From assembly GCF_000008625.1 (NCBI RefSeq), contig NC_000918.1, positions 1,410,001 through 1,442,000 of the forward strand: a stretch of 32,000 bases of DNA. The letters run 5' to 3'. The notes under the pieces were generated by a model. The model saw only the letters and a program-made list of their open reading frames with translations, did no database searches and was not told the DNA's origin. Positions 1 through 32,000 of this stretch are shown here, one piece after another. The DNA is from Aquifex aeolicus VF5. Lineage in GTDB: Bacteria > Aquificota > Aquificia > Aquificales > Aquificaceae. Both the position numbers and the translations under genes were made by a program. The stretch's first letter is position 1. The number at the start of each line of letters is the position of its first letter.

Positions 1-364
1 ACTCTTCTGCACCCTCACCGTATATGAAAACGTGTTTGTAGTTCGGAGTTAAGTCCTCAAAGTAGACTTTCAGTGAAAGTTTTAACCTGTTGAACTCGTT
101 TATTACGAAATCTGCAGGCTCTTCCGTGTCGAGTATATAGTAATCCTTTATTTTGTATACGAAGAAGTCCGCTATGGGCTGACCATTTTGCTTGAGCCAC
201 AGGTTGTAGTTAAAAGTGTAGGGCTTTAAAGACTTTATATCATTTGTAAGGAGTCCATGAAGGAAGTGTGTGTGCTCCTCCGGAGCGGTAAGTCCCTTCA
301 TCAACATCTTTACAGGCTTTCCGTAAACCTTTATCTTACTTCTCTTTAAATCTATCCACTTCAT
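1..364 (-). CDS. GcvT/YgfZ-family folate-binding (aminomethyltransferase-like) protein. Only the N-terminal part is in the window; the gene continues past position 1.
   Basis: Hand translation of the minus strand from the ATG at 364-362 gives MKWIDLKRSKIKVYGKPVKMLMKGLTAPEEHTHFLHGLLTNDIKSLKPYTFNYNLWLKQNGQPIADFFVYKIKDYYILDTEE..., open to the window edge. The FLHGLLTNDI motif resembles YgfZ/GcvT proteins. Confidence 0.55.
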   Translation of the reverse strand, partial: MKWIDLKRSKIKVYGKPVKMLMKGLTAPEEHTHFLHGLLTNDIKSLKPYTFNYNLWLKQNGQPIADFFVYKIKDYYILDTEEPADFVINEFNRLKLSLKVYFEDLTPNYKHVFIYGEGAEE

Positions 365-475
365 ACTAATAAAATTCTATTGTTTAAAAGTATTATTTCA
401 CTTTATGCTCAGAATAAAGAATTCTAAGAGAAAAATCTAAAGGAAGATTTAAGTTTTTCCATAGGGAGGGCTATC

Positions 476-985
476 ATGAAGAAATTGGTTTTACTCTTTA
501 TGTTTTTCAGTTTCCTTTTTGCGGAAGAACATGCAAAGTTCGTACAGACGCCTTACGAGGCTCCATTCAAGGTTGTTGTAGAATTTTACTTTGACGAGCC
601 TGAAAAGATAAGACCTGCACTTCTCTGGGTTTCAAACATCATATACGTGCTCTCTAACGAACCTTACAACTTCGTACCCGGTGAGGATATAGACATAGTC
701 GTGATAATCCACGGGACGGAGATAACAACTCTCGTTAAGAAAAACAGGGAAAAGTACAAAGACATATGGGAGAGAATTGAGGGAATGAGCATGTACGGGG
801 TTAAGTTTAAGGTTTGTGCTATGGCGGCGGAACAGCTATACGGATACTCTAAAGAAGATTTTCCGCCTTTTGTTGACCTTGTTCCTTCAGCTATAACGGA
901 ACTCCTCCACTGGCAACAAAAGGGATACGCACTCCTTATACCACAAATATATGAAATGAAAAGGACAAGAGAGGAAATAAGGTGA
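476..985 (+). CDS. Secreted DsrE/DsrF-like protein (COG1416-type)
   Basis: 169-aa ORF with an N-terminal signal peptide (MKKLVLLFMFFSFLFA) and a GGGAGGG Shine-Dalgarno upstream. The C-terminal segment GVKFKVCAMAAEQ...VDLVPSAITELLHWQQKGYALLIP is typical of DsrE-like COG1416 proteins. It is a paralog of the ORF at 11933-12364. Confidence 0.65.
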   Translation: MKKLVLLFMFFSFLFAEEHAKFVQTPYEAPFKVVVEFYFDEPEKIRPALLWVSNIIYVLSNEPYNFVPGEDIDIVVIIHGTEITTLVKKNREKYKDIWERIEGMSMYGVKFKVCAMAAEQLYGYSKEDFPPFVDLVPSAITELLHWQQKGYALLIPQIYEMKRTREEIR

Positions 986-1810
986 TTATTCGTACTCCGT
1001 TGAATCCTTGTCCAGCTCTGCGTACTTTTCGCTCATCTCAACAGCTTGTTCAAACAGCTGTCTTTCTCTTTCCGTAATTTCGACCGGTCTTCTTTCCTTT
1101 GTGGGTACAACTTCTTCTGCGCTTTCCCTTCTTTGTTTACCTTCAAGAACCGCATCCGCAATTTTAGAAGTGAGGAGTTTTATGGATTTGATAGCGTCGT
1201 CGTTTCCGGGAATTGTGTAATCAATAACTGTTGGGTCGCAGTTTGAGTCCGCTATGGCAACTATGGGAATTCCTAGTTTTCTCGCTTCGCTAACCGCTAT
1301 CTTCTCCCTCACCGTGTCTACTATCCAGATAACGTCGGGGAGCTTCTTCATATCCCTTATACCGTTGTAGAGTTTTCTCAGTTTTTCCATTTTCCTTCTC
1401 AAGTTTCTCACTTCCTTTTTGGGGAGGACGTCAAATATTCCGTCTTCTTCCATCCTTTCGAGTGTTTGGAGCTTCATAATGCTCTTTCTGACCGTCTGGA
1501 AGTTTGTGAGGAGTCCACCTACCCATCTTTCGTTAACGTAGAAAGCTCCGCACCTTTCCGCCTCTTCCTTAATAATGTCCTTTGCCTGTTTCTTCGTTCC
1601 GACAAAGAGTATCTCACCGCCCTGAGCAATAACGTCCGAAACGAAGTGATAAGCGTCTTCAAGCATTACTATGGTTTTGTTCAGGTCAATTATGTGTATC
1701 CCGTGTCTGACTCCGTAGATGTAGGGAGCCATTTTGGGGTTCCATCTGGACTTTGAGTGTCCGAAGTGAACACCCGCCTCTAAAAGTTCCTTCATGGAAA
1801 CTACCGGCAT
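986..1810 (-). CDS. rpsB: 30S ribosomal protein S2
   Basis: 274 aa. The N-terminus [27 protein letters not shown] and the motifs VGTKKQA and WVGGLLTNF are canonical S2. An AGGAGG Shine-Dalgarno lies at 1819-1824 on the minus strand. Confidence 0.97.
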
Positions 1811-1890
1811 ACTTCACACCTCCTTGGGTTTTGCCACCCTTCCCCATCACCCCGAAGCTGGGGCAACCCAAGCGGGGAAGGTGCGGTTTA
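1811..1890 (-). promoter_or_regulatory. Candidate structured 5' leader of rpsB: a GC-rich helix, an inner hairpin and a loop-to-SD pseudoknot
   Basis: On the minus-sense RNA, CACCUUCCCC (1883-1874) pairs with GGGGAAGGGUG (1845-1835). The inner hairpin is CCCC-AGCUUC-GGGG (1863-1850). CUUGGGUU (1872-1865) is perfectly complementary to AACCCAAG (1830-1823), which overlaps the AAGGAGG Shine-Dalgarno. The segment 1831-1886 is about 68% G+C (38/56 by hand count) within AT-rich intergenic DNA. Confidence 0.4.
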
Positions 1891-1901
1891 AAGAAATAAT
1901 T

Positions 1902-2879
1902 TTAATCCTTCTTCTCACCGTTTTCACCCTTTTTCTTTTCAAGTTCCCTTTTTTCCTCTATTACACTCCTGTCAAACCTGTAAATCCTTCCGCAGAAATT
2001 GCAGGAAACTTCCGCAAGCTCGTTTTCATTAAAGAGGTCCTCAAGTTCCTGAGTACTCATCAAAAACAGCGAAGCCTTTGCTACTTCCTCATCACACGGA
2101 CAGTAATACTCAACTTCCTTCAAACCTATGAGCTGAGGTTCCATGTCTTTTAAGATTTCCACCGCTATGTCCTCAGGTCTCATTCCCTTTTCCATCATCT
2201 CCGTAACGGGAGGGAGGGAGAGAATTCTCTTCTCAAGTAGTTCCTTTACCTTCTCAGAAGTCCCGCCGAGCGTCTGAACCAAGTACCCTCCTGCGTGTTT
2301 TACGCTTCCGTCTTCGTTTACTTTAACACCGACCGCAACCGCGGAAGGCGTTTGTTCGGACTGGTAAAGGTAGTAAGCTATATCCTGTCCTATTTCTCCC
2401 GAAATCAACGGAACTACGCTCGTGTAAGGTTTGCCCATTCCGAGGTCCTTTACAACAGTAAGAGTTCCCTTTCCAACTATCTTTGCAACGTCAAACTTCT
2501 TTTTACCTTCTACTTCTTTTGTGTAGGTATCCACGTTTGGGTTTCCTACAAAGCCCCTTACTCTTCCCTTTGCGTCTGCCTCTACCACTATAGTTCCGAT
2601 AGGTCCATCTCCTTCTATTTTTAAAAGGAGTTTTTGGTTGGTACCGTGCTTGAGGAGAGAAGTTAAGAGAAGGGCTCCCACTATAGCCCTGCCCATGGCA
2701 ACGGTGGCCGACGGTGATAAGTTGTGTATCCTCCTTGCGGTTTCAACGGTGTTTGTAGCTTTAACGACGTAAACCCTTACGGGCTCCTTTTTGGGAACCG
2801 CTATAACCATATAGTCTCTTTCTTGGAAGTAGTCTTTTAGATCCTTCTTTACCTGCTCGCTTAGCTCCTTTATCAGCAT
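1902..2879 (-). CDS. hslO: Hsp33 redox-regulated chaperone
   Basis: 325 aa. The C-terminal zinc centre is CPCDEE...CNFCGRIYRF (CXC...CXXC), and the Hsp33 core includes GRAIVGALLL and GEIGQDIAYYLYQSEQTPSAV. Confidence 0.93.
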   Translation of the reverse strand: MLIKELSEQVKKDLKDYFQERDYMVIAVPKKEPVRVYVVKATNTVETARRIHNLSPSATVAMGRAIVGALLLTSLLKHGTNQKLLLKIEGDGPIGTIVVEADAKGRVRGFVGNPNVDTYTKEVEGKKKFDVAKIVGKGTLTVVKDLGMGKPYTSVVPLISGEIGQDIAYYLYQSEQTPSAVAVGVKVNEDGSVKHAGGYLVQTLGGTSEKVKELLEKRILSLPPVTEMMEKGMRPEDIAVEILKDMEPQLIGLKEVEYYCPCDEEVAKASLFLMSTQELEDLFNENELAEVSCNFCGRIYRFDRSVIEEKRELEKKKGENGEKKD

Positions 2880-2895
2880 AATATTTTAAGTTATC

Positions 2896-5712
2896 CTATC
2901 CCACCGCTCTCTCAATAATACTCTTGACTATTTCCTTCTCAAGGGGTGAGCTTATCTTGGGTATTATCGTTTCCATTACCACGGTCTTGGCATCTCCGTA
3001 CTTTCTCAGTCTCCTTGCACACCTTATCGTGTCCCTGATGGAGAACACGAATTCTACCGGCTCTTCGGACTGCTGTGTCTGGTAAGCCCTGTAAGCCTTT
3101 CTTATCTCGTTTGCTATCTTGAGGAGGTCAAAGAGGAGTTTTACATCTCTTTCCCTTTCGGGAGTTCTGAGTTTTTCTCCGAGCTGTGTCTTTACGTCGT
3201 TTACCACGTAATACCAGAGGTACGTAAACTCTTCCTTGTTCAGAGAAGCAAGTGTATCCAGGTAGTCTTTAAGTATCAGGGCTTCGTCGGGGTAGTAAAA
3301 GCCCTTTTCGTCCTCAAAGGGAGGGTAATCCACGTACATTATGTCCGCCCTTGACTTTATGTCTTGAGGGAGTTCCGAAACACCGAGGTAGTTCTGAGGG
3401 TTCATTCCCCCCACGAGTATCACGTCGGGTCTCGCCTTTACCACCTCTCCGTAAGAGAGAACCAGGTACCTCCTGTAGTCAAAGAGGGGGTTGAATATTT
3501 TGACAAGAGAGGGAGGAAGTGTGTTTATCTCGTCAAGGTATATCACGGCTCCGGGCGTTCTCAGGGCCCTAACGAGGTCGGAGTAAACCTTCTTCGTTCC
3601 CTTTTTGGGGTCAAACTCGTAAATGAAGGTTATGTCTTCCTTTTCCATCTTTGAATTGCAGGGGATTATAAAGAGGGGTCTGTTGGTGAGAGCAGAGAAT
3701 ACTTCAACGAGGAAGTTTTTACCTACACCCGCGTCACCCTCAAGTATGAGTATTCCCTCGTGGTACTGGAGCTGCTCTTTTACTAAAGATGTGAACCTCT
3801 CAAGGTTCTGGACGAACCAGGGGGTTTCTTCAAAAGAGACGAACTCCGGAACTCTGTACTGCTCTGCTGAACAAAGGCCGTTTAAGTGTTTTAAGTACCT
3901 TCCGACCCAAGGGGGAAAGTGCCCGACTTCAGACTGTTCAAGTATGTTGTTGTAGCGCTTTGGCTCTACGCTCAGGCCGTCTTCCCTCTCAAAGATAAGC
4001 CTTGCGAATACTTTTCCGTCCTGCAGGAACTTGTCCTCTACTTTTACGTGCCACTTGTACCTTACGGGCTCAGCTTTGAACTTCTCTACTTCTTCCCTTC
4101 CGAAGATTACCTTGTCTTCAAGGAGTTTTATAGTGAAGGTTTTTAGCCTGTCCTCTATTAATTTCTCCTGAAGGGTCTTGAGGAGTTCTTCGTTTGCGTA
4201 GTTGTAAAACTCCCTGGGAAGTGTTGATATAAACTTCCTTGTTTCCTTTACCTCTTGGAGGCTTTCGAGCTCCGAGAAACTCTTAACCTTTGCCCTTGAT
4301 ATGGCTTCCCTTACTTTTTCAAGGTGCTCGTTTAACTTCTTGTTGAAGAACTCAACGACTTCCTTTCTCAGTTCTTCCAGCTTTTCCTTCCATTCCTGGG
4401 AGACTTCTTCAATTTTTTCCTTGAGTCTGTTGTAGTCCTGTCCGGTTATTGTTCCTTCCTGGAGTTTTTTCTTTATGTTTTCGTAAAAGACTTCGAGTTT
4501 TCTCTCTTGAAGTTCTTCACGTGCCTTCAGTATTAATTCTCTTACTTCCTTTAAAGGAACGCTTATTTCTTCAAGTTCCCTTAAGGGCTTTACGGACTCA
4601 AGTTCCTCTTCGGTTTTTGCCTCCTTTAAGACTTTTTTAAACTCCTTGTATATCTCGTTTGCGTTCTTGATTATCTGCTTTTGCCTTTCCTTGGGATACA
4701 AGAAGTCTATGAGGTTAGTTTCGAACTTCTCAAGGAAGTAGTAAAGCTTTCCTTCTTGTTCTTCCCACCTTGAGGTGTAAACGCTTCCGTCTGAGGCTAC
4801 ACGGACCACGCTGTAGCCGTACCCTTCCAGAAATCCTAAAAATTGATTGTTCCTCAGGTCGTAAACGCCGAGTCTGTTTTCCTCTTCATCCGCACTAAAG
4901 AGGAAGCTACCTTCCGGAGAAACGTCTATGAGTCCAACCCTGTGGGGGAGTTCAAGCTCTCCCTCCACTCTATCCAGGGCGGAGTCGTAAATTGCAATCT
5001 TTTGTTTTTCGTTGTCCGCTATGAATACTTTATCCTCGTAAAGGGCTATCGCCCTATTTCCCGCGTAGTTCAGTTTTCTGAGAAGATTACCGCCTATTGA
5101 GAAAACCGCACACCCTTGCGTTCCGCTCAGGAAAAGCTTCCCGTTCGGAAGTATCTTTAAAGCTCTGAGGTCACCTATTTCCGCGTCCCTGTATATGAAG
5201 GTGCTCTTAAAGTCAACGGTGGTCTGGGTGAGATCGCCTGAAAGGTCTATTACGTAAACCTTCTCTCCTACCACTCCGAAGGCTAAAGAACCTTTCCTTA
5301 TATCGAGTCCACCAGTTGGTCTTAGTCCTTCCTGTGAAATCCTTACACTTTTCCATGTCTTGGGGTCTTTTGAGTTTTCCAGGTAGTAAATCACGAGGTA
5401 TGGAGGTGCTACTACTCCCAAGTACTTTCCTCTGAAGACTATGTCCGTGATGGACTGAGCGGGGGGCTTTGAGGGGAGTCTGTGAAGGTTGCCAGCCCAA
5501 TCGTAGAGCTGGAATATGCCGTGTCTCCTTCCTACAAGAACCCAGTAGGCGTCTTCGGAAACGTCTAAGGTTTCTATCCAGTACTCCTCTATCTTTGCGT
5601 CCGGATCCCTTTTTAAGGGGAAGTACTTGAACTTCAAATCACCTACGGTGAACTCGGGAGTTTTTTCTTCTTTCCTTTCTTCCTTTTTAAGGAACTTGTT
5701 TAAAATACCCAT
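2896..5712 (-). CDS. Large multidomain protein: N-terminal beta-propeller-like region, central coiled coil, C-terminal AAA_5 (MoxR/dynein-like) ATPase. Function unknown.
   Basis: 938-aa uninterrupted ORF. The Walker A motif GDAGVGKN lies at nt 3715-3738 and the Walker B motif VIYLDE at about nt 3529-3546. Residues about 340-530 are K/E-rich with a heptad-like pattern. Residues about 40-330 are beta-strand-rich with blade-like repeats (VYVIDLSG, IAIYDS, LIDVSPEG, LGVYDLRN, VRVASDGSVY). The ORF ends 16 nt upstream of hslO. Confidence 0.85.
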   Translation of the reverse strand: MGILNKFLKKEERKEEKTPEFTVGDLKFKYFPLKRDPDAKIEEYWIETLDVSEDAYWVLVGRRHGIFQLYDWAGNLHRLPSKPPAQSITDIVFRGKYLGVVAPPYLVIYYLENSKDPKTWKSVRISQEGLRPTGGLDIRKGSLAFGVVGEKVYVIDLSGDLTQTTVDFKSTFIYRDAEIGDLRALKILPNGKLFLSGTQGCAVFSIGGNLLRKLNYAGNRAIALYEDKVFIADNEKQKIAIYDSALDRVEGELELPHRVGLIDVSPEGSFLFSADEEENRLGVYDLRNNQFLGFLEGYGYSVVRVASDGSVYTSRWEEQEGKLYYFLEKFETNLIDFLYPKERQKQIIKNANEIYKEFKKVLKEAKTEEELESVKPLRELEEISVPLKEVRELILKAREELQERKLEVFYENIKKKLQEGTITGQDYNRLKEKIEEVSQEWKEKLEELRKEVVEFFNKKLNEHLEKVREAISRAKVKSFSELESLQEVKETRKFISTLPREFYNYANEELLKTLQEKLIEDRLKTFTIKLLEDKVIFGREEVEKFKAEPVRYKWHVKVEDKFLQDGKVFARLIFEREDGLSVEPKRYNNILEQSEVGHFPPWVGRYLKHLNGLCSAEQYRVPEFVSFEETPWFVQNLERFTSLVKEQLQYHEGILILEGDAGVGKNFLVEVFSALTNRPLFIIPCNSKMEKEDITFIYEFDPKKGTKKVYSDLVRALRTPGAVIYLDEINTLPPSLVKIFNPLFDYRRYLVLSYGEVVKARPDVILVGGMNPQNYLGVSELPQDIKSRADIMYVDYPPFEDEKGFYYPDEALILKDYLDTLASLNKEEFTYLWYYVVNDVKTQLGEKLRTPERERDVKLLFDLLKIANEIRKAYRAYQTQQSEEPVEFVFSIRDTIRCARRLRKYGDAKTVVMETIIPKISSPLEKEIVKSIIERAVG

Positions 5713-5786
5713 TTAAGATAAACATATTAAAGACTTAAAGGTGCACGACTTTCTGAGGAATCTCATACTGAGTTAAAATTTCCACT

Positions 5787-6200
5787 ATGAAAGCTTACAC
5801 CAAGTACTTAACCTTCAACACGAAGAAGAGAAGGGAACTCATAAGGATTACGGACGAGGTTAAAAAAGCGGTGGAAGAAAGCGAAGTGAAGGAAGGTCTT
5901 TGTCTTGTTTCCTCCATGCACCTGACATCCTCCGTAATCATTCAGGACGATGAGGAGGGACTTCACGAAGACATCTGGGAGTGGCTCGAGAAATTAGCAC
6001 CATACAGACCTGATTACAAGCACCACAGAACCGGAGAGGACAACGGAGACGCTCACCTAAAAAACCTCTTAACTCACCTTCAGGTAGTCCTTCCTATAAC
6101 GAACGGGAAGCTGGATCTGGGACCGTGGCAGGAGATTTTTTACGCGGAGTTTGACGGACAGAGACCGAAAAGAGTTGTTATAAAGATAATCGGGGAGTAA
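5787..6200 (+). CDS. YjbQ/UPF0047 family protein (secondary thiamine-phosphate synthase-like)
   Basis: 137 aa. The segments [35 protein letters not shown] and [13 protein letters not shown] match the conserved YjbQ family pattern. Confidence 0.85.
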
Positions 6201-6210
6201 ATAATTCTTA

Positions 6211-7263
6211 ATGGCTGAGGAGCATAAAACAGAACGGGCAACTCCGTACAAAAGGAGGAAGGTAAGGGAAGAGGGAAACGTAGCAAAGAGCCACGAGATA
6301 GCATCCTCCCTTGTAGTCCTCCTTTCCCTTCTCCTATTACTCTTCCTTGGAACTTACATAGCTAAAGAAGTAATACTCATTTTTCTGGCGGTAACGGGAT
6401 ACGTCCACGCGGATATATCCGAGCTAGGAAGCCTTTACGAGAACTTTTACGAAAACATCGTTAAGGTTTTAACCCCGCTGTTTTTCTTAGCTCTATTAGT
6501 CGTCATTCTTTCTCACGTGGCACAGTTCGGATTTATTTTTACCTTGAAGCCTCTCTCTTTTAAGTGGGAAAGGATAAACCCTTTTGAAGGTATAAAGCGA
6601 TTAATCTCTCTAACCACTTTATTTGAAACGGTAAAAAACACCCTGAAGGCTTTTCTGCTTATAGGTATAGCGGTTTTCGTTTTAAAGGGCAGTCTTTACT
6701 TTTTCCTCTCCTCTTCCACTTACCCTTTGGCAGAAACTCTGAAGAGTTTTATTAAGACCTCAGCTATAACGCTTATAACCCTCGGAGTGGTTGCCCTCCT
6801 AATAGCCTTTCTGGATTACGCCTTCAAACGCTGGCAGTACGAAAAGAAGATAATGATGTCGAGAAGGGAATTGAAGGAGGAGTACAAACAACTGGAAGGA
6901 CACCCGGAAGTAAAGAGCAGGATAAAGGCAAGGATGAGGGAGCTCGCAAAGAGCAGGATGATGGCAGAAGTTCCCAAGGCAACAGTAGTTATCACAAACC
7001 CAACACACATAGCGATAGCCCTCAAATACAATCCGGAGAAAGACAAAGCTCCCGTTGTTGTTGCAAAGGGAAAGGGCACTATAGCCCAGAAAATCGTTGA
7101 GATTGCAGAAAACTACAGTATACCCGTAGTGAGGAAACCGGAACTCGCAAGGGCACTCTACCCTGCGGTTGAGGTAGGAAAGGAAATATCCCCTAAATTT
7201 TACAAAGCCGTAGCGGAAATAATAGCCTACGTTATGTTCAAAAAGAAAAAGGTTTACGCCTGA
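6211..7263 (+). CDS. flhB: Flagellar export apparatus protein FlhB
   Basis: 350 aa. Features are the N-terminal EKTERATPYKRRKVREEGNVAKS, four transmembrane segments, and the autocleavage motif NPTH in VVITNPTHIAIALKY. Confidence 0.93.
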   Translation: MAEEHKTERATPYKRRKVREEGNVAKSHEIASSLVVLLSLLLLLFLGTYIAKEVILIFLAVTGYVHADISELGSLYENFYENIVKVLTPLFFLALLVVILSHVAQFGFIFTLKPLSFKWERINPFEGIKRLISLTTLFETVKNTLKAFLLIGIAVFVLKGSLYFFLSSSTYPLAETLKSFIKTSAITLITLGVVALLIAFLDYAFKRWQYEKKIMMSRRELKEEYKQLEGHPEVKSRIKARMRELAKSRMMAEVPKATVVITNPTHIAIALKYNPEKDKAPVVVAKGKGTIAQKIVEIAENYSIPVVRKPELARALYPAVEVGKEISPKFYKAVAEIIAYVMFKKKKVYA

Positions 7264-8564
7264 GGACGCAGGAAAGAAAGCACCTTCTGGGCTACCTTTT
7301 TAGAAGCCCTTATGCAGTCTGCGGTGGAGACCCCGTAGAGCCAGTTCCCCGTCAGGAACAGCCCAGGATAATCCTTTTCCATTTCTTGAGCTAGGTTCAA
7401 GAACCTGTCGTACCCCAGAGTGTACTGAGGTATAGCCCTCTTCCACTTCTGAACGTGCATAAAGTCTATACAGTCTATTTGAAGTATCTCTTTCAGTTCT
7501 CTTTCTACTATGTTTTCTATTTCTTCCTCGGAGAGCTCTATTACCTCTCTGTCCGTTGCTCCTCCCAGGAACACCGTTAAAAGTTCCTTTCCCTGAGGTG
7601 CTCTTCCCGGGAATAACTTTGACATAAACATAGCTCCGAGAATTCTCTTTTTTCCACTCTCGGAACTAAGAAGCCGAACCTTCGGGAATTTCCCTTCAAC
7701 ACCTACGTTCACAACTACTACGGGAGGATAATCTATCTTGTCGAACTCTTCGCTCGCACTGAAAGAAACTTCCTTCAGGAGATAAGAGGAAGTGTAGGCC
7801 GGGGAAGCTACTACGACACTTTTTGTCTCAACCTTTTTCCCGCGCACATCAAGCCTGAAGAAATCCTCAAACTTCCTCATTCTCAGAACTACGTTTTCTG
7901 TATGAACTTCAAGCTTTTGAGCAAGTGCATTTATTAGCTCTCCCAAGCCTTCCCCGAAGGATATTAGCTTGCCTTTAGGGCCTGCGGTTTTTTCTTTGAT
8001 AAATGCCTTTATTAAACTTCCGTACTTTTTCTGAGCTTCATAAAGTTTAGGTGTGGCGTGCTTGAGGGATAACTTTTCCGGATCACCAGCGTAAACCCCC
8101 GAGATAAAAGGAGCCACGACGTAATTCAGGAATTCCTCGCCGAAATGTTCTCTTACAAAATCCGCTATGGAAATGTCTTCATCAACACCTCTCTTAAAGA
8201 TTTCCGTAAGGACTTTCAACTTCGTTTTAAGGGAAAGAAGCGGTGTTTTAAGAAATTCCACGGGCGACATGGGAAGGGGAATTAACCTTCCCTTTTTGTA
8301 TATGTATCTATATTTAGAAGAAGGAGAAGCCTCTACGGGTTCAATTCCTGCCTCTTTCAAGAAATCTATAACTTCTTGATCCGCAAGTATAGTCTGAGCC
8401 CCTACTTCAAAGAGATATCCCTTTTCTTTCACCGTGTGGATCGTCCCCCCTATCCTGTCGTCCTTTTCGTAAACTACAACGTCCACACCCTCCTTTTTTA
8501 ACCTGTATGCTGTAGAAAGTCCAGAAATTCCTGCACCTATTACCACAACCTCTCGCATATCCAA
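7254..8564 (-). CDS. hemY: Protoporphyrinogen oxidase (HemY-type FAD enzyme)
   Basis: 436 aa. It has an N-terminal dinucleotide fold VVVIGAGISGLSTAYRLKKEG..VVVYEKDDRIGG. The length and the C-terminal GLFLTGNWLYGVSTADCI match HemY/PPOX. It overlaps the flhB 3' end by 10 nt. Confidence 0.85.
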   Translation of the reverse strand: MDMREVVVIGAGISGLSTAYRLKKEGVDVVVYEKDDRIGGTIHTVKEKGYLFEVGAQTILADQEVIDFLKEAGIEPVEASPSSKYRYIYKKGRLIPLPMSPVEFLKTPLLSLKTKLKVLTEIFKRGVDEDISIADFVREHFGEEFLNYVVAPFISGVYAGDPEKLSLKHATPKLYEAQKKYGSLIKAFIKEKTAGPKGKLISFGEGLGELINALAQKLEVHTENVVLRMRKFEDFFRLDVRGKKVETKSVVVASPAYTSSYLLKEVSFSASEEFDKIDYPPVVVVNVGVEGKFPKVRLLSSESGKKRILGAMFMSKLFPGRAPQGKELLTVFLGGATDREVIELSEEEIENIVERELKEILQIDCIDFMHVQKWKRAIPQYTLGYDRFLNLAQEMEKDYPGLFLTGNWLYGVSTADCIRASKKVAQKVLSFLRPQA

Positions 8565-8604
8565 ATTCTAAAACTTTTCCTTCTAAACAAACCCTGACAA
8601 AAGC

Positions 8605-8633
8605 TTGGAAAAAACTTGAAAATGTTTTAAAAT
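8605..8633 (+). promoter_or_regulatory. Candidate sigma70-like promoter (TTGGAA-N17-TAAAAT), possibly the leader promoter of the CRISPR array
   Basis: TTGGAA lies at 8605-8610, followed by a 17-nt spacer and TAAAAT at 8628-8633, inside the AT-rich 335-nt region upstream of the first repeat. This is a motif match only. Confidence 0.25.
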
Positions 8634-8899
8634 ACTAAACAAAGCCCTTTTTGGGCTCCGGCTCCTTGGCAATTGAATATGGTAAGTGAACCTTAATAAG
8701 TGATGCTTTGATGGTGTGATGTATTGAAATCATGATGCAACATAGCTAAAAAGATTGAAAATCAAGGGCATAAATTTTTACAATGATATACTCAAGTTTG
8801 CAGAACCGCGGGTTAGCGGAAATTAACATTCGTTTCGTGAAGGTTAGGTGTCTAATAAGTTATTGATAAAGCGTTATTTTTTAGGCACAGGCGTGCAGG

Positions 8900-9060
8900 G
8901 TTCCTAATGTACCGTGTGGAGTTGAAACCATAATAGGAGAATTTAGGAATGCTGATATGCGGGAGTTCCTAATGTACCGTGTGGAGTTGAAACTTGTCGA
9001 GAATTACATCGTCAGGAGTTTCTACTTCAAGGTTCCTAATGTACCGTGTGGAGTTGAAAC
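8900..9060 (+). CRISPR. Mini-CRISPR array: three identical 29-nt repeats and two spacers, with no cas genes in the window
   Basis: The repeat GTTCCTAATGTACCGTGTGGAGTTGAAAC occurs at 8900-8928, 8965-8993 and 9032-9060. The spacers are 8929-8964 (36 nt) and 8994-9031 (38 nt). The plus orientation is inferred from the GTTCC...GTTGAAAC ends, which parallel the Pyrococcus-type repeat GTTCCAATAAG...ATTGAAAG whose last 8 nt form the crRNA 5' tag. Confidence 0.9.
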
Positions 9061-9102
9061 AACTTAACAAATCCTTAACATTTACGGAGTACAAAACATA
9101 AT
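9054..9102 (+). promoter_or_regulatory. Candidate Pho box and -10 element for pstS
   Basis: TTAACA at 9064-9069 and TTAACA at 9075-9080 are separated by a 5-bp spacer. This matches the PhoP/PhoB-type direct repeat TT(A/T/C)ACA-N5-TT(A/T/C)ACA. A third phased hexamer, TTGAAA at 9054-9059, lies inside the last CRISPR repeat. CATAAT at 9097-9102 sits 16 nt downstream of the box, which therefore occupies the -35 position. Confidence 0.45.
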
Positions 9103-9126
9103 AAGCAAACTCAGGGAGGTAAAAGG

Positions 9127-10140
9127 ATGAACAGGAAGAAATTTCTTCTTGGGGTACTAGCATTAGCAATTTTTCCCGCCGCAGGAATAGCAAAGGAAAA
9201 AGTAATCAACGGTGCTGGAGCAACTTTTCCCGCTCCTCTCTACTGGAAATGGGCTGACGCTTACTACAAGGCAACCGGTATTAAGGTAAACTACCAGTCC
9301 ATAGGTTCAGGTGGAGGAGTTAGGCAGATAGTAAACAGAACAGTTGACTTTGGAGCATCTGATGCTCCCTTAAAACCTGAGGAAACAAAAAAACACAATC
9401 TGGCTCAATTCCCGACTGTGATTGGAGGTGTTACCGTAGCTTATAACTTAAGGGGAGTAGAAAATCTCAAGCTCTCTACAAGAGCGGTTTGTGATATTTT
9501 TCTCGGAAAAATTAAGTACTGGGATGACCCAGTTATAAAGAAGGATAATCCCGGAGTAAAACTTCCTCACAAGAGAATTACCGTTGTTCGCAGGAGTGAC
9601 GGTTCAGGAACTACCTGGATATTCACAAACTACCTCTCCAAAGCTTGCCCCGAGTGGAAGGAAAAAGTCGGTTACGGAAAAGCGGTAAGGTGGCCTACAG
9701 GTATAGGTGCTAAAGGAAACGAAGGTGTAGCAAACTATATAAGAAGGATAAAAGGAGCTATAGGCTATGTGGAATACGCTTACGCAATTCAAAACAAGAT
9801 ACCCGTCGCGGCAGTGGAAAACAGAGATGGAAAATTTGTAAAACCTTCTATAGAAACATTCCAAGCAGCTGCTGCAAACGCAAAGTGGGATCCTAAAAAA
9901 GACTTCTACGAAGTCCTGACATGGCAGCCCGGTGAAAAAGCTTACCCCATAGCTGGTGCTACCTTTATACTCCTTGCAAAGGACGAAGACAGGAAGGAAA
10001 TAAATAAGGAAGTAGTTAAATTCTTTGACTGGGCTTACAAAAATGGTGATAAAATGGCTATAGAGTTGCATTACGTACCGTTGCCCGAAAACGTTAAGAA
10101 CATGATTAGGAACTACTGGAGAGAGCATGGATGGTATTAA
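9127..10140 (+). CDS. pstS: Phosphate ABC transporter, periplasmic phosphate-binding protein
   Basis: 337 aa with a signal peptide. Matching segments are GAGATFPAPLY, YQSIGSGGG, DFGASDAP and RSDGSGTT. A GGGAGG Shine-Dalgarno lies upstream. Confidence 0.95.
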   Translation: MNRKKFLLGVLALAIFPAAGIAKEKVINGAGATFPAPLYWKWADAYYKATGIKVNYQSIGSGGGVRQIVNRTVDFGASDAPLKPEETKKHNLAQFPTVIGGVTVAYNLRGVENLKLSTRAVCDIFLGKIKYWDDPVIKKDNPGVKLPHKRITVVRRSDGSGTTWIFTNYLSKACPEWKEKVGYGKAVRWPTGIGAKGNEGVANYIRRIKGAIGYVEYAYAIQNKIPVAAVENRDGKFVKPSIETFQAAAANAKWDPKKDFYEVLTWQPGEKAYPIAGATFILLAKDEDRKEINKEVVKFFDWAYKNGDKMAIELHYVPLPENVKNMIRNYWREHGWY

Positions 10141-11089
10141 TAGAAGGAAAGACAAGGTAATAGACAAGCTTGTCTTTTTAAGTCTGGGCTTTTTTGCCTT
10201 TTTTCTGGGGCTTTTATACCCTCTCTTCGTAGGAGTATCTCTCTTAAAAGAGTCGTGGCTCGCTATTCAGAAGTTCGGAGTTATAGGGTTCATAACGGGT
10301 ACCGTCTGGGATCCCGTTCAGGAGATATTTGGCGGACTTCCCGCAATAGTGGGAACTCTTATTACAACCTTCTTAGCTTCCCTGATAGCGATACCCGTTT
10401 GTATAGGTATAGCGATTTTCATAGCAGAACTCTGTCCCAAACCTCTAAAGCCGGTGTTTACTACGGCGATTGAACTACTCGGAGCAATACCGAGCATCAT
10501 TTACGGGATGTGGGGATTTTTTATAATAGCCCCATTGATGGCAGACTATGTAGAACCCTTCCTGCAGGAAACATTTATAGACGTTCCCGTAATAGGAAAA
10601 CTCTTTGACGGAGCACCTACCGGTATTGACGTCCTCACTTCAAGCTTTGTTCTTTCCATAATGATAATCCCCTTCATGGCCTCAATAGTAAAAGACGCCT
10701 TTGAAATGACGCCTCAGCTATTAAAGGAAGCAGGATATGGAATGGGCGCCACAAAGTGGGAGGTTATAAAAGACGTTATAATCCCTTACGCTTTTCCGGG
10801 AATCGTGGGAGGAGCGGTTCTTTCTGTGGGAAGGGCACTCGGAGAGACTATGGCAGTCGCATTTCTAACAGGAAACGTTCACCAAATTCCCAAGTCTTTA
10901 TTTGACCAGTTAACGACCATTACCGTTGCGATAGCAAACGAGTTTACAGAAGCTCACCAAGACATATACCTTTCTTCCCTTTACTACCTTGCCCTAATAC
11001 TCTTTATAATGTCTTTCCTCCTTTTAATCCTCAGCAAGTTCTTAATCTTCAAGAGGTTGGAGAAAAGATGGAAGGTCACGGGAATTTAG
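10127..11089 (+). CDS. pstC: Phosphate ABC transporter permease PstC
   Basis: 320 aa polytopic membrane protein containing the EAA-type loop EAGYGMGATKWEVI. It overlaps pstS by 14 nt. Confidence 0.92.
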   Translation: MDGINRRKDKVIDKLVFLSLGFFAFFLGLLYPLFVGVSLLKESWLAIQKFGVIGFITGTVWDPVQEIFGGLPAIVGTLITTFLASLIAIPVCIGIAIFIAELCPKPLKPVFTTAIELLGAIPSIIYGMWGFFIIAPLMADYVEPFLQETFIDVPVIGKLFDGAPTGIDVLTSSFVLSIMIIPFMASIVKDAFEMTPQLLKEAGYGMGATKWEVIKDVIIPYAFPGIVGGAVLSVGRALGETMAVAFLTGNVHQIPKSLFDQLTTITVAIANEFTEAHQDIYLSSLYYLALILFIMSFLLLILSKFLIFKRLEKRWKVTGI

Positions 11090-11925
11090 AAAGGTACGTA
11101 AAGTGGAGGAAGTTCAAGAGCAACTTAATTCTGTTTTTCACATTTCTTACAGCACTCTACGGACTCGTCTGGCTTGTTTGGATAATAACCGATGTAACTA
11201 TAAAAGGATTTTCAAACCTTAGTTTGGATCTTCTCCTGAAGGATCCTACTCCCCCGGGCGTGGAGGGTGGTGGTTTAAAACACGCCTTCGTGGGACATTT
11301 AATAATCACTTCTCTGGCTGTAGTTCTCGGTGTTCCCATAGGCATAGCCGCAGGAGTATTCTTTACGGAGTACGGCAGGTACAGCAGGTTTGTCTCCTTA
11401 CTCAGGGATCTTACGGACAGTATAGTGAGCCTACCTTCTATAATTGTCGGAACATTTATTTACGCTGTAATGGTCAAACCGGTGGGACACTTTTTCGCCT
11501 TAAGCGGTTCTGTTTCGCTAGCCTTGTTAATGCTTCCGGTTATAGCCATAACAACCGCCCAGATGCTGAAAATGGTTCCCGACTCTTTGAGGGAAGCTGC
11601 TTACGCCCTCGGAGCGTATAAGTGGCAGGTTATAAAAGACGTTTCCCTCTCTGTCGCAAAGAGGGGAATACTTACGGGAGTAATTCTGGGAATTGCCAGA
11701 ATTACAGGGGAAACCGCTCCGCTTCTATTTACTTCGTTTAACAACAACTTTACCACTTACAACATATTTGAACCTATGGCCTCGCTCACTGTTACCATTT
11801 TCGTTTACGTTATGGGACCCTACGACGACTGGCACAGAAAAGCGTGGGCTGCCTCGCTCATACTCACAATCGGAACGCTTATGTTCTTCATCCTTGCAAA
11901 AATCCTCGTCAGAGCTAAAAAGTAA
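11068..11925 (+). CDS. pstA: Phosphate ABC transporter permease PstA
   Basis: 285 aa membrane protein containing REAAYALGAYKWQVI and GETAPLLFT. It overlaps pstC by 22 nt. Confidence 0.92.
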   Translation: MEGHGNLERYVKWRKFKSNLILFFTFLTALYGLVWLVWIITDVTIKGFSNLSLDLLLKDPTPPGVEGGGLKHAFVGHLIITSLAVVLGVPIGIAAGVFFTEYGRYSRFVSLLRDLTDSIVSLPSIIVGTFIYAVMVKPVGHFFALSGSVSLALLMLPVIAITTAQMLKMVPDSLREAAYALGAYKWQVIKDVSLSVAKRGILTGVILGIARITGETAPLLFTSFNNNFTTYNIFEPMASLTVTIFVYVMGPYDDWHRKAWAASLILTIGTLMFFILAKILVRAKK

Positions 11926-11932
11926 AATTATT

Positions 11933-12364
11933 ATGAAAAAATTCTTTCTGTTTCTTGTTTTACCAATATTTCTCTTCGCTTCTCCTCTTAAGGCTGTTTT
12001 TGACTGTGCGGTCGGAGACCTGGACTGGATTAGCTTAAGACTCAGTCTTATTAAGAAAACCGCAGAACAATTAATGGAAGAAGGAAAAAGCTACAGATTT
12101 GTTATAACGATACACTCCCACTGTATAAAAGTGGTTGATGCAGACCTGAAGAAATTTCCCGAAAGTGAACGCAGGAAGATTGAACTAATTCAGAGTCAGT
12201 TAAAAACTTTAAAAGAAATGTATTCAGTAGATGTTAAAGCCTGTCAGATAGCTATGAATAGAGGAAAGATTAAGAAGGTTCCCCCCTTTGTAGAAACCGT
12301 TCCAAATAGCTGGATCACACTAATTGAACTCCAGAATAAAGGCTTTGCCTTTGTACCCTTTTAA
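11933..12364 (+). CDS. Secreted DsrE/DsrF-like protein (COG1416-type), paralog of 476-985
   Basis: The start is set at the ATG at 11933 (MKKFFLFLVLPIFLFASP signal peptide), 8 nt after the pstA stop. The longer track ORF from 11693 overlaps pstA out of frame. The C-terminus VDVKACQIAMNRG...VETVPNSWITLIELQNKGFAFVPF aligns with the 476-985 product. Confidence 0.6.
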   Translation: MKKFFLFLVLPIFLFASPLKAVFDCAVGDLDWISLRLSLIKKTAEQLMEEGKSYRFVITIHSHCIKVVDADLKKFPESERRKIELIQSQLKTLKEMYSVDVKACQIAMNRGKIKKVPPFVETVPNSWITLIELQNKGFAFVPF

Positions 12365-12388
12365 AATAAAGACTTGAGGAGGAATTAA

Positions 12389-13621
12389 ATGAACCCAGTT
12401 AAAGAAATGTTAAAGGAAAAAGCAGGATACATTCTGTCCACTTTAATGTCTCAGGGCGGAGAGTACGGAGAAATCTTTTACGAGAAATCCAGAACCACGA
12501 GAATGCACTTAGAGGACAGAAAAATAGACAAAGTTACCCACGGATACGACGAAGGCGTAGGACTCAGGTTAATAAAAAACGGGAAAACTTATTACGGATA
12601 CACCACCAATCCGACCTTTGAAAATCTGAAAGAACTTGCAAAAATACTCGCAAGGGGCGAAGGGCACGGACCCGTAGCCATAGGAAAGCGTTACATTCAG
12701 GGCTATACGGAAGTTTTAATAGACCCTGATAAGGAAAGTCTGAAGTTCAGGGCTGAAATCTTAAGGAGGGCTGACGAAAAGGCGAGGAGCTTCGGGGACA
12801 AGATAAAACAGGTTCTTGCGGTCCTTATGGACAAAACCAGGGAGATTATGGTTATAAACACCTTAGGAGAAACTGCGGAAGACACACAAAAGAGGGTGGT
12901 TTTCTTTGTAGAAGTTGTTGCAAGCGACGGAGAAACTCTGCAGAGGGGGTATGAGAGCCTCGGGGGAAGGAGAGGTTTTGAGATTTTCAACGAAACGCCT
13001 CCAGAAGTCATAGCGGAAAAAGCGGCAAAGAGGGCACTACTTATGCTGAGTGCAAAACCTGCCCCCGCGGGAACTTTCACCGTGGTGATGTCCTCTCAGG
13101 CGGGTGGTACGATGATACACGAGGCGGTGGGACACGGGCTTGAAGCAGACCTCGTTCAGCAGGGACTCTCCGTTTACGCTGGAAAGCTCGGAGAAAAAGT
13201 AGCCTCGGAGCTCGTTACCGTAATAGATGATGCAACCCTTCCCTATCACAACGGCTCCTTTACGGTTGACGACGAAGGCGTTCCCGCCCAGAGAAAGGTT
13301 TTAATAAAAGACGGGGTACTCGTAGGGTACATGTACGACAGACTCAGGGCTATGAAAGACGGAGTGGAATCAACTGGAAATGGAAGGAGACAGAGTTACG
13401 CCCACATTCCCATAGTCAGGATGACAAACACCTTTATAGACAAAGGCCAGGACAATCCGGAGGACATAATAAAGGACACCAAAAAGGGAGTACTCGTTGT
13501 GAAAATGGGCGGAGGAGAAGTAAACACCGTGACGGGAGATTTCGTTTTTGAAGTAATGGAAGGCTACATGATAGAAAACGGGGAGATTACTTATCCCATA
13601 AGGGGAGCAACGCTCATATGA
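12389..13621 (+). CDS. tldD: TldD-family metalloprotease: 410-aa portion ending at an in-frame TGA
   Basis: The metal site HEAVGHGLEAD and the TldD/PmbA-type core are present, with a GAGGAGG Shine-Dalgarno upstream. The ORF ends ...IRGATLI-TGA at 13619-13621, where TldD homologs continue GATLIG(N/S)G. Confidence 0.85.
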   Translation: MNPVKEMLKEKAGYILSTLMSQGGEYGEIFYEKSRTTRMHLEDRKIDKVTHGYDEGVGLRLIKNGKTYYGYTTNPTFENLKELAKILARGEGHGPVAIGKRYIQGYTEVLIDPDKESLKFRAEILRRADEKARSFGDKIKQVLAVLMDKTREIMVINTLGETAEDTQKRVVFFVEVVASDGETLQRGYESLGGRRGFEIFNETPPEVIAEKAAKRALLMLSAKPAPAGTFTVVMSSQAGGTMIHEAVGHGLEADLVQQGLSVYAGKLGEKVASELVTVIDDATLPYHNGSFTVDDEGVPAQRKVLIKDGVLVGYMYDRLRAMKDGVESTGNGRRQSYAHIPIVRMTNTFIDKGQDNPEDIIKDTKKGVLVVKMGGGEVNTVTGDFVFEVMEGYMIENGEITYPIRGATLI

Positions 13622-13777
13622 AACGGACCCAAAGCCCTTCAGGACGTGGACGCTGTCGGAAACGACCTCCGGTGGGCTATACGAACGTGTGGAAAAGATG
13701 GGCAGGGTGTTCCCGTAACAGACGCCCAGCCAACTATAAGGATCAGGAAATTAACACTCGGCGGGGTGGAAACGTGA
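13622..13777 (+). pseudogene. tldD: C-terminal 51 codons of TldD, in the same frame as 12389-13621 but cut off by the TGA at 13619-13621
   Basis: Hand translation in frame gives NGPKALQDVDAVGNDLRWAIRTCGKDGQGVPVTDAQPTIRIRKLTLGGVET-stop, with the stop at 13775-13777. This matches the conserved TldD C-terminus (E. coli ...[53 protein letters not shown]). Confidence 0.8.
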
Positions 13778-13817
13778 TAAAATGATAATTGTATAAAAAT
13801 TTAGGAGGTGGGTAACC

Positions 13818-14114
13818 ATGCCTGTGTTCGTAATTTTAACAACCCTGACGGACGAGGGGGCAAAGACCCTTAAGAATAAGCCCGAAAGAATTAAGGAAGT
13901 TGACGAGGAACTCTGCAACAAGTACGGAATCAAAATCCTCGCTCAGTACGCCTTAATGGGTCCTTACGACTTCCTGAACGTTGTAGAAGCTCCCGACAAC
14001 GACACTATACTCAAAATGGCAATTGAACTAAACTCCAGAGGAACCATAAGGACACTCACGATGCCCGCTTTTGATATTGACACACTCATTAAGGACTTAA
14101 AGGAACAGCAGTAA
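13818..14114 (+). CDS. GYD-domain protein
   Basis: 98 aa. The sequence MPVFVILTTLTDEGAKTLKNKPERIKEV...LMGPYDFLNVVEAPDNDTILKMAIELNSRGTIRT fits the GYD family (COG4274) pattern. An AGGAGGTG Shine-Dalgarno lies upstream. Confidence 0.8.
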   Translation: MPVFVILTTLTDEGAKTLKNKPERIKEVDEELCNKYGIKILAQYALMGPYDFLNVVEAPDNDTILKMAIELNSRGTIRTLTMPAFDIDTLIKDLKEQQ

Positions 14115-14152
14115 AAATCCTTTCCTCCTTTTTCCTTTTAACCTTTGAGTAA

Positions 14153-16728
<2,576 letters not shown>

Positions 16729-16766
16729 TTTATGTTATTATATGTTTAGTGAATGAGGGTTCAATA

Positions 16767-17258
16767 ATGAAGATTAAGGAAACTGAGCTTCCGGGAGTAG
16801 GCAAGAAGTACACGATAGAGCTAGAAGAAGGAGGAGAACTGACTCTCATCATTCACAACACTGGAAGGAGGGAACTCTACCTCGTTGAGGAGGAAGAAGA
16901 AGAACCCAGTTGTGTCTTTTCTTTGACAGAAGAGGAAGCGAGAGAACTCGGTTTTCTCCTGGCGGGAACTACGTTCCAGACTGTGAGCACCGAAAGAATG
17001 GAACTCTTAATGAAAGAGATAGTAATGGAGTGGGTGAAGGTAGGGGAAAATTCAAATTTTATCGGAAAGACTATAGCTGATCTAGAAATCAGAAGGAAAA
17101 CGGGTGTGTCTATAATAGCCATTATCAGAGATGGGGAGATGATTCCCAGTCCTGACCCATACAAGGAAAAGATACAGGCAGGAGACACTTTAATAGTCGT
17201 GGGAACGAGGGAGCAGCTCATCAAGTTCTTAGAAATGTGCGGAGACTGCAGTACCTGA
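16767..17258 (+). CDS. TrkA-C/RCK_C-domain regulatory subunit of a CPA2 antiporter (KhtT-like)
   Basis: MKIKETELPGVGKKYTIEL resembles KhtT N-termini, and the C-terminal RCK_C region contains GKTIADLEIRRKTGVSIIAIIRDGEMIPSP. The ATG at 16767 has a GAGGG Shine-Dalgarno 7 nt upstream, whereas the track ORF starts at a GTG at 16749. Confidence 0.75.
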   Translation: MKIKETELPGVGKKYTIELEEGGELTLIIHNTGRRELYLVEEEEEEPSCVFSLTEEEARELGFLLAGTTFQTVSTERMELLMKEIVMEWVKVGENSNFIGKTIADLEIRRKTGVSIIAIIRDGEMIPSPDPYKEKIQAGDTLIVVGTREQLIKFLEMCGDCST

Positions 17259-17259
17259 A

Positions 17260-18528
17260 ATGGAACATCATTTGCACCACATAATTCAAGAAACAGCTCC
17301 TTACTTAGTCCTTTTATTTATGTTCATTTTCGGTTACACATTCCAGAAGGTAAACATTCCCTCCATTATAGCCTTTATGATTATTGGTTTTTTAGCCCAG
17401 CCTTTAGTCCCTCCTGAAAAAATAAAAGACTTTGAAATATTCAAACACGCCGGGATAATACTGCTTTTCTTCTTCATTGGTCTTGAGTACTCCTTTGAGA
17501 GACTCAGGACTATGCTAGGTGCCTGGAAAACGGGCAGCATTGACTTCGTATTTAACTTTATACCGCCCTTTATAATCGCCTACGCTTTCGGGTTTGACCT
17601 GATCACCGCCCTCATTCTCGCAGCAGTGTTTTACCCTTCCAGCACTTCCATAATCGCAAAACTTTTAATGGATTACAAACGTATAGCCAGCCCTGAGGCG
17701 GAATTGCTCATCGGTATTCTCATATTTGAGGATCTCGTTGCCATACTCCTGCTAACGATAATTATCCCTCTTAAAGAAGCGGGTAGTATAGAGTTTACAA
17801 CTATTCCCGTAAGTCTCGTAAAACTCGGTGTAGCCTTCCTATTATTCTGGCTAATATACAAGTACCTCATTCCCAAGATAAACGCGTGGCTCGACAGAGT
17901 TTCTGAGGAAGATATATTCATATTCTTCACCCTCGGTTTAGTACTGAGCATTGGAACTATCTTTCATTCTCTTGGCATTTCCGAAGCGCTCGGAGCTTTT
18001 CTCCTAGGTGTCATCGTCCCCGAAACAAAAGTTCTTGAAAATATAGAAAAGCAACTTTCGGACTTAAAGGAACTTTCAATGGGACTGTTTTTCTTCTTCT
18101 TCGCTTATGAGACCCAGTTAACGAAGCCCGAAAACTTAGGTCTGCTAATACTCCTTATAGTTCTCGGAATAATTCTCAAGATCATTTCTACTTACCTTGC
18201 TGGTTACGTTTTCGGCTTGAAGAAAAAGTCGAGACTCAGGGCTTCCCTCTCCTTCGTTCCGAGAGGTGAGTTCTCAGTAATAATGACTTCTTTCGAACCA
18301 GCTTTAAAATCCACTTCCATACCCTTCATATTCTTAACCGCGGTAATTGGAAGTATCCTCTTTGCATTGGCTCCGAAGGTGGCGGATATCATCTACCCGC
18401 CTAAGAAGAAAAAGAAGAAGAAACCGATCAAGCGTCCGAAGAAAGGTTATTTAAAACGCTCTCGAGCCTTTTCCGAGCACGCTCCAAGTCTTCAGTCTTC
18501 CCGACCCGAAACTCCTCCCCAACAATAA
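17260..18528 (+). CDS. Cation:proton antiporter, CPA2/Kef family (KhtU-like), with a lysine-rich C-terminal tail
   Basis: 422 aa with about 11-12 transmembrane segments; FFFIGLEYS and GAFLLGVIV are Na_H_exchanger-type segments. It starts 1 nt after the KhtT-like stop. The tail PPKKKKKKKPIKRPKK... overlaps the convergent DUF374 gene. Confidence 0.85.
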   Translation: MEHHLHHIIQETAPYLVLLFMFIFGYTFQKVNIPSIIAFMIIGFLAQPLVPPEKIKDFEIFKHAGIILLFFFIGLEYSFERLRTMLGAWKTGSIDFVFNFIPPFIIAYAFGFDLITALILAAVFYPSSTSIIAKLLMDYKRIASPEAELLIGILIFEDLVAILLLTIIIPLKEAGSIEFTTIPVSLVKLGVAFLLFWLIYKYLIPKINAWLDRVSEEDIFIFFTLGLVLSIGTIFHSLGISEALGAFLLGVIVPETKVLENIEKQLSDLKELSMGLFFFFFAYETQLTKPENLGLLILLIVLGIILKIISTYLAGYVFGLKKKSRLRASLSFVPRGEFSVIMTSFEPALKSTSIPFIFLTAVIGSILFALAPKVADIIYPPKKKKKKKPIKRPKKGYLKRSRAFSEHAPSLQSSRPETPPQQ

Positions 18529-19062
18529 CCTCTCCTCTTGTAAAGGGGTAAGGGATTACGAGACCGTCCCATGTATTTAACCTTATAAACTTCTCAAACT
18601 TTACCACCGCAGGTATTATGGGGCTTTCCGTCTTTTGAGCCAAAAACACCACTCCCGGTTTTACTCTGTAAGCGGGACCTTCGGCCCGTCCACAGTTATC
18701 GCAACGTTTTTTCCTTCTTTTAAGTATTCAATTAACTTCAAGGTGGCACTCCTTCCTCCCTTTTTTGCCTTTCCTTCTTCCGTAGAGCCTCTTACCACTT
18801 CAAAGCCGAGCTCTTTCAGCAGCCTTGCCGCTATTTCCCCGTCCCTGAATCGACTTACCAGCACCACTATTCCCCTGTCCATTCCGTAGAGGGCGAGACC
18901 GAGAGCGTGCCCATGCCATAGGGCGTATATCTTTCCCTTATCTTTCCTGAACTCGTAACGCTTCTTCCACCTTATAGTTCTCCCTATTATCCTTAAAATC
19001 AATCCGATAAAGGGAAGCATTAGAAAAATAAGCCTGTACTTTAACTTATTCATTTGAAGCAT
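18428..19062 (-). pseudogene. DUF374 (COG2121, lysophospholipid-acyltransferase-like) gene split by a 1-nt frameshift
   Basis: ORF 18661-19062 ends ...ALWHGHA..VSRFRDGEIAARLL..VVRGSTEEG...ITVDGPKVPLTE-stop. The adjacent frame, which includes ORF 18428-18652, reads GPAYRVKPGVVFLAQKTESPIIPAVV...IPYPFTRGEVIVGEEF. Together the two reconstruct the family pattern (T/V)DGP(K/R)GP.Y.VKPG. The frame changes at about 18677-18681. Confidence 0.75.
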
Positions 19063-19083
19063 ATAATATACCTTTTAGGAGGT

Positions 19084-21501
19084 ATGAGTTTGACTAAGAC
19101 GAAAAGGGTCTCCGACGTTGCAAAGGAGCTTGGGGTAAAATCTAAGGAAATTATAGAATTCCTCAACGAGTATTATCCCAGACCGGACGGAAAGCCCTGG
19201 AAGGCTTCCCACGGTTTAGACGAACAGGCACTTGAGATGATATACGACGCGTTCGGTATAAAGGAAGAAGAAGAAAAAGAAGAAGTGGTAACGGAGCAAG
19301 CCCAAGCTCCCGCAGAAGTAGAGGAAAAGAAGGAAGAGGAGAAAAAGGAAGAAGTTATCGTAGAAGAGGTTGTGGAAGAAAAGAAACCTGAGGTAATCGT
19401 CGAAGAAATAGAGGAAAAGAAAGAAGAAGAAGAGAAAAAAGAGGAGGAAAAACCTAAAAAGAGTGTTGAGGAACTGATAAAGGAAATTCTCGAGAAAAAG
19501 GAAAAAGAAAAGGAAAAGAAAAAGGTAGAAAAAGAAAGAAAAGAAGAAAAGGTAAGGGTAGTAGAGGTGAAGAAAGAGGAGAGGAAAGAAGAAAAGAAGG
19601 AAGAGAAGAAGGAAGAAGAAAAGCCTAAGATAAAGATGTCTAAAAAGGAAAGAGAGATTATGAGAAAACTCGAACACGCTGTAGAAAAGGAGAAGAAGAA
19701 ACAGGAAAAGAGGGAAAAGGAAAAGAAGAAGAAGGAAGAGGAAGTAAAGATAATTTACATACCCGAAGTAATTACTGTGAGAGAACTCGCAGAACTTTTA
19801 GACGTACCTGCGAACAAAGTTATAGCTGAATTAATGAAGAGAGGAGTTCTCGCAACCATAAACCAGCCCGTTCCACCTGAGGTAGCGGTAGAGGTTGCCG
19901 AAAGTTTCGGATACCTTGCAGAAGTAAAGAAGGAAGAAGAAGAACTTGAAGAGGAAGCACTCTTAAAAGAAGAGGAAGAAAGGGAAGAAGAGCTCCAACC
20001 CAGACCTCCAATAGTCGTTGTTATGGGACACGTTGACCACGGAAAGACCACTCTCCTTGACAGAATAAGGAAGACAAACGTCGCGGAAAGGGAAAAGGGC
20101 GGTATAACCCAGCACATAGGTGCTTCACAGGTTGAACTGCCCGACGGCAGGAAGATAACGTTCCTTGATACCCCGGGACACGAAGCATTCACTACGTTAA
20201 GAGCGAGAGGTGCTAAGGTAACGGACATATCGGTTCTCGTGGTTGCGGCGGACGACGGGGTAATGCCCCAAACCATTGAAGCAATAAACCACGCAAAGGC
20301 CTTCAACGTTCCCATAATAGTTGCGGTAAACAAGATAGACAAACCTAACGCGGATCCCATGAAAGTAAGGAGGGAACTCTCGGAGCACGGTCTAATTCCC
20401 GAAGAGTGGGGGGGAGACACCATATTCGTTGACATATCCGCAAAAACGGGACAAAACGTGGATCAGCTCCTTGAGATGATACTACTCCTTGCGGACATAC
20501 TGGAACTAAAGGCAAATCCCAACAAAAAGGCAAGGGGCACAATAATAGAGTCTAAACTGGACAGAAAGAGGGGACCCGTTGCTACCGTTATAGTAGAGGA
20601 CGGAACCCTTAGAGTGGGTGACCACTTCGTTGCAGGTACAACCTACGGAAGAGTACGGGCTATGTTTGACGATAAGGGGAGACAGGTAAAGGAAGCCCCT
20701 CCCTCCACACCCGTAGAGGTACTCGGATTTGAAGAACTTCCTGAAGCGGGTGATGAACTCATAGTGGTGGATGATGAAAGAACTGCCAGGGAAATAGCGG
20801 AAAAGAGAAAGGAAAAGAAAGAGAGGGAAGAAAAGCTACAAACTATCAGGCTTGAAGACATCTACAAAAAGATACAGACAGGTGAAACGAAGGAACTCAG
20901 GATAGTCCTCAAGACAGACACCATGGGGTCCCTCGAAGCACTCAAAAAATCACTTGAAGAACTCTCAAACGAAAAGGTACAGGTAAAGATCATACACGGT
21001 GCGGTGGGCGGTATAACAGAAAACGACATAATGCTCGCCAAAGCGTCTGGTGCCATAGTCATAGGCTTTAACACTAGACCCGATCCCAAGGCAAGGGAAC
21101 TCATGGAAAAAGAGAAGGTAGACGTCAGACTTTACGGAGTCATATACGAGGCTATAGAGGACGTCAAGAAGGCACTCGTTGGTCTGCTTGAACCTATCAA
21201 GAAAGAAGAAGTTATCGGAATGGCTGAGGTTCGTGCTACCTTCAAGATCAAGAAGGTGGGAACCGTTGCGGGTTGCTACGTGCTCAACGGAAAACTCGTC
21301 AGAGGTGCTAAAGCAAGACTGATAAGGGAAGGAGTAGTTATATACGACGGGGAAATAGAAAGCTTAAAGAGGTTCAAGGAAGACGTGCAGGAAGTCACAG
21401 CAGGTTACGAGTGCGGTGTTAAATTAAAGGACTACAACGACGTAAAAGTGGGTGACCAGATAGAATGCTACGAAATAAGGTACGAAAAACCGACACTCTG
21501 A
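19084..21501 (+). CDS. infB: Translation initiation factor IF-2
   Basis: The GTPase motifs are [17 protein letters not shown] and NKID, followed by the C-terminal IF-2 domains. The ATG at 19084 gives [18 protein letters not shown] and 805 aa. The alternatives are the TTG at 19054 used by the ORF track and a TTG at 19090. Confidence 0.93.
19258..19746 (+). repeat. Low-complexity purine-rich (GAA/AAG) tract encoding the hypercharged K/E-rich linker of IF-2
   Basis: About 160 codons are dominated by E and K ([32 protein letters not shown]). The tract creates the spurious F/L-rich antisense ORF at 19216-19677. Confidence 0.7.
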
Positions 21502-22120
21502 TAGCCCTCAACGAAGTATACGAAAGCATTCAGGGGGAAGGTCTACTTGTGGGCCTTCCCTCCGTCTTTATAAGACTTCAGGGGTGTAATTTACGCTGTC
21601 CTTGGTGCGACCAGCCAGAAGCTTTGAGCTTTTCAGGTAGGAAAGTAAAACTGAGTTCTTTGATAAATGAATTAAAGAAGTTCACAGCCAAACACATAGT
21701 TATAACTGGTGGTGAGCCTTTCGCTCATAGAGAACTCCCTTTCATAGTGGAATTCCTCCTTTCGGAAGGTTACTCAGTTCAAATAGAGACCAACGGAACA
21801 CTCTGGGTGGAGGAGATGGAAAAGTTTGCAGAGGGTATTCACATAACCTGCTCTCCTAAAGGGGTTGCAAAGTACTACGTGCATCCCAAGATCTTAAAGT
21901 ACGCAAAGGAATTGAAGTTCGTTGTTGACAAAGAGTTTTCCAAAGAAGTCCTTAAAAAAGAAGAGTTTGAAAGATTTTTAAGGGAAGGAAAAGTGGTTCT
22001 TCAGCCCGAGAGCAACAGAAAGGAGATGATGGAGAAGGCTCTAAAAATTCAAAAAGAGCTTTTAAAGGAATGCTACACAGTGAGGGTAATCCCTCAGGTT
22101 CACAAGTGTTTTGACCTGAA

Positions 22121-22124
<4 letters not shown>
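21465..22124 (+). CDS. queE: 7-carboxy-7-deazaguanine synthase (radical SAM, queuosine pathway)
   Basis: 219 aa. [28 protein letters not shown] is the QueE signature with the radical SAM cluster. It overlaps the infB 3' end by 37 nt. Confidence 0.85.
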
Positions 22125-24204
<2,080 letters not shown>

Positions 24205-24217
24205 CTATAAACCTCCT

Positions 24218-25093
24218 TTATTGTGCTTTAAGAGCTTCAACAGCGTTGGTTATATCTATAAGTTCGGTTGTAATAGCTTCCTGCCTTGCCTTGTTGAACA
24301 CGAGGGTCCACTGCCTTATTAGGTCCTCTGCGTTCTTGGTTGCGTTGTCCATCGCTATCATCCTCGCGAAGTGCTCCGCCGCGTTGGACTCAACCATAGC
24401 CCTGTATACCTGGTAGTTAAGGTACAGGTTTACTATGTAGTCAAAGAACTCCTCTTCTGAGACTTCAAACTCGTAAGTTCCAAGCTCTTCCACTTCTTTT
24501 TCTTGGGCTTCAAAAGGCAGGAAGACCCTTACCTGAGGTTTGTAGCTCGCCCTCGTGACCATCTCGTTGTTTATCAAGTAAACCCTATCGGTTTCTCCGT
24601 TTAAGAACCTCTCCTTTACTATTTCTGCCACCTCTTTAGCCACATTGAAGTTTACGGTCTTTCTAAAAACTTCATCGTATCCCTTTATTACGTTGTATCC
24701 CCTCTTCGTAAAGTACTGAAAGCCCTTTCTCCCCACAAGTATAAGGCTAACCTTAACACCCTTTTCTTCCTTCTCCCTTATTAAATTTTCCGCTGTTCTG
24801 ATTACGTTTGAATTGAAAGCTCCCGCGAGACCCCTGTCTGCGGTAACGAGGATAACGTCAACGTTTCTTTCTTCCCTCACGTCAAAGAGGGGATTATCTT
24901 CCGTGTCCACATGGGCAGCGAGATGTCCTACGAGTTCGTAGAGTTTCTCCGAGTAGGGACGGGAAGCGTAAACGAGTTCCTGAGCTTTCCTGAGTTTTGC
25001 GGCGGAAACGACTTTCATCGCGTTCGTTATTCTCTTCGTGTTCTTTATTCCCTGTATCTTTCTCTTTATGTCCCTGGGAGAAAGTTTCGCCAT
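24218..25093 (-). CDS. atpG: F1 ATP synthase gamma subunit
   Basis: 291 aa with N-terminal IKRKIQGIKNTKRITNAMKVVSAAKLRKAQ and C-terminal ITTELIDITNAVEAL. It lies 13 nt upstream of atpD. Confidence 0.95.
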   Translation of the reverse strand: MAKLSPRDIKRKIQGIKNTKRITNAMKVVSAAKLRKAQELVYASRPYSEKLYELVGHLAAHVDTEDNPLFDVREERNVDVILVTADRGLAGAFNSNVIRTAENLIREKEEKGVKVSLILVGRKGFQYFTKRGYNVIKGYDEVFRKTVNFNVAKEVAEIVKERFLNGETDRVYLINNEMVTRASYKPQVRVFLPFEAQEKEVEELGTYEFEVSEEEFFDYIVNLYLNYQVYRAMVESNAAEHFARMIAMDNATKNAEDLIRQWTLVFNKARQEAITTELIDITNAVEALKAQ

Positions 25094-25163
25094 AACGCTA
25101 CTTATTATAAACTAATGTCTAAAGGAAGTAGTATAATTTAAACCTTCGCAAAGGAGGTAAAGG

Positions 25164-25613
25164 ATGAAGGTAGTTCTCGTAAAGGACGTAGAAGGACTGG
25201 GATTTTTCGGAGACGTGGTTAACGTAAAAGACGGGTACGCCATGAATTACCTCATTCCCAGAGGTTTAGCCCTCCCGGCAACTGAAGGAAACATAAAGCA
25301 CATACAAACAATCCTCGCTCAAAAGGAAAGGAAACTGCTGAGAGAAAAGAAGAAGGCTGAAGAACTCGCTAAGAAGCTCGAAGGTATGGTGATAGGAATT
25401 AAGAAACCCGCCGGAGAAGGCGGAAAGCTTTTCGGTTCAGTTACACCCGCGGATATAGTAAACGCACTAAAAGAAAAGGGAATAGAGATAGAGAGGAAGA
25501 ACGTGGTCTTCTACCACCCCATTAAAGAAGTGGGAGTTTTTCCAGTAAAGATAAGGCTTCACAAGGACGTTGAGGTGGACATTAAGGTTGACGTAAAACC
25601 TGAGGAGAAGTAA
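25164..25613 (+). CDS. rplI: 50S ribosomal protein L9
   Basis: 149 aa starting MKVVLVKDVEGLGFFGDVVNVKDGYAMNYLIPRGLA. An AAGGAGG Shine-Dalgarno and a TATAAT -10-like element lie upstream. Confidence 0.95.
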   Translation: MKVVLVKDVEGLGFFGDVVNVKDGYAMNYLIPRGLALPATEGNIKHIQTILAQKERKLLREKKKAEELAKKLEGMVIGIKKPAGEGGKLFGSVTPADIVNALKEKGIEIERKNVVFYHPIKEVGVFPVKIRLHKDVEVDIKVDVKPEEK

Positions 25614-25622
25614 ATTCCTGTT

Positions 25623-26561
25623 ATGCGAGAAGTAAGTTTAAATGAAAAAGAGTTTCACTTAAATAAGGACTTATTTTTCCTGCTCGGTGGAGTCCTCCTC
25701 TCCGTTTTAGCTGGATTCTTTCTCCCCTTTGAAAACCTCTTCTGGTACAAATCCGCCTTTCTGGGATACATACTCTCTTCTGTGGTTTACGTAGCCTACC
25801 TTCTGGTACGTGAAAGGATAGTTGGCGTAGTAGCAACGCTGACGCTTTACCTTTCCCTGCTCCTCAACTTAACGGGAATGATAAGGAGGGCTTACGAGAG
25901 TTATAAGCTCGGCGTTTTCCACCCGCCTTGGAGTAATTTGTTTGAAGCACTAACCTTCTGGAGTTTTATAGCCGGATTTGTTTACCTTGTTATTGAAAGG
26001 AAGTACGGATTTAAGATACTCGGAGCTTTTGTAATTCCCGTAATTGCAGCAATTTCTGGTTTCGCCATATACAAGGCAAATCCTGAAATAACACCCTTGA
26101 TGCCCGCCCTTAGGAGTTACTGGCTTTACCTTCACGTGGTAACAGCCTTTACGGGATACGCGGGTTTTACAGTTGCATTCGGTGGAGCGGTGGCTTACTT
26201 GCTCAAAGAGCACTTCCCGGAGAATAAATTCGTAAAAAACCTCCTTCCGAGAAGGGAAATCCTCGACGAGATAACTTACAAATCGATCGCCATCGTTTTT
26301 CCGATATGGACCGCCTCAATAATCCTGGGTGCTGCGTGGGCAAATGAGGCGTGGGGCGGTTACTGGAGCTGGGACCCTAAGGAAGTATGGTCCTTAATAG
26401 TCTGGCTATTCTTCGGAGCGTATCTGCATGCAAGACAGCTTATGGGCTGGAAAGGGAAGAGAGTTGCTTGGCTTGTGGTTTTCGGGTTTATTACAGTTCT
26501 TATATGCTTCTTCGCGGTAAACCTCTACTTCCCGGGACTTCACTCTTACGCTACCGAGTGA
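25623..26561 (+). CDS. ccsA: Cytochrome c biogenesis protein CcsA/ResC (System II heme handling)
   Basis: 312 aa polytopic membrane protein containing the W-rich heme-binding motif WANEAWGGYWSWDPKEVWS. Confidence 0.85.
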   Translation: MREVSLNEKEFHLNKDLFFLLGGVLLSVLAGFFLPFENLFWYKSAFLGYILSSVVYVAYLLVRERIVGVVATLTLYLSLLLNLTGMIRRAYESYKLGVFHPPWSNLFEALTFWSFIAGFVYLVIERKYGFKILGAFVIPVIAAISGFAIYKANPEITPLMPALRSYWLYLHVVTAFTGYAGFTVAFGGAVAYLLKEHFPENKFVKNLLPRREILDEITYKSIAIVFPIWTASIILGAAWANEAWGGYWSWDPKEVWSLIVWLFFGAYLHARQLMGWKGKRVAWLVVFGFITVLICFFAVNLYFPGLHSYATE

Positions 26562-27729
26562 AGTTCTCCACTCTTTCTTTCGCTATTTTTACCGCCTCCC
26601 TCATTTTATCTTCCGTTGTGTTTATGGTTTTCGCCACGTTCCTGAGTATCCTTTCGTTGTCGTGGTGATTTTCTAAAAGTTCCACTAAGGAAAGAAGGAG
26701 TCCGAACTCGTTGTACCTCTTCTCAAGTGCTTCTACAACCTCAGAACTCATCCCGAGTTCCCTTGCCAGTGAGGCAGGCTCTTCGTTCATAAGCTCGTTA
26801 ACTAAGGAAAACAGTCCTATCATGTACCCTTCCTTTGCGTATTCGGGAATGTAAATTTTTGCGAGTTCCTGAGCAAGAACTGCCCTGAAGAAAGAACGCT
26901 TTATTATCTCCTCTTCGTATTTACCCGCAAAGAGTTCCGACATCGCTATAACGAGGAGTAGGTTGGCTATGTTGTTTATGCTCAAGAAAAGCACCGCATC
27001 GCTGACGCTTTGTATGTCCTTGCTCTTTCCCGGGTATAGGTTTTTAACCCACTTCAGGATTTTATAGGTAAGCCCCACGTCCGACTCTATTAAGTTAACT
27101 ATCTGGTTTACGTCCTTTTTCTCTATGGCATCGTATAGTTTAATTATCGTGGTCTTTAAGAACCTTAGGTTTCTTCCGTTCTTTACGACACTCGGGGGAA
27201 AGAGATTTCCTTGAAAGAGGTCTCCGAGCTTTTTAGCCTCTTCAAAGTCTTCCTCCGTGTTTACTCCGTAGATTATTACCTTTTTGTTTATGTACTTAAG
27301 GGCGTCGACTTCGTCTTCAAAGTCTTTTCCTTCAAAAGAACGCCTCTTCCAGTTGACGCTCACGTAGTCTGAAAGGGGTAAGAGGGGAAGTACGGATACT
27401 TTGTCAAATCTGAAATCGGAGATCAGGAGTTCGTATCCTTTTGCCTTCAGATCTTTCAAGGCGTTAACGAGTTTTTCGTTTACTTCCTTTACATCCCTCA
27501 GCTTTATAACTACCTTTGAAGGGGGAAAGAGTTCGTAGGCGTCACTTTCTATGAACTCTTCGGAAAACTCAATCACGCACTTTTTGCCGTCTATTTCCTG
27601 AATTACATTCTCTTCTATTAAAATGTTCATAACTTTAGCGGGATTGTCTGCATTCTCTCTCAGTTTGAATTCGAACCCGAACAGCTCCTTTCTCCCGTCC
27701 AATATTGGGTGTCTGTAAAGGAGATCCAT
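26551..27729 (-). CDS. Signal-transduction protein with an EAL-like N-terminal domain and an HDOD domain (COG3434-type)
   Basis: 392 aa. MDLLYRHPILDGRKELFGFEFKLR and LFQGNLFPPS resemble degenerate EAL ends. The C-terminal half (ESDVGLTYKILKWVKN...IQSVSDAVLFLSINNIANLLL) is HDOD-like. Confidence 0.7.
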   Translation of the reverse strand: MDLLYRHPILDGRKELFGFEFKLRENADNPAKVMNILIEENVIQEIDGKKCVIEFSEEFIESDAYELFPPSKVVIKLRDVKEVNEKLVNALKDLKAKGYELLISDFRFDKVSVLPLLPLSDYVSVNWKRRSFEGKDFEDEVDALKYINKKVIIYGVNTEEDFEEAKKLGDLFQGNLFPPSVVKNGRNLRFLKTTIIKLYDAIEKKDVNQIVNLIESDVGLTYKILKWVKNLYPGKSKDIQSVSDAVLFLSINNIANLLLVIAMSELFAGKYEEEIIKRSFFRAVLAQELAKIYIPEYAKEGYMIGLFSLVNELMNEEPASLARELGMSSEVVEALEKRYNEFGLLLSLVELLENHHDNERILRNVAKTINTTEDKMREAVKIAKERVENFTR

Positions 27730-27733
27730 TCAT

Positions 27734-28966
27734 TTAAAATATAAATTCCTGTTTTATTTTCTGTGAATATTTTTTAACCTCACCGATCAGGTAAATGGAG
27801 CCGATAATTAGCATGTCTTCTTCTAAGTTTAGTAATTCTTCTATCGTAAACACTTTCGTTTTAAATCCCATTTCTTTTGCGAATTTTTCTAAATTCTTTA
27901 CATCTTCTGCCCTGTAGTAATCTATCGGAAGGAGGTAAATTTCCTCCGTTAGATTTCTCAAGAGTGTCAAAGTCAATTCCCATTCTTTTCCTTTAAGGGA
28001 AGAGTAGGCCACCTTTACTTCGGGAAAGTGTTTTTTCACGGTCTTTACCACCTTTACAACGGAGTAAGGGTTGTGGGATGCATCCACCATTAAAAGTGGT
28101 TTTTCCCTCAGCACTTCCATCCTGCCTTCCCAAACCGTATTTTTCAGGGCTTGATTGACCTTTTCGGGGCTGAGCTTAGTAAACTCCGAAGAGAGTGTGA
28201 TGGCAAGTGAAGCGTTGTCTATTTGCCACTTTCCCCAAAGGGAAAGCTGAGCACCTTCAAGACTGAAGTTTTCACTCTCGTACTTTTCAAGAACAGTTCT
28301 TTCTCTTTCAACTTTTCCCCAATACTCGTAATCAATTCCGGCAACTTTAAGATTCTTTAAGCCGAGTTCAAGAGCCCTTGTGTATAAGGGATATCTAGCA
28401 CTTCCCAGAATTAAGGGTTTCCCTTCCTCGTAAAGTCCGAGCTTTTCCTCCGCTATTTTTTCCACCGTGTCTCCGAGCCACCTTGTGTGGTCTCTCTCCA
28501 CGTTCGTTATTCCTCTCACCCCGGCTTCGGAGACTTTTGTAGCGTCCCACCTTCCTCCCATTCCCACTTCAAAAACAGCAACGTTAATTCCTTGGTCCTC
28601 AAAGTACTTTACCGCTATCAGGGTCGCAGCCTCAAAGTATGTGAGGGAAAACTTTTCAAAAACTTTTTTCAGGTCCTTGACGTAATCTTTTAAGACTTCT
28701 TCCTGTATTGGCTTTCCGTTTATCCTCCATCTCTCGTTTTCGGATATCAGGTGAGGGGAGACGAACCAGCCCGTTTTAAAGCCGTGTTCTCTTAAAATTC
28801 TCTCGGTAAAGGCACAGGTAGAGCCCTTTCCGTTTGTTCCCCCTACCAGAATTGAAGGGTAATTTTTCTGGGGATTTCCTATATACTCGCAAGCCTTTTT
28901 TATCCTCTCAAGCGTTGGTTTTACGTCAAAGTCCTTTTCTTTGTATAGTTCCCACAAAATTCCCAT
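27734..28966 (-). CDS. folC: Folylpolyglutamate synthase / dihydrofolate synthase
   Basis: 410 aa with the P-loop VGGTNGKGST, SPHL..ENERW and Mur-ligase-like architecture. Confidence 0.9.
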   Translation of the reverse strand: MGILWELYKEKDFDVKPTLERIKKACEYIGNPQKNYPSILVGGTNGKGSTCAFTERILREHGFKTGWFVSPHLISENERWRINGKPIQEEVLKDYVKDLKKVFEKFSLTYFEAATLIAVKYFEDQGINVAVFEVGMGGRWDATKVSEAGVRGITNVERDHTRWLGDTVEKIAEEKLGLYEEGKPLILGSARYPLYTRALELGLKNLKVAGIDYEYWGKVERERTVLEKYESENFSLEGAQLSLWGKWQIDNASLAITLSSEFTKLSPEKVNQALKNTVWEGRMEVLREKPLLMVDASHNPYSVVKVVKTVKKHFPEVKVAYSSLKGKEWELTLTLLRNLTEEIYLLPIDYYRAEDVKNLEKFAKEMGFKTKVFTIEELLNLEEDMLIIGSIYLIGEVKKYSQKIKQEFIF

Positions 28967-28995
28967 GGCGAATAGAGTTTATAATTTAAAGCATA

Positions 28996-31113
28996 ATGGA
29001 CAAAGAAAAACTAGAAAAAGAAGTAATAAAACTCCTGTCAAAGAAGAAAAAACCCCTTCACTTCCTACAGATAGCTAAAGCCCTTGGGCTCGGGAAGAAG
29101 GAGAGGAAGACCTTAAAAAAGGTAATGAGAAAGCTCAAGAAGGAGGGTAAAGTAAAGGTTGTAAAGGGTAAGTACGAGTACACGGGGGAAGAGGTGGTCA
29201 CAGGAACCGTTATAGCCTACCCTGGAGGATTCGGATTTCTGGAAGTGGAGGGAGGAAAGGATATATACATACCTCCCTTTGAAATGGTAAAAGTTTTTCA
29301 CGGAGATGTCGTAAAAGCAAAAGTAACCGAGTTTAAAGGAAAAAAGGAAGTAAGGATAATAAAGGTCCTAAAGAGGGCTAAGAAAGACATAGTGGCGAAG
29401 GTTGTTTTTGAAGACGAGCAGTGCTACGTTGTACCCTTAGACGAAAACGCCCACCACCGTATCCTACTCTCAAAAAAGGACTGCCAAAAATTAAAGGAAG
29501 GTGAAGTAGTTGTCCTTAAGATAACCCAGTTTCCCACGAAGAAATCGCCCGCGAGGGGGAAAGTTATAGAAGTTCTCGGAAATCCGAAGGAGAAGTTCAT
29601 AGCGATAGACGTAATCATAAGGAAGTACAACCTACCCACATCCTACCCTGAGAAAGTTATTAAGGAAGTTGAGGCAATTCCGGAAGAGATTCCCGAGGAA
29701 GAAATAAAGAGGAGAAGAGATTTAAGGGAGCAGTTGTGCTTTACTATAGACCCCGAGAAGGCAGGGGATTTTGACGACGCTGTGGCGATAGAGCTCACAC
29801 CCGAAGGCTACTATAAACTTTACGTCCACATAGCGGATGTGAGTTATTACGTAAGGGAAGGAACGGAAACGGATAAGGAAGCCTACAAAAGAGGTTTTAC
29901 GTACTATTTTCCCGACAGGGCTCTCCACATGCTTCCTGAAAAACTCTCCGCAAAACTCTGCAGTCTCAGACCCAACGAAGACAAGCTCGCCTTTACCGTT
30001 GAGATGGTATTTGACGAGAGCGGAAACCTGAAGGCTTACGACATTTACGAGAGCGTTATAAGGAGCAAGGCACGCCTCACTTACAACGAAGCCCTTGCCC
30101 TTATAGTGGGAGATCCAGCCCTTGAGAAGAAGTTCCCCAACCTCGTAGAGCCTCTAAGGATGATGGAGACCCTTTACAGGATTTTGAGCAGGAAAAGGTG
30201 GGAGATGGGGAGTATAGACTTTGACCTCCCCGAGGCGGAGGTTATCGTTGATGAATACGGTGAGCCCACCGCTATATACCCCTACGAGAGGCACGTAGCC
30301 CACAGGATAATTGAACACTTTATGATATCTGCAAACGAGACGGTAGCCCTGCACCTTGAACACGCAGGATACCCTTGCCTTTACCGTGTTCACGAACCGC
30401 CAGACGAAGAAAAGGTAGAAAACCTCTTGGAAATCCTCGAAGGACTCGGATATAAAGTGAAGCGTCCACACGAGTACACTCCCAAGTTCTTCCAGAAGAT
30501 AATAGAGGACTTTGAAGGAAGACCAGAAGAAAACCTTGTCAGGTTTCTCACCTTAAGAGCTATGGCGAGGGCAAAGTACAGCCCTCACAACGTGGGACAC
30601 TTCGGACTTGCCCTTGAACACTACGCCCACTTTACCTCTCCCATCAGGCGTTATCCAGACATAATAGTCCACAGACTCCTCAAGAAAGCCCTGAGAGGTG
30701 AGGAGATAGACTACGAGAAGACCTTGGCCTACCTCGAAGAGGCGGGAAACCACCTTTCCAAGCAGGAGAGGATAGCGGACGAGGCGGAAATGGAAGCGAT
30801 AGATTACCTCAAGGCGAGGTACATGAAGGGAAGGATAGGTGAAGAGTTCATCGGAATTATCACGGGAGTTGTTGCCTTCGGATTTTTCGTTGAACTTGAG
30901 GAGAATCTTGTTGAGGGACTCGTGAAGATAAACACGCTCACGGACGATGAGTACGTATTTGACGAACCCGCTCACAGATTAGTTGGTGTGAGGACGGGAA
31001 AAGTTTTCAGACTCGGCGACCACGTGAAAGTAAGGTGCATAGCGGTGGACGAGGAAAGGGCAAGGGTGGAGTTTGAACTGATAGAAAAGCTTGAAAAACA
31101 CGAAACCTTATGA
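28996..31113 (+). CDS. rnr: Ribonuclease R (RNB-family 3'-5' exoribonuclease)
   Basis: 705 aa. It has cold-shock-like N-terminal domains, the RNB motifs (TIDPEKAGDFDDAV, YFPDRALHMLPE, HFGLALEHYAHFTSPIRRYPD) and a C-terminal S1 domain. Confidence 0.95.
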   Translation: MDKEKLEKEVIKLLSKKKKPLHFLQIAKALGLGKKERKTLKKVMRKLKKEGKVKVVKGKYEYTGEEVVTGTVIAYPGGFGFLEVEGGKDIYIPPFEMVKVFHGDVVKAKVTEFKGKKEVRIIKVLKRAKKDIVAKVVFEDEQCYVVPLDENAHHRILLSKKDCQKLKEGEVVVLKITQFPTKKSPARGKVIEVLGNPKEKFIAIDVIIRKYNLPTSYPEKVIKEVEAIPEEIPEEEIKRRRDLREQLCFTIDPEKAGDFDDAVAIELTPEGYYKLYVHIADVSYYVREGTETDKEAYKRGFTYYFPDRALHMLPEKLSAKLCSLRPNEDKLAFTVEMVFDESGNLKAYDIYESVIRSKARLTYNEALALIVGDPALEKKFPNLVEPLRMMETLYRILSRKRWEMGSIDFDLPEAEVIVDEYGEPTAIYPYERHVAHRIIEHFMISANETVALHLEHAGYPCLYRVHEPPDEEKVENLLEILEGLGYKVKRPHEYTPKFFQKIIEDFEGRPEENLVRFLTLRAMARAKYSPHNVGHFGLALEHYAHFTSPIRRYPDIIVHRLLKKALRGEEIDYEKTLAYLEEAGNHLSKQERIADEAEMEAIDYLKARYMKGRIGEEFIGIITGVVAFGFFVELEENLVEGLVKINTLTDDEYVFDEPAHRLVGVRTGKVFRLGDHVKVRCIAVDEERARVEFELIEKLEKHETL

Positions 31114-31128
31114 AAATTTTATAAATAA

Positions 31129-31695
31129 ATGTCTAAGGATAAGGAGAGGAGAAGGAAAATACTCCAGCTTTTGAAGGAAAGGGAAAGGACTCCTAAGGAA
31201 CTTGCCACCGTATTCAACGTATCCCTGATGACGATTTACAGGGATATAAAGGAGCTTGAAAAGGAAGGTCTCGTTGAGAGAAAACACGGAACCGTTTATC
31301 TGAAAAGGGAAACGGAGGACGGCAAGTGTGTTATATGTTCAAAGGAAGTGGACGAGAGGTTCAAGGTCGTCTTCTTTTTAAAAGAGGATAAAAAAGTCTT
31401 TGCATGCTGTCCTCACTGTGGATTGATGGCTTTTAAAAAGCTCGGCCCAAATATACAGTCCGCTCTGATGAGGGACTTTATAAGCTGTAATCCCGTTAAC
31501 GCCTTTACGAGCTGGTACGTGGTTGGAGCGGACATAAACCCTTGTTGCAGTCCTTCCGCCTTTTCCTTCAGTGCAAAGTACAACGCAGAACGTTTCGCCC
31601 AAGGGTTCGGAGGAAAGGTTTTGAACTTTGAAGACGCTGTTGAGGAAATAAACAGACTCATGAGCTTTGGAACGAGAGTAAAATTTAACTTATAA
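31129..31695 (+). CDS. DeoR-type HTH regulator fused to a TRASH zinc/metal-binding motif and a NosL-like C-terminal domain
   Basis: 188 aa. The N-terminal ILQLLKERERTPKELATVFNVSLMTIYRDIKELEKEGLV is a DeoR-like wHTH. C67-x2-C70-x22-C93-x3-C97 fits the TRASH consensus C-X2-C-X19-22-C-X3-C (nt 31327-31419). The C-terminus WYVVGADINPCCSPSAFSFS..AERFAQGFGGKVLNFEDA resembles NosL-like proteins. Confidence 0.7.
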   Translation: MSKDKERRRKILQLLKERERTPKELATVFNVSLMTIYRDIKELEKEGLVERKHGTVYLKRETEDGKCVICSKEVDERFKVVFFLKEDKKVFACCPHCGLMAFKKLGPNIQSALMRDFISCNPVNAFTSWYVVGADINPCCSPSAFSFSAKYNAERFAQGFGGKVLNFEDAVEEINRLMSFGTRVKFNL

Positions 31696-32000
31696 TGGCT
31701 ACGGACTACCAAACCATCTACATACTGGGCGGGGGGATGCTTCTACAGGAGAGGAAGCTGGACGTTTCTACAAACAACATGGCAAACGTAAACACTCCCG
31801 CTTTTAAAAAAGACTACCTCACGGCGGTAAGCTATTACGTCCCGAACGGACAAAAGGTTCAAAACACAAACCCTTTTGAGCCTTCTAACAACTACGTCTA
31901 CCCGATAGTGAATGAAGTAATACCCGTGCTTTCTCAGGGAGCACTGGTCAAAACTGAAAATCCCCTCGATTTGGCCATAGAAGGTGAAGGCTTCTTTGCG
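31695..32000 (+). CDS. Flagellar basal-body rod protein (FlgF/FlgG family), N-terminal part running off the window
   Basis: Hand translation from the ATG at 31695 gives MATDYQTIYILGGGMLLQERKLDVSTNNMANVNTPAFKKDYL...LDLAIEGEGFFA, open to position 32000. NNMANVNTPAFK is the flg_bb_rod signature. The start overlaps the upstream stop as TAATG. Confidence 0.8.
   Translation, partial: MATDYQTIYILGGGMLLQERKLDVSTNNMANVNTPAFKKDYLTAVSYYVPNGQKVQNTNPFEPSNNYVYPIVNEVIPVLSQGALVKTENPLDLAIEGEGFFA

Follow-up and report, generated by a model that had tools for sequence, protein, structure and literature searches.

A beta-propeller fused to a MoxR-class ATPase in Aquifex aeolicus: an uncharacterised AAA_5 subfamily with relatives in Patescibacteria

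Within a 32-kb stretch of the Aquifex aeolicus genome (the whole stretch of DNA analysed, hereafter the window), a long open reading frame annotated as 'AAA family ATPase' lies immediately ahead of hslO, raising the question of what kind of ATPase it encodes and whether its place beside a chaperone gene says anything about its role. The frame is real: it occupies 2896..5712 on the minus strand and encodes 938 amino acids plus a stop codon, starting with ATG, while a plus-strand reading of the same interval translates into stops only and was ruled out. Its TAG stop codon (2898-2896) is separated by 16 nt from the ATG of hslO at 2879 (hslO, 1902..2879; Pfam HSP33, E = 3e-88), and rpsB (986..1810; Pfam Ribosomal_S2, E = 1e-99) lies downstream of hslO. 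All three genes, and all protein features given below, are on the minus strand. The earlier note on this locus had described this gene order, without giving the strand as minus, together with a three-module fusion of a propeller, a K/E-rich region and a MoxR-type AAA_5 ATPase; the coordinates agree with the former, and Pfam, AlphaFold and Foldseek uphold the latter.

Domain architecture of the 938-residue protein

AlphaFold modelled the protein with a mean pLDDT of 84.5 and a whole-chain pTM of only 0.55, which makes the relative placement of the domains unreliable. An amphipathic, basic N-terminal tail (aa 1-19; 5656..5712) is modelled at a pLDDT below 50 for aa 1-17, and its pattern M-x-[FIL]-L-x-K-[LF] is present in 27 out of 27 aligned orthologues. 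The following segment, aa 20-332 (4717..5655), comprises 28 beta strands in the model (pLDDT mostly 85-95), a number that fits seven blades of four strands each, and in the model these blades form a closed propeller. Foldseek likewise placed it close to seven-bladed WD40/YVTN propellers (G-beta, Cdc20, WDR61 and 1l0q) with target-normalised TM scores of ~0.7. The N-terminal WD40/YVTN-type propeller proposed from the letters is thus borne out at the level of predicted structure, with a blade count of seven. Support at the sequence level is weak: phmmer matched the segment to the WD40 domain of ATG16L1 (E = 4e-5) and to YVTN 1l0q (E = 2e-3), and no Pfam WD40, YVTN or PQQ model scored above its cut-off (WD40_like, 18 bits against a cut-off of 40; WD40_Prp19, 14.5 bits). 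An apparent echo of the Rea1/Ytm1 pair, a phmmer match to Ytm1 over 38 residues, was non-significant (E = 0.07) and judged to be chance.

Between propeller and ATPase lie two further parts. The first, aa 333-525 (4138..4716), contains 37% Lys plus Glu and is all-helical across 335-525 in the AlphaFold model, with about eight helices of which the longest measure 24-35 residues. It had been taken for a ~190-aa K/E-rich coiled coil; its composition and helicity stand, whereas helices of at most 35 residues speak against a single long coiled coil. The second, just ahead of the AAA+ module (3793..4137), is a small beta domain (aa 526-592) with connecting helices (aa 593-640) that the earlier note had overlooked. 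The AlphaFold models place its strands at 528-592, and residues W554, R576, D578, G579, E583 and R586 are invariant among the 27 aligned orthologues. When aa 333-652 were modelled separately (pLDDT 83), Foldseek returned a best E of 0.057 with TM below 0.3, i.e. no fold match in the PDB, and searches of Pfam, PDB sequences and PDB profiles found nothing credible for the middle region.

The C-terminal part is readily classified. Pfam AAA_5, the sole Pfam domain of the protein, matches aa 655-788 with 105.9 bits against a cut-off of 22 (E = 2e-30), within an AAA+ alpha/beta subdomain spanning aa 641-805 (3298..3792). The best PDB sequence matches are CbbQ (5c3c, E = 4e-17) and NorQ (9qh4, E = 1e-10), the alignment covering aa 655-823 and running without gaps through the segments of the helix-2 insert and the pre-sensor-1 hairpin. 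The best fold matches, 6l1q and 9qh4-9 (CbbQ2 and NorQ), extend over ~320 columns at target-normalised TM scores of 0.72-0.76 and take in the all-alpha lid subdomain (aa 806-938; 2899..3297), whose helices the model places at 809-936. The protein thus falls in the MoxR/AAA_5 class (clade 7) of AAA+ ATPases, and CbbQ and NorQ, both remodelling ATPases, are the nearest relatives with a solved structure.

We accordingly consider, with a probability of roughly 0.6, that the protein is a cytoplasmic MoxR-class AAA+ remodelling ATPase in which the propeller recognises a client or partner and the ring does the mechanical work. By analogy with CbbQ and NorQ, the subunits would most likely assemble into a hexameric ring. 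ATP hydrolysis, predicted despite a Walker A motif that ends in GKN, would power the pulling or twisting of one segment of a specific client or adaptor protein that the loops of the helix-2 insert grip in the central pore. Beside its ATPase each subunit would carry a 640-residue N-terminal extension of propeller, K/E-rich spacer and beta domain, which, if NorQ is a guide, may occupy the ring's N-terminal face, the one bearing the pore loops; the propellers would then be placed for recognition and the ring for force. The geometry of VWA finger, pore and helix-2 insert has been described for NorQD (PMC13036017).

Patescibacterial relatives and the VWA partner

A word-indexed search with the whole protein retrieved 63 full-length homologues, and all named ones belong to the Aquificaceae, with the genera Aquifex, Hydrogenivirga, Thermocrinis, Hydrogenobacter and Hydrogenobaculum represented. 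Full-length orthologues thus occur throughout this family, and an Aquificales lineage at 37% identity has the same architecture. An exhaustive profile search reached further, to relatives of ~1100 aa in the Patescibacteria (CPR). These share aa 462-938 with the Aquifex protein (hhalign E = 2e-113), so that the helical region from aa 462 onward and the beta domain are conserved along with the ATPase; the last propeller blades (aa 227-336) also align (hhalign probability 96.5%, E = 1e-9), whereas the most conserved propeller stretch of the Aquificaceae, aa 36-140, does not.

In 18 of the 23 non-Aquificae loci (Patescibacteria and others), the ATPase gene is accompanied by a gene on the same strand, 10-76 nt away, whose product combines a VWA domain carrying a DxSGS MIDAS motif with an N-terminal domain carrying a metallopeptidase-like HExGH motif. 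Judged by these sequences, the patescibacterial pair is the classical MoxR-VWA arrangement. The family takes up ~6 kb in many patescibacterial genomes of ~1 Mb, which suggests an important cellular role.

The Aquificaceae loci look different. No VWA gene had been seen adjacent to the A. aeolicus ATPase gene, and a profile of the VWA partner indeed finds none anywhere in the window; nor did it match when 67 Aquificae loci, with up to 10 kb on each side, were translated in all six frames. Word-indexed searches with the partner profile, once in full and once trimmed, gave 94 and 90 matches with no Aquificae among them. Both worked from a word index capped at 8000 candidates, and a search of the same kind had overlooked the ATPase's own CPR homologues; these two protein-level negatives accordingly carry little weight.

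Two accounts of this difference deserve weight. The machine might be the one proposed above without being self-sufficient: like its patescibacterial relatives it would rely on a VWA/HExGH adaptor, in the Aquificaceae encoded elsewhere in the genome. The VWA 'finger' of this adaptor would be inserted into the pore, in the manner of NorD in NorQ, while the propeller binds a client or the N-terminal domain of the adaptor. The frequent pairing outside the Aquificae speaks for such a partner, as does the strong conservation from one group to the other of the entire AAA+ module, its helix-2 insert and the beta domain ahead of it. In the pore-loop region the Aquificaceae protein hardly differs from its VWA-paired CPR relatives, which could mean that it, too, needs a VWA protein. 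Operons are known to be dispersed in A. aeolicus, so that a partner encoded at a distance would be nothing out of the ordinary, and the weakness of the protein-level negatives leaves room for one. The missing profile matches, both at the loci and among the 94 and 90 proteins, count against this account, and the propeller stretch that cannot be aligned to CPR relatives suggests a lineage-specific partner instead; we regard an unlinked adaptor as possible but less likely than not.

Alternatively, the VWA adaptor may have been lost in the Aquificaceae, and the fused propeller, with blades 1-3 that are lineage-specific and very strongly conserved, may have taken over client recognition. We put this forward tentatively, as a suggestion that could well prove wrong; were it true, the protein would be a self-contained, VWA-independent MoxR remodeller.

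The Walker A variant and the genomic neighbourhood

The catalytic motifs were positioned by alignment to CbbQ and by their location in the AlphaFold model, and invariance was scored over 27 orthologues of 44-85% identity. The motifs quoted from the sequence in the earlier note (GDAGVGKN, VIYLDE, GGMNP and an SRAD-type element) were all recovered, and the assignment to AAA_5 is sound. The note had passed over the fact that Walker A (GDAGVGKN, aa 659-666; 3715..3738) departs from the canonical GxxxxGK[S/T], in that Asn666 replaces the Ser/Thr that normally ligates Mg2+. K665 and N666 are both invariant, an Asn corresponding to N666 is at least 90% conserved among 25 CPR relatives, and more distant relatives also carry GKN or GKD. 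On this sequence evidence we take GKN to be a deviation inside the MoxR/AAA_5 family and no reason to exclude the protein from it, and the family is part of a large, uncharacterised AAA_5 clade whose Walker A ends in GK[N/D], not GK[S/T]. Eight of the more distant GKN/GKD relatives contained AAA_5 only, with no informative domain fusion.

Apart from the Ser/Thr position of Walker A, every catalytic motif is invariant in the 27 orthologues. Walker B (VIYLDE, aa 723-728; 3529..3546) retains D727 and E728 throughout, and in the sensor 1 region (GGMNP, aa 768-772; 3397..3411), which aligns to the NP of CbbQ, M770, N771 and P772 are fixed. The segment KSRAD (aa 786-790; 3343..3357) aligns to KQRF of CbbQ, with K786 and R788 invariant, and R788 is by its position a candidate arginine finger. 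In the lid, FSIRDT (aa 890-895; 3028..3045) holds the invariant F890, S891, R893 and D894, followed by an equally invariant R897; its place in the modelled lid makes R893 a candidate sensor 2 arginine.

This pattern bears on whether the protein is an ATPase at all. Since Asn invariably follows the Walker A lysine (Asn or Asp in relatives) where Ser or Thr would be expected, Mg-ATP hydrolysis could be abolished, leaving a catalytically dead scaffold that only binds nucleotide or oligomerises. Invariance of the Walker B Asp-Glu, the sensor-1 Asn, the candidate arginine finger and the sensor-2 arginines would be unexpected for a degenerate site, and the side-chain oxygens of Asn or Asp could in principle ligate Mg2+; a dead scaffold is thus an unlikely explanation. 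Were the VWA-independent reading tentatively suggested above correct, the protein would also serve as type member for an extensive AAA_5 clade, so far unstudied, with Asn or Asp in place of the P-loop Ser/Thr and with a linker module, made up of helical region and beta domain, that has no known fold relative.

As to the neighbouring genes, the earlier note had tied the ATPase to Hsp33 in a co-transcribed proteostasis or quality-control machine, a proposal that invites comparison of gene order across orthologues. In A. aeolicus the 16-nt, same-strand gap to hslO contains no terminator-like site, and hslO also follows the ATPase gene in three metagenome-assembled genomes of the Aquifex clade. 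However, hslO is directly downstream in only 4 of 67 Aquificaceae/Aquificales loci, all of the Aquifex clade (73-100% identity), and is missing from this position in the other 63, including those of A. pyrophilus (85% identity), Hydrogenobacter, Thermocrinis and Hydrogenobaculum. Depending on the lineage, the downstream gene there encodes RNase G, DnaG, a SpoU methylase, an aminotransferase or MatE, and the CPR relatives show no linkage to hslO either. A promoter-like TTGAGA-16-TATTAT (2942..2915) inside the 3′ end of the frame, ahead of hslO, would also weigh against co-transcription, with the caveat that such sites are no commoner than expected by chance and that terminator counts in the scan likewise stay at the chance level. 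The gene order comes close to the outcome that the earlier note itself had named as undercutting the link. Synteny thus largely refutes a coupling to Hsp33, which we consider very improbable, and the 16-nt spacing looks like an incidental, local accident of gene order; the hslO-rpsB context offers no basis for annotating the ATPase gene.

No other neighbour takes the place of hslO. Clustering of the 67 loci found no neighbour conserved across genera, only lineage-specific ones (LipB/RNase G, Rieske/DnaG, TetR, SpoU), and the Aquificaceae copies sit alone amid unrelated housekeeping genes. Rfam gave no match in the window. An unannotated 186-aa protein is encoded next to the ATPase gene in the Aquifex clade only and is absent from the A. 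aeolicus window.

Comparison with known systems

The earlier view that this architecture does not correspond to a characterised family held up. Pfam recognises AAA_5 only; queries with the protein, with its AAA part alone, with a CPR relative and with the VWA partner gave no meaningful NCBIfam match; the only two PADLOC matches were weak (E = 0.009 and 0.012) and lay entirely in the K/E-rich helical region; and we found no publication on the family. The protein is an uncharacterised MoxR subfamily, a conserved variant of a known machine.

Its nearest counterparts are CbbQ of the Rubisco activase CbbQO and NorQ of NorQD, which likewise consist of a single AAA_5 module with helix-2 insert, pre-sensor-1 hairpin and all-alpha lid, and whose partners CbbO and NorD resemble the adjacent VWA protein of the CPR relatives with its DxSGS MIDAS motif. 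NorQD serves the insertion of non-haem iron into cNOR. Unlike the Aquifex protein with its additional 640 residues, CbbQ and NorQ measure ~260-380 aa and have little or no N-terminal extension, and their Walker A reads GKS/T instead of GKN. CbbQ, NorQ and GvpN are linked to the operon of their client (Rubisco, nor or gvp), whereas the Aquificaceae gene stands among unrelated genes with neither Rubisco nor nor genes nearby. The HExGH domain on the CPR partner also sets it apart, this motif not being described for NorD in the NorQD papers.

A second resemblance is to CobS and CobT, the ATP-driven motor and VWA subunit of cobaltochelatase, and to CobS-like proteins of phages: the AAA module matches PHROG 249 ('porphyrin biosynthesis', E = 3e-12), which we take to be CobS-like, and the CPR VWA partners match Pfam CobT_C with E down to 5e-11. 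In contrast to that system, no CobN or cobalamin genes lie nearby, the N-terminal domains differ, and NCBIfam gives no CobS or CobT match.

The MoxR-vWA ternary conflict systems of Kaur, Burroughs, Iyer and Aravind (2020) join the ATPase to a vWA protein and to one further component, which may be VMAP, iSTAND, FtsH or a vWA-fused propeller; effectors often accompany them, and a GxxxTAKS variant of the P-loop occurs (PMC7159879). An NTP-dependent anti-phage or conflict function would accommodate a MoxR ATPase with a beta-propeller, the vWA protein of the CPR loci, whose HExGH domain could act as the effector, and an unusual P-loop. Yet the propeller sits on the vWA protein in the published systems and N-terminally on the ATPase itself in the Aquificaceae, whose neighbourhoods contain no vWA, VMAP, iSTAND, FtsH or vWA-fused propeller component, and the two weak PADLOC matches lie in the K/E-rich region; conservation throughout the Aquificaceae, with an almost invariant AAA module and varied housekeeping neighbours, is just what a mobile defence island that diversifies fast would not show, and renders such a function highly implausible.

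Pfam places Rea1/Midasin and dynein in the AAA_5 class as well. Through a MIDAS/VWA domain, Rea1 acts on the WD40 proteins Ytm1 and Rsa4 and so involves the same three kinds of parts (AAA_5, WD40 and MIDAS/VWA); Rea1 and dynein, however, concatenate six AAA modules per chain, where the Aquifex protein has one. RavA-ViaA of E. coli provides a precedent for a MoxR ATPase equipped with a client-binding domain of its own: RavA binds LdcI and has a VWA partner in addition. The extra domains of RavA are C-terminal, it has no propeller, and no RavA chain was matched in a PDB sequence search up to E = 1.

The absence of a VWA neighbour from the Aquificaceae loci distinguishes them from all of these two-gene systems (CbbQO, NorQD, RavA-ViaA and CobST). 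Few AAA+ machines are as poorly understood as the MoxR ATPases, and the handful of solved systems, to our knowledge, all work through a distinct VWA protein as adaptor in maturing a particular metalloenzyme or complex. With its fused propeller and no detectable VWA neighbour, the Aquificaceae protein, whose hyperthermophilic origin should suit it to structural work, offers a test of whether the adaptor role can sit inside the ATPase, and its invariant GKN, with GKD in relatives, lends itself to asking how far the hydroxyl of Walker A can be dispensed with.

Domain architecture and P-loop of the ATPase

The ORF proposed in the earlier note is genuine, though it lies on the minus strand (5712..2896), where it stays open for 938 aa and its product is 100% identical to a protein of a 1,551,335-bp A. 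aeolicus contig; the plus-strand reading of 2896-5712 was rejected, its translation being full of stops. An AlphaFold2 model of the protein, built from 27 orthologues (mean pLDDT 84.5), comprises an amphipathic N-terminal tail of low model confidence (aa 1-19; window 5656-5712, minus strand), 28 beta strands consistent with a propeller of seven four-stranded blades (aa 20-332), an all-helical K/E-rich region of about eight helices (aa 333-525; 37% K+E), a small beta domain (aa 526-592) followed by linking helices as far as aa 640, and a complete AAA+ module made up of an alpha/beta subdomain (aa 641-805) and a helical lid (aa 806-938). Foldseek searches of the PDB matched the AAA+ module to CbbQ2 (6l1q) and NorQ (9qh4-9qhd; E ~1e-12, target-normalised TM 0.72-0.76) and the propeller to seven-bladed WD40/YVTN structures (G-beta, Cdc20, WDR61, 1l0q; target-normalised TM ~0.7). 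By sequence, the AAA part matched Pfam AAA_5 (E 2e-30), CbbQ (E 4e-17) and NorQ (E 1e-10), its alignment to CbbQ running without large gaps across the helix-2 insert and the pre-sensor-1 hairpin. Sequence matches of the propeller were weak (ATG16L1 WD40, E 4e-5; 1l0q, E 2e-3), with Pfam models on it below cut-off. The middle region (aa 333-652), modelled separately (pLDDT 83), gave no PDB fold match (Foldseek best E 0.057, TM < 0.3) and no sequence match. The earlier note had proposed a propeller, a K/E-rich coiled coil and an AAA_5 ATPase, to be checked by structure prediction; AlphaFold2, Foldseek and Pfam indicate this division to be essentially right, and the modelling points to seven blades and to an AAA+ fold matching CbbQ2/NorQ. 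Across all Aquificae orthologues, the N-terminal tail retains an amphipathic, basic signature (M-x-[FIL]-L-x-K-[LF]-x-x-K/R), and it could serve as a helix for docking or membrane binding.

All ATPase motifs quoted in that note are present, namely Walker A at aa 659-666, Walker B at 723-728, GGMNP at 768-772 and the SRAD-type sensor region at 786-790. Unmentioned there was that Walker A (window 3715-3738) ends in GKN, with Asn in place of the usual Ser or Thr, whose normal task is to ligate Mg2+. This Asn is invariant in orthologues and at least 90% conserved in distant relatives. GKN or GKD also occurs in many remoter AAA_5 relatives (P0131-P0206, P0190 alone being noted with a canonical GKT), which suggests a large clade marked out by a non-canonical P-loop. 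Given that the remaining catalytic residues (K665, D727/E728, N771, R788, R893/R897) are all invariant, we infer that the GKN variant of the P-loop still functions and that the site is not a dead one.

Distribution, gene order and the proposed link to hslO

In a word-indexed search, 63 full-length homologues appeared at 44-85% identity, the named ones all belonging to the Aquificaceae (Aquifex, Hydrogenivirga, Thermocrinis, Hydrogenobacter, Hydrogenobaculum). Another Aquificales lineage, at ~37% identity, shares the same architecture (P0066, L087, L078); in one of its MAGs, uvrB directly upstream of the ATPase gene (L087:4691-8236) is interrupted by an intein that has a homing-endonuclease domain of the LAGLIDADG type. 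A contig labelled Acidobacteria bacterium (L059, RFFP01000022.1) encodes an Aquificaceae-type copy (933 aa, 54% identity) flanked by LipB and RNase G as in Aquificaceae MAGs, and is probably a mis-binned Aquificaceae contig.

The neighbourhood of the ATPase gene varies by genus: reverse gyrase and an aminotransferase in H. thermophilus, Rieske/bc1 genes and dnaG-rpoD in Hydrogenobaculum, miaA and MatE in T. minervae, RuvX and a small unannotated protein in A. pyrophilus, a MoCF biosynthesis gene and a SpoU methylase in one Aquificaceae MAG, and LipB and RNase G in many MAGs. In A. aeolicus, as the earlier note had described, 16 nt separate the stop TAG of the ORF from the hslO ATG at 2879 on the minus strand (Pfam HSP33, E 3e-88), with rpsB next on the same strand (1810..986; Ribosomal_S2, E 1e-99). 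Divergently upstream lie a UPF0047 gene and flhB, followed further on by ORFs which, judging from their translations, look like the phosphate-transport genes pstS, pstC and pstA (window 5787-7263 and 9127-11925); none of these genes recurs beside orthologues elsewhere.

A protein-remodelling or quality-control machine tied functionally to Hsp33 had been proposed from this arrangement. Comparison of loci does not support such a functional linkage, with hslO downstream of the ATPase gene in only 4 of 67 loci, all from the Aquifex clade (73-100% identity). Co-transcription of the two genes in A. aeolicus is possible, since no terminator-like site was found between them and promoter-like sites in the region are no commoner than in shuffled sequence. 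One such site, a sigma-70-like pair (TTGAGA-16-TATTAT, 10/12; 2942..2915, minus strand) in the last codons of the ORF and ~35 nt before hslO begins, could act as a separate hslO promoter. The 101 nt that separate hslO from rpsB (MFE -35.8 kcal/mol) contain a GC-rich nested stem-loop (window 1830-1886, minus strand; z-score only -1.4 vs shuffles) a short way ahead of the Shine-Dalgarno sequence of rpsB. It has no U-tail and no Rfam match, and could serve as a leader element of rpsB or as a structure at the end of the hslO transcript.

A sister family in Patescibacteria and its VWA partner

The orthologue profile, run in an exhaustive HMMER search, matched 3036 proteins at E <=1e-3 and 141 at E <=1e-30. 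Next after the Aquificae came proteins of ~1080-1230 aa, matching profile positions ~350-934 with E values of 1e-80 to 1e-112. When one genome was scanned for each species, these relatives turned up mainly in Patescibacteria/CPR (Magasanik-, Uhr-, Davies-, Curtiss- and Amesbacteria, Microgenomates, Peregrini- and Peribacteria, Absconditabacterales), a few MAGs carrying other labels. Copies from the last of these groups can be read only if UGA is taken as a sense codon. Profile-profile comparison showed them to share aa 462-938 of the Aquifex protein (hhalign E 2e-113, 39% identity), a segment that takes in the AAA+ module, the beta domain and the final part of the helical region. They have the last propeller blades in common with it as well (aa 227-336; probability 96.5%, E 1e-9); their longer N-termini had no Pfam match.

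In 18 of 23 loci of this family, a gene for a 660-900-aa protein lies on the same strand 10-76 nt from the ATPase gene (e.g., L009:7565-9931, L012:6666-9062 and L014:198-2621, plus 15 further loci). Its product ends in a VWA domain (Pfam VWA, VWA_2, CobT_C) with a DxSGS MIDAS motif, preceded by a low-complexity Q/G/E-rich linker and an N-terminal domain in which HExGH is invariant and an ED pair lies downstream of it. This protein, for which no NCBIfam or PHROG family was found, may be a metallopeptidase-like adaptor. This sister family, itself unexpected, thus keeps a VWA partner and forms a MoxR-VWA pair of the classical kind. In five Absconditabacterales/Peribacteria loci (L080, L081, L083, L084, L088), the ATPase and VWA genes are fragmented under genetic code 11 and form intact ORFs of 977-1140 aa under code 25 (UGA = Gly). 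A short-form system was also seen in two loci (L068:6623-12348 and L073:5965-12063), with genes, in this order, for a VWA protein, a 300-360-aa protein, a 550-aa GKN ATPase and another protein of ~300 aa. Both ~300-aa genes of L068 (8786-9682, 11452-12348) match DUF5701; those of L073 have no Pfam match, the last (11125-12063) clustering with the ATPase family by BLAST.

A profile of the VWA partner found no match in six-frame translations of 67 Aquificae loci and the window. Two database searches with it likewise returned no Aquificae protein, results which are weak because a similar search also missed the CPR homologues of the ATPase. That the Aquifex protein still requires a VWA adaptor encoded elsewhere in the genome is conceivable, if on the doubtful side. 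Equally tentatively, the propeller may have replaced the VWA adaptor in Aquificaceae. The rest of the probability is shared among other explanations, including ones beyond those weighed here.

Proposed mechanism and comparison with known systems

The documented fold, family membership, conservation and context of the ORF can be set beside NorQD, in which the VWA domain occupies the mouth of the hexameric NorQ ring on its C-terminal side and extends a finger along the pore as far as the helix-2 inserts, located at the opposite, N-terminal end; a linker of the adaptor is remodelled by hydrolysis of ATP (PMC13036017). By homology, the Aquifex protein would form a NorQ-like hexameric ring, with the N-terminal parts of its six subunits (beta domain, helical spacer, propeller) as arms on the face that holds the helix-2 inserts. 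The part of the propellers would be to bind a particular client or partner, and that of the ring, as a presumed active ATPase, to pull on a segment in its pore. Outside the ATPase, conservation among orthologues is highest in blades 1-3 (aa 36-140), which gave no profile-profile alignment to the CPR relatives, a pattern that fits a lineage-specific binding partner.

Among known systems, Rea1 and dynein have only the AAA_5 class in common with the Aquifex protein. Likeness to CobS/CobT extends to a match of the AAA module to PHROG 249 ('porphyrin biosynthesis', E 3e-12), which we take to be CobS-like, and to the CobT_C matches of the CPR partners; a chelatase context is absent. A conflict or defence system of the MoxR-vWA type is improbable. 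In those systems the propeller is on the vWA protein and a third component is needed (Kaur et al. 2020, PMC7159879). PADLOC returned nothing convincing for the ORF, and a distribution that is uniform and vertically conserved also speaks against defence. Nothing in Pfam, NCBIfam or the literature searched describes this architecture, in line with the earlier note's view that this is not a characterised family. The closest characterised relatives are the CbbQ/NorQ group of MoxR, with which the Aquifex protein shares the AAA+ module and its inserts. Unlike these, it has a 640-residue extension and a GKN P-loop, and lacks a client operon or an adjacent VWA gene, so that it fails a simple CbbQ/NorQ definition. 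The ORF is not a categorically new system; it is a genuine, conserved and uncharacterised MoxR-class member, and a good structural and biochemical target, set apart by a fused seven-bladed propeller, a linker module without known fold relative and the P-loop Asn.
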